Shown here: positions 1 through 64,000 of the stretch, one piece after another | Numbering within the stretch: position 1 is the stretch's first letter | Layout: every line of letters begins with the position of its first letter | NCBI RefSeq assembly: GCF_045037415.1 | Contig: NZ_CP173438.1 | Strand: one strand, 5' to 3' | DNA from: Escherichia coli | GTDB lineage: Bacteria > Pseudomonadota > Gammaproteobacteria > Enterobacterales > Enterobacteriaceae | Length of the DNA: 64,000 nucleotides | Position numbers and translations under genes: made by a program | Notes under the pieces: generated by a model | What the model saw: the letters and a program-made list of their open reading frames with translations, nothing else | Database searches by the model: none | Told to the model about the DNA's origin: nothing

Positions 1-3
1 TCA

Positions 4-456
4 GTGCCGCCGCTGCGTGAGCGGGGCGATGATGTCATTCTGCTGGCGGGGTATTTCTGCGAGCAGTGTCGTTTGCGGCTGGGGCTCTCCCGCGTGGTAT
101 TAAGTGCCGGAGCGCGAAATTTACTGCAACACTACAATTTTCCGGGAAACGTGCGCGAACTGGAACATGCTATTCATCGGGCGGTAGTATTGTCGAGAGC
201 CACCCGCAGCGGCGATGAAGTGATTCTTGAGGCGCAACATTTTGCTTTTCCTGAGGTGACGTTGCCGCCGCCAGAAGCGGCGGCGGTGCCCGTTGTTAAG
301 CAAAATCTGCGTGAAGCGACAGAAGCGTTCCAGCGTGAAACCATTCGTCAGGCACTGGCGCAAAATCATCACAACTGGGCCGCCTGTGCGCGGATGCTGG
401 AAACCGACGTCGCCAACCTGCATCGGCTGGCGAAACGTCTGGGGCTGAAGGATTAA
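4..456 (+). CDS. norR: NorR-like sigma54-dependent transcriptional activator, C-terminal fragment (5' end lies outside the window)
   Basis: ORF runs from the window edge; C-terminal sigma54-activator/HTH region (GNVRELEH motif); position next to gutQ matches norR synteny. Confidence 0.75.
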
Positions 457-1418
457 ATAATCCCGGCCTGATAGAAATCCTGCAGGTTAATTGCGCCGGT
501 GAGTTTGCCGTTTTCATCCACTACCGGTGCGGCGGTGATTTTTCGTTTCATCAGGATTTCTTTGGCGTCGATGGCACGGCTTTGCGATTGCAACGTGGTG
601 CCGTCGACCGTCATCGCTTCATTGACTGGCGTGGTGAGTGCGCCGCCGCCAACCAGCCAGCGACGTAAATCACCGTCGGTAAAGACGCCTTTCACCAGTC
701 GTTGATCATCGCACACTGCCACCAGACCTAAACCGGTGCGGCTAAGTTCCAGCATCGCGTCCATCACGCTGGCGGTTAACGCTACCTGCGGGATGGCATC
801 GTCACGACGCATAAGATGATGCACTTTGTTCAGCAAGCGAGCGCCCAGTGCCCCGGCTGGGTGGGAGCGTGCAAAATCTTCTTCATTAAAACCACGCGCC
901 TGCATGACTGCCATCGCCAGCGCGTCGCCCATCATCAGGGTATTCACGGTGCTGGAGGTCGGCGCAAGGTGCATCGGGCAGGCTTCGCGTTCTACGGAGA
1001 TATCCAGCACCGCTTTCGCCGCCAGGCCCAGCGGTGACGTCGGTTTTCCGGTCATTGCCAGCAGCGCGATAGATTTGTCTTCCAGACGCGGAATAATGAG
1101 ATCCAGTTCCTTCGCGCCACCGGAATAAGAGATAAACAGCATCACATCGCGGCTTTCAATCATCCCCAGATCGCCGTGCAGTGCTTCTGCCGGATGGACA
1201 AAAAAAGCCGGTGTGCCGGTGCTGGCAAGCGTTGCGGCGATTTTCTTACCAATGTGGCCCGATTTGCCAATTCCCGAAACCACCACTTTGCCTTCGCAGT
1301 GCAGGATGATATTGGCGGCGCGAACGAAATCATCGCCCAGACGTTCCGGTAAATGACTTGCTTCCTGCAACTCCAGCATTAACGTCTGACGTCCCGCGTT
1401 CAGTAGTGCTTCACTCAT
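453..1418 (-). CDS. gutQ: Arabinose-5-phosphate isomerase (SIS + CBS domains)
   Basis: 321 aa ORF, SIS-domain motifs, last gene of glucitol operon. Confidence 0.9.
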
Positions 1419-2184
1419 TGCTCTCTCCGGTTATGATCACGTCGATCCCTTTTTCTTCCAGCGCCTGACGAAACGCTGGATCGATACCTGCGTCGGTAAT
1501 CAGCTTATCGACGCTTTCAAGACTACAAACCACGTTGGGGCTTTTACGACCAAACTTCGATGAGTCAGCCATCAAAATCACTTCGCGCGCGGCATTGCAC
1601 ATCGCCTTACTGACGGTATAAACCTCGTTGAACGTGGTTACGCCCGCATTGAGATCGATGCCGTCGGTGCCCATAAACAATTTATCGAAGGTGAAATGCT
1701 CGAAGGCATTCTCTGCCAGTTGCCCGTGAAATGAGGCCGATTTTTTACGAAATGTTCCGCCTGGCATCAGGATAGTTTGTTCGTTATCCAGTTCGGATAG
1801 CGCATTGACGATGTGCAGACTGTTGGTCATCACCGTGATGTTATTAAAACGTGAGAGCAGAGGCACCATCTGCAACACGGTACTGCCAGCATCAAGAATT
1901 ATTGAGTCGCCATCATGAATAAAACCAACGGCAGCTTCTGCAATCAGCTCTTTCTTGTGGGTGTTGATAAGCGTTTTATGATCGATAGGCGGATCGGATT
2001 CCTCTTTGTTCAACACCACGCCGCCATAAGTACGAATGACGGTTCCGGCATGTTCCAGAATGACCAGATCTTTGCGAATGGTTGTGCCTGTGGTGTCAAA
2101 GTATTGCGCCAATTCTTCAACCGAGCATTTACCCTGCTTTTGCAGATACTCCAGAATGGCGGCCTGACGCTGACGAGGTTTCAT
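1411..2184 (-). CDS. srlR: Glucitol operon repressor, DeoR family
   Basis: 257 aa, N-terminal HTH plus DeoR sugar-binding domain; operon position. Confidence 0.9.
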
Positions 2185-2250
2185 GGGCGTGATTACCTGA
2201 TTTAGGTTTCAAAATGATAACTTCGCAAGCTAGTAACATTCACAACGAAA

Positions 2251-2610
2251 TTATCCACGTTTCAGTTTAAGCGCCAATGATAGAGCATTCTGTGATAGTG
2301 GATCATGGGGAAAGATCACATCGGGCTGTAAATCACCCGCATGCATGCCGGTAATTGCGGGAATTTTTTGCGGTCGGGCGAAGACGGTCAGTCCTTTCAT
2401 AAACAAGGTGTCGACGATGCGCTGCTGATCGTCCAGCGCGATGGCGACCACGACCCGTGGTTTAAAGCGCCCGCTGGAACGTCCCACGCCAACGCGCCCT
2501 TGTTGGCATAGTGTGTCGAAGGCACGGTTAAAACGAGAAATTTGCCAACCGCCTAAGGCCAGTTGCGCACACCAGGCGATAACGGCGACGGTGATGAGTG
2601 CGGATACCAT
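2251..2610 (-). CDS. gutM: Glucitol operon activator
   Basis: 119 aa ORF between srlD and srlR. Confidence 0.85.
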   Translation of the reverse strand: MVSALITVAVIAWCAQLALGGWQISRFNRAFDTLCQQGRVGVGRSSGRFKPRVVVAIALDDQQRIVDTLFMKGLTVFARPQKIPAITGMHAGDLQPDVIFPHDPLSQNALSLALKLKRG

Positions 2611-2641
2611 AACTTCTCCGTGATGTAGTGGCGGAAGTCCT

Positions 2642-2712
2642 GTAGGCCTGATAAGCGTAGCGCATCAGGCATTCTATTAGTCGCGCGGAGATCCTTAAAA
2701 GATCTCCGCTGT
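2642..2712. repeat. REP-like palindromic unit plus hairpin between srlD and gutM
   Basis: gtaggcctgataagcgtagcgcatcaggc motif followed by inverted repeat ggagatc...gatctcc. Confidence 0.55.
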
Positions 2713-2715
2713 TGA

Positions 2716-3870
<1,155 letters not shown>

Positions 3871-3880
3871 GTTTCAGCCT

Positions 3881-5418
<1,538 letters not shown>

Positions 5419-5656
5419 TTATTGTTTTATTACCAAACGGCAATCTAATCTAATCAGATTGAAAGATTTAAAAGTGTTATTTTGATCGCAAAATGAAAGA
5501 TAAATATTTTATTTTGAAAGTTTGTATAAAGAAGGTAGTGAGGAGAATGAGTTGAGTTATGTAAAGTCCGTATCGGGCAGTGACTACCGCTTCCTTGTGC
5601 GGGGCGGGATGCTTTACCATACTTGCCCCTGGTTGAATCTGTTAAATGGACCCCTC

Positions 5657-6742
5657 ATGTTCAAGCGTCGTTATGTAACATTGCTTCCCCTTTTTGTGTT
5701 GCTTGCCGCCTGTAGCAGCAAGCCAAAACCTACTGAGACTGAAACGACCACCGGAACGCCGTCTGGCGGCTTCCTGCTTGAGCCGCAGCACAATGTGATG
5801 CAGATGGGCGGTGACTTCGCCAATAACCCGAATGCCCAGCAGTTCATCGACAAAATGGTGAACAAACACGGTTTCGATCGTCAGCAGTTGCAGGAAATTC
5901 TCTCCCAGGCGAAACGTCTGGATTCGGTACTGCGGCTGATGGATAACCAGGCACCAACCACATCGGTGAAACCGCCATCAGGTCCGAACGGCGCATGGCT
6001 GCGTTATCGCAAAAAATTTATTACGCCGGACAACGTGCAGAACGGTGTGGTTTTCTGGAATCAGTATGAAGATGCGTTGAATCGCGCGTGGCAGGTGTAT
6101 GGTGTACCGCCGGAAATTATCGTCGGGATTATCGGCGTTGAAACCCGCTGGGGGCGCGTGATGGGGAAAACTCGCATTCTCGATGCGCTGGCAACGCTGT
6201 CATTTAATTACCCTCGCCGCGCGGAATATTTTTCAGGTGAGCTGGAAACCTTCCTGCTGATGGCGCGCGACGAGCAGGACGATCCGCTCAATCTGAAAGG
6301 TTCCTTTGCAGGTGCGATGGGTTACGGTCAGTTTATGCCATCGTCTTACAAACAATATGCGGTGGATTTCAGCGGTGACGGGCATATCAACCTGTGGGAT
6401 CCGGTTGATGCCATCGGTAGTGTAGCGAACTATTTCAAAGCGCACGGCTGGGTGAAAGGCGATCAGGTGGCGGTGATGGCAAACGGTCAGGCGCCAGGCT
6501 TACCGAATGGCTTCAAAACCAGGTACAGCATTTCACAACTTGCCGCAGCTGGACTAACGCCGCAGCAGTCGCTGGGGAATCATCAGCAGGCCAGCTTGCT
6601 GCGTCTGGATGTTGGCACTGGTTACCAGTACTGGTATGGTCTGCCGAACTTCTACACTATTACCCGTTATAACCACAGCACTCATTACGCAATGGCGGTC
6701 TGGCAGTTAGGACAGGCCGTGGCGCTGGCGCGCGTGCAGTAA
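5657..6742 (+). CDS. mltB: Membrane-bound lytic murein transglycosylase B
   Basis: Start placed at MFKRRYVTLLPLFVLLAACSS lipoprotein signal (361 aa); the ORF track's longer 5' extension is probably not translated. Confidence 0.88.
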   Translation: MFKRRYVTLLPLFVLLAACSSKPKPTETETTTGTPSGGFLLEPQHNVMQMGGDFANNPNAQQFIDKMVNKHGFDRQQLQEILSQAKRLDSVLRLMDNQAPTTSVKPPSGPNGAWLRYRKKFITPDNVQNGVVFWNQYEDALNRAWQVYGVPPEIIVGIIGVETRWGRVMGKTRILDALATLSFNYPRRAEYFSGELETFLLMARDEQDDPLNLKGSFAGAMGYGQFMPSSYKQYAVDFSGDGHINLWDPVDAIGSVANYFKAHGWVKGDQVAVMANGQAPGLPNGFKTRYSISQLAAAGLTPQQSLGNHQQASLLRLDVGTGYQYWYGLPNFYTITRYNHSTHYAMAVWQLGQAVALARVQ

Positions 6743-6780
6743 CTATTTGCAAGAGGGAGGTTAAACTTCCCTCTGTTATC

Positions 6781-7020
6781 TTACTGTTTATTCGAATGGC
6801 GTAATTGCTTGATTTTTTTCGACAGCGATATCGCATATCCCAGGCAGACAACGCCTAACGCAGCCTGACCGAAGTCAAAAGGTTCAAGATAGCCAGAAGA
6901 TAAAACTTTACATATCACGGAAATCAGTGCGCTGATGCCGCCAATGATGACCCACATACGCATTTGTGTGGTTTGTTTGAGCACGTTTTGTGGGGTGTTA
7001 TCCGTTTTCTTTATTGCCAT
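6781..7020 (-). CDS. Hypothetical small membrane protein (79 aa, two predicted TM segments)
   Basis: Internal ATG of a longer ORF, preceded by GGGAGAG Shine-Dalgarno 7 nt upstream; hydrophobic segments MWVIIGGISALISVICKVL and AALGVVCLGYAISL; not a gene I recognise. Confidence 0.35.
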   Translation of the reverse strand: MAIKKTDNTPQNVLKQTTQMRMWVIIGGISALISVICKVLSSGYLEPFDFGQAALGVVCLGYAISLSKKIKQLRHSNKQ

Positions 7021-7201
7021 TGCTATTCTCTCCCTGTGAATACATATCAATGTGAACGCGGCATGGTAGCGCTTTTTCTCTACCGACTGGCCGCAACAGT
7101 CTTTTTTCGGAACGCGACTCGTAAAATGAATCGCTCGTCCCCATCTTTTGCGGGAAAGTGCTATCTTGTCCGGCATAAATTTTTGACTGACAGAGGTTGT
7201 G

Positions 7202-7695
7202 ATGACTGAAAGTGAACTGATGCAGTTAAGCGAACAGGTTGGGCTGGCGCTGAAAGCCCGTGGCGCAACCGTAACAACTGCTGAGTCTTGTACCGGCGGT
7301 TGGGTAGCGAAAGTGATTACCGATATTGCCGGCAGTTCCGCCTGGTTTGAACGCGGATTTGTCACCTACAGTAACGAAGCAAAAGCGCAAATGATCGGTG
7401 TACGCGAAGAGACGCTGGCGCAGCATGGCGCGGTGAGCGAACCTGTCGTGGTGGAAATGGCGATAGGCGCACTGAAAGCGGCTCGTGCTGATTACGCCGT
7501 GTCTATTAGTGGTATCGCCGGGCCGGATGGCGGCAGTGAAGAGAAGCCTGTCGGCACCGTCTGGTTTGCTTTTGCCACTGCCCGTGGTGAAGGCATTACC
7601 CGGCGGGAATGCTTCAGCGGTGACCGTGATGCGGTGCGTCGTCAGGCTACTGCGTATGCATTGCAGACCTTGTGGCAACAATTTCTACAAAATAC

Positions 7696-7699
<4 letters not shown>
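7202..7699 (+). CDS. pncC: NMN amidohydrolase (CinA C-terminal domain family)
   Basis: 165 aa; GAGGT SD 5 nt before ATG; position upstream of recA. Confidence 0.9.
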
Positions 7700-8840
<1,141 letters not shown>

Positions 8841-8861
8841 TCGTCTTGTTTGATACACAAG

Positions 8862-8890
8862 GGTCGCATCTGCGGCCCTTTTGCTTTTTT
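8862..8890 (+). terminator. Rho-independent terminator downstream of recA
   Basis: GC hairpin gggtcgcatctgcggccc followed by T-run. Confidence 0.6.
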
Positions 8891-8908
8891 AAGTTGTAAG
8901 GATATGCC

Positions 8909-9409
8909 ATGACAGAATCAACATCCCGTCGCCCGGCATATGCTCGCCTGTTGGATCGTGCGGTACGCATTCTGGCGGTGCGCGATCACAGTGAGCAAGA
9001 ACTGCGACGTAAACTCGCGGCACCGATTATGGGCAAAAATGGCCCGGAAGAGATTGATGCCACGGCAGAAGATTACGAGCGCGTTATTGCCTGGTGCCAT
9101 GAACATGGCTATCTTGATGACAGCCGATTTGTTGCGCGCTTTATCGCCAGCCGTAGCCGCAAAGGTTATGGACCTGCGCGTATTTGTCAGGAACTGAATC
9201 AGAAAGGTATTTCCCGCGAAGCGACAGAAAAAGCGATGCGTGAATGTGACATCGACTGGTGCGCACTGGCGCGCGATCAGGCGACGCGAAAATATGGCGA
9301 ACCTTTGCCAACTGTCTTTTCAGAAAAAGTTAAGATCCAGCGTTTTCTGCTCTATCGTGGCTATCTGATGGAAGATATCCAGGATATTTGGCGAAATTTT
9401 GCCGACTGA
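8909..9409 (+). CDS. recX: RecA regulator RecX
   Basis: 166 aa ORF immediately downstream of recA. Confidence 0.93.
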
Positions 9410-9537
9410 ACGCATACGGGATTTTACTTCCCAGTCAAGAAAACTTATCTTATTCCCACTTTTCAGTTACCAGCCGGGCGGTTAACGACACGCAACGGCT
9501 GGTAGCGATATTTCGTTAGCTTGATTTCAGGATAATT

Positions 9538-12168
9538 ATGAGCAAGAGCACCGCTGAGATCCGTCAGGCGTTTCTCGACTTTTTCCATAGTAAGGGACAT
9601 CAGGTAGTTGCCAGCAGCTCCCTGGTACCCCATAACGACCCAACTCTGTTGTTTACCAACGCCGGGATGAACCAGTTCAAGGATGTGTTCCTTGGGCTCG
9701 ACAAGCGTAATTATTCCCGCGCTACCACTTCCCAACGCTGCGTGCGTGCGGGTGGTAAACACAACGATCTGGAAAACGTCGGTTACACCGCGCGTCACCA
9801 TACCTTCTTCGAAATGCTGGGCAACTTCAGCTTCGGCGACTATTTCAAACACGATGCCATTCAGTTTGCATGGGAACTGCTGACCAGCGAAAAATGGTTT
9901 GCCCTGCCGAAAGAGCGTCTGTGGGTTACCGTCTATGAAAGCGACGACGAAGCCTACGAAATCTGGGAAAAAGAAGTAGGGATCCCGCGCGAACGTATTA
10001 TTCGCATCGGCGATAACAAAGGTGCGCCATACGCATCTGACAACTTCTGGCAGATGGGTGACACTGGTCCGTGCGGCCCGTGCACCGAAATCTTCTACGA
10101 TCACGGCGACCACATTTGGGGCGGCCCTCCGGGAAGTCCGGAAGAAGACGGCGACCGCTACATTGAGATCTGGAACATCGTCTTCATGCAGTTCAACCGC
10201 CAGGCCGATGGCACGATGGAACCGCTGCCGAAACCGTCTGTAGATACCGGTATGGGTCTGGAACGTATTGCTGCGGTGCTGCAACACGTTAACTCTAACT
10301 ATGACATCGACCTGTTCCGCACGTTGATCCAGGCGGTAGCGAAAGTCACTGGCGCGACCGATCTGAGCAATAAATCGCTGCGCGTAATCGCTGACCACAT
10401 TCGTTCTTGTGCGTTCCTGATCGCGGATGGCGTAATGCCGTCCAATGAAAACCGTGGTTATGTACTGCGTCGTATCATTCGTCGCGCAGTGCGTCACGGT
10501 AATATGCTCGGCGCGAAAGAAACCTTCTTCTACAAACTGGTTGGTCCGCTAATCGACGTTATGGGCTCTGCGGGTGAAGACCTGAAACGCCAGCAGGCGC
10601 AGGTTGAGCAGGTGCTGAAGACTGAAGAAGAGCAGTTTGCCCGTACTCTGGAGCGCGGTCTGGCGCTGCTGGATGAAGAGCTGGCAAAACTTTCTGGTGA
10701 TACGCTGGATGGTGAAACTGCTTTCCGTCTGTACGACACCTACGGCTTCCCGGTTGACCTGACGGCTGACGTTTGCCGTGAGCGCAACATCAAAGTTGAC
10801 GAAGCTGGTTTTGACGCAGCAATGGAAGAGCAGCGTCGTCGTGCGCGCGAAGCCAGCGGCTTTGGTGCAGATTACAACGCAATGATCCGTGTTGACAGTG
10901 CATCTGAATTTAAAGGCTATGACCATCTGGAACTGAACGGCAAAGTGACTGCGCTGTTTGTTGATGGTAAATCGGTTGATGCCATCAATGCAGGCCAGGA
11001 AGCTGTGGTCGTGCTGGATCAAACGCCATTCTATGCGGAATCCGGCGGTCAGGTTGGTGATAAAGGCGAACTGAAAGGCGCTAACTTCTCCTTCGCGGTG
11101 GAAGATACGCAGAAATACGGCCAGGCGATTGGTCACATCGGTAAACTTGCTGTGGGTTCTCTGAAAGTGGGCGACGCTGTGCAGGCTGATGTTGATGAGG
11201 CTCGTCGCGCCCGTATTCGTCTGAATCACTCCGCAACGCACCTGATGCACGCTGCGCTGCGCCAGGTTCTGGGTACTCATGTATCGCAGAAAGGTTCACT
11301 GGTTAACGACAAAGTGCTGCGCTTCGACTTCTCACACAACGAAGCGATGAAACCAGAAGAGATTCGTGCGGTCGAAGACCTGGTGAACGCGCAGATTCGC
11401 CGTAACTTGCCGATCGAAACCAACATCATGGATCTCGAAGCGGCGAAAGCGAAAGGTGCGATGGCGCTGTTTGGCGAGAAGTATGATGAGCGCGTACGCG
11501 TGCTGAGCATGGGTGATTTCTCCACCGAGTTGTGTGGCGGTACTCACGCCAGCCGCACTGGTGATATTGGTCTGTTCCGCATCATCTCTGAATCGGGTAC
11601 TGCTGCAGGCGTTCGTCGTATCGAAGCGGTAACCGGAGAAGGCGCTATCGCCACCGTTCATGCAGACAGCGATCGCTTAAGCGAAGTCGCGCATCTGCTG
11701 AAAGGCGATAGCAATAATCTGGCTGATAAAGTGCGTTCAGTACTGGAACGTACGCGTCAGCTGGAAAAAGAGTTACAACAGCTTAAAGAACAAGCTGCCG
11801 CACAGGAGAGCGCAAATCTTTCCAGTAAGGCAATTGATGTTAATGGTGTTAAGCTGTTGGTTAGCGAGCTTAGCGGTGTTGAGCCGAAAATGTTGCGTAC
11901 CATGGTTGACGATTTAAAAAATCAGCTGGGGTCGACAATTATCGTGCTGGCAACGGTAGCCGAAGGTAAGGTTTCTCTGATTGCAGGCGTATCTAAGGAC
12001 GTCACAGATCGTGTGAAAGCAGGGGAACTGATTGGTATGGTCGCTCAGCAGGTGGGCGGCAAGGGTGGTGGACGTCCTGACATGGCGCAAGCCGGTGGTA
12101 CGGATGCTGCGGCCTTACCTGCAGCGTTAGCCAGTGTGAAAGGCTGGGTCAGCGCGAAATTGCAATAA
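9538..12168 (+). CDS. alaS: Alanyl-tRNA synthetase
   Basis: 876 aa, class II aaRS motifs and C-terminal editing domain. Confidence 0.97.
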
Positions 12169-12402
12169 TATAAGCGTCAGGCAATGCCGTGGACTCGCTT
12201 CACGGCATTCGCATTAACGCTATCGACAACGATAAAGTCAGGTTGAAGTTGTGTATATCGGCTAAACTTAGGTTTAACAGAATGTAATGCCATGACTGCT
12301 TAGATGTAATGTGTTTGTCATTGCTTACTTTTTGGCGTTATATGATGGATAATGCCGGGATACAGAGAGACCCGACTCTTTTAATCTTTCAAGGAGCAAA
12401 GA

Positions 12403-12588
12403 ATGCTGATTCTGACTCGTCGAGTTGGTGAGACCCTCATGATTGGGGATGAGGTCACCGTGACAGTTTTAGGGGTAAAGGGCAACCAGGTACGTATTGG
12501 CGTAAATGCCCCGAAGGAAGTTTCTGTTCACCGTGAAGAGATCTACCAGCGTATCCAGGCTGAAAAATCCCAGCAGTCCAGTTACTAA
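12403..12588 (+). CDS. csrA: Carbon storage regulator, RNA-binding global regulator
   Basis: 61 aa [18 protein letters not shown]... Confidence 0.97.
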
Positions 12589-12903
12589 TCTTTCCGCGTC
12601 TCATCTTTATCGGTGAGACGCACCCTCAAGATTTCTCTTTCACTCCATTGTCTTTTCGCTTTACTCCCGTTCATTCAACTTAAGTCTCCATTTTTTTGCA
12701 TTACTGCTATCTGTCAGACCTCCGTTTTTCTGTTGATAAAACACTCTTTTTGACGTTTTTACAGACTAATTGAGCGTGAAGTGTGCAAACGATAAAAGTG
12801 TGGGAAAAATTGTTTGACTTATAAGTCTCAGAAAGTAATATGTGCGCCACGCAGCGACGATGAGCGATAAACAAGTTCTTCGAAGCACTCGTAAGAGGCG
12901 TGT

Positions 12904-12996
12904 GGTGAGGTGGCCGAGAGGCTGAAGGCGCTCCCCTGCTAAGGGAGTATGCGGTCAAAAGCTGCATCCGGGGTTCGAATCCCCGCCTCACCGCCA
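12904..12996 (+). tRNA. serV: tRNA-Ser (anticodon GCU)
   Basis: 93-nt cloverleaf with long variable arm, anticodon loop CTGCTAA, 3' CCA encoded. Confidence 0.93.
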
Positions 12997-12999
12997 TTT

Positions 13000-13076
13000 G
13001 CATCCGTAGCTCAGCTGGATAGAGTACTCGGCTACGAACCGAGCGGTCGGAGGTTCGAATCCTCCCGGATGCACCA
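13000..13076 (+). tRNA. argV: tRNA-Arg (anticodon ACG), copy 1
   Basis: 77-nt gcatccgtagctcagctggatagagtactcggctacgaaccgagcggtcggaggttcgaatcctcccggatgcacca; anticodon loop CTACGAA. Confidence 0.93.
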
Positions 13077-13140
13077 TCTCTTACTTGATATGGCTTTAGT
13101 GGCGGTATCAAAAAATCTGCAGTAAAGTAAGTTTCCCGAT

Positions 13141-13217
13141 GCATCCGTAGCTCAGCTGGATAGAGTACTCGGCTACGAACCGAGCGGTCGGAGGTTCGAA
13201 TCCTCCCGGATGCACCA
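13141..13217 (+). tRNA. argY: tRNA-Arg (anticodon ACG), copy 2
   Basis: Identical 77-nt repeat. Confidence 0.93.
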
Positions 13218-13279
13218 TCTCTTACTTGATATGGCTTTAGTGGCGGTATCAATATCAGCAGTAAAATAAATTTCCCGAT

Positions 13280-13356
13280 GCATCCGTAGCTCAGCTGGAT
13301 AGAGTACTCGGCTACGAACCGAGCGGTCGGAGGTTCGAATCCTCCCGGATGCACCA
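13280..13356 (+). tRNA. argZ: tRNA-Arg (anticodon ACG), copy 3
   Basis: Identical 77-nt repeat. Confidence 0.93.
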
Positions 13357-13419
13357 TCTCTTACTTGATATGGCTTTAGTAGCGATATCAATATCAGCAG
13401 TAAAATAAATTTTCCCGAT

Positions 13420-13496
13420 GCATCCGTAGCTCAGCTGGATAGAGTACTCGGCTACGAACCGAGCGGTCGGAGGTTCGAATCCTCCCGGATGCACCA
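13420..13496 (+). tRNA. argQ: tRNA-Arg (anticodon ACG), copy 4
   Basis: Identical 77-nt repeat. Confidence 0.93.
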
Positions 13497-13611
13497 TATT
13501 CTCCGTAACCTTCAGCAATGAAGGTATCGAAGAGGTAGCGGTATTAACCGCAGGCACCAGGGAGGATAACGTTGCGCCAGCAGCGGCCCGAAGGGCGAAC
13601 GCCAGTGAGTC

Positions 13612-13633
13612 ATCCTCCCGGATGCACCATATT
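13612..13633 (+). repeat. Orphan duplicate of the tRNA-Arg 3' end (22 nt) about 110 bp downstream of copy 4
   Basis: atcctcccggatgcaccatatt is identical to 13479-13500. Confidence 0.7.
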
Positions 13634-13776
13634 ATCCAAAAAATTTCCTTCAAAAATATCTCATTTCTAAATAACTACTTTATCCATTTCCTGAATTTTC
13701 TTCTCCTTCTCCATCAGCGACAAAATCAAGCAATTACGCTAAAGTAGCGTCATATTTTTCGACTTGCGAGAAGACC

Positions 13777-14343
13777 ATGTACGAGCGTTATGCAGGTTTA
13801 ATTTTTGATATGGATGGCACCATCCTGGATACCGAGCCTACGCACCGTAAAGCGTGGCGCGAAGTATTAGGGCACTACGGTCTTCAGTACGATGTTCAGG
13901 CGATGATTGCGCTTAATGGCTCGCCCACCTGGCGTATTGCTCAGGCGATTATTGAGCTGAATCAGGCCGATCTCGACCCGCATGCGTTAGCGCGTGAAAA
14001 AACAGAAGCAGTAAGAAGTATGCTGCTGGATAGTGTCGAGCCGCTTCCTCTTGTTGAAGTGGTGAAAAGCTGGCATGGTCGTCGCCCAATGGCTGTAGGA
14101 ACGGGGAGTGAAAGCGCCATCGCTGAGGCATTGCTGGCGCACCTGGGATTACGCCGTTATTTTGACGCCGTCGTCGCTGCCGATCACGTCAAACACCATA
14201 AACCCGCGCCAGACACATTTTTGTTGTGCGCGCAGCGTATGGGCGTGCAACCGACGCAGTGTGTGGTCTTTGAAGATGCCGATTTCGGTATTCAGGCGGC
14301 CCGTGCAGCAGGCATGGACGCCGTGGATGTTCGCTTGCTGTGA
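13777..14343 (+). CDS. yqaB: HAD-family sugar phosphatase
   Basis: 188 aa, DMDGT HAD motif I near N-terminus. Confidence 0.88.
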   Translation: MYERYAGLIFDMDGTILDTEPTHRKAWREVLGHYGLQYDVQAMIALNGSPTWRIAQAIIELNQADLDPHALAREKTEAVRSMLLDSVEPLPLVEVVKSWHGRRPMAVGTGSESAIAEALLAHLGLRRYFDAVVAADHVKHHKPAPDTFLLCAQRMGVQPTQCVVFEDADFGIQAARAAGMDAVDVRLL

Positions 14344-14768
14344 GTGAAGCGTTATCGCTTTTCTCGTTGTTTGCCAGTAGTTTTCTCAGCGCTACACTAT
14401 TACCCGGCAACTCCGAAGTCGTGCTGGTGGCAATGTTGCTTTCCGGAGTGAGTCATCCCTGGGTTTTAGTTTTAACAGCAACAATGGGTAATAGCCTTGG
14501 AGGGTTAACTAACGTTATCCTTGGGCGTTTCTTTCCATTGCGTAAAACATCGCGCTGGCAAGAGAAAGCTACCGGCTGGCTGAAACGCTATGGTGCAGTC
14601 ACGCTATTATTAAGCTGGATGCCCGTGGTTGGCGATTTACTGTGTCTGTTAGCGGGATGGATGCGCATCTCGTGGGGACCGGTAATCTTTTTTTTGTGCC
14701 TTGGTAAAGCGTTACGCTATGTTGCAGTTGCAGCAGCTACCGTTCAGGGCATGATGTGGTGGCACTAA
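14340..14768 (+). CDS. yqaA: Small inner membrane protein (DedA/SNARE-associated-like)
   Basis: 142 aa hydrophobic ORF overlapping yqaB stop by 4 nt. Confidence 0.85.
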   Translation: MSEALSLFSLFASSFLSATLLPGNSEVVLVAMLLSGVSHPWVLVLTATMGNSLGGLTNVILGRFFPLRKTSRWQEKATGWLKRYGAVTLLLSWMPVVGDLLCLLAGWMRISWGPVIFFLCLGKALRYVAVAAATVQGMMWWH

Positions 14769-14813
14769 TTGTAGGCCTGCACATATGGTCACCATTACAG
14801 TTATGCTAATTAA

Positions 14814-16397
<1,584 letters not shown>

Positions 16398-16406
16398 CAG
16401 AAAAGA

Positions 16407-16479
16407 AAAAGGCCACTCGTGAGTGGCCAAAATTTCATCTCTGAATTCAGGGATGATGATAACAAATGCGCGTCTTTCA
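16407..16479 (-). ncRNA. micA: MicA (SraD) small regulatory RNA
   Basis: Reverse complement reads GAAAGACGCGCATTTGTTATCATCATCCCTGAATTCAGAGATGAAATTTTGGCCACTCACGAGTGGCCTTTTT, matching the MicA sequence as I recall it, with intrinsic terminator. Confidence 0.85.
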
Positions 16480-16546
16480 TATACTCAGACTCGCCTGGGA
16501 ACAAAGAGTTCAGAAAATTTTAAAAAAAATTACCGGAGGTGGCTAA

Positions 16547-17062
16547 ATGCCGTTGTTAGATAGCTTCACAGTCGATCATACCCGGATGGAAGCGCCTGCA
16601 GTTCGGGTGGCGAAAACAATGAACACCCCGCATGGCGACGCAATCACCGTGTTCGATCTGCGCTTCTGCGTGCCGAACAAAGAAGTGATGCCAGAAAGAG
16701 GGATCCATACCCTGGAGCACCTGTTTGCTGGTTTTATGCGTAACCATCTTAACGGTAATGGCGTAGAGATTATCGATATCTCGCCAATGGGCTGCCGCAC
16801 CGGTTTTTATATGAGTCTGATTGGTACGCCAGATGAGCAGCGTGTCGCTGATGCCTGGAAAGCGGCAATGGAAGACGTGCTGAAAGTGCAGGATCAGAAT
16901 CAGATCCCGGAACTGAACGTCTACCAGTGTGGCACTTACCAGATGCACTCGTTGCAGGAAGCGCAGGATATTGCGCGTAACATTCTGGAACGTGACGTGC
17001 GCATCAACAGCAACGAAGAACTGGCGCTGCCGAAAGAGAAGTTGCAGGAACTGCACATTTAG
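16547..17062 (+). CDS. luxS: S-ribosylhomocysteine lyase (AI-2 synthase)
   Basis: 171 aa, HTLEHL metal-binding motif. Confidence 0.96.
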
Positions 17063-17070
17063 TCAGTTTA

Positions 17071-17107
17071 AGCAGAAGAGGCCGGGCTGGTGAAAACACC
17101 GCCCGGC
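17071..17107 (+). terminator. luxS intrinsic terminator
   Basis: 7-bp stem gccgggc...gcccggc followed by TTTTG. Confidence 0.7.
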
Positions 17108-17112
17108 TTTTG

Positions 17113-18225
17113 TTACCTGTCAGTCATCCGATATTCCACGCTATGTGCTTCATCAGGTTGAGGAACTTCCAGCCTTGAGGCCATCCGCATCACGACCGCT
17201 TCAGGAACTGCATACTCGCGTCTGGCATTTTGCTGGTTCCATTGCGCCCATGGCACTTCCAGATAAACGATTTTTACTCGTGCGCCGTAAGCCGTAAACA
17301 GACTGATGAGCTGGCTGCGCAGCTGGCGGGTAATGTTCGTTGCATTCCAGATGAACGGCTTTTTCTGGCGTAAAAAAACGCGCGCCTCTTCTTTTGCCTG
17401 TTGCACAATACGCCCGGTGGCGGTTTTGTCGTCCGGACTGGCATTGATTCGCCGCCGCATATCATCAAGGCTGATAACGTCCATTCCCTGGCACTGTTCA
17501 CTGATATAGCGATCTTTGCCCATACCCGGTAAGCCACACAGCAAAATAACCTCAAAAGGTTCAGCCTCCCAGGGAACAAAATCAGGAGAACTTTGCTCAT
17601 GAGTCAGGTAGTGCCAGCGTGCGGAATCAGAAACGAACGGGCGCATTTTTCCCCAGCATTGTTGCTCATGGCAAAACAGCTCGAACAGATCGATGCGTTC
17701 CAGCATTGATTGCTGATCCGGGCTTTGGCGACCAAGCAGATCGGCACGAGCAAGCAAAGCGAGCAGACGCGTGTCGATGCGCATTGCAGCCGTGAGCAAC
17801 AAACGCTCCGGTTCCGGACGTTCCAGTAACCATAGCGGTAACCCATGCAGACGCACCAGTGCAACAATTTGCTCGCGCAGCACGAACGGCGTTGGGATAT
17901 CGCGCCATAAAATTTGTCGAGCCGTCAGTTCGCCCCGACGAGCATGACCAGGAGACTGAATACGTCCGTTTTCCTGCACGGTAGTGCTGCGCTTTTCAAC
18001 ATCATGCAATAACGCCGCCGCCCATAAAACTTCCTGCTGTTGAGCGGGGAGTTGCTGGAATTCTGGCAGAGTAATGAGGGCGTTAAGCACCATTTCGGTA
18101 TGTACGCCGACGTCGCCTTCACCATGATGCTCAGGGTCTTGTGGCGTGTGATGCATCTCCTCAACCCAGCTAAAACGCTGACGTAGCGCCGACCAGCGTT
18201 TATCGTCGGTAAGTTGCCAAATCAT
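17113..18225 (-). CDS. Predicted bifunctional RNA/DNA end-healing enzyme: N-terminal HD phosphohydrolase plus C-terminal P-loop polynucleotide kinase (HD-Pnk-like)
   Basis: 370 aa; HD motifs [12 protein letters not shown] and LLHDVEK (H74-D75); Walker A-like GLPGMGKD at 17512-17535; GGAG SD; ATGA overlap with upstream ligase gene; no counterpart at this locus in K-12 as I recall it. Confidence 0.6.
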
Positions 18226-18929
18226 GACTGTTCTCCATAAACGAACTCATGGGCCATCCGCGCCCGTTGCCAGTGGCGTTTCCAGTGCACAGTGGTTTTG
18301 ACATGATTTTTGCGCACATACTTGAAGACGTTATGCGAAAAGTCAGCGACAGAAAACGCATCATGATTTCGGCTGACAATGCCTTCCAGCGTACAGGGTT
18401 GACAGGTTTGCGTATCCCAGGGATCGAATGTGCCGCGCGCATTGGTCAGCGCCAGAAAATCACGTTGCCAGCTTTTTTCATCATTCCCCGGCTGCGGGCC
18501 GGAGATTTCGGGAACGCAGGGGAAATCAAACAGAGCGGCGTAAAACTGCACCTCTTCCCAGCTCAGCCACATATCCTGGCAGCGAACGGCAAACAGGTAA
18601 AAGTCCTGTTCCAGCGCGCGGTATTCAATGGAATGAACGGCGTAGAGATTTTCACCAAACAACTCCAGGTTGCCGAGATCGTTTTTCAGCAGTTGCCAGC
18701 GTTGGCGAATTTTATAGGTCCATGCCGACTGCGTAGGCGTGGCATGGGAGCGGGCAAACACGCCGTAGCGGTTAAGGCAGTTATTTTCGCCATCGAGTTT
18801 TTCTGTGTGCACCAATTGCGTGATGGTCTGTAAATCCTGCCAGTAATCGGTGTTAATGCGGTCATCGCTGGTGGTGCCTGGAGAGAAGGGGTAATGCCAG
18901 GTTCTCCCGTATTTACGTTGGGTATTCAT
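18222..18929 (-). CDS. Predicted ATP-dependent RNA ligase, minimal nucleotidyltransferase domain
   Basis: 235 aa; motif I KLDG (K44, codons at 18789-18800), motif III-like FGE, motif IV LEGIV, motif V KYVRK. Confidence 0.55.
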
Positions 18930-19150
18930 AATAATCCATTATTTTGTGTGTAATAAATGTACGCCCGCGAGGGTGCGAGTTTTGGGGTTAAAAGAAAAAT
19001 GTGAGTATCACCCGCGAAAGCGAGGGCGAAGGAAAAAGAGAATTAACAACCTGAGCGAATGCTCAGAACCGGCTAATGGTGAATGGAAGAGTTTGGGGCG
19101 GCGAAAAGATACACCGAATGAGTGTATAAAACAACCGTTTGCAGAATGAG

Positions 19151-19179
19151 CAAATAAAAAGGGAGCCGCAGCTCCCTTT
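19151..19179 (-). terminator. emrB intrinsic terminator
   Basis: On minus strand: hairpin gggagctgcggctccc followed by TTTTTATTTG, directly after emrB stop. Confidence 0.7.
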
Positions 19180-19186
19180 GGCAACC

Positions 19187-20725
19187 TTAGTGCGCACCGC
19201 CTCCGCCGCCACCTGCGCCAAATGGCGGTTTAGCAAACCACACCAGCCCCAGCAGGACGAGGAATATCCCGGCTGACATCCAGAAGATCTCATTGGCGGA
19301 AATAATCAGCCCCTGATTGGTTATCTGCTGGGCAATCCAGCCTGATGCCTGCTGTTGCGTCATACCAAGCCCTTCCAGTTGACTGTACATCGCCTGAGCA
19401 TTCGGGTTGAACGGGTTTACCGACTCAGTCAACTGTGCATGGTGCAGCGACTCGCGGTTGGTCCACATGGTCGTGGTTATCGACGTGCCGATAGACCCCG
19501 CCAGCGTTCGCGTAAAGTTGGAGAGGCTCGATGCCGCCGCCAGTCGTTCCGGTGGCAAACCGGACAGCGTAATGGTGGTCAGCGGCATAAAGAAGCAGGC
19601 CACCGCAAAACCCTGGATAAACTGTGGCCAGGCCGACGCGCCAAAATCCATACCCGGTTCAAAGGTATAGGCACGCCAGTAGAAGCAGACGGCATACATA
19701 ATAAAGCTGAAGGTTACCAGTCGGCGCATATCCAGTTTATGCGCGAAGCGGCCGATAATCGGCGACAGGATCACCGGAATAATCCCTACCGGCGCAGAGG
19801 CCAGCCCTGCCCACGTCGCCGTGTAACCGTAGACCTCCTGCAACAACTGCGGCAGCAGAACAATCGCGCCGAAGTAGAGCATATACGCGAGGCTGATACA
19901 CAAGCAGCCGATGGTGAAGTTGCGCGACTTAAACAACGACAGATCGACTATCGGGTTATCGTCGGTCAGCTCCCAGACAATCAGGAAGCAGATAGCCACC
20001 ACCGCCACCACGGTGAGGATGATAATTTCCTGTGATGAGAACCAGTCCAGCTCTTTACCGCGGTCGAGCATAATCTGCAGGCTGCCGATACCAATAACCA
20101 GCAGTGCCAGCCCCACGGCATCAATCCGCCGCCGTTCGGTGCGGGTTTCACGTCCGCGCAGAGTTTGCAGTGTCATCAACACCACCGCCACGCCAATCGG
20201 CACGTTGATGAAGAATATCCAGCCCCAGTGGTAATTATCACTGATATAACCGCCGAGGATCGGGCCGCAAATTGGCGCAACAATCACCGTCATCGACCAC
20301 AACGCCAGCGCGATCGAGCGTTTGGCTGGCGGGTAGTTATTCAGCAATAGACTTTGCGAAAGCGGAATTAACGGCCCGGCGACAATCCCCTGAATCACGC
20401 GGAAGAAGATCAGCATATTCAGGCTGCTGGAGACACCACACGCCCACGACGCAATAGCAAAGGCGATGGTGGACCAGAGGAACAGTTTCACTTCCCCGAC
20501 GCGCTTTGCCAGCCAGCCGGTAAGCGGGATCGAGATGGCATTCGCCACCCCGAAAGAAGTGATTACCCACGTTCCCTGGCTGAGCGATGAGCCCAGATTC
20601 CCGGCGATAGTGGGGATCGCCACGTTAGCAATGGTGGAGTCCAGCACCTGCATGAATGTCGCCAGTGACAGCGCAATCGTCATAATGACCAGTTGTGCGC
20701 CTTCCAGCGGTTTTTGCTGTTGCAT
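19187..20725 (-). CDS. emrB: Multidrug efflux MFS transporter, 14-TM permease subunit
   Basis: 512 aa from MQQQKPLEGAQ; downstream of emrA. Confidence 0.93.
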   Translation of the reverse strand: MQQQKPLEGAQLVIMTIALSLATFMQVLDSTIANVAIPTIAGNLGSSLSQGTWVITSFGVANAISIPLTGWLAKRVGEVKLFLWSTIAFAIASWACGVSSSLNMLIFFRVIQGIVAGPLIPLSQSLLLNNYPPAKRSIALALWSMTVIVAPICGPILGGYISDNYHWGWIFFINVPIGVAVVLMTLQTLRGRETRTERRRIDAVGLALLVIGIGSLQIMLDRGKELDWFSSQEIIILTVVAVVAICFLIVWELTDDNPIVDLSLFKSRNFTIGCLCISLAYMLYFGAIVLLPQLLQEVYGYTATWAGLASAPVGIIPVILSPIIGRFAHKLDMRRLVTFSFIMYAVCFYWRAYTFEPGMDFGASAWPQFIQGFAVACFFMPLTTITLSGLPPERLAAASSLSNFTRTLAGSIGTSITTTMWTNRESLHHAQLTESVNPFNPNAQAMYSQLEGLGMTQQQASGWIAQQITNQGLIISANEIFWMSAGIFLVLLGLVWFAKPPFGAGGGGGGAH

Positions 20726-20741
20726 CACACGCACCTCTGGA

Positions 20742-21914
20742 TTAGCCAGCGTTAGCTTTTACGATATCGTCGATCAGTTTATTGACAGGTGCCAGGCTGA
20801 TTTCACGCGCGGTGCTTACCGCGACCGGTGTGGAACGTACTTTGTTTGCCAGTACCTGACCGTCACGGTTAGTGGTATTGACACTCACCAGCGTGGATAA
20901 ACCGATACGCAGCGGGTATTGCTCCAGCTGTTTCTGGTCCAGTTCAATACGCACAGGCAGACGCTGAACGACTTTGATCCAGTTACCGGTGGCGTTTTGC
21001 GCCGGAAGCAGTGAGAACGCGCTACCTGTGCCCATATCCAGACCAACCACTTTACCGGTGTATTTCACATCATCGCCGTAAATATCGGTGGTGATGGTGA
21101 CCGGTTGACCGATACGCATATTGGCAATCTGCGTCTCTTTAAAGTTGGCATCCACCCACATATTGGTGGCTGGAACGACCGCCATCAGCGGCGTCGTTGG
21201 GCTAATTTGCGCCCCAGGCTGTACCGCGCGGCGGGAGACATAACCGGTCATCGGACTGACAATACGGGTACGCTCCAGCGCCAGCCAGGCGTTACGTACT
21301 TCGGTGGCAGCCTGTTGTACGGCAGGCTGATCTTCCAGTTTCGTCCCCAGAATCATCGCCTGATTGGCATTGTATTGTTGAATAGCGACGTCCAGTTGCG
21401 CCTGGGCACTGGTGACGGCGTCGCGGGCGTGTTGCAGCTCTTCGCGACCAATCAGGTTGGCATTGCCCAGCGGCACACGGCGGTTGTAGTCGCTTTGTGC
21501 TTTCGCGAGGGCGATTTTTTGCACCTCAATATTCGCCTGCAACTGTTTGCTGTTAATCATCAGCTGGTGGGTTTGGCGAACGCTGGAAGCCAGTGCAGTT
21601 TTGGCTTTTTCAAACGCCTGGCGAGCATCTGTCGGGTCGAGAGTGACCAGCACGTCGCCTTCTTTTACAAAATCGGTGTTATCGGCCCAGACTTTCGTCA
21701 CGCTGCCAGACACCTGAGACATAATTTGAATCTGATTCCCTGCCACGTATGCGTCATCGGTTTCTTCGAAATGACGCAGTACCAAAAACCAATAAATCCC
21801 TATCGCTACGGCAATAATTATAAAGAGCAAGGTGAGAAGGAGGAGCAGACGCTTACGTTTGCCGCTCTTCTTTACCGGTTGCTGCGGGGTTTGAGTCTCC
21901 GCATTTGCGCTCAT
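20742..21914 (-). CDS. emrA: Multidrug efflux membrane fusion protein
   Basis: 390 aa from MSANAETQ; single N-terminal TM plus coiled-coil. Confidence 0.93.
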   Translation of the reverse strand: MSANAETQTPQQPVKKSGKRKRLLLLLTLLFIIIAVAIGIYWFLVLRHFEETDDAYVAGNQIQIMSQVSGSVTKVWADNTDFVKEGDVLVTLDPTDARQAFEKAKTALASSVRQTHQLMINSKQLQANIEVQKIALAKAQSDYNRRVPLGNANLIGREELQHARDAVTSAQAQLDVAIQQYNANQAMILGTKLEDQPAVQQAATEVRNAWLALERTRIVSPMTGYVSRRAVQPGAQISPTTPLMAVVPATNMWVDANFKETQIANMRIGQPVTITTDIYGDDVKYTGKVVGLDMGTGSAFSLLPAQNATGNWIKVVQRLPVRIELDQKQLEQYPLRIGLSTLVSVNTTNRDGQVLANKVRSTPVAVSTAREISLAPVNKLIDDIVKANAG

Positions 21915-22040
21915 ATTGTTCTCCACGATCTTCTTAACTCATCGGCTGAGCCGACCTGCTTGCCAAAAAGGCCAGCATGTTGCGATGCTGGCCGGTTATT
22001 TTTTCTTTTATAAATCTGGATTTTTGAGCGAGATGACGCG

Positions 22041-22571
22041 TTAGCTCATCGCTTCGAGAACCACACCGCCCTGTTCCATCTGGTCGAGACGGGAGAGCAA
22101 TTTGCGGGTGATTTGCTCGAGCTGGTCTTTTTCTGTTGTGCTGAGCGCGGACCAGAGTTGATGCAGGCAGTTATGCTGCGGCGGTAAAACCTCGCGCAAA
22201 AACTCGTGACCTTTTTCCGTTAATTGCAGATGCAGGCAGCGGCGATCGTTATCGCTTTCACGACGTTCGATCCAACCGCGTTTTTCCAGTTCATCGGCAA
22301 TACGCGTCGCGTTGGTACGGGATGATCCAAGAGCACAACTCAATTCAGAAGGCTGAATACTGTGGTTTTCCTGAGACTCCAGCGTAATCAACGCCATAAA
22401 CAACGTCTCGTTAATCCCCTGAGCCTTCAGCATTTTATTGCGGTTTTCCAGCAGCTTGCTTTGCATATGCATGCAAAGACGGGTCAGAAGGATCTCCTGA
22501 TAAGGAAAATCTTCGTGGCGGCTGGCGCGAAATTTTAGCATTTGTTCAATGGGCGTAAACGAACTATCCAT
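22041..22571 (-). CDS. mprA: MarR-family repressor of emrAB
   Basis: 176 aa, winged-helix MarR domain, upstream of emrA. Confidence 0.92.
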
Positions 22572-22661
22572 TTGGGTATGACCTCATTAATTTCAGCCGA
22601 TATAGTAACGACAGTGACAAATAAAGTAAATGTATTGTTTTAGAAAAATGATTCTTGTGGA

Positions 22662-22997
22662 TTATATAATCGCCATCACTTTCCAGGCGAGCCCATAGGC
22701 CAGCGCACTAAGCAGTGTTGGGATGATAATGCTGCGTGTTTTATAGAAACTGGCACCCAGTACCGCGAAGCCGACCAGTGTGGGCACGAAACGGCGTGTA
22801 TCGTGCATCACTTCTGGTGCGGTAGAGACAACCAGCAGAGCGCATATCGAGGCGATGCCAATGGTGTCGAGCAAAATACCTACCGCGCCACGTTTGGTTG
22901 GGCGGGCATTACCCACACGCAGGCGCAGCGGCAGATAGCGGAAGCAATAATTCGCCGCGCCAACCAGTAACCCAAGCAGCAGAACCTCATAGCTCAT
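22662..22997 (-). CDS. ygaH: Branched-chain amino acid exporter small subunit (AzlD-like)
   Basis: 111 aa hydrophobic ORF overlapping ygaZ. Confidence 0.85.
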
Positions 22998-23724
22998 CGG
23001 GCGCTCCTTGCCAGAATGCCTGGATTAACGCAGTGAGGCAGCCACAGACAATGCCTGCCAGAATGGCGACGGGAATAGAAAATAGCGTTACGCCTGCAAG
23101 GGCACCAACTAACGCTGCGGTAACGCAAAGAGATTGTTTGCGCTGGAAAGAGGCGAGCAGGAAACTCATAAAGAGTGCCGGAAGCATAAAACCTAATGCT
23201 GCTTCAACGGCGGGATAACCTTGCAGCAAGCCGCTGCCGGAGAATGCCCCTATTACCGTACCAAATACCCACGATGACCATGAACTGAAGGCAATGCCGA
23301 TCATCCAGTTTTCGCTCCAGCGGCGATTATTGCGTACCAGTTTTGCGGTTGCGGCGGCAAAAACCTCATCCGTCAGGCCAAACGCCCACAGGGCGGTTTT
23401 CGATTTTTGCAGACGCTGAATAATACGGCTACGCAGTGACGGGCCATACAAAACATGGCGAACATCCATTGCCATGACGGTCAGTGCAGCAACCCACAAA
23501 CTACTCCCGGCTGCCAGCATCGCGGTAATGACGAACTGGCTCGCGCCTGCATAAATGATGCAGGAGAAAAAAACGCTTTCGAGAGGAGAGAATCCCAGAC
23601 GGGTCGCATTCAGACCGAACGCAAAGGCCACCGGAATATAACTAATAACAATCGGTAAACTGTCTTTGCATCCTTCCATGAAGGTCGCCGAACCAGGAGC
23701 AGGCTGTGGAGTAGGGCTTTCCAT
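22987..23724 (-). CDS. ygaZ: Branched-chain amino acid exporter large subunit (AzlC-like)
   Basis: 245 aa polytopic membrane protein. Confidence 0.85.
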
Positions 23725-23847
23725 AGAGTGTACGCTTAACGATTGTTAATATTATAAATAGACTGAATGAATATCTTAACCTTATCAGACTGATGGGCTT
23801 CTTAACACCCTTATAAGTGTAAAGCCACGAAAACGGTTGCTGATTGC

Positions 23848-25032
23848 TTAATTTGCGGCTTCCTGACGATGAAAACCTCGCCACCAGACCAGTAAGTTAA
23901 CCAGGGCAATCGTCGCGCCAGCCAGACACACGCCAGCCCAACTGCCATGTTGCCAGGCTGAGGCTGAAATTAGCGAACCAGCGGCACCGCCAATAAAGTA
24001 GCTGGTCATGTAACCTGCGGTCAGGCGATTACGCGCATCAGGGTGTATTCGATAAATTACCGTCTGGTTAGTGATATGCACGCCCTGCACGGTGAGGTCC
24101 AGCACCAGGATGCCGATAATCAGCGCCAGTACGGAAGTGTGACCAAACCAGATTGCCAGCCATGAAAGTAACAGCAGAAGCAGACCGAAAGTTGTTGTGT
24201 GGTGCGATTTGCCCTTGTCGGCAAAACCGCCCGCCGGACGAGCGCCCAACGCTCCGGCAGCTCCCGCAAGTCCAAACAGACCAATTACACCATCGCTGTA
24301 GTTAAAAGGTGGAGCGGCAAGCAAAAAGGCCATTGAGGTCCAGAGAATGCTGAAGTTGGCAAAGGTCAGGCAGCCCAGCAACGCGCGGGTGCGCAGGATC
24401 TTATCGCTGATAAACATGCTGAAAACGGAACCAAGCAACTGTGGGTAGTTGAGGTGGGTTTCTGATTTCATTTGTGGCAGACCACGCCATAATGCCAGCG
24501 CCATCAGTGCCATTAACACCGAGGCAACCCAAAAGACGGTGCGCCAGCCGCCGAGGTTTGCCAGCAATCCGGCAACGGTCCGTGCGAGTAAGATCCCCAA
24601 TAGCAGGCCGCTCATAATGGTGCCAACCACTTTGCCGCGTTTGTCCGGTGAGGCCAGCGTCGCTGCCAGTGGAACCAGAATTTGTGCCACGACCGAGAAT
24701 AAACCGGTTAATGCCGTACCGAGGATCATCATCGCCAGTGACTGACTGCTGGCAGTGATTAACATACCGCCCGCTGCCAGTAAGGTCATCGAGACAATCA
24801 GGCGGCGGCGTTCAAACATATCACCGAGGGGAACAAGAAACAGCAGACCTGCGGCATAGCCCAACTGCGCGGCGGTAACAATAAAGCCCGCCGAACTGGC
24901 GGAAAGGGAAAAGTTACGCGCGATGGTGTCGAGCAATGGCTGGGCGTAATAGTTACTGGCTACCGCCAGACCGGTGGCGATAGACATCAGCACGATCAGC
25001 GCCGGGCTAAGCTCATGATTAGGTTTAGTCAT
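23848..25032 (-). CDS. ygaY: MFS transporter, intact reading frame
   Basis: 394 aa uninterrupted ORF with 12 predicted TM segments. Confidence 0.8.
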   Translation of the reverse strand: MTKPNHELSPALIVLMSIATGLAVASNYYAQPLLDTIARNFSLSASSAGFIVTAAQLGYAAGLLFLVPLGDMFERRRLIVSMTLLAAGGMLITASSQSLAMMILGTALTGLFSVVAQILVPLAATLASPDKRGKVVGTIMSGLLLGILLARTVAGLLANLGGWRTVFWVASVLMALMALALWRGLPQMKSETHLNYPQLLGSVFSMFISDKILRTRALLGCLTFANFSILWTSMAFLLAAPPFNYSDGVIGLFGLAGAAGALGARPAGGFADKGKSHHTTTFGLLLLLLSWLAIWFGHTSVLALIIGILVLDLTVQGVHITNQTVIYRIHPDARNRLTAGYMTSYFIGGAAGSLISASAWQHGSWAGVCLAGATIALVNLLVWWRGFHRQEAAN

Positions 25033-25135
25033 TATTTTTGTTCATCAGGTGATGATTAAGCTGGAAATCAATAATAGCGGATGTTGATGAATATGGGATG
25101 AAAGATAGATTGTTGAAATGTGCGGTGTGGTTTGT

Positions 25136-25215
25136 AGGTATGATAAGACGCGCCAGCGTCGCATCAGGCATTGTGTACAGAGCGGCGGATGAGGCAAAAA
25201 CGCCTTATCCGCCCG
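25136..25215. repeat. REP element plus hairpin in the proX-ygaY spacer
   Basis: gataagacgcgccagcgtcgcatcaggc REP-type palindrome and ggcggatgagg...ccttatccgcc hairpin. Confidence 0.55.
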
Positions 25216-25223
25216 AATAAAAA

Positions 25224-26216
25224 TTACTTCTGCGCTGCCAGCGCTTCATTCACCCAGCCATCGAACTGCTGCTGGTGGGCTTTGATCCAACCATCAACGT
25301 GGCCCTGAATATCGTCTTCTGAGGCTTTGCCGTCATGCATGATGGCGTTCTGGGCGTTAATATCTGCCACTGGTAACTGCATAATGGCAAACAGTTTCGC
25401 TGCTGCCGGGTTTTTCTCGGCCCAGGCTTTGTTGGCAACGATATGCATGGTACTGACCGGGAAGCCGTAATTCGCGCCATTCGGCAGTTTGGTATTGGCA
25501 TTTTTATCGCCCGGCAGTGCGGAGAACGGCACCTGCAACCAGACCACATCTTTCCCCGGTTTCAGTTCGTTACTCACCCAGTACGGCGTCCAGGTGTAGT
25601 AAAACACCGGCTTACCCTCTTTGTAACGACTGATGGTGTCAGCCATCATCGCTGCGTAGTTCCCCTGATTATGCGTCACGGTATTGGTCAGTCCATACGC
25701 GGCAAGCTGGTGGTTGATCGCACCTTCGCAGCCCCAGCCTGGGTTACAGCCGGTTAAATCCGCTTTACCGTCGCCGTTGGTATCGAACAGTTTGGCGATC
25801 TTCGGATCTTTAAGTTGCGCGATGTTGGTAATTTTATACTGGTCGGCGGTTTTCTTATCGATCAGGTAACCTTGTGCCGCGCCGTTAACAAATACCCCTT
25901 CACGATAAAATTTCTTATCGCCACCGGCAGCTTCGTACATGTTGTCATGCAGTGGCGTCCAGTTCACGGCGGTGAAGGTTGCATCGCCGGAAGCAAGCGA
26001 GGTGTAGCCAACGTTGTAATCCACTTCGCTGGGTTTATTGACGGTATAACCTAATTTCTCCAGCGCGCGGCTGACCAGCAGCGTCTGGAAGGTTTCTTCG
26101 GTGATGGTGCTTTGAACTGGATTAACTGTAATGCCTTTGCCCGGCAGGTCGGCAGCAAAAGTTTGTGTAGAGATAAGCGTGGCAAACGCTGTCGCAAAAA
26201 GTACGCTATGTCGCAT
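25224..26216 (-). CDS. proX: Glycine betaine/proline ABC transporter periplasmic binding protein
   Basis: 330 aa from [14 protein letters not shown] signal peptide. Confidence 0.93.
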
Positions 26217-26272
26217 TGTTATTCCTTTTTTTGGCAGGGTGATATGCCCGGTGTTACCGGGCAAGTGCAGAG

Positions 26273-27337
26273 TTACTTAATGAATGGGCGGGTCAGCAGA
26301 CCGACAGGGCCAGTGGTGTACCAGCGACGGTTGCCGCGACTACGTGAGTCGCGCCCAACGGCCTGCGTCAGGCGATCGAGGATAATGGCGAGGATCACAA
26401 TCCCGACGCCGCCAACGGTGGCAAGCCCCATATCCAGACGACCGATACCGCGAAGTACCATCTGACCCAGCCCGCCGACGGCAATCATCGAAGCGATGAC
26501 CACCATAGAAAGGGCCAGCATCAGCGTCTGGTTAACGCCCGCCATAATGGTTGGCATCGCCAGCGGTAACTGAACTTTGAACAGCATCTGGCTCGGGCTG
26601 GCACCGAATGAGCGCGAGGCTTCAATCAGATCCGCCGGAACCTGGTTAATTCCCAGAATCGTCAGACGGATAATCGGCGGCAGTGCAAAGATGATCGTCA
26701 CCACCACGCCCGGCACGTTGCCGATACCAAACAGCATGACGATTGGCACCAGATAAACAAACGCGGGCGTGGTCTGCATGGCATCAAGCAGTGGACGAAT
26801 AATTTTCGCCGCTCGCGGACTTCTCGCCAGCCAGATCCCCAACGGCAAACCTATGACGATACAGAACAGCAGGGCGGTTAACACCAGCGCCAGGGTAACC
26901 ATTGCCTGTGACCAGGCACCGATTGCGCCGATGGCAATCAGCGAAACCAGCGTCGCCACGCCCATTCCGACCCCGGAAATCTGCCAGGCGATGAGAGCGA
27001 AAACGATAATCGCCACCGGCGCGGGCATACCCAGCAGCAATTGCTGGAAACCGTTGAGGATGTAATCAACCGGAACGCGCACGCCCTGAAAGACGGGACG
27101 AAAATGGGTAACGACCCAGTCGATCCCTTCAGTGACCCAACTGTCGAGCGGGATCAGAGTTTTATGGAACGGATCGAGAATATTAAAATGCTCGACGTTT
27201 GGCGCAGGCGTACTGGTCAGCCAGTCAGCACCACCGCCGTCAGTCGGTGCAGCAGCCGGTGTACCCCAGGCGTCTGCGGATTGTGCAGCACTGTCCGCCG
27301 CTGGCGTGGTATCCCACGGATTATTTTGATCAGCCAT
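26273..27337 (-). CDS. proW: Glycine betaine/proline ABC transporter permease
   Basis: 354 aa, ABC transmembrane domain. Confidence 0.93.
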
Positions 27338-28532
27338 TATTTACCCCCTCACGATCTAAAGCGCGCAGCAGCATTCCTTTCGAAATGATGCCGACATACT
27401 GTTGGTCCTCGTCGACCACGGGCACCGCACAGGGTGCCTGTCCGACATGAGAGAGCAACTCGCTAAGAGGCGTTTGTGCATCGACCGCTAACGGCGCATC
27501 AATCAGCGCCGCATCAAGACCTTGCTGCTGCGTTAACGCGGCTTTAAGCGAATCGATAGACACAGCGCCGACAAACTTATTACCGCGTTCGATGACGTAG
27601 CCATATTCGCGATCTTCATCCTGCAATAATTTCAGTGCCGAACGCGGGCCGAAGCCGGGGGTTTTACGAATTAAGCCGTTCGGTGTACGACGAGCAATAT
27701 CTTTCGCACTGAACACCTGGCTAATATCGACGCCACGGAAGAAGGTACGAACATAATCATTCGCCGGATTATTAAGAATTTCATCCGGTGTACCAACCTG
27801 CACCACTTCACCATTTTGCATAATGGCAATTCGGTCACCAATACGCATAGCTTCATCGAGATCGTGGGAAATAAAGACAATGGTGCGCTGATGTTTCGCC
27901 TGTAATTTTACCAGCTCATCCTGCATCTCGGTGCGAATTAATGGATCGAGTGCCGAGAAGGCTTCGTCCATTAATAATATATCCGGATTAATCGCTAACG
28001 CGCGGGCTAATCCCACACGTTGACGCATCCCGCCAGAGAGTTCATCCGGGTAGCTGTGGGCATAATTTTCCAGCCCGACCTGACGCAGTGCATCAAGGGC
28101 TTTTTCCCGGCGTTCTTCGGCATTAATTCCGGCCAGTTCCATACCGAACGCAGTATTGTCCAGCACGGTCATATGCGGCATTAAGGCAAAGGACTGGAAG
28201 ACCATCGCAATCTTTTTTCTGCGCACCTCACGGAGTTCGACGTCGGATATTTTGGCAATATCCACACCATCAATCAGCACTTGCCCGCGGGTGGGTTCAA
28301 TCAGGCGATTGAGAAGGCGTACCATTGTGGATTTACCCGAACCGGATAATCCCATGATGACAAATATCTCGCCTTCTTCAATGGCCAGACTGGCGTCTTT
28401 TACGCCAAGCGATAGCCCAGTTTTTTCCAGAATTTGTTCTTTTGAAAGTCCTTGTTCGATATATTTGAAAGCTCGCTGTGGATGCTCACCAAATATTTTA
28501 TAAAGATTTTTAATTTCTAATTTAATTGCCAT
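27330..28532 (-). CDS. proV: Glycine betaine/proline ABC transporter ATPase with tandem CBS domains
   Basis: 400 aa, Walker [18 protein letters not shown] signature. Confidence 0.95.
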
Positions 28533-28600
28533 GCAATAGAAAGATTCCTGTTATTTGTTTATGTCGATACATTACCCAATGGAAATAGTCACTTTTTTCT

Positions 28601-28628
28601 ACCCTAACATACTGAGAATCTGAGGCAA
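28601..28628 (-). promoter_or_regulatory. proU osmoresponsive promoter (-35 TTGCCT, -10 TAGGGT)
   Basis: Minus-strand sequence TTGCCTCAGATTCTCAGTATGTTAGGGT upstream of proV, matching the proU P2 promoter as I recall it. Confidence 0.6.
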
Positions 28629-28887
28629 CCCCTGATGGCAAATGTGGCATGAATATTGATGTGAGCAAATCGCCGGAATTTCCCATGATATAAGGGCTGA
28701 GAGCAAATCGAGAAAAGTTGATATTTTTTGTCAAAGATAGCAAAAAAACGCCTGAATATTGTGGTTTCAGGCGAATAATGCAACAGAGTATCAGTGTAGA
28801 TCACCACAAATTATTTGCGTGATATAAAGCTATTTGGCGGGAATTATTTCCCTGCAGCGGGTAGTGATATTTTTGAAAATAACCCCC

Positions 28888-29856
<969 letters not shown>

Positions 29857-32001
29857 TTAAAGTGCACAGGAGACGCAGCCTTCAATTTCAGTGCCTTCCA
29901 GCGCCATCTGACGCAGGCGAATGTAATAGAGCGTTTTGATACCCTTGCGCCAGGCGTAAATCTGCGCTTTGTTGATATCGCGAGTGGTGGCGGTATCGGG
30001 GAAAAACAGCGTCAGCGACAGCCCCTGATCGACATGGCGAGTCGCTTCCGCGTAGGTGTCGATGATCTTTTCTGCGCCGATTTCGTAAGCGTCCTGATAC
30101 AGCGCCAGATTTTCGTTAGTCATAAACGGGGCAGGGTAGTAAACGCGCCCGGTTTTGCCCTCTTTGCGTATCTCTACTTTCGCCACAATCGGATGAATAC
30201 TCGACGTGGCATGGTTGATATAAGAGATAGAACCGGTTGGCGGCACCGCCTGGAGATTCTGGTTGTAGATACCATAGCGCATCACGTCGTCGCGCAGCTG
30301 CGCCCACATCTCACGGGTAGGTAACGTAATACCGCTACGGGCAAACAGTTCGCCAACTTTCGCCGTTTTCGGCTGCCAGTTACTTTGCAGATATTGGCTG
30401 AAATATTCACCACTGGCATAGCGTGACTGTTTGAACCCGGCGAAGGTTTCACCGCGTTCGCGCGCCAGCAACATCGAGGTACGCAGTGCGTGCCAAGTGA
30501 TGGTATAGAAATAGAGATTGGTGAAATCGAGTGCTTCCGGCGAACCATAAGCGATGCCTTCTCGCGCCAGATAGCCGTGTAAATTCATCTGCCCCAGTCC
30601 GATGGCGTGCGAGGCGGCATTTCCGGCTTCGATGGACGGCACGCTGCGGATATGACTCATATCTGACACCGCCGTTAAACCGCGTACGGCAGTCTCTACC
30701 GTGCGGGCAAAGTCGGGGGAATCCATGGTGTGGGCAATATTCAACGACCCTAGATTGCAGGAAATATCATGGCCTGTACGGGCATAGTCGAGATTCTCGT
30801 CATATTCTGAGGCGCTGTTAACCTGCAAAATTTCTGAGCAGAGATTGCTCATATTTATGCGCCCGGCGATAGGGTTAGCACGGTTAACCGTGTCTTCATA
30901 CATGATGTACGGATAGCCAGACTCAAACTGGATCTCTGCCAGTCGCTGGAAGAAATCACGAGCGTTGAGGTATTTTTTGCGAATGCGTTCATCGGCAACC
31001 AGTTCGTCATAGCGTTCGCTGATGGCGACATCGGCAAACGGTTTGCCATAAACCCGCTCAACGTCATAGGGCGAAAACAGCGCCATCTGCGCATTCTCTT
31101 TTGCCAGATGGAAAGTGATATCCGGGATCACCACGCCCAGCGACAGTGTTTTAATGCGGATTTTTTCGTCGGCATTTTCCCGTTTTGTATCGAGAAAACG
31201 CAGAATATCGGGATGATGAGCATGTAAATAGACTGCCCCAGCCCCCTGACGCGCGCCGAGTTGGTTGGCATAGGAAAATGCGTCTTCCAGCATTTTCATC
31301 ACCGGAATCACGCCAGAAGATTGATTTTCAATACGTTTAATTGGCGCGCCCGCTTCCCGCAGATTCGACAGCAAAAATGCTACGCCGCCGCCGCGTTTCG
31401 ACAGTTGTAGTGCGGAATTTACTGCCCGGCCAATCGACTCCATATTGTCTTCAATACGCAGCAGAAAACAGGAAACCAGTTCGCCGCGCTGCTGCTTACC
31501 GCAGTTGAGGAATGTTGGCGTGGCTGGCTGAAAGCGTCCTGACAGCATCTCATCGGTGAGCTGCGTCGCCAGTGTTTCATCGCCTTGTGCCAGCGTCAGC
31601 GCCACCATCGTGACGCGATCGGCAAAATCTTCCAGATAACGCTTACCGTCGAATGTCTTCAACGTATAGCTGGTGTAAAACTTCCATGCTCCTAGGAATG
31701 TCTGGAAACGAAAACCGCTGGCGTGCGCGTGGGCAAACAGCGTAATGACAAAATCGCGAGAGTAGCGATTAAGGACACTTTCATCATAGTAACCTTCGTT
31801 AACCAGCCAGTTCAGGCGCTGCTGCTGGCTACTGAAGGCCACACTGTTCGGACGCACATGCGTCGTCATAAAGGCGTCTACTGCCTGGCGATCTTTATCG
31901 AACTGAATGCGACCTGCGCTATCGTAAAGGTTAAGCATCGCATTCAGAGCGTGATAATCCATCGTTTCCTGCGTCAGGCGTTCTGCGGTTGTCGTTGCCA
32001 A
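29857..32001 (-). CDS. nrdE: Class Ib ribonucleotide reductase alpha subunit
   Basis: 714 aa, C-terminal CxxC pair. Confidence 0.95.
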
Positions 32002-32384
32002 AATTCAGTTACTCCTTTACGAACGTTTTCGATATCGCTTTGCGTACCCATGAGTTCAAAGCGGTACAGCCACGGCACGCCGCATTTCCGGGCAATCACA
32101 TCTCCGGCGCGGCCATATGCCTCACCAAAGTTGCGATTACCCGAAGCAATAACGCCGCGCAGCAACGCCCGGTTATGCTCGTCGTTTAAAAAGCGAATGA
32201 CCTGTCGTGGCACCGCGCCAGCCGTACCGCCGCCGCCGTAAGAGGGCACGATCAGGATGTAAGACTCGTCTACCTGAATCCGTTCCCGCTCATTGAGCGG
32301 GATGCGCACCGCGGGCAGCCCTAAACGTTCGATAAAACGCTGCGTATTTTCGGAGCTGCTGGAAAAGTAGACGAGCTGGCTCAT
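31974..32384 (-). CDS. nrdI: Flavodoxin-like RNR activator NrdI
   Basis: 136 aa, overlaps nrdE start. Confidence 0.9.
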
Positions 32385-32626
32385 GCACTGGCCGCGTGTG
32401 GCGCTGGATGCAGACGATTGATCATGTCCGGGCGGAAACCAGACCAGCTAAGATCGCCTGCAATCACAACCGGCAACTGACGAAAGCCCTGAGCACGCAG
32501 CGCTTCTGCCGCTTCAGGAACGCGATCGACATTAATCATTTCAAAATCAAAGCCCCGGTTTTCCATCGCCCGTTTAGTGGCGTGGCACTGAACGCAATCG
32601 TTACGAGTGTAAATAGTAATGCGCAT
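32381..32626 (-). CDS. nrdH: Glutaredoxin-like protein NrdH
   Basis: 81 aa with CVQC redox motif. Confidence 0.92.
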
Positions 32627-32813
32627 GATTCGTATTTCCGTTTAAAATGAAGATACGGCGCGATGATACGCGTCGGGTTGTCTCTCTGTTGATACAGAGA
32701 TACTAGATGTAGTTGAAAAAAGATTCAACCACACAATATATAGCAAATAATGGTCAGGGTTACCCTGGGGCGAGCGTGACGGGGTAGGGGGATTTTTGTG
32801 ATTCACCAGGCAA

Positions 32814-32845
32814 AAAGAAACCCCGAAGCCAGGCTTCGGGGTCAA
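32814..32845 (-). terminator. Intrinsic terminator downstream of ygaM
   Basis: Minus-strand hairpin ccccgaagcctggcttcgggg followed by TTTCTTTTT. Confidence 0.6.
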
Positions 32846-32872
32846 AGACGCGTATTTATTATCATTTTTGCA

Positions 32873-33202
32873 CTACGATTTGCGCATGCTTAACAGTGCG
32901 CCGATAAAAATACCCACCGCTGCCGCTGTACCCACACTACACCAGGGTCTTTCACGAACAAAAGAATCCGCGCAGCCAACGGCATCGCGCGCGGCTTGCT
33001 GGACGCGAGTACGACCATGCATTCGCGCCCTGGTTTCTTTCAGTAGAGCCTGCGCTTTACTACGAGCGGCTTCGGCTTCCCCTTTGGCGTCGCTGCCCCA
33101 GGACTTCAATACAGATTCGAGACTGTCAGCTAATTGATTGACATCATTCTGGATATCCTGCACGCCATCATCAACGTCGTTGCGGTTCGGTCGGTTAAAC
33201 AT
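32873..33202 (-). CDS. ygaM: ElaB-family ribosome-associated membrane-anchored protein
   Basis: 109 aa from MFNRPN, C-terminal TM anchor. Confidence 0.85.
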   Translation of the reverse strand: MFNRPNRNDVDDGVQDIQNDVNQLADSLESVLKSWGSDAKGEAEAARSKAQALLKETRARMHGRTRVQQAARDAVGCADSFVRERPWCSVGTAAAVGIFIGALLSMRKS

Positions 33203-33353
33203 ATGATCCCCCATTAGAATTCGATGTAATTTTCAGTGTAGACCATAATTTTCTTAACTGAGGTTCATCGCGGCTTTATGGACTTTTCTGAAAGCGTTGT
33301 GAATGCGCAATCAGGTAAGGTAGGCCCGCGGTTGATAATAACGAGGATCAAAT

Positions 33354-33698
33354 ATGTATTTACGACCAGACGAGGTGGCGCGCGTACTTGAAAAAGTCGG
33401 TTTTACTGTCGATGTGGTAACCCAGAAAGCGTATGGTTACCGCCGTGGGGAAAATTATGTCTATGTTAATCGCGAAGCGCGAATGGGACGTACCGCCCTG
33501 GTGATTCATCCAACATTAAAAGAACGTAGTTCAACACTGGCTGAACCCGCTTCCGATATTAAAACTTGCGATCATTACCAGCAATTTCCGCTCTATTTAG
33601 CGGGTGAACGTCATGAGCATTACGGTATCCCGCATGGCTTTAGTTCGCGTGTTGCGCTTGAACGTTATTTGAATGGTTTATTTGGCGAAGCCAGTTAA
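33354..33698 (+). CDS. ygaC: Uncharacterised conserved protein YgaC
   Basis: 114 aa ORF, conserved position. Confidence 0.8.
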
Positions 33699-33734
33699 AG
33701 ACGCGACTGGCGATGCCAGTCGCGAAAAGAAGGG

Positions 33735-34184
33735 TCAGGCTTTTACCTGCTGGTAACGGCTGACTTTAAACAGTCGGCGGCAATAATCGAGGAAGTAGCC
33801 ATAAACCGCCCCCATCAACATCGAAACAACGATGTTTGAACTGACTGCCGCCATAATCTGATGCCAGTCTGCGCCCACCACTAACAAGATCGCCACATAC
33901 ACCGGTGACTGGAACGTCACATAAGCCAGGATATCCGCCAGATTTTTTATCCAGCCTGACGGGCTAACTTTGCGTGCCGCGCGCATAAACAGATCGCGGT
34001 ACATACCGTATGGCCATGCAATTAAGATGTTCACCGGAATCGCTACCAATCTGGAATAAAAAGACTGTTCGAAGCTCATTCCGGAGAGGAAAACTTCAAT
34101 ACACATGTTCACGACAGAACAGTAAACAACCATCGCGAACGTATCTGCAACTGCATGACGCAAGCGTGACTGCGGTGAGAACAT
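33735..34184 (-). CDS. alaE: L-alanine exporter
   Basis: 149 aa, four hydrophobic segments. Confidence 0.85.
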
Positions 34185-34851
34185 GCTAATGCTCCTTAAT
34201 AAAAGCGTAATGGGATGTTAATGGAGATGAAAGCAGTGGATCTCATTGCCATCTGCATTTTTGCATAGCGTATATCGCTGGCTATGACTAATCAATTAGT
34301 GAAAAATTTTCATTTAATCTGTTTTTGTAGATAAAATATTCCGTAACGGCGCGTTTTTTGTACATTGTGGATTTTTACATGCCGATATGATTTATTTTTA
34401 ATTAAATCAATTGGATATGTGCTTGCCTTTATTTTCACTCATGAAGGTTTGGGGGTGAGGTAACGCTATAAGCGTAGAGAATTCGGTGTATGTAGTGACC
34501 GGGTCATTTTCAGCATTTTTTATGACAGATAATGTACATTGACAGCAGAAAGCACCAGTGATAGATGTTTTCTTTTATTCGGTTGAATTGCATTTTTATT
34601 CACTTTGGTTTTGTCAGGCTTGCGGAATTAGCGAGCAGAGAGAGCCGCTCTGTTCACCAATAACCGAAATTACTCATCAAAATGGCTAATATATAATCTT
34701 GAAATTATTCTGAGAGTTTCAGAAAATAACAGCTGAAATAATCTCGTGCAGGACTGTAAATAGATTAAATTTTGTGGAAATATAATAAGTGATCGCTTAC
34801 ACTACGCGACGAAATACTTTTTTGTTTTGGCGTTAAAAGGTTTTCTTTATT

Positions 34852-35256
34852 ATGTCCGTAATGTTACAAAGTTTAAATAACATTCGCACCCTCCGTGCGA
34901 TGGCTCGCGAATTCTCCATTGACGTTCTTGAAGAAATGCTCGAAAAATTCAGGGTTGTCACTAAAGAAAGACGTGAAGAAGAAGAACAACAGCAGCGTGA
35001 ACTGGCAGAGCGCCAGGAAAAAATTAGCACCTGGCTGGAGCTGATGAAAGCTGACGGAATTAACCCGGAAGAGTTATTGGGTAATAGCTCTGCTGCGGCA
35101 CCACGCGCTGGTAAAAAACGCCAGCCGCGTCCGGCGAAATATAAATTCATCGATGTTAACGGTGAAACTAAAACCTGGACCGGTCAGGGCCGTACACCGA
35201 AGCCAATCGCTCAGGCGCTGGCAGAAGGTAAATCTCTCGACGATTTCCTGATCTAA
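34852..35256 (+). CDS. stpA: H-NS paralogue, nucleoid-associated protein and RNA chaperone
   Basis: 134 aa; preceded by about 670 bp of AT-rich upstream DNA. Confidence 0.95.
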
Positions 35257-35302
35257 TTACTGAGGCCGGATGTCGCTGCTATGGCGCGTCCGGCGTCGCT
35301 GC

Positions 35303-35827
35303 TCAAGCTCGTTGGTTCCACGGCATCTTATCTAACAACCTTGCCATTCCACAAAAACCACTAATTCCTGCAAGCAGTAACCCAGCACCAACAAAGCCGC
35401 TTAATAAGAAGAAAACGCTATTTACGGTATAACCCAGTACAACGCCGATTAATATTAAACCACCCGCGGCGATTTGCACCTGGCGCATTAACGGTAAGGG
35501 TTGGGATTTATTTACCGCTACTGGCAATCCTGCTTTTTTCCAGCCATCAATCCCATCTTCGAGTAAAAAGATTTCTGCGGGGGCGGCAATCGCTGCTAAT
35601 TTATCAGCGTTATTACTGGTGCGTTTACCTGCCTGGCAGTGGAATATAATTTGCTCGCGACGTAATTTAGGCGGAAGACCTGACTGTTCCAGTACGGATA
35701 ATGGAGCCAGATCTGCTTCAGGAATATGTTCACGAAGATATTCATCAGCATCACGAATATCGATTAACTTTGCGCCGCGTGCGATTAATTCTTGTGCATC
35801 ATGCGGCGAAATGGTTGTCAAAGCCAT
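35303..35827 (-). CDS. ygaP: Inner membrane rhodanese-domain protein
   Basis: 174 aa, rhodanese CQAGKR active-site loop, C-terminal TM helices. Confidence 0.88.
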
Positions 35828-35836
35828 AGTGACTCC

Positions 35837-36136
35837 TTACGGACAATAGACATTTTTCAGGGTGGCGATAATGGCATTTACCGCCTCATTTTTAATGGAA
35901 TATAGAATGCGTTGGGCATCCCGTTGGCAGTCGATAAGCCCTTCGCCCCGCATACGAGCGAGATGCTGTGATGTCGCAGAGGCACTCAGTCCGGTAATGC
36001 GCGTCAGCTCTCCCGCGCTGGTGCCGGGGGAACCGCTAAGCATACACAGAATCAGCAATCGTTTAGGGTGGCTCATTGATTTCAATAAGGCCGCTGCCTG
36101 TTCGGCACTGGCCTGTAATTGTGCGAGTTCAGTCAT
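35837..36136 (-). CDS. ygaV: ArsR/SmtB-family transcriptional regulator
   Basis: 99 aa wHTH, co-oriented and adjacent to ygaP. Confidence 0.88.
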   Translation of the reverse strand: MTELAQLQASAEQAAALLKSMSHPKRLLILCMLSGSPGTSAGELTRITGLSASATSQHLARMRGEGLIDCQRDAQRILYSIKNEAVNAIIATLKNVYCP

Positions 36137-36318
36137 AGTTGTTTAAGTATTTTCTAAATTAAGTAAACTCTAAACTAAGTGTGCAACATATACCAGCATC
36201 AGCAGCGTAAATGAGAGTAAAAGCGTACGCTGAAACTGGCAGGCTCCGCTAAAATTACTACGCTTAAGAGATAAAATCTCTTTTTAAACAATGAGTAATT
36301 TTCTTATAGGGAGTACAT

Positions 36319-36477
36319 ATGGGTTTCTGGAGAATCGTCATCACCATCATTCTGCCGCCGCTCGGCGTGCTGCTCGGTAAAGGGTTCGGTTGGGCGTTCA
36401 TTATTAATATTCTGCTGACACTGCTTGGCTATATCCCCGGTTTGATTCACGCGTTCTGGGTGCAAACCCGCGATTAA
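36319..36477 (+). CDS. yqaE: Pmp3/YqaE-family small membrane proteolipid (52 aa)
   Basis: Manual translation MGFWRIVITIILPPLGVLLGKGFGWAFIINILLTLLGYIPGLIHAFWVQTRD; below the ORF-track length cutoff. Confidence 0.85.
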   Translation: MGFWRIVITIILPPLGVLLGKGFGWAFIINILLTLLGYIPGLIHAFWVQTRD

Positions 36478-36560
36478 ACCTGTGCTCACCCCCGCGGCGT
36501 TAACGCGCCGCGTTCCTCTGCTACACTTTCTGAGTGTTTCCGTTAACGAATGAGGTAGCT

Positions 36561-37010
36561 ATGGGTCTGTTCAATTTTGTGAAAGATGCCGGAGAAAAAC
36601 TCTGGGACGCGGTTACAGGTCAGCACGATAAAGACGATCAGGCGAAGAAGGTGCAGGAGCATCTGAACAAAACCGGTATACCTGATGCCGATAAAGTGAA
36701 CATTCAAATTGCCGACGGCAAAGCGACGGTCACTGGTGACGGCTTAAGTCAGGAGGCGAAGGAGAAAATCCTTGTTGCGGTGGGGAATATTTCCGGTATT
36801 GCCAGTGTCGATGATCAGGTGAAAACGGCGACACCAGCCACTGCCAGCCAGTTTTATACCGTTAAGTCTGGCGACACTCTGAGTGCCATTTCCAAACAGG
36901 TCTACGGTAACGCTAATCTGTACAATAAAATCTTCGAAGCGAATAAACCGATGCTAAAAAGCCCGGATAAAATTTACCCGGGGCAAGTGTTGCGTATTCC
37001 TGAAGAGTAG
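36561..37010 (+). CDS. kbp: Potassium-binding protein with BON and LysM domains
   Basis: 149 aa from [13 protein letters not shown]; C-terminal LysM. Confidence 0.9.
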
Positions 37011-37673
37011 TTAATTGCCAGCCATCGCCTGCTGGATAATGGGAATTGGCGTCAGTAAATGCTGGCGCATTAACTCACTGGCGCGCGCGGTATCTCGCGC
37101 CAGTACCGCCGCAGTCAGGGTCTGGTGCTGATCGTGTTTATCTTCCAGCATTTCCACCGAAAGCACTGTTCGCCGCAGCCAGATAAATCGATAACGCGCT
37201 GCCAGATCAAACAACCGTTCACGCATTTGCAGCAAATAGTAAGAACCACAGCCCGCCACAATTGCAGTATGAAACGCCTGATGACGCAGATCCCACTCAT
37301 CAAGCATTTTCTCACTGGCGTCACAGGCCTCAAGCTTACTGAGCAGATGCGCTTTTGCGAGAACGTCTGCCTCCCATTCATCGCCACCGCGGGCAATCGC
37401 CAGACTCACCAGCATCGCTTCCATATTGGCGCGGGCGTCGAAAATATCGAGCAGCTCCTGCTCTGACATAGACGCCACCCGATACCCTTTTTGATTCACC
37501 ACCGTGACCAGTCGTTCTGCCACCAGTTGCGAAAGTGCTTCCCGCAACGGCCCAACGCCAAGTGCATAACGCGATGTCAGCAAACTCATCCGTAATTTTT
37601 CATCCGGCTGAAAATTGCCGCGAATAATATCGTTCTTCAGCCAGCGATAGCCATCCAGAGAGGTAATGGTCAT
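37011..37673 (-). CDS. csiR: GntR-family repressor of csiD-gab operon
   Basis: 220 aa from MTITSLDGYRWL. Confidence 0.88.
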   Translation of the reverse strand: MTITSLDGYRWLKNDIIRGNFQPDEKLRMSLLTSRYALGVGPLREALSQLVAERLVTVVNQKGYRVASMSEQELLDIFDARANMEAMLVSLAIARGGDEWEADVLAKAHLLSKLEACDASEKMLDEWDLRHQAFHTAIVAGCGSYYLLQMRERLFDLAARYRFIWLRRTVLSVEMLEDKHDQHQTLTAAVLARDTARASELMRQHLLTPIPIIQQAMAGN

Positions 37674-37693
37674 GGTGTGACTCCTGATCATTA

Positions 37694-39094
37694 TCAGCGC
37701 GTATTATGAATGGGTGTTTTTTGCCACATTATCAGCTTTTTCCAGCGAGCCATAATTGGCACGGTACAGATAATCCCAATCGCTAATAAGCCGGTGGAGA
37801 TCACTTCTAACTGTTGCGCCGGGCGGAATAGCATCACTACCAACACAAAGGTAATAAAGCCGATGACCAGCCAGGTGAGCCACGGATAAAGCCACATCCG
37901 CAGGCGAATTTCGCTTCCTTCTGCTCGCAGAATTTTGCGCATCCGCAATTGTGAAACGGCGATGACTAAATAAACCAGCAGGGCGATAGCGCCGGAGCTG
38001 TCGATCAGAAATTTAAACACCTTCGCAGGCGCGTAATAGTTCACCACCACCGTTAAGAATGCCGCGCTGGTGGAGAGTAACACCGCTACGTACGGGGTTT
38101 TACTGCGGTTGATTTTACCCATTACCGCGGGAGCATCACCGCGACGGCTTAAGGAGTAGAGCATCCTGGAAGCGGTATACAGCGCCGAGTTCAGGCAACT
38201 GGTTACGGAAAGTAATATCACGCAGTCCATGATTAATTTCGCATGAGGAATATTGAGCAATTCCAGAACCGAGCGATAAGAACCAACGGCTTTCAGCCCT
38301 GGCATATTCCACGGGATTAATGCAACAACGACAAAAATAGAACACAAATAGAAAATAGAGATACGCCAGATAACCGAGTTGGTGGCGCGAACAATATGTT
38401 TTTCCGGCGTGTCGGATTCCGCGGCGGCAATGGTGACAATTTCTGCGCCCATAAACGAGAACATGGTGATCAACATCGCGCTTAATACCGCACCGAAGCC
38501 GTTGGGCATAAAGCCGCCGCTATCCCACAATCTTGAAATCCCGCTCACGTCGGCATACGGGTAAAAACCGCTAATTGCGACGGCACCAAGGAAAATAAAG
38601 GCCAGGATAGCGATGACTTTACACAGCGCCAGCCAGAACTCAAATTCGCCGTAGTTTTTAACGCTTAATAAATTACTGCCGGTTAAGGCGAGGGTAATGA
38701 CGAGGGAAAATAACCAGATGGGAATGCCTGGAACCCATGAGTGCAGGATCATGGCGGCGATGTTGGCTTCAAGTGGGATAACCAGTACCCAAAACCACCA
38801 GTACAACCAGCCGATGGTATAGCCCGCCCAGCGGCCAATGGCTTTATCGGCATAGGTGGAAAACGAACCGGTATCGGGCGTGGCAACCGCCATTTCCGCC
38901 AACATCCGCATAATCATAACCACCAGTAATCCGGCGAACAGATAGGCCAGTAATACCGCCGGGCCCGCTTCGGCGATGGCGACGCTGGAACCGACAAACA
39001 GACTTGCGCCGATAACACCGGCAATAGACAACATGGTGACGTGGCGTGACTTCAGCCCGCCGCCTAACTCATGTGGTTGCGATGATTGCCCCAT
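37694..39094 (-). CDS. gabP: GABA permease (APC family)
   Basis: 466 aa from MGQSSQPHEL, 12 TM. Confidence 0.93.
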   Translation of the reverse strand: MGQSSQPHELGGGLKSRHVTMLSIAGVIGASLFVGSSVAIAEAGPAVLLAYLFAGLLVVMIMRMLAEMAVATPDTGSFSTYADKAIGRWAGYTIGWLYWWFWVLVIPLEANIAAMILHSWVPGIPIWLFSLVITLALTGSNLLSVKNYGEFEFWLALCKVIAILAFIFLGAVAISGFYPYADVSGISRLWDSGGFMPNGFGAVLSAMLITMFSFMGAEIVTIAAAESDTPEKHIVRATNSVIWRISIFYLCSIFVVVALIPWNMPGLKAVGSYRSVLELLNIPHAKLIMDCVILLSVTSCLNSALYTASRMLYSLSRRGDAPAVMGKINRSKTPYVAVLLSTSAAFLTVVVNYYAPAKVFKFLIDSSGAIALLVYLVIAVSQLRMRKILRAEGSEIRLRMWLYPWLTWLVIGFITFVLVVMLFRPAQQLEVISTGLLAIGIICTVPIMARWKKLIMWQKTPIHNTR

Positions 39095-39183
39095 CCTGAA
39101 TCCTCTCGAAAGTGTGTCACTTGGGAGAGCGCCCCGACATTTCCCGCGTCGGGTCACGCGTTTAATTGTTATTGGTTCTTTTT

Positions 39184-39320
39184 GCCGGAGAGCGGCTCCG
39201 CCTTATCCGGCCGACATAGATTTATTCCTGTTCACGTACAGATTGTCGGATGCGGCGTAAACGCCTTATCCGACCTGGATTCTCGTAGGCCGGACAAGCC
39301 GCAAAGCGTCGCCTCCGGCA
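39184..39320. repeat. Cluster of REP palindromic units (BIME) between gabT and gabP
   Basis: Three copies of gccggatgcggcg...cgccttatccggcc-type palindromes. Confidence 0.65.
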
Positions 39321-39330
39321 TGGTGCGGTG

Positions 39331-40611
39331 CTACAGCTTCGCCTCAGCAAAACACTGGCTGATGATCTCCAGACCCTGACGGATCTGAGCGTCCTCAATG
39401 GTGAGCGGTACAAGGATGCGCAGCACGTTGTAATACGGGCCGCAGGAGAGAAGAATCAGACCCTTATCGCGGGCGCGTGCCACGATCTCGGCGGTGAGTT
39501 TTGCGTCCGGTTTGCTGTGATCGCCATCTTCAAACAGCTCGATGGCGATCATCGCCCCCAGACCGCGTACGTCGCCGATCTCCGGGTGTTTTTCGGCTAT
39601 CGCCAGCAATCCGTCTTTCAGCTTCTGCCCCAGAACGTTGGCTTTTTGCAGCAGATTTTCCTGCTCGAACACCTTCAACACTTCCAGCGCCGCTACGCAG
39701 GCAATCGGGTTACCGGCATAGGTGCCACCCAGTCCGCCCGGTGCGACGGCGTCCATCACTTCCGCGCGCCCGGTGACGCCCGCCAGCGGGAAACCGCCTG
39801 CGATCGATTTCGCAAAGGTGGTGAGATCTGGTGCCACGCCCATTTGCTCCATCGCAAACAGCGTGCCGGTACGCCCTGCGCCGCTCTGCACTTCATCGGC
39901 AATCAGCATGATCCCGTGCTCGTCACACAGCGCGCGTAAACGCTGCATAAAGGCTGGCGTCGCGGCGTAGAAACCGCCTTCGCCCTGAACGGGCTCAATC
40001 ACGATGGCGGCGATATCTTCCGGCGCGGCGTCATTTTTGAAGATCCGGTGGATGCTGGCGATAGCGTCATCCTCGCTTATGCCGTGCAGCGGGCAAGGAT
40101 AAAGCGCGCGATAAACATGACCCGGCATCAGCCCCATGCCCGCAGAGTACGGATTCACCTTGCCGGTCAGCGCCAGCGTGTAATGCGTGCGCCCGTGATA
40201 CGCACCGCTAAAGGCGATAGTACCGCTACGTTTAGTGGCGGCGCGGGCGATTTTCACCGCATTTTCCACCGCTTCGGAACCGGTCGTAACCAGCAGAGTT
40301 TTCTTGGCAAAATCGCCCGGCACCTTCTGATTCATAATCTCGCACAGCTCCAGATACGGCTCGTAGGCCAGCACCTGGAAGCAGGTGTGCGACAGTTTTT
40401 TCAATTGCGCTTCCACCGCCGCAACCACTTTCGGATGCAGGTGCCCGGTATTGAGCACCGCAATCCCGCCCGCGAAATCAAGATACTCACGGCCTTCAAC
40501 GTCCCACACCCGGCAGTTTTCCGCGCGGTCAGCGAAAATCGGGTGAATTTGCCCAACGCCACGGGGAATCGCCTGACTGCGGCGCTGCATTAACTCTTTA
40601 TTGCTGATCAT
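39331..40611 (-). CDS. gabT: 4-aminobutyrate aminotransferase (PLP-dependent)
   Basis: 426 aa from MISNKELMQRR. Confidence 0.95.
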   Translation of the reverse strand: MISNKELMQRRSQAIPRGVGQIHPIFADRAENCRVWDVEGREYLDFAGGIAVLNTGHLHPKVVAAVEAQLKKLSHTCFQVLAYEPYLELCEIMNQKVPGDFAKKTLLVTTGSEAVENAVKIARAATKRSGTIAFSGAYHGRTHYTLALTGKVNPYSAGMGLMPGHVYRALYPCPLHGISEDDAIASIHRIFKNDAAPEDIAAIVIEPVQGEGGFYAATPAFMQRLRALCDEHGIMLIADEVQSGAGRTGTLFAMEQMGVAPDLTTFAKSIAGGFPLAGVTGRAEVMDAVAPGGLGGTYAGNPIACVAALEVLKVFEQENLLQKANVLGQKLKDGLLAIAEKHPEIGDVRGLGAMIAIELFEDGDHSKPDAKLTAEIVARARDKGLILLSCGPYYNVLRILVPLTIEDAQIRQGLEIISQCFAEAKL

Positions 40612-40624
40612 TCGCATTCTCCAG

Positions 40625-42073
40625 TTAAAGACCGATGCACATATATTTGATTTCTAAGTAATCTTCGATGCCATACTTCGAACCTTCACGACCCAGACCC
40701 GAGGCTTTAATGCCGCCGAACGGGGCCACTTCATTGGAAATAATGCCGGTGTTGATGCCGATGATGCCGTACTCCAGTGCTTCGCCCACGCGGAAGACGC
40801 GGCTTAAATCACGGGCGTAGAAATAGGCTGCAAGTCCAAATTCGGTGTCATTGGCTTGCGCAATCACATCGGCTTCATCTTTAAAACGGAACAGCGGGGC
40901 GAGGGGGCCAAACGTCTCTTCTTTCGACACTTTGGCGTTAGCCGGAACGTCTACCAGAATGGTCGGCTGGAAGAAGTTACCGCCGCGTTCATGTGCTTTA
41001 CCGCCGCAAACCACGCGCGCGCCTTTCTCCAGCGCATCAGCAATATGCTCTTCCACTTTTGCTACCGCTTTTTCATCGATCAACGGCCCGATGGTGACGC
41101 CTTTCTCCAGCCCGTCGCCGATGTGCAGTTTGCTCACCGCCTGCTGCAATTTTTCGGCAAAGCGGTCATACACGCTGTCCTGCACATACAGGCGGTTGGC
41201 GCAGACGCAGGTTTGCCCGGCGTTACGGAATTTCGAGGCCAGCGCGCCTTCCACGGCTTTATCGAGATCGGCATCGTCAAAGACAATAAACGGTGCGTTG
41301 CCGCCCAGCTCCAGCGACACTTTTTTGATGTCTTTCGCGCACTGTTCCATTAACTGACGGCCAATTTCGGTCGAGCCGGTAAACGACAGCTTGCGCACCA
41401 GCGGGTTGCTGGTCAGTTCGTTACCGACCGCGCCCGCCGAACCGGTGACCACGTTAAACACGCCAGCCGGAACGCCCGCGCGAATCGCCAGTTCTGCCAG
41501 CGCCAGCGCAGAGAACGGCGTCTGACTGGCGGGCTTCAGCACCATGGTGCAGCCAGCCGCCAGCGCCGGACCAGCTTTACGGGTAATCATCGCCGCCGGG
41601 AAGTTCCATGGCGTGATAGCCGCGGTGACGCCAATCGGCTGCTTGATCACAATCAGGCGTTTATCGGCCTGATGACCGGGAATGGTGTCGCCATAAATAC
41701 GTTTGCCTTCTTCAGCAAACCACTCAATAAATGAGGCGGCGTAGCTGATTTCGCCTTTCGCTTCAGCCAGTGGTTTGCCCTGTTCGAGGGTCATCAGGCG
41801 CGCTAAATCGTCCTGATGCTCCATCATTAAATTGAACCAGTTGCGCAGAATGTTGGCGCGTTCTTTGGCAGTGAGCGCACGCCAGGCGGGCAGGGCGCGG
41901 CTGGCGGCGTCGATAGCGGCGCGGGTTTCATCAGCGCCCATTTTCGGCACGCTACCCAGCTTGTCGCCGTTCGCCGGATTGGTGACGTCGATGACCTCGC
42001 CATTGTTGGCGTCCAGCCATTCCCCGTTAATCAACGCCTGCTGGCGGAATAAGTTACTGTCGTTAAGTTTCAT
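40625..42073 (-). CDS. gabD: Succinate-semialdehyde dehydrogenase (NADP+)
   Basis: 482 aa aldehyde dehydrogenase family. Confidence 0.95.
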   Translation of the reverse strand: MKLNDSNLFRQQALINGEWLDANNGEVIDVTNPANGDKLGSVPKMGADETRAAIDAASRALPAWRALTAKERANILRNWFNLMMEHQDDLARLMTLEQGKPLAEAKGEISYAASFIEWFAEEGKRIYGDTIPGHQADKRLIVIKQPIGVTAAITPWNFPAAMITRKAGPALAAGCTMVLKPASQTPFSALALAELAIRAGVPAGVFNVVTGSAGAVGNELTSNPLVRKLSFTGSTEIGRQLMEQCAKDIKKVSLELGGNAPFIVFDDADLDKAVEGALASKFRNAGQTCVCANRLYVQDSVYDRFAEKLQQAVSKLHIGDGLEKGVTIGPLIDEKAVAKVEEHIADALEKGARVVCGGKAHERGGNFFQPTILVDVPANAKVSKEETFGPLAPLFRFKDEADVIAQANDTEFGLAAYFYARDLSRVFRVGEALEYGIIGINTGIISNEVAPFGGIKASGLGREGSKYGIEDYLEIKYMCIGL

Positions 42074-42098
42074 CGCTACATCCTGTTTTCAAAGGTTA

Positions 42099-43364
42099 TT
42101 AATTAAATGCGGCGTGTAAGGCATCCACACTACGTGCCGCTCGCAGCGTGCGTCCGGGGTTACTCTGGCTTGCCAACAGCGTTTGTACCTTGCTGACAAT
42201 ATGCGCACCAATAGGAATTGCTGATGTCGCTGCCGGGGAGGGCGCATTACAGGTGTGGATCGTGCGCGGGGTGGTGACAAACAGAAAATCGTCAATCAGC
42301 TTGCCGTCCGGCGATACCGCCTGCGCCCGCACACCGGGGGGCCAGGGCTGGAGATCGCTTAACGAAAGCCGGGGACAATACTTTTGCACCAGCCGCAGAT
42401 AGCCGCTTTTGCACAGCGAGTTTTTCATCTCGCCCAGTCCTGAGCGTAGATGGTTTTGCAGCACCCGGCGAATCCCCGACGAGCCTAAAATCTCCAGCGT
42501 GTCACTAAATGAGAAGTCGCGCTTGCGGTAGCCTTCGCGTTTGAAAGCCAGCACCGCGTTTGGCCCGACGGTCACGCTGCCGTCGATCATGCGGGTGAGA
42601 TGCACGCCCAAAAACGGCATTGCCGGGTCGGGAATGGGGTAAATCAGGTGGTTAACAATCTGGTTATGCTCTGGCGCAAGGCGGAAATACTCGCCGCGGA
42701 ACGGGCAGATAATAAAGCCCGGTTCGAGGCCGAGCATTTTCACCAGCCGGTCAGCCATCAGCCCGGAACAACTAATCAGCGTCGATGCTTCATATTCACC
42801 GCCCTGACGGGTACGTATCACCACGCCGTTTTTATGCTCACTGAGGGCGCTGACTTCGGCGTTATAAATAATCTCACCACCTCTGGCCTGGAAGATTTTT
42901 GCCATCGCCGCCGTCACTTCGCGGTAGCTGACAATGCCGCTGGACGGCACAAAAATGCCGCCAAGCCCGGTGATATTCGGTTCACGCTCGCGCAGCTCCT
43001 CGGCGTTTAACCACTCGCGCTCGATCCCGTTTGCCGCCGTGCGTTTCCATAACGCATTCATCCGTTCCATTTCGAGTTCAGACGTGGCGACCAGCATCTT
43101 GCCGCAGTTGTCGTAGCGAATGCCGTTTTGATCGCAAAAGACTTTAGTGGCGCGGTTCCCCGCCAGGCAAAACTGCGTCTTCAGGCTACCGGGCGTGTAA
43201 TAGACTCCGGCATGGATCACGCCGCTGTTGTGGCCCGTCTGGTGACAGGCAGGGCCGGACTCTTTTTCCAGCAACGCAATGCGGGCGTCAGGATAGATAT
43301 CAATCAGTTGCATGGCGGTCGACATGCCGATGATGCCGCCGCCAATAATCACAAAATCATACAT
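42099..43364 (-). CDS. lhgO: L-2-hydroxyglutarate oxidase/dehydrogenase (FAD)
   Basis: 422 aa from MYDFVIIGGGIIG (FAD-binding motif). Confidence 0.9.
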   Translation of the reverse strand: MYDFVIIGGGIIGMSTAMQLIDIYPDARIALLEKESGPACHQTGHNSGVIHAGVYYTPGSLKTQFCLAGNRATKVFCDQNGIRYDNCGKMLVATSELEMERMNALWKRTAANGIEREWLNAEELREREPNITGLGGIFVPSSGIVSYREVTAAMAKIFQARGGEIIYNAEVSALSEHKNGVVIRTRQGGEYEASTLISCSGLMADRLVKMLGLEPGFIICPFRGEYFRLAPEHNQIVNHLIYPIPDPAMPFLGVHLTRMIDGSVTVGPNAVLAFKREGYRKRDFSFSDTLEILGSSGIRRVLQNHLRSGLGEMKNSLCKSGYLRLVQKYCPRLSLSDLQPWPPGVRAQAVSPDGKLIDDFLFVTTPRTIHTCNAPSPAATSAIPIGAHIVSKVQTLLASQSNPGRTLRAARSVDALHAAFN

Positions 43365-43383
43365 CCGCTCAATTCCTTTGCGC

Positions 43384-44460
<1,077 letters not shown>

Positions 44461-45044
44461 TTACATATTGTTTTCTTATTGTGATCAAAAACAGCAAATT
44501 AATAACAAGTAATGTGAGGGATAAGAATTGGGTTGAAAGGAAATGAATAATTAAAACAATATATTAAGTGTGCTTATACTCTTTTTCGAACTGGTGGCAT
44601 TTGTTTAAATGCTATTTAAACTGCTTTTTCAGAGTTCAACTTACTGAGTTCCGTGTCGACTAATGTGAGTAAGATCAATCGCATCCAACCTATGTTACTT
44701 GATGGCATCGATAACAATATTAATGAACATACAGATTCCGGGAAGGCTGGCTATGGGGGCAAATTATTCTCTTTCTGGAAACGGGTAAATAACAGTGACC
44801 ATTTGTCGAGAAGCTGATACTGAGCTGAGGGATACTGTATATGTCTGGACTGTAATTGGATGAATTCTATTCAGGGCGGGTCAGGACCAATAAAAAAGCC
44901 CGCATCAGCGGGCTTTAATGTCATAGGGAGTCGCGACTCCGTTGCGTATCCTTTTTTGTCTCCTCACCGTCTGGTCGGTGTCCTGCTGAGACTTATAACT
45001 TCCTGTTTTTGTTGGTGTAGTCCTTACACCGTCCAATCATTATT

Positions 45045-45407
45045 TGGTGGAGCTGGCGGGAGTTGAACCCGCGTCCGAAATTCCTACATCCTCGGTACTA
45101 CATGCTTAGTCAGTCTTTACATTCGCTTGCCAGCTGCGGACGGACACGCCACTAACAAACTAGCCTGATTAAGTTTTAACGCTTCAACCCCAGGCAGGGC
45201 TTCCACGCGATCTCTTTTGGGTTTGACCTCTCTTGATCCCCGTCCTAAGAGCGGAGGCTAGGGAGAGAGGGCTCTAAGCAGGTTATTAAGCTGCTAAAGC
45301 GTAGTTTTCGTCGTTTGCGACTATTTTTTGCGGCTTTTTACGAGGCCAACCGCCCCTCGGCATGCACCTTGGGTTTCGCAAATCCCGTCGAATCCAGAAT
45401 CAGCCCC
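45045..45407 (-). ncRNA. ssrA: tmRNA (SsrA), 363 nt
   Basis: Minus strand begins GGGGCTGATTCTGGATTCGACGGGATTTGCGAAACCC and ends ...GGTTCAACTCCCGCCAGCTCCACCA; internal tag-peptide ORF region present. Confidence 0.95.
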
Positions 45408-45621
45408 AATGTGTAACGGTAAGTATACCAGATTTATGAGCAGCATGACTAGCCCAAAAGGCGTTATCATCCTGGAATTAGCGCCTGCATAGTATGATTT
45501 TTTTTCGATTAAGCAATGGGATGGCTACATCTGTGTCAGATTTGACAGTCGACAAGATGTTCATTCGCGCCACCGGATAGGGAGGCGCGGTGAGGATTTG
45601 ATTAGTATCGCTTATATAGGT

Positions 45622-46104
45622 TTAACGATGGGCGTTTTTCATGATACGCGCTTTATCCACCTGCCATTCGCGTTCTTTGATATCTGAACGTTTATCGTGC
45701 TGTTTTTTACCTTTGGCGACGCCGATTTTCACTTTGCACCAGGCATTTTTCCAGTACAGGGAGAGCGCCACTACGGTATAGCCTTCTCGATTTACGCGAC
45801 CGTACAATGAGTCCAGTTCGCGCTGGTTGAGAAGTAACTTGCGGGTACGGGTAGGATCGCACACCACATGCGTGGAGGCCACAGCCATTGGCGTGATGTT
45901 AGCGCCAAACAGAAATGCCTCTCCGTCACGCAGAAGGACGTAGCTGTCGCTGATATTGGCTTTTCCTGCACGCAGGGATTTAACCTCCCAGCCTTGCAGG
46001 GCAAGTCCCGCTTCGAACTCTTCTTCGATAAAGTATTCGTGACGGGCGCGCTTGTTAAGCGCGATGGTCGCTGAACCAGGTTTATGTGCTTTTTTCTTCG
46101 TCAT
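45622..46104 (-). CDS. smpB: SsrA-binding protein
   Basis: 160 aa, immediately upstream of tmRNA. Confidence 0.96.
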
Positions 46105-46235
46105 AAGCGTCGTGAATCATCGGTAATCTGAAATCGAAAACACCCCATATCAATCCTGCGGGGGACAAGGCTCTATCTTAGCATGATCCCGATGTTACCC
46201 AGCGCCGGGATAGCGTTTTTTTTACAGCAGGATAA

Positions 46236-46712
46236 ATGATATTATTTGTTGGATTTTTGTTGATGGAAATTGTTATGCCTCAGATTAGCCGGACCGCACT
46301 GGTACCCTACAGCGCGGAGCAAATGTATCAGTTAGTGAATGACGTTCAGTCTTATCCTCAGTTTTTACCAGGGTGCACTGGAAGCCGGATTCTGGAGTCC
46401 ACTCCTGGGCAGATGACCGCTGCGGTAGATGTGTCTAAGGCTGGGATCAGCAAAACGTTTACAACCCGCAACCAGTTGACCAGTAATCAAAGTATTCTCA
46501 TGAGTCTGGTTGATGGACCGTTTAAGAAATTGATAGGCGGTTGGAAGTTTACGCCGTTGAGCCAGGACGCGTGCCGTATTGAGTTTCATCTCGACTTTGA
46601 GTTTACCAATAAGTTGATTGAACTCGCCTTTGGTCGTGTGTTTAAAGAGCTGGCAGCTAATATGGTGCAGGCTTTTACTGTTCGTGCAAAAGAGGTCTAC
46701 AGTGCCAGGTAA
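46236..46712 (+). CDS. ratA: Ribosome association toxin RatA (SRPBCC/polyketide cyclase-like)
   Basis: 158 aa ORF; true start could instead be the internal ATG at 46275 (MPQISRT). Confidence 0.8.
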
Positions 46713-46992
46713 AATTGCCGTTGAGGTGGCTTATGCGCTACCTGAGAAGCAGTACCTGCAGCGCGTGACGTTGCAGGAGGGCGCGACGGTTGAAGAAGCT
46801 ATTCGCGCCAGTGGTTTGCTGGAATTGCGTACCGATATCGATTTAACTAAAAACAAAGTCGGCATTTACAGCCGTCCGGCAAAACTCAGCGATATTGTGC
46901 ATGATGGCGATCGGGTGGAGATTTATCGTCCTCTCATTGCCGATCCGAAAGAGCTTCGCAGGCAACGAGCAGAAAAATCAGCGAATAAATAA
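46702..46992 (+). CDS. ratB: RatB (UPF0125 family)
   Basis: 96 aa from GTG at 46702 (VPGKIAVEV...), overlapping ratA stop. Confidence 0.75.
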
Positions 46993-47053
46993 CAGACAGA
47001 AAAAAGGTGCTCATTGAGCACCTTTTTTAACGTCTTTGAGAGCAACTTTATTA

Positions 47054-47395
47054 TTAGTTACCACTCAGCGCAGGTTTGTTATCAATGTTGGTCAACACAC
47101 CGCTACTGTTAAAGGTCAGCGTCAGCGTTTGCTGCGTTACACCTTCATGACCAGGTTGCTGGCGGAAGACATAGAACCAGGTATTTGTACCAAATGGATC
47201 GGACATCAGCGGTGTACCCAATGCGTACGCAACTTGTTGTTGCGTCATGCCAACACGTATTTTGGATACGTCGTTAGCGGTCAGATAGTTCCCCTGGTTG
47301 ATGTCAGGACGGTAAACCACTCGCTCCAGAGTGGAACAGCCTGCGGTCAACATCAATAGTACTGCTGCTGCAGCAGTCAGCGTTTTACAGCGCAT
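47054..47395 (-). CDS. bamE: Outer membrane protein assembly factor BamE
   Basis: 113 aa lipoprotein (LTAGCS lipobox). Confidence 0.93.
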
Positions 47396-47543
47396 AGTGA
47401 TTTGATTCCTTTTCGGGCCCGAGCAGTACGTGGCTCATCTGTAATATGCCGATGATAATAGACCTTTCATCACTTTAAAACCTTTTGCTTTCCGGTCTTA
47501 CGGCGTTTTGCTGTTTACTCTGACCGTGAAGCAGGAAAAAAGT

Positions 47544-49205
47544 TTACGCCGCAAGCAGTTCTTTCGCATTCGCCAGTGTGTTACGTGTGACTTCACTGCC
47601 ACCAAGCAGGCGCGCCAACTCTTGTAACCGCGCTTTTTTATCCAGGGATTGCATATGCGTTTCTGTCATCGCACCATCGGTTTCTTTGCTGACAAAATAG
47701 TGTTGATGACCATATCCCGCGACTTGTGGCAGGTGGGTAACACACATCACCTGAGTTGATTCGCCAAGTTGACGTAGCAGTTTGCCGACAACTGCCGCTG
47801 TTGGGCCGCTAATCCCTACATCCACTTCATCAAAAATCAGTGCTGGGGTTTCCATTTTACGCGCGGTAATGACCTGGATTGCCAATGCGATGCGGGACAA
47901 CTCACCACCGGATGCGACTTTGGCAATAGGCTGCATTGGCTGACCTGGGTTGGTGGTTACCCGAAACTCAATACGATCAGCGCCGTCAGCGCCCAGGTGA
48001 TGCTCGTCAAATTTAACATCGATCGTAAACTGCCCATGTGGCATAGAGAGTGCATGCATACTATCGGTGATCAGCTGTGCCAACTCATTTGCATAATGCT
48101 GGCGTTGCTGGTGTAACGCGCGCGCCGTTTCCAGTGCCTGCTGATGATGTTTCGTTACCGCCAGCGCGAGCGTTTCTTGTGAGTCGGCCTGATCGTCCAG
48201 TTGCTGCTGTTCTTCCAGTAGCGACTGGTAATACTGTGGCAATGCCTCAGGGCTGACGTGATGTTTACGTGCCAGCGAAATCTGTTTTGAGATGCGCTGT
48301 TCAAGTTCAAACAGTCGGTTGGGATCGAGATCCAGACGATCGCAGTAGTGGCGTAGTTCATCACTGGCTTCAGCAATCTGGATGGTAGCCTCTTCCAGCA
48401 TATCAAGTACGCCGGACAGTTTGCTGTCCATGCCAATCAATTCGCTCACCAGTTGTTTAGCCGTGTAAAGTTGACTTTGCAGATTTGCGTCTTCACCGTC
48501 AGCCATTAATGCCAATGCATTCTGGCTGGTGGTCAGCAATTGACCGCTGTTCGCCAGACGTTTGTACTCTTCGTCGATTTGCTCAAACTCTCCAGGCTGC
48601 GGATTAAATTCGTTAAGTTCTTTTAATTGGTATTGCAGCAGCTCCGCACGGGCGGCGCGTTCCTGACTTAACTGCTGATGATGCGCGAGGTCACGGCAGC
48701 TTTGATGCCACAACTGATAACGTGCGGTCATTTCCTGGAGCTGAGAGGTTTCATTGGCATAGCCATCAAGCAGGAATTTTTGGTGCTCGGGTTTGGTGAG
48801 TAACTGATGAGCGTGCTGACCATGGATCTGAATCAGCAACTGACCCAGTTCGCGCAGTTGTGACAGAGGAACAGCTGTACCGTTGATGAAACCACGGGAG
48901 CGACCATCGCTGCTGATTACGCGACGAAGCAAACATTCATGCCCGTCTTCAAGCTGGTTTTCTTCCAGCCAACGCAGGGCCGCTGGCGTATCTTTCAGAG
49001 AAAAACGGGCGCACAGGTCGGCACGAGCAGCGCCGGTACGCACCATGTCGGCTTCAGCGCGACCACCGAGACAAAGGCCGAGGGCATCTATTGCAATAGA
49101 TTTACCCGCGCCGGTCTCGCCAGTTATTACGGTCATGCCGCTATGAAAATCAATCTCAAGCTCACGAACGATAGCAAAGTTGCTGATGGTCAGTTGTGCC
49201 AACAT
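47544..49205 (-). CDS. recN: DNA repair protein RecN (SMC-like)
   Basis: 553 aa, Walker A GETGAGKS. Confidence 0.96.
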
Positions 49206-49231
49206 AGTTGTTTTCCTGTATGAAAAACCAT

Positions 49232-49273
49232 TACTGTTATTGTGTACAGTATAAACTGGTTTTATATACAGTA
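49232..49273 (-). promoter_or_regulatory. Two tandem LexA SOS boxes in the recN promoter
   Basis: tactgttattgtgtacagta (49232-49251) and aactggttttatatacagta (49254-49273), both CTG-N10-CAG palindromes. Confidence 0.8.
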
Positions 49274-49290
49274 AAGAGGCTGGCGTAAAA

Positions 49291-50169
49291 TTAGAATAAT
49301 TTTTTTGACCAGCCGAGCTTGGTGCTTAATGTATTGAAATAACTGTAATCTTTCGGATGAATCAGATTCAGATGGTAATCACAGCGACGAATCAGGACAT
49401 CTTCACCTTCCTGAATCGGAAGTGCTATCTGGCTGTCGCAACTGATTTCCAGGTCGTTACGGCGATGCGAAAAACGCAGACGGATCGTGCTGCTGCTGTT
49501 TATGACCAGTGGTCGTGCTGACAACGTATGCGGGAACATGGGCACCAGGGTAATCGCATCCAGAGAGGGTGTCAGAATAGGACCGCCCGCAGAGAGGGAA
49601 TATGCGGTGGAGCCTGTTGGCGTCGAAATAATCAGTCCATCGGAACGCTGCGAAAACGCAAAGATCTCGTCGATATACACTTCGAACTCAATCATATGCG
49701 CTACTTTGCCAGGATGAAGTACCACTTCGTTAATCGCCGTGCTGATGCGTTTCTGGCAATCTTGCTGACAGACTTGCGCTTCCAGCAAAAAACGTTTCTC
49801 GCTGATGTAGTGGCCTTCCAGCACATCGGCTAATTGTTGCTGGGCGTTATCGGGATCAAGGTCAGTCAGGAAACCCAGGTTGCCACGGTTGATTCCAATA
49901 ACTTTAATATCGTAGCGGGCGAGCGTGCGCGCCGCGCCCAGCATATTACCGTCGCCGCCAACGACAACCGCGAGATCAGCCTGTTGCCCAATCTCCGCGA
50001 GCGTGCCAGTTTTCACATTCTTCAGTTGCAGTTCGTGAGCGATTTGTTGCTCAACGATGACCTCGTAACCTTTTGTGCACAGCCAGCGGTAGAGCATTTC
50101 ATGTGTTGTCAGTGCAGTGGGGTGCCGTGGGTGTCCCACAATGCCAATACACTTGAAATGATTATTCAT
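49291..50169 (-). CDS. nadK: NAD kinase
   Basis: 292 aa, GGDG motif. Confidence 0.95.
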
Positions 50170-50215
50170 TTTTCCGAGGTCCTTGTTGCGAAGATTGATG
50201 ACAATGTGAGTGCTT

Positions 50216-50246
50216 CCCTTGAAACCCTGAAACTGATCCCCATAAT
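50216..50246 (+). promoter_or_regulatory. Sigma32 heat-shock promoter of grpE
   Basis: CCCTTGAAA (-35) then 13 bp then CCCCATAAT (-10), matching sigma32 consensus CTTGAAA / CCCCATNT. Confidence 0.8.
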
Positions 50247-50258
50247 AAGCGAAGTTAG

Positions 50259-50885
<627 letters not shown>

Positions 50886-50938
50886 TTTCTGTTTTCGTAA
50901 TAAATCACGGTCCAGCATGCGAATGCCGGGCCGTTTTT

Positions 50939-52201
50939 TTACTCCGCCACACTCTCGCGCAGCGGTTTTACAGGAAAAACTTTTACCTGCTTAATCATAT
51001 TGTCCTGTACGTCGAGAATATCGATATCGTACTCGCCTATACGCACGCGGGTGCCTGCTACCGGAATCTCCTCCAGCGCTTCCAGAATGACGCCGTTAAC
51101 AGTACGAGCATCATCTTCCGGTAGATGCCAGTTAAAGGCTTTGTTAATTTCTCGCACGTTGGCGGTGCCATCGATAATCACCGACCCGTCGTTTTGCGGC
51201 GTGACCTCTTCGGCAAGTGTTGGCGACATCGACGTGGTGAAATCGCCGACAATCTCTTCGAGAATATCTTCGACCGTCACCAGCCCCTGAATGTCTCCAT
51301 ACTCGTTGACGACCAGGCCGACTTTCTTTTTGTTGCGCTGAAACTTCACCAACTGTGTGCTGAGCGGCGTACCCTCCGGGACAAAATAGATCTCGTCCGC
51401 GGCGCGTAGCATGGTTTCTTTGGTGAACTCTTTTTTCTCCGACATGAGTCGCCAGGCTTCACGCACACGCAGCATACTGATGGCGTCGTCCAGCGAATCA
51501 CGGTAGAGCACGATGCGCCCGTGAGGTGAGTGGGAGAGTTGGCGCAGAATCGATTTCCAGTCATCGTTGATATCAATACCGATAATTTCACTGCGCGGCA
51601 CCATGATGTCATCGACGGTCATCTTTTCCAGATCGAGTACCGACAGCAGCATATCCTGATTGCGACGGGAAATTTGTGACCGCGATTCGTGCACAATGGT
51701 GCGTAATTCTTCTTTGCTTAAAGAGCCACTAACCACGATATCGGTTTTGATGCCCATCATGCGCATTAACATGCGGGTAATAGCATTCAGCAACCAGACC
51801 AGCGGCATCATCAAAATTTGCAGCGGAGCCAGCAGAAAACTACTCGGATAAGCGACTTTTTCCGGGTACAGCGCGGCAATGGTTTTTGGCAATACCTCAG
51901 CAAAAACCAGCACGACAAAAGTCAGCACACCAGTCGCAATTGCCACGCCCGCATCGCCGTACAAACGCATTCCAACAATAGTGCCGAGCGCGGAGGCAAG
52001 AATATTGACCAGGTTATTGCCGATTAACACCAGGCTTATCAGGCGGTCTGGCTTACGCAGCAATTTTTCGACGCGTTTGGCCGAGCGATTACCCTGTTTC
52101 GCCATATGCCGCAGACGATAGCGGTTGAGGGTCATCATTCCGGTTTCGGACCCGGAAAAATAGGCTGAAATGACCACCATGATGATCAGAATAATGATCA
52201 A
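50939..52201 (-). CDS. yfjD: CorC/TlyC-family inner membrane protein (DUF21, CBS pair, CorC_HlyC)
   Basis: ORF-track start is TTG at 52201; the frame stays open upstream (LEHISTTT) so the true start is unresolved. Confidence 0.85.
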   Translation of the reverse strand: MIIILIIMVVISAYFSGSETGMMTLNRYRLRHMAKQGNRSAKRVEKLLRKPDRLISLVLIGNNLVNILASALGTIVGMRLYGDAGVAIATGVLTFVVLVFAEVLPKTIAALYPEKVAYPSSFLLAPLQILMMPLVWLLNAITRMLMRMMGIKTDIVVSGSLSKEELRTIVHESRSQISRRNQDMLLSVLDLEKMTVDDIMVPRSEIIGIDINDDWKSILRQLSHSPHGRIVLYRDSLDDAISMLRVREAWRLMSEKKEFTKETMLRAADEIYFVPEGTPLSTQLVKFQRNKKKVGLVVNEYGDIQGLVTVEDILEEIVGDFTTSMSPTLAEEVTPQNDGSVIIDGTANVREINKAFNWHLPEDDARTVNGVILEALEEIPVAGTRVRIGEYDIDILDVQDNMIKQVKVFPVKPLRESVAE

Positions 52202-52245
52202 CGTAGTAGTAGAAATGTGTTCCAGGGGAAACTCCTTTTCTGGGT

Positions 52246-53037
52246 TTAGCTGATTAACTGCTGAAAAATTCGGCTGCCGAAGTAGGCCAGTGTCAGAATG
52301 ACTGCACCCGCAACGTTAAACCAGACGACGCGGCGTCCACGCCATCCTTCATGATAATGTCCCCACAGCAGCACAATATAGACAAACCACGCCACGATAG
52401 AGAGCACGGCCTTGTCGATATTTTCCATGCTAAATAAGTTGTGCATGTAGAACAGGCCAGTGCAAAGAGTGAGCGTTAGCAGCACCACGCCAATCTGCGT
52501 GATATGGAACATTTTACGCTCGATACTCATCAATGGCGGCATTTCCTGGTTAAACGCCAGCTTCTTGTTCTTCAGTTGGTAATCAATCCACGCCAGTTGC
52601 AGCGCGTACAGGGCAGCGATAATTAGCGTGGCATAGGAAAAAAGCGATAAGCCAATGTGCACCAGCATCCCCGGCGTTGCTTCCAGATGGGTGATGTATT
52701 CATTGGGCATAAAGGTCGCCAGCGCTAGGTTGATAAGCGCAAAGGCATAGACAATGGGTAGCAACAACCAGCCACGATTGCGAGAAGCCACAATGGTCAT
52801 TACCGTACAGATCATCAAACTGACCAATGAACCAACGTTCAGCAGGCTGAGGTTTTGTCCGCTATCACCGTCGGGCAGGATGCGGGCTTCCAGAGCGATT
52901 GCGTGGCAGACCAGCGCGATGACCGCAGAAATAATAGCCATGCGCCGCCAGCCGCCGTTTTTTTGCAGCAGACCGGGAACAATCAGCGCAAGACTGACGG
53001 AGTAGGCGACAAGCGCGAGCAGAGCAAAAACGGGCAT
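52246..53037 (-). CDS. ypjD: Cytochrome c assembly-like inner membrane protein
   Basis: 263 aa from MPVFALLALVAY; polytopic. Confidence 0.85.
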   Translation of the reverse strand: MPVFALLALVAYSVSLALIVPGLLQKNGGWRRMAIISAVIALVCHAIALEARILPDGDSGQNLSLLNVGSLVSLMICTVMTIVASRNRGWLLLPIVYAFALINLALATFMPNEYITHLEATPGMLVHIGLSLFSYATLIIAALYALQLAWIDYQLKNKKLAFNQEMPPLMSIERKMFHITQIGVVLLTLTLCTGLFYMHNLFSMENIDKAVLSIVAWFVYIVLLWGHYHEGWRGRRVVWFNVAGAVILTLAYFGSRIFQQLIS

Positions 53038-53203
53038 AGTAATGTCGACAGTTTGAGCAATAAGAAAGAGAAGCAGTATAGCGTCAGGTGAACGCTGCTC
53101 CAACCGTTGCATAACAACAAAGACGCCTTCATGTTATACTGCGGCAAAATACTGATGATGTGTCGCGATTGCGGCCAACCGTTTCCACCCCAGGCGAGAG
53201 ACA

Positions 53204-54565
53204 ATGTTTGATAATTTAACCGATCGTTTGTCGCGCACGCTGCGCAATATCAGTGGCCGTGGACGCCTCACTGAAGACAACGTAAAAGATACGCTGCGCG
53301 AAGTGCGCATGGCGCTGCTGGAGGCTGACGTCGCTCTGCCGGTAGTGCGTGAGTTTATCAATCGCGTAAAAGAGAAAGCGGTTGGTCATGAAGTTAATAA
53401 GAGCCTGACGCCGGGGCAGGAGTTCGTCAAAATTGTCCGTAACGAACTGGTTGCGGCGATGGGCGAAGAGAACCAGACCCTGAACCTGGCTGCGCAACCG
53501 CCTGCGGTCGTGCTGATGGCGGGCCTGCAAGGTGCCGGTAAAACAACCAGCGTTGGTAAACTCGGTAAGTTCCTGCGCGAGAAGCACAAGAAGAAAGTAC
53601 TGGTGGTTTCTGCCGACGTCTATCGCCCGGCGGCAATCAAACAGCTTGAGACGCTGGCAGAGCAGGTGGGCGTTGATTTCTTCCCTTCTGATGTTGGTCA
53701 GAAGCCGGTAGATATCGTTAACGCGGCGCTGAAAGAAGCCAAACTGAAATTCTACGACGTGCTGCTGGTGGATACTGCCGGTCGTCTGCACGTTGACGAA
53801 GCGATGATGGACGAGATCAAACAAGTCCATGCGTCGATTAATCCGGTTGAAACCCTATTTGTGGTCGATGCCATGACCGGTCAGGATGCGGCCAATACGG
53901 CAAAAGCATTCAATGAAGCGTTACCGCTTACCGGTGTAGTGTTGACCAAAGTGGACGGCGATGCCCGCGGCGGTGCGGCGCTCTCTATTCGTCACATCAC
54001 TGGCAAACCGATCAAGTTCCTCGGTGTTGGCGAGAAAACCGAGGCGCTGGAGCCATTCCATCCGGACCGTATTGCCTCCCGTATTCTCGGCATGGGCGAC
54101 GTACTGTCACTGATCGAAGATATCGAAAGCAAAGTTGACCGCGCGCAAGCTGAGAAATTAGCCAGCAAGCTGAAAAAAGGCGACGGCTTCGATCTCAACG
54201 ACTTTCTTGAGCAGCTGCGCCAGATGAAAAATATGGGCGGCATGGCTAGCCTGATGGGCAAGCTGCCGGGCATGGGGCAGATCCCGGATAACGTCAAGTC
54301 GCAGATGGACGATAAAGTGCTGGTGCGTATGGAAGCCATCATCAACTCGATGACGATGAAAGAGCGCGCTAAGCCAGAAATCATCAAAGGTTCGCGTAAG
54401 CGCCGTATCGCTGCCGGTTGCGGTATGCAGGTGCAGGACGTTAACCGTCTTCTGAAACAGTTCGACGACATGCAGCGCATGATGAAGAAAATGAAGAAGG
54501 GCGGGATGGCGAAGATGATGAGAAGCATGAAAGGGATGATGCCGCCGGGATTTCCTGGTCGCTAA
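53204..54565 (+). CDS. ffh: Signal recognition particle protein Ffh
   Basis: 453 aa, GTPase G-domain GLQGAGKTT and Met-rich M domain. Confidence 0.97.
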   Translation: MFDNLTDRLSRTLRNISGRGRLTEDNVKDTLREVRMALLEADVALPVVREFINRVKEKAVGHEVNKSLTPGQEFVKIVRNELVAAMGEENQTLNLAAQPPAVVLMAGLQGAGKTTSVGKLGKFLREKHKKKVLVVSADVYRPAAIKQLETLAEQVGVDFFPSDVGQKPVDIVNAALKEAKLKFYDVLLVDTAGRLHVDEAMMDEIKQVHASINPVETLFVVDAMTGQDAANTAKAFNEALPLTGVVLTKVDGDARGGAALSIRHITGKPIKFLGVGEKTEALEPFHPDRIASRILGMGDVLSLIEDIESKVDRAQAEKLASKLKKGDGFDLNDFLEQLRQMKNMGGMASLMGKLPGMGQIPDNVKSQMDDKVLVRMEAIINSMTMKERAKPEIIKGSRKRRIAAGCGMQVQDVNRLLKQFDDMQRMMKKMKKGGMAKMMRSMKGMMPPGFPGR

Positions 54566-54623
54566 ATGACCTTATGCGACAGAGTTATTAACTGCTGATT
54601 GCATTTTCTCCAGAAATCAGTAA

Positions 54624-54950
<327 letters not shown>

Positions 54951-54968
54951 TCTGTCACGGTGGTCATG

Positions 54969-55517
54969 ATGAGCAAACAACTCACCGCGCAAGCACCTGT
55001 TGATCCCATCGTTTTGGGAAAAATGGGTTCGTCTTACGGTATTCGTGGGTGGCTCAGAGTGTTTTCTTCCACCGAAGACGCCGAAAGCATTTTTGACTAT
55101 CAGCCCTGGTTTATCCAGAAGGCGGGTCAGTGGCAGCAAGTCCAGCTGGAAAGCTGGAAGCACCACAATCAGGACATGATCATCAAGCTGAAAGGCGTTG
55201 ACGATCGTGATGCGGCGAACCTGCTGACGAATTGTGAAATTGTCGTGGATTCATCGCAGTTGCCTCAGCTTGAAGAGGGTGACTACTACTGGAAAGACCT
55301 GATGGGCTGCCAGGTAGTAACCACTGAAGGCTACGATCTCGGTAAAGTCGTAGATATGATGGAAACCGGATCTAATGACGTTCTCGTCATTAAGGCAAAC
55401 CTGAAAGATGCGTTTGGTATCAAGGAACGTATCGTACCGTTCCTCGATGGGCAGGTTATCAAGAAAGTCGATCTCACTACTCGTTCAATCGAAGTAGATT
55501 GGGATCCTGGTTTTTAA
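54969..55517 (+). CDS. rimM: Ribosome maturation factor RimM
   Basis: 182 aa from [10 protein letters not shown]. Confidence 0.95.
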
Positions 55518-55547
55518 ACCACCGGATAAACGGTAAAAGACGGCGCT

Positions 55548-56315
55548 ATGTGGATTGGCATAATTAGCCTGTTTCCTGAAATGTTCCGCGCAATTACCGA
55601 TTACGGGGTAACTGGCCGGGCAGTTAAAAATGGCCTGCTGAGCATCCAGAGCTGGAGTCCTCGCGACTTCACGTATGATCGGCACCGTACCGTGGACGAT
55701 CGTCCTTACGGCGGCGGACCGGGGATGTTAATGATGGTGCAACCCTTGCGGGACGCCATTCATGCAGCAAAAGCCGCGGCGGGTGAAGGCGCAAAGGTGA
55801 TTTATCTGTCACCACAGGGACGCAAGCTTGATCAAGCGGGCGTCAGCGAGCTGGCAACGAATCAAAAATTGATTCTGGTGTGCGGTCGCTACGAAGGTAT
55901 AGATGAGCGCGTGATCCAAACCGAAATTGATGAAGAATGGTCAATCGGCGATTACGTTCTCAGTGGTGGTGAGTTACCAGCAATGACGCTGATTGACTCC
56001 GTTTCCCGGTTTATTCCGGGAGTACTGGGACATGAGGCCTCGGCAACGGAAGACTCCTTTGCTGAAGGATTGCTGGATTGCCCGCACTATACGCGGCCTG
56101 AGGTGTTAGAAGGGATGGAAGTTCCGCCAGTGTTACTGTCGGGCAACCATGCCGAGATACGTCGCTGGCGTTTGAAACAGTCGCTGGGCCGTACCTGGCT
56201 TAGAAGACCTGAACTTCTGGAAAACCTGGCTCTGACTGAAGAGCAAGCAAGGTTGCTGGCGGAGTTCAAAACGGAACACGCACAACAGCAACATAAACAT
56301 GATGGGATGGCGTAA
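55548..56315 (+). CDS. trmD: tRNA (guanine37-N1)-methyltransferase
   Basis: 255 aa SPOUT-family MTase. Confidence 0.96.
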
Positions 56316-56353
56316 GCCCCCGAGATATCAGTTTACCCAGGATAAGAGATTAA

Positions 56354-56704
<351 letters not shown>

Positions 56705-56780
56705 GATTTCGCTTAAGCGACATCCTGTTAAGAAGGGCTGGCCAATTGGCTGGCCCTTTTTTTGTCTGTTTGCTCGTGTT

Positions 56781-57263
56781 TTAAGGGGTTGTAATCACCA
56801 CTGCGACGCGGCGGTTTTCGGCGCGGCCCTGGGCGGTCTTGTTACTGGCTATGGGATATTTTTTTCCTAAACCCTGTGTGATGAGATTGCTGCGCGGAAT
56901 TTGTCCACCCATAGCCCATGCATCGGCCACGACATTCGCCCGTTTTAATGATAAGACTTCGTTGTAACTGTCTTCACCATAGTTGTCGGTGTGTCCATCC
57001 ATACGGGCATGTGTTAGCCCTGTCGAGGCCAATTTGGCTGCCATGGTTTGGATTTGTTGCTGGCTTTCCGGGAGCAATTTGTAGTCATTTTTTGCGAACA
57101 GAATGGCATCTGATAAGCCCAGCGACCAGTCGCCGGCGGATTCAGTAAATCCATAAGATTGCATAGCGGCGACTTGCTCAGGAGTAAACTTTCCCTGAGG
57201 GGACTGGCAGCCAGTAAGTATTAGCGAGGTGAAAATCAGGGGGGCTAGCAGGTGCTTTATCAT
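56781..57263 (-). CDS. yfiB: OmpA-family outer membrane lipoprotein, activator of DgcN
   Basis: 160 aa, lipobox LTGCQ, OmpA-like peptidoglycan-binding domain. Confidence 0.9.
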   Translation of the reverse strand: MIKHLLAPLIFTSLILTGCQSPQGKFTPEQVAAMQSYGFTESAGDWSLGLSDAILFAKNDYKLLPESQQQIQTMAAKLASTGLTHARMDGHTDNYGEDSYNEVLSLKRANVVADAWAMGGQIPRSNLITQGLGKKYPIASNKTAQGRAENRRVAVVITTP

Positions 57264-57278
57264 ATCGATATATCCTTG

Positions 57279-58505
57279 TTATCTCACCAGTTTTTCGGCA
57301 CGCTGGTGTTTGGCCTGATACATATTGTGATCGGCAAGCTCTTGTAAATTTTCCGCAGAGGCGTGCTCAATGGTCATCGCGTAACCAATGCTTAATGTCA
57401 TGGTAGTTTGATGGCCATTATGAAGATCAAACGGGAGATTAAAAATTTGTGTCAGTGCTGAGCATATCTGCTGCACTTCAGATTCCGACTGTACATCATA
57501 GAGCACCATAGCGAATTCATCGCCGCCCAGGCGGTATGCTTTATGTCGCAGCCCGCCAAATTCAGCTAACCGTTTTGCTATTTCAATCAAGACTCTATCG
57601 CCCGTCGCATGACCCCAGGTATCATTGATATATTTGAAATTATCGCCATCAAGAAATAGTAACGCCGACGTTTTTCGGGCATCGGAATTGTTCATCAACG
57701 TGTTGATGCCGCTACGAAACGCTGCGCGGTTAGCCAGCCCGGTTAATGGGTCATGTAGCGCGGTACGTAGAAGCTGCGCATTTTTGGCCTGTAAACGAAG
57801 CTGCCACTCTTCCATTTCATCCAGCAGACTGTTGAAGTCGAGAGCGAAGCGGTGAAACTCAGCGATACGTTCTTCCGAAACTCGTCGGGAAAAATTGCGG
57901 TTAGAACGCACATCATGTACGACATCGGTGATATTTTTCAGCGCTTCCACCAGGCCATTGTGCAAATGGCGGGTGAGGGTAATTGCGATGCCTGATGCCA
58001 GCAGAATACAACCGGTCAGGACAGCGAGCGAAAACCAGATAAAATGGCTGATTGAACTGTCGCGAGCAGTTAAGCGTACTTCGCCAATGGTTTCACTATT
58101 GTGACGAATCGGCTGAATGATGGGGGCAGGGAAGAGCCAGTGGCTTATGAAATTGCTGAAAGTATCGCCTGGTTCCTTATGGGTGTAATGCCAGGATGCC
58201 AGAATATTTTGCTGCTTATCACGCACTTCTGCAGTTGAAAATTGGCCTTGCTGGCCCAGCGCTGCCAGTGTTTCAGTTGCTGCAGGGCCATCGGCAAAAA
58301 CGACAGCTGCTTCCAGACTGTAAGTCATTGTTGCTGCTGTCAGTGCCAGGTTTTTTTGCGCGTATTGTTTCAGGGTTAGCACTGACGTCACGGAAAGCAG
58401 CAGCCAGATCAGCGTCATAGTGATAAATATGCTGGTCATGCTGATGTTGCGTAATGCTCTTTTAAACGTGGGGCGCTTATGAAGAGAATTATCGTTATCC
58501 ATCAT
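57279..58505 (-). CDS. dgcN: Diguanylate cyclase (TM, HAMP, GGDEF)
   Basis: 408 aa with RLGGDEF active-site motif. Confidence 0.92.
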
Positions 58506-59013
58506 TTTTCTTCCGTGCGAGCATTAAGACATCCGGGTTGACCTTTACACCGCTACGCGATAAGGCATCCAGGTTTACGGCAAATCTGACGTCATTATTG
58601 TGGATGATCAGACAAAAGGCGCTACCAATAATGCACTCGGTATTTTGTTCGGCAATTAATAATAACGCCTTTGACGGATATTGTTCGGTTAATTCCATCT
58701 GGAATGTCGGTGACTCGTTGCCAAAATAAAAACCATTGCAGCCTGAAATTATCGCCTCTTGTTGAGTATGAATGATGACAGGCAGATAAGGTAAAGATGT
58801 AGCAGCATTTTCTTGTAAGGCGGTACTAAAACGTGAAGATGAAAAGATACATAACTTTGGTGGCCCTGATAGCCCAGGCCAGCGGGTGTAACTGACAATA
58901 CCGGAAACCATCATACGCACGTTTTTCGCAACGTCAGAAGGTTCCTGAGCGAGTATTGGTGCTCCCGTCAGCAGGAGAATCAGCAGTAAGAACAGTCGGT
59001 GAGAAAAACGCAT
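58495..59013 (-). CDS. yfiR: Periplasmic repressor of DgcN
   Basis: 172 aa with signal peptide; overlaps dgcN start. Confidence 0.88.
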
Positions 59014-59159
59014 TCAGGGATCCTCACCATCTTCGCTCGAAATGCATCGATATTTTTTCAGAATGCTCATTAAAATATCATCCTTTCATGCGGTCGTCAT
59101 CAATGTGAGAAATAAAACATAATGAGTAAAATCTCATGCTTAATTTATTTTGGGGGTAA

Positions 59160-59525
59160 TTAATTTAATCGTATTGTGCTGGCATTTTCATCAGCCCCTT
59201 TTCGCCATACTTCATGCAGTTGGCTGGCATTTTCAACATTATTGCAGCTGGCAGGAAAGCTTTTACCAGAAAGCCCCCGGGCATAAGTAAAATCGGTCTG
59301 GCAAGTTTTCTTTTGCCCTTCGGCATATCCTTTAAGGTATAGACCGCGATCCGCCTGTGAATCGCTAAATGCATCGTCATCTTTAATGGCGCTGCCCGAT
59401 ATCGCATCTTCCATACCAACATCATACCAGTCGGTGCTGGTCAAGGTTGGCGCGTGAGTATAAGGATCAATCTGACATCCGCTAACCAGTAAAGCCAACA
59501 AGGGGGCGATAAATTTTTTCATCAT
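59160..59525 (-). CDS. yfiL: Small lipoprotein YfiL
   Basis: 121 aa from MMKKFIAPLLALLVSGC; AAGGAG SD 7 nt upstream; the ORF-track upstream ATG lies inside the SD. Confidence 0.8.
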   Translation of the reverse strand: MMKKFIAPLLALLVSGCQIDPYTHAPTLTSTDWYDVGMEDAISGSAIKDDDAFSDSQADRGLYLKGYAEGQKKTCQTDFTYARGLSGKSFPASCNNVENASQLHEVWRKGADENASTIRLN

Positions 59526-59569
59526 TTCTTTCTCCTTTTTCAAAGCATAGCGGATTGTTTTTAAAGATG

Positions 59570-59700
59570 GTGTAAATTTATATATACAGAAATAAGGGTA
59601 AAAAGCGCGAATAAATTGCTTACGTAAAGAAATGTGTACGAAATATGGATTGAAAACTTTACTTTATGTGTTATCGTTACGTCATCCTCGCTGAGGATCA
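59570..59700 (+). promoter_or_regulatory. aroF promoter region with TyrR-box-like motifs
   Basis: TGTAAATTTATATATACA and related TGTAAA-N6-TTTACA-like half-sites upstream of aroF; exact box boundaries not resolved. Confidence 0.45.
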
Positions 59701-59734
59701 ACTATCGCAAACGAGCATAAACAGGATCGCCATC

Positions 59735-60805
59735 ATGCAAAAAGACGCGCTGAATAACGTACATATTACCGACGAACAGGTTTTAATGACTCCGGAACAA
59801 CTGAAGGCCGCTTTTCCATTAAGCCTGCAACAAGAAGCCCAGATTGCTGACTCGCGTAAAACCATTTCAGATATTATCGCCGGGCGCGATCCTCGTCTTC
59901 TGGTAGTATGTGGTCCTTGTTCCATTCATGATCCGGAAACTGCTCTGGAATATGCTCGTCGATTTAAAGCCCTTGCCGCAGAGGTCAGCGATAGCCTCTA
60001 TCTGGTAATGCGCGTCTATTTTGAAAAACCCCGTACCACTGTCGGCTGGAAAGGGTTAATTAACGATCCCCATATGGATGGCTCTTTTGATGTAGAAGCC
60101 GGGCTGCAGATCGCGCGTAAATTGCTGCTTGAGCTGGTGAATATGGGACTGCCACTGGCGACGGAAGCGTTAGATCCGAATAGCCCGCAATACCTGGGCG
60201 ATCTGTTTAGCTGGTCAGCAATTGGTGCTCGTACAACGGAATCGCAAACTCACCGTGAAATGGCCTCCGGGCTTTCCATGCCGGTTGGTTTTAAAAACGG
60301 CACCGATGGCAGTCTGGCAACGGCAATTAACGCTATGCGCGCCGCCGCCCAGCCGCACCGTTTTGTTGGCATTAACCAGGCAGGGCAGGTTGCGTTGCTA
60401 CAAACTCAGGGGAATCCGGACGGGCATGTGATCCTGCGCGGTGGTAAAGCGCCAAACTATAGCCCTGCGGATGTTGCGCAATGTGAAAAAGAGATGGAAC
60501 AGGCGGGACTGCGCCCGTCTCTGATGGTAGATTGCAGCCACGGTAATTCCAATAAAGATTATCGCCGTCAGCCTGCGGTGGCAGAATCCGTGGTTGCTCA
60601 AATCAAAGATGGCAATCGCTCAATTATTGGTCTGATGATCGAAAGTAATATCCACGAGGGCAATCAGTCTTCCGAGCAACCGCGCAGTGAAATGAAATAC
60701 GGTGTATCCGTAACCGATGCCTGCATTAGCTGGGAAATGACCGATGCCTTGCTGCGTGAAATTCATCAGGATCTGAACGGGCAGCTGACGGCTCGCGTGG
60801 CTTAA
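59735..60805 (+). CDS. aroF: DAHP synthase, Tyr-sensitive
   Basis: 356 aa from [11 protein letters not shown]. Confidence 0.95.
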
Positions 60806-60815
60806 GAGGTTTATT

Positions 60816-61937
60816 ATGGTTGCTGAGTTGACCGCATTACGCGATCAAATTGATGAAGTCGATAAAGCGCTGCTGAATTTATTAGCGAAGCGTCTGGAAT
60901 TGGTTGCTGAAGTGGGCGAGGTGAAAAGCCGATTTGGACTGCCTATTTATGTTCCGGAGCGCGAGGCATCTATGTTGGCCTCGCGTCGTGCGGAGGCGGA
61001 AGCTCTGGGTGTACCGCCAGATCTGATTGAGGATGTTTTGCGTCGGGTGATGCGTGAATCTTACTCCAGTGAAAACGACAAAGGATTTAAAACGCTTTGT
61101 CCGTCACTGCGCCCGGTGGTTATCGTCGGTGGTGGCGGTCAGATGGGACGTCTGTTCGAGAAGATGCTGATACTCTCGGGTTATCAGGTGCGGATTCTGG
61201 AGCAACATGACTGGGATCGAGCGGCTGATATTGTTGCCGATGCCGGAATGGTGATTGTTAGTGTGCCCATCCACGTTACTGAGCAAGTTATCGGCAAATT
61301 ACCGCCTTTACCGAAAGATTGTATTCTGGTTGATCTGGCATCAGTGAAAAATGGACCATTACAGGCCATGCTGGCGGCGCACGATGGCCCGGTGCTGGGG
61401 TTACACCCGATGTTCGGCCCGGACAGCGGTAGCCTGGCAAAGCAAGTTGTGGTCTGGTGTGATGGACGTAAGCCGGAAGCATACCAATGGTTTCTGGAGC
61501 AAATTCAGGTCTGGGGCGCTCGGTTGCATCGTATTAGCGCTGTCGAGCACGATCAGAATATGGCGTTTATTCAGGCTCTGCGCCACTTTGCTACTTTTGC
61601 TTATGGGCTGCACCTGGCAGAAGAAAATGTTCAGCTTGAGCAACTACTGGCGCTCTCTTCGCCGATTTACCGCCTTGAGCTGGCGATGGTCGGGCGACTG
61701 TTTGCTCAGGATCCGCAGCTTTATGCCGACATTATTATGTCGTCAGAGCGTAATCTGGCGTTAATCAAACGTTACTATAAGCGTTTCGGCGAGGCGATTG
61801 AGTTGCTGGAGCAGGGCGATAAGCAGGCGTTTATTGACAGTTTCCGCAAGGTGGAGCACTGGTTCGGCGATTACGCACAGCGTTTTCAGAGTGAAAGCCG
61901 CGTGTTATTGCGTCAGGCGAATGACAATCGCCAGTAA
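60816..61937 (+). CDS. tyrA: Bifunctional chorismate mutase / prephenate dehydrogenase
   Basis: 373 aa. Confidence 0.96.
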
Positions 61938-61979
61938 TAATCCAGTGCCGGATGATTCACATCATCCGGCACTTTTTCA

Positions 61980-63140
61980 TCAGGTTGGATCAACAGGCAC
62001 TACGTTCTCACTTGGGTAACAGCCCAATACCTTCATCGAACGGGTGATTTCCCCTAACTCTTTCAATGCTTTTTGCATTTCCGCTGATTCAAGATTGGCC
62101 TGAATATCCAGATAAAACATCTCTTCCCACGGATTACCGTGAATCGGACGTGATTCCAGACGGGTCATAATTAGACTGTGGTTGCGCAGTACCAGCAACG
62201 CTTCAACCAGTGCACCAGCTTGTTGTCCGGTCGCCATTAACAACGTCGTTTTCGCCGGAACCTGGTCAGAAACGTTAATGGCTTTACGTGCCAACACCAC
62301 AAATCGGGTGAAGTTTTGTCGCTGATTCGCTTCAATACGCTCCAGTACCTGCAAACCGTACAAAGTGCCGCCAGCTTCGCTTCCCAACGCAGCAACATGC
62401 GGTGATTTTGCCTGTGCAACCTTTTCCATTGCCGCAGACGTACTTTCGGTATATTCAATCTTCCAGTGCGGATAACGATTAAGGAATTTGCTGCATTGCT
62501 GGAACGGCTGCGGATGGCTGTAGACCGTATTGATGGTGGATAAATCAGTAGTGCCGGAGACCAACAAACAATGATCGATAGTTAACGTCATCTCGCCAAC
62601 AATCGACAAACTGGTATGTTGCAGCAGATCGTAAACGTCGTTTATGGCACCGGAGCTGGTATTTTCAATCGGTACGACGGCATAGTCGGCCTGGCCGGTT
62701 TCCACCTGATTAAAAATATCGGCAAATTTGGCGCAGCCACTTTCAATGAATTGCTCAAAGTGACGGGCAGCATACTGGCGCGCCGCAAGATGGGAATAAG
62801 AACCTTTGGGGCCGAGAAAAGCGATGCGTGCTGAGTGCGGATTAATTTTATTGAGATGTTGCTGGAGTAAAGCCTGCTGAGTTAATACGGAATCTTCAAT
62901 GATGAGCTGGAACAGGCGAGTAATGTAATGGGCGTCCAGATGGTGCGCTTTACCGAGCGTAATTAATCTTTCCAGCAAATCGCGTTCACGATCAATATCA
63001 CGTACCGGGCGATGCGAAAGCAGTTTGGCTTTTCCCACCTCGACGACCAGTTCGCGTCGCTCTGCCAGTAATGCTAATAATTTTTCATCCAGCGCGCTGA
63101 TTTTTTCTCGCAGCGCCAGTAACGGGTTTTCCGATGTCAT
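61980..63140 (-). CDS. pheA: Bifunctional chorismate mutase / prephenate dehydratase
   Basis: 386 aa with C-terminal ACT domain. Confidence 0.96.
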
Positions 63141-63149
63141 AGTGTTGCC

Positions 63150-63195
63150 TTTTTGTTATCAATAAAAAAGGCCCCCCGATTTGGGAGGCCTTATT
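63150..63195 (-). terminator. pheA attenuator terminator
   Basis: Minus-strand hairpin ggcctcccaaatcggggggcc followed by TTTTTTATT between pheL and pheA. Confidence 0.8.
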
Positions 63196-63238
63196 GTTCG
63201 TCTTCGCATTCTGTTTCACACGACGAAACGCCTCCCAT

Positions 63239-63286
63239 TCAGGGGAAGGTAAAAAAGAATGCGAAGAAAAACGGTGTGTGTTTCAT
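63239..63286 (-). CDS. pheL: pheA leader peptide (15 aa, Phe-rich)
   Basis: Manual translation [15 protein letters not shown] with seven Phe codons. Confidence 0.88.
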   Translation of the reverse strand: [15 protein letters not shown]

Positions 63287-63389
63287 GTTTGTTTCCTTAA
63301 GTGACTTTAGTACAGTACCCGTACTGTTTTCACGCTGTCAACAAAAAACGCGCCCGAAGGCGCGTTGGCGATACACTCAATATAAAGGA

Positions 63390-63785
<396 letters not shown>

Positions 63786-63954
63786 TCAAAATGTGTGATG
63801 GAAATCTCATAATTTTGTCACTTTTTGTCAACGAATCTTTTTTGTGAGAAATCGCAGGAAGAGGTGTTTTTTTACTTGAGGAATATCTCAAAGCGGGCCA
63901 TATTTGATGAGATCGATAGTGACTAAATCGCTTCAGTTTCACAACTAACAGAAT

Positions 63955-63990
63955 AAAAAAACGGCAGCTCAAGGCTGCCGTTTTGTGTTT
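63955..63990 (-). terminator. Intrinsic terminator of the upstream minus-strand gene (beyond the window end)
   Basis: Minus-strand hairpin aaaacggcagccttgagctgccgtttt followed by T-run. Confidence 0.5.
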
Positions 63991-64000
63991 CAGGTTTCTG

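What the first reader, a model, noticed from the sequence alone, without database searches (positions are those of the whole stretch)
63239..63286. pheL leader peptide variant (Thr at position 4)
The leader reads [15 protein letters not shown], whereas I recall the K-12 leader as [15 protein letters not shown]. The seven Phe codons and the attenuator hairpin are preserved, so regulation is probably unaffected; it is a strain marker.
Basis: partly seen in the sequence, partly recalled or inferred. Interest (0 to 1): 0.2.

Follow-up and report, generated by a model that had tools for sequence, protein, structure and literature searches.

The report
Common Thr4 allele of pheL leader
The pheL leader peptide here differs from the K-12 lab strain at residue 4 (Thr, not Ile), but Thr is the usual and ancestral E. 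coli form, so this is an ordinary, already annotated sequence.

Summary
The minus strand of window 63239-63286 encodes [15 protein letters not shown], and K-12 encodes [15 protein letters not shown]. One base causes the difference: window 63276, codon ACA versus K-12 ATA. It is the only difference from K-12 between the end of raiA and the start of pheA. The region is a full-length Rfam Phe_leader (132 bits; gathering score 55) sitting between raiA and pheA.

The framing as a "variant" or "strain marker" is the wrong way round. Among 5,426 complete E. coli genomes, the Thr4 (ACA) 41-mer is present in 3,994 (73.6%) and the K-12 Ile4 (ATA) 41-mer in 1,398 (25.8%). Thr4 carriers include O157:H7, O145, O104:H4, BL21 and a strain named ST-131. 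E. albertii and a separate Escherichia species also encode Thr4, so Thr4 is ancestral and K-12's Ile4 is the derived minority allele. RefSeq already annotates the Thr4 peptide as WP_001386991.1.

The variant base lies four nucleotides upstream of the first paired base of the attenuator. Both alleles give identical predicted structures and energies, free or with ribosome masks. Position 4 takes 13 different residues across Enterobacterales. This is a neutral polymorphism, already known and of minimal interest.

The parts
63239..63286 (-). pheL leader-peptide ORF: [15 protein letters not shown], stop codon TGA at 63239-63241, ending TTC_CCC_TGA
   Evidence: Translation. RefSeq annotation of pheL (WP_001386991.1) at the same position in the 100%-identical SK1144 genome.
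63276..63276 (-). The single polymorphic base: C on the minus strand (codon 4 ACA, Thr); K-12 has T (ATA, Ile)
   Evidence: Pairwise alignment with K-12. 41-mer census: 3,994 genomes with ACA against 1,398 with ATA.
63162..63287 (-). Phe leader / pheA attenuator RNA (Rfam RF01859), full length
   Evidence: cmscan 132.2 bits against a gathering score of 55, model positions 1-125 of 125.
63196..63272 (-). Predicted long stem pairing the Phe-codon segment with the downstream AAACAGAAUGCGAAGACGAAC segment (pause/protector stem). It starts 4 nt downstream of the variant base.
   Evidence: ViennaRNA minimum-free-energy structure, identical for both alleles at -51.7 kcal/mol. It agrees with the Rfam consensus structure line.
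63172..63246 (-). Predicted antiterminator. The end of pheL plus UGGGAGGC pairs with the 5' arm of the terminator. It forms only when a ribosome is stalled on the Phe codons.
   Evidence: Constrained folds with the ribosome A site at codons 6, 8 or 10 replace the terminator with this helix; the result is identical for both alleles.
63162..63192 (-). Intrinsic terminator (attenuator): AAGGCCTCCC-AAATC-GGGGGGCCTT followed by TTTTTT
   Evidence: Terminator scan: 10-pair stem with 7 G-C pairs and a T-run. Rfam structure. Present in the free fold and in the fold with a ribosome at the stop codon.
61980..63140 (-). pheA (chorismate mutase / prephenate dehydratase), the gene regulated by the leader
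   Evidence: 386-aa ORF. Annotation in identical genomes.
63390..63731 (-). raiA, the upstream neighbour. Its own terminator lies at 63347-63366, just before the pheA promoter region.
   Evidence: ORF list, annotation, terminator scan.

Best explanation
This is the standard E. coli pheL-pheA ribosome-mediated transcription attenuator, carrying the common and ancestral Thr4 (ACA) allele of the leader peptide. The expected mechanism is classical. RNA polymerase transcribes the leader while a ribosome translates the 15-codon ORF. When Phe-tRNA is scarce, the ribosome stalls on the seven Phe codons. That frees the segment around the pheL stop codon (UGGGAGGC) to pair with the 5' arm of the terminator, so transcription reads through into pheA. 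When Phe is plentiful, the ribosome reaches the UGA, covers that segment, and the terminator hairpin plus U-run forms and stops transcription. Codon 4 lies upstream of every paired segment, in the one block of the ORF (codons 3-4) that varies freely among Enterobacterales. The Thr/Ile difference is therefore a neutral polymorphism. The K-12 lineage acquired ACA>ATA; this window did not change. What is shown here: the sequence identity, the allele frequencies, the outgroup states and the in-silico structural equivalence. What is inferred: the in-vivo regulatory behaviour and the neutrality.
For: The peptide and the K-12 difference are confirmed. Rfam Phe_leader matches full length at 132 bits, with the variant base in the unpaired 5' part of the model. 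The terminator is found. Both alleles give the same minimum-free-energy structure (-51.7 kcal/mol) and the same structures with ribosome masks: antiterminator when stalled at codons 6-10, terminator with the ribosome at the stop codon. The codon-4 bases have pairing probability of 0.15 or less. Census of 5,426 complete genomes: ACA 41-mer in 3,994, ATA 41-mer in 1,398; 80-nt exact matches 2,872, 1,382 and 686. All 6 sampled genomes that matched neither 80-nt query were Thr4. Outgroups E. albertii (ACT) and Escherichia sp. MOD1-EC7003 (ACA) are Thr4 in orthologous pheL-pheA loci. In the 117 enterobacterial-type leader peptides recovered, position 4 takes 13 different residues. Gurvich et al. 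2011 (PMC3082878) state that apart from the AUG, the Phe codons and UUC_CCC_UGA, pheL codons vary. They name only codons -1, -2 and -10 as affecting terminal +1 frameshifting, and their abstract reports that this frameshifting does not appear to influence pheA expression. RefSeq annotates the Thr4 peptide as WP_001386991.1, 'pheA operon leader peptide PheL'.
Against: There is no experimental comparison of the two alleles. ATA is a rare E. coli codon read by a specialised tRNA-Ile (established knowledge), so a small kinetic difference early in leader translation cannot be excluded by sequence analysis. Residue 4 is the -11 codon, next to Pro5 (-10), which has a two-fold effect on terminal frameshifting; whether -11 was tested alone is not stated in the text I could read. 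The genome collection is biased towards lab K-12 derivatives and clinical clones, so the percentages describe the database and not natural populations.
Confidence: 0.92

Rival explanations
1. The Thr4/Ile4 difference is functional. Swapping ACA for the rare AUA codon, or Thr for Ile in the nascent peptide, would change early elongation speed, ribosome-polymerase coupling or terminal +1 frameshifting. That would shift the attenuation set-point of pheA between K-12-like strains and other E. coli.
For: AUA is a rare codon in E. coli (established knowledge). The nascent PheL peptide does influence +1 frameshifting at CCC_UGA, and the adjacent Pro5 (-10) codon has a two-fold effect. The pairing probability of the codon-4 bases differs slightly between alleles, 0.02 against 0.15.
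Against: The predicted structures and energies are identical in every state tested. Position 4 is the most variable position of the peptide across Enterobacterales, with 13 residues. [quoted passage not shown] Both alleles persist at high frequency in healthy lineages.
Confidence: 0.05
2. Thr4 is a lineage-specific marker of this particular strain or clone.
For: It does distinguish the window from K-12. The last 20 kb of the window is 100% identical to a specific set of clinical strains: ZH063, 81009, H105 and SK1144.
Against: The same 80-nt sequence is found unchanged in 2,872 genomes, including O157:H7, O145 and BL21. The Thr4 41-mer is in 73.6% of genomes and in other Escherichia species. 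It is an inherited ancestral state and carries no strain information beyond 'not the Ile4 group'.
Confidence: 0.02
3. The base at 63276 is a sequencing or assembly error in the window.
For: None beyond its being a single-base difference from the reference strain.
Against: The identical base is present in 3,994 independently sequenced complete genomes. Several genomes are 100% identical to the window over 20 kb.
Confidence: 0.005

Closest known systems
E. coli K-12 pheL (phe operon leader peptide, RefSeq WP_010723158.1) and its pheA attenuator
   Same: Same locus (raiA-pheL-pheA) and same 15-codon ORF with seven Phe codons ending UUC_CCC_UGA. The Shine-Dalgarno region, pause stem, antiterminator, terminator and U-run are identical. 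Only one base differs between the end of raiA and the pheA start.
   Different: Codon 4 is ACA (Thr) here and ATA (Ile) in K-12. The K-12 form is the derived allele, found in 25.8% of genomes.
RefSeq WP_001386991.1, 'pheA operon leader peptide PheL' (for example E. coli O157:H7 PV15-279 and SK1144)
   Same: Identical peptide [15 protein letters not shown] and identical DNA over the 80-nt and 301-nt queries. The window's pheL is this protein.
   Different: Nothing.
Rfam RF01859 Phe_leader; the 'CCC_UGA' group of pheL genes of Gurvich et al. 2011 (PMC3082878)
   Same: Full-length covariance-model match. It ends UUC_CCC_UGA, as do all 19 members of that enterobacterial group.
   Different: None relevant. 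The model consensus at codons 3-4 is weakly conserved, consistent with free variation there.

Membership tests
Phe_leader (Rfam RF01859) / pheL-pheA ribosome-mediated attenuator | Covariance-model score at or above the curated gathering threshold, over the full model | tested here: met
   132.2 bits against a gathering score of 55, model positions 1-125 of 125, E = 4.7e-25.
Phe_leader (Rfam RF01859) / pheL-pheA ribosome-mediated attenuator | Short leader ORF with a run of regulatory Phe codons | tested here: met
   15 codons, 7 of them Phe: FFF-A-FFF-T-F.
Phe_leader (Rfam RF01859) / pheL-pheA ribosome-mediated attenuator | Intrinsic terminator (G+C-rich hairpin plus U-run) between the leader ORF and pheA | tested here: met
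   10-pair stem with 7 G-C pairs followed by TTTTTT at 63192-63162 on the minus strand; present in the minimum-free-energy fold.
Phe_leader (Rfam RF01859) / pheL-pheA ribosome-mediated attenuator | An alternative antiterminator helix, mutually exclusive with the terminator and favoured when a ribosome stalls on the Phe codons | tested here: met
   In silico only. Masking a ribosome footprint at codons 6, 8 or 10 gives the antiterminator; masking at the stop codon gives the terminator.
Phe_leader (Rfam RF01859) / pheL-pheA ribosome-mediated attenuator | Located immediately upstream of pheA and co-oriented with it | tested here: met
   pheA starts at 63140, 98 nt after the pheL stop codon, on the same strand.
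Phe_leader (Rfam RF01859) / pheL-pheA ribosome-mediated attenuator | Phenylalanine-dependent read-through in vivo | not testable with these tools
   Needs reporter or transcript assays. Inferred from the one-base difference from the experimentally studied K-12 leader.
Enterobacterial 'CCC_UGA' pheL group (Gurvich et al. 2011) | ORF ends with UUC_CCC_UGA | tested here: met
   The minus strand reads ...ACC TTC CCC TGA; the feature is defined in PMC3082878.

The most novel reading that the evidence does not exclude
The derived K-12 allele, not this one, might be the functionally interesting form. A rare AUA codon at position 4 is read by a specialised low-abundance tRNA-Ile. It could slow the leading ribosome and subtly change ribosome-polymerase coupling or terminal frameshifting. 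If so, K-12-type strains would have a different basal pheA attenuation level from the roughly three-quarters of E. coli genomes that carry ACA, and K-12 attenuation measurements would be slightly unrepresentative of the species.
Probability: 0.05. Interest if true: 0.2.

Novelty: already known. Interest (0 to 1): 0.03.

Why it matters
It matters very little biologically. The window carries the ordinary E. coli pheA attenuator. The useful lesson is methodological: K-12 is not a proxy for the species. At this site K-12 holds the minority, derived allele (Ile4, 25.8% of complete genomes). A difference from K-12 should therefore not be read as a variant of the query without a population and outgroup check. 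The site can separate K-12-like Ile4 strains from the rest, but it has no strain-level resolution.

Tried and rejected
- **Literature search for the peptides.** A full-text search for the two peptide strings found nothing.
- **Gurvich et al. supplement.** The file listing pheL sequence sources is not held as text, so I could not confirm that the paper's Figure 2 lists the Thr4 E. coli allele separately.
- **Promoter scan.** The sigma-70 consensus scan found no promoter in 63100-63420 under its criteria. A perfect TTGACA is visible at 63341-63336 on the minus strand, but I did not assign a -10 box or a start site.
- **80-nt census.** The 80-nt queries left about 485 genomes unassigned. SNP-centred 41-mers resolved this, leaving 34 unassigned.
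- **Outgroup scan.** Three of the 120 hits (Lentimicrobium and Bacteroidales) are longer unrelated ORFs, not pheL.
- **Sequencing-error and strain-specific-marker readings.** Both were considered and rejected on the census.

Full report
**Observation.** The minus strand of window 63239-63286 translates to [15 protein letters not shown]; the plus strand gives nothing meaningful. The DNA is ATG AAA CAC ACA CCG TTT TTC TTC GCA TTC TTT TTT ACC TTC CCC TGA. Seven of the 15 codons are Phe. The finding's coordinates, peptide and Phe count are all correct.

**What the locus is.** Rfam Phe_leader (RF01859) matches 63162-63287 on the minus strand over the full model, at 132.2 bits against a gathering score of 55.
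- The ORF is followed by an intrinsic terminator, AAGGCCTCCC-AAATC-GGGGGGCCTT plus a T-run, at 63192-63162.
- The 386-aa pheA ORF starts at 63140.
- raiA (63390-63731) and its own terminator (63366-63347) lie upstream.
- aroF and tyrA lie beyond pheA on the other strand.
- The last 20 kb of the window is 100% identical to several complete E. coli chromosomes: SK1144, ZH063, 81009 and H105. In SK1144, RefSeq annotates pheL (WP_001386991.1) at exactly the finding's coordinates. From my own knowledge, not tested here, several of these strains belong to ST131 (phylogroup B2).

**Comparison with the reference.** Over 301 nt, from the end of raiA into pheA, there are two differences.
- Window 63276 (minus-strand C; ACA Thr) against K-12 T (ATA Ile).
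- A synonymous GAA/GAG difference at pheA codon 11.

Everything regulatory is identical: the Shine-Dalgarno region, the Phe codons, UUC_CCC_UGA, the pause, antiterminator and terminator segments, and the U-run.

**Which allele is the variant?** I searched 5,426 complete E. coli genomes.

| Query | Allele | Genomes matching exactly |
|---|---|---|
| 80 nt | Window (Thr4) | 2,872 |
| 80 nt | K-12 (Ile4) | 1,382 |
| 80 nt | Thr4 plus A>G 22 nt upstream of the ATG | 686 |
| 41 nt, SNP-centred | ACA (Thr4) | 3,994 (73.6%) |
| 41 nt, SNP-centred | ATA (Ile4) | 1,398 (25.8%) |

- All six genomes sampled from those matching neither the window nor the K-12 80-nt query carried Thr4, as ACA or ACG.
- With a 41-mer centred on the SNP, megablast's 28-base word means the other allele cannot seed a hit. 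This census left 34 genomes unassigned.
- Thr4 carriers include O157:H7, O145, O104:H4, BL21, APEC O18, B7A, LY180 and a strain named ST-131.
- Ile4 carriers are K-12 and its lab derivatives (TOP10, J53, NCM3722, EV36) plus other, mostly small-genome, strains.
- PGAP's product names track the alleles: 'phe operon leader peptide' (WP_010723158.1) for Ile4 and 'pheA operon leader peptide PheL' (WP_001386991.1) for Thr4.
- The collection over-represents lab K-12 derivatives, so Ile4 is probably rarer still in nature. That last point is inference.

- E. albertii encodes MKHTP... with ACT. Escherichia sp. MOD1-EC7003 encodes MKHTP... with ACA.
- Alignment confirms that both are orthologous pheL-pheA attenuators followed by [18 protein letters not shown].
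- Both outgroups also share the window's GAA at pheA codon 11, so K-12 is derived at both differences.
- In the 117 enterobacterial-type leader peptides recovered, position 4 takes 13 different residues: L 33, V 25, T 18, D 9, I 7, Q 7, F 6 and others.
- In the alignment, codons 3-4 form the only variable block within the ORF; the rest is invariant apart from one wobble position.
- The only other MKHIP leader was in the distant Budvicia aquatica, which must be convergent.

**Could the base matter for the RNA switch?** I folded the 151-nt leader (63310-63160, minus strand) for both alleles.
- Both give the same minimum-free-energy structure at -51.7 kcal/mol: a long stem pairing the Phe-codon segment with AAACAGAAUGCGAAGACGAAC, plus the terminator.
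- The variant base is 4 nt upstream of the first paired base. Its pairing probability is 0.02 for ACA and 0.15 for ATA.
- With a 30-nt ribosome footprint placed at Phe codons 6, 8 or 10, both alleles switch to the same antiterminator. In it, the end of pheL plus UGGGAGGC pairs with the terminator's 5' arm.
- With the ribosome at the stop codon, both form the terminator. This reproduces the classical attenuation logic and shows no allele dependence.
- These are thermodynamic predictions, not experiments.

**Literature.** Gurvich et al. 2011 (PMC3082878) catalogued 53 unique pheL genes.
- E. coli falls in an enterobacterial group whose members all end UUC_CCC_UGA.
- They note that apart from the AUG, the Phe codons and that ending, variation occurs at all positions.
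[quoted passage not shown] Residue 4 is codon -11 and is not singled out.
- According to their abstract, this frameshifting does not appear to influence pheA expression in S. enterica.
- No paper containing either peptide string was found.

**Verdict.** The window carries the common, ancestral, already annotated E. coli PheL, and K-12 is the variant. This is a neutral polymorphism of negligible interest. The only reading the evidence leaves open is a small kinetic effect of K-12's rare AUA codon, which I put at about 5%.

Noticed in passing
window 63308 (equivalent position); loci L002-L004 position 159: A third common haplotype, exact in 686 genomes, carries Thr4 plus an A>G change 22 nt upstream of the pheL ATG (ACTGTACTAAAG to ACTGTACTGAAG). 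This lies in the presumed -10/start region of the pheA promoter. E. albertii also has G there.
   Followed up: partly
L005 (NZ_CP024141, strain 14EC029) and L006 (NZ_CP076645, strain MSI001): Rarer PheL variants: [15 protein letters not shown] (T13I) and [15 protein letters not shown] (F7S + T13I, only six Phe codons). Both also change the first base after the stop codon region (TGAAT to TGAAA). In MSI001 a phage integrase gene, not raiA, lies just upstream of pheL.
   Followed up: no
window 44000-64000, compared with ZH063, USVAST219, SK0189 and SK1402: Several otherwise 100%-identical strains match this 20 kb in two pieces spanning about 1.44 kb more, and have an annotated IS4 transposase. 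The window, like SK1144, lacks that IS4 insertion.
   Followed up: no
window 63111 (pheA codon 11): Synonymous GAA (window, E. albertii, Escherichia sp.) against GAG (K-12). K-12 is the derived state here too.
   Followed up: yes
window 45045-45407 (-), 16407-16478 (-), 25137-25214 (-), 12904-13496 (+): Other RNA genes in the window: ssrA tmRNA (tag ANDENYALAA), MicA sRNA, a naRNA4 match just above its gathering score, and a tRNA-Ser(GCT) plus four tandem tRNA-Arg(ACG) cluster.
   Followed up: no
L018, L117, L118 (Lentimicrobium and Bacteroidales MAGs): The degenerate pheL pattern also hit ORFs beginning MKNKLFFFAFFFAVMFSASITQAQ.... These run on well past 15 codons and look like N-terminal signal sequences of ordinary proteins, not Phe leaders.
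   Followed up: no
the 301-nt query against E. coli genomes: There were 5,580 places in 5,425 genomes, so about 155 genomes hold a second partial match to the raiA-pheL-pheA segment (for example O158:H23 CFIAFB20140388, where the match starts at query base 35). This could be a split by an insertion or a local duplication.
   Followed up: no
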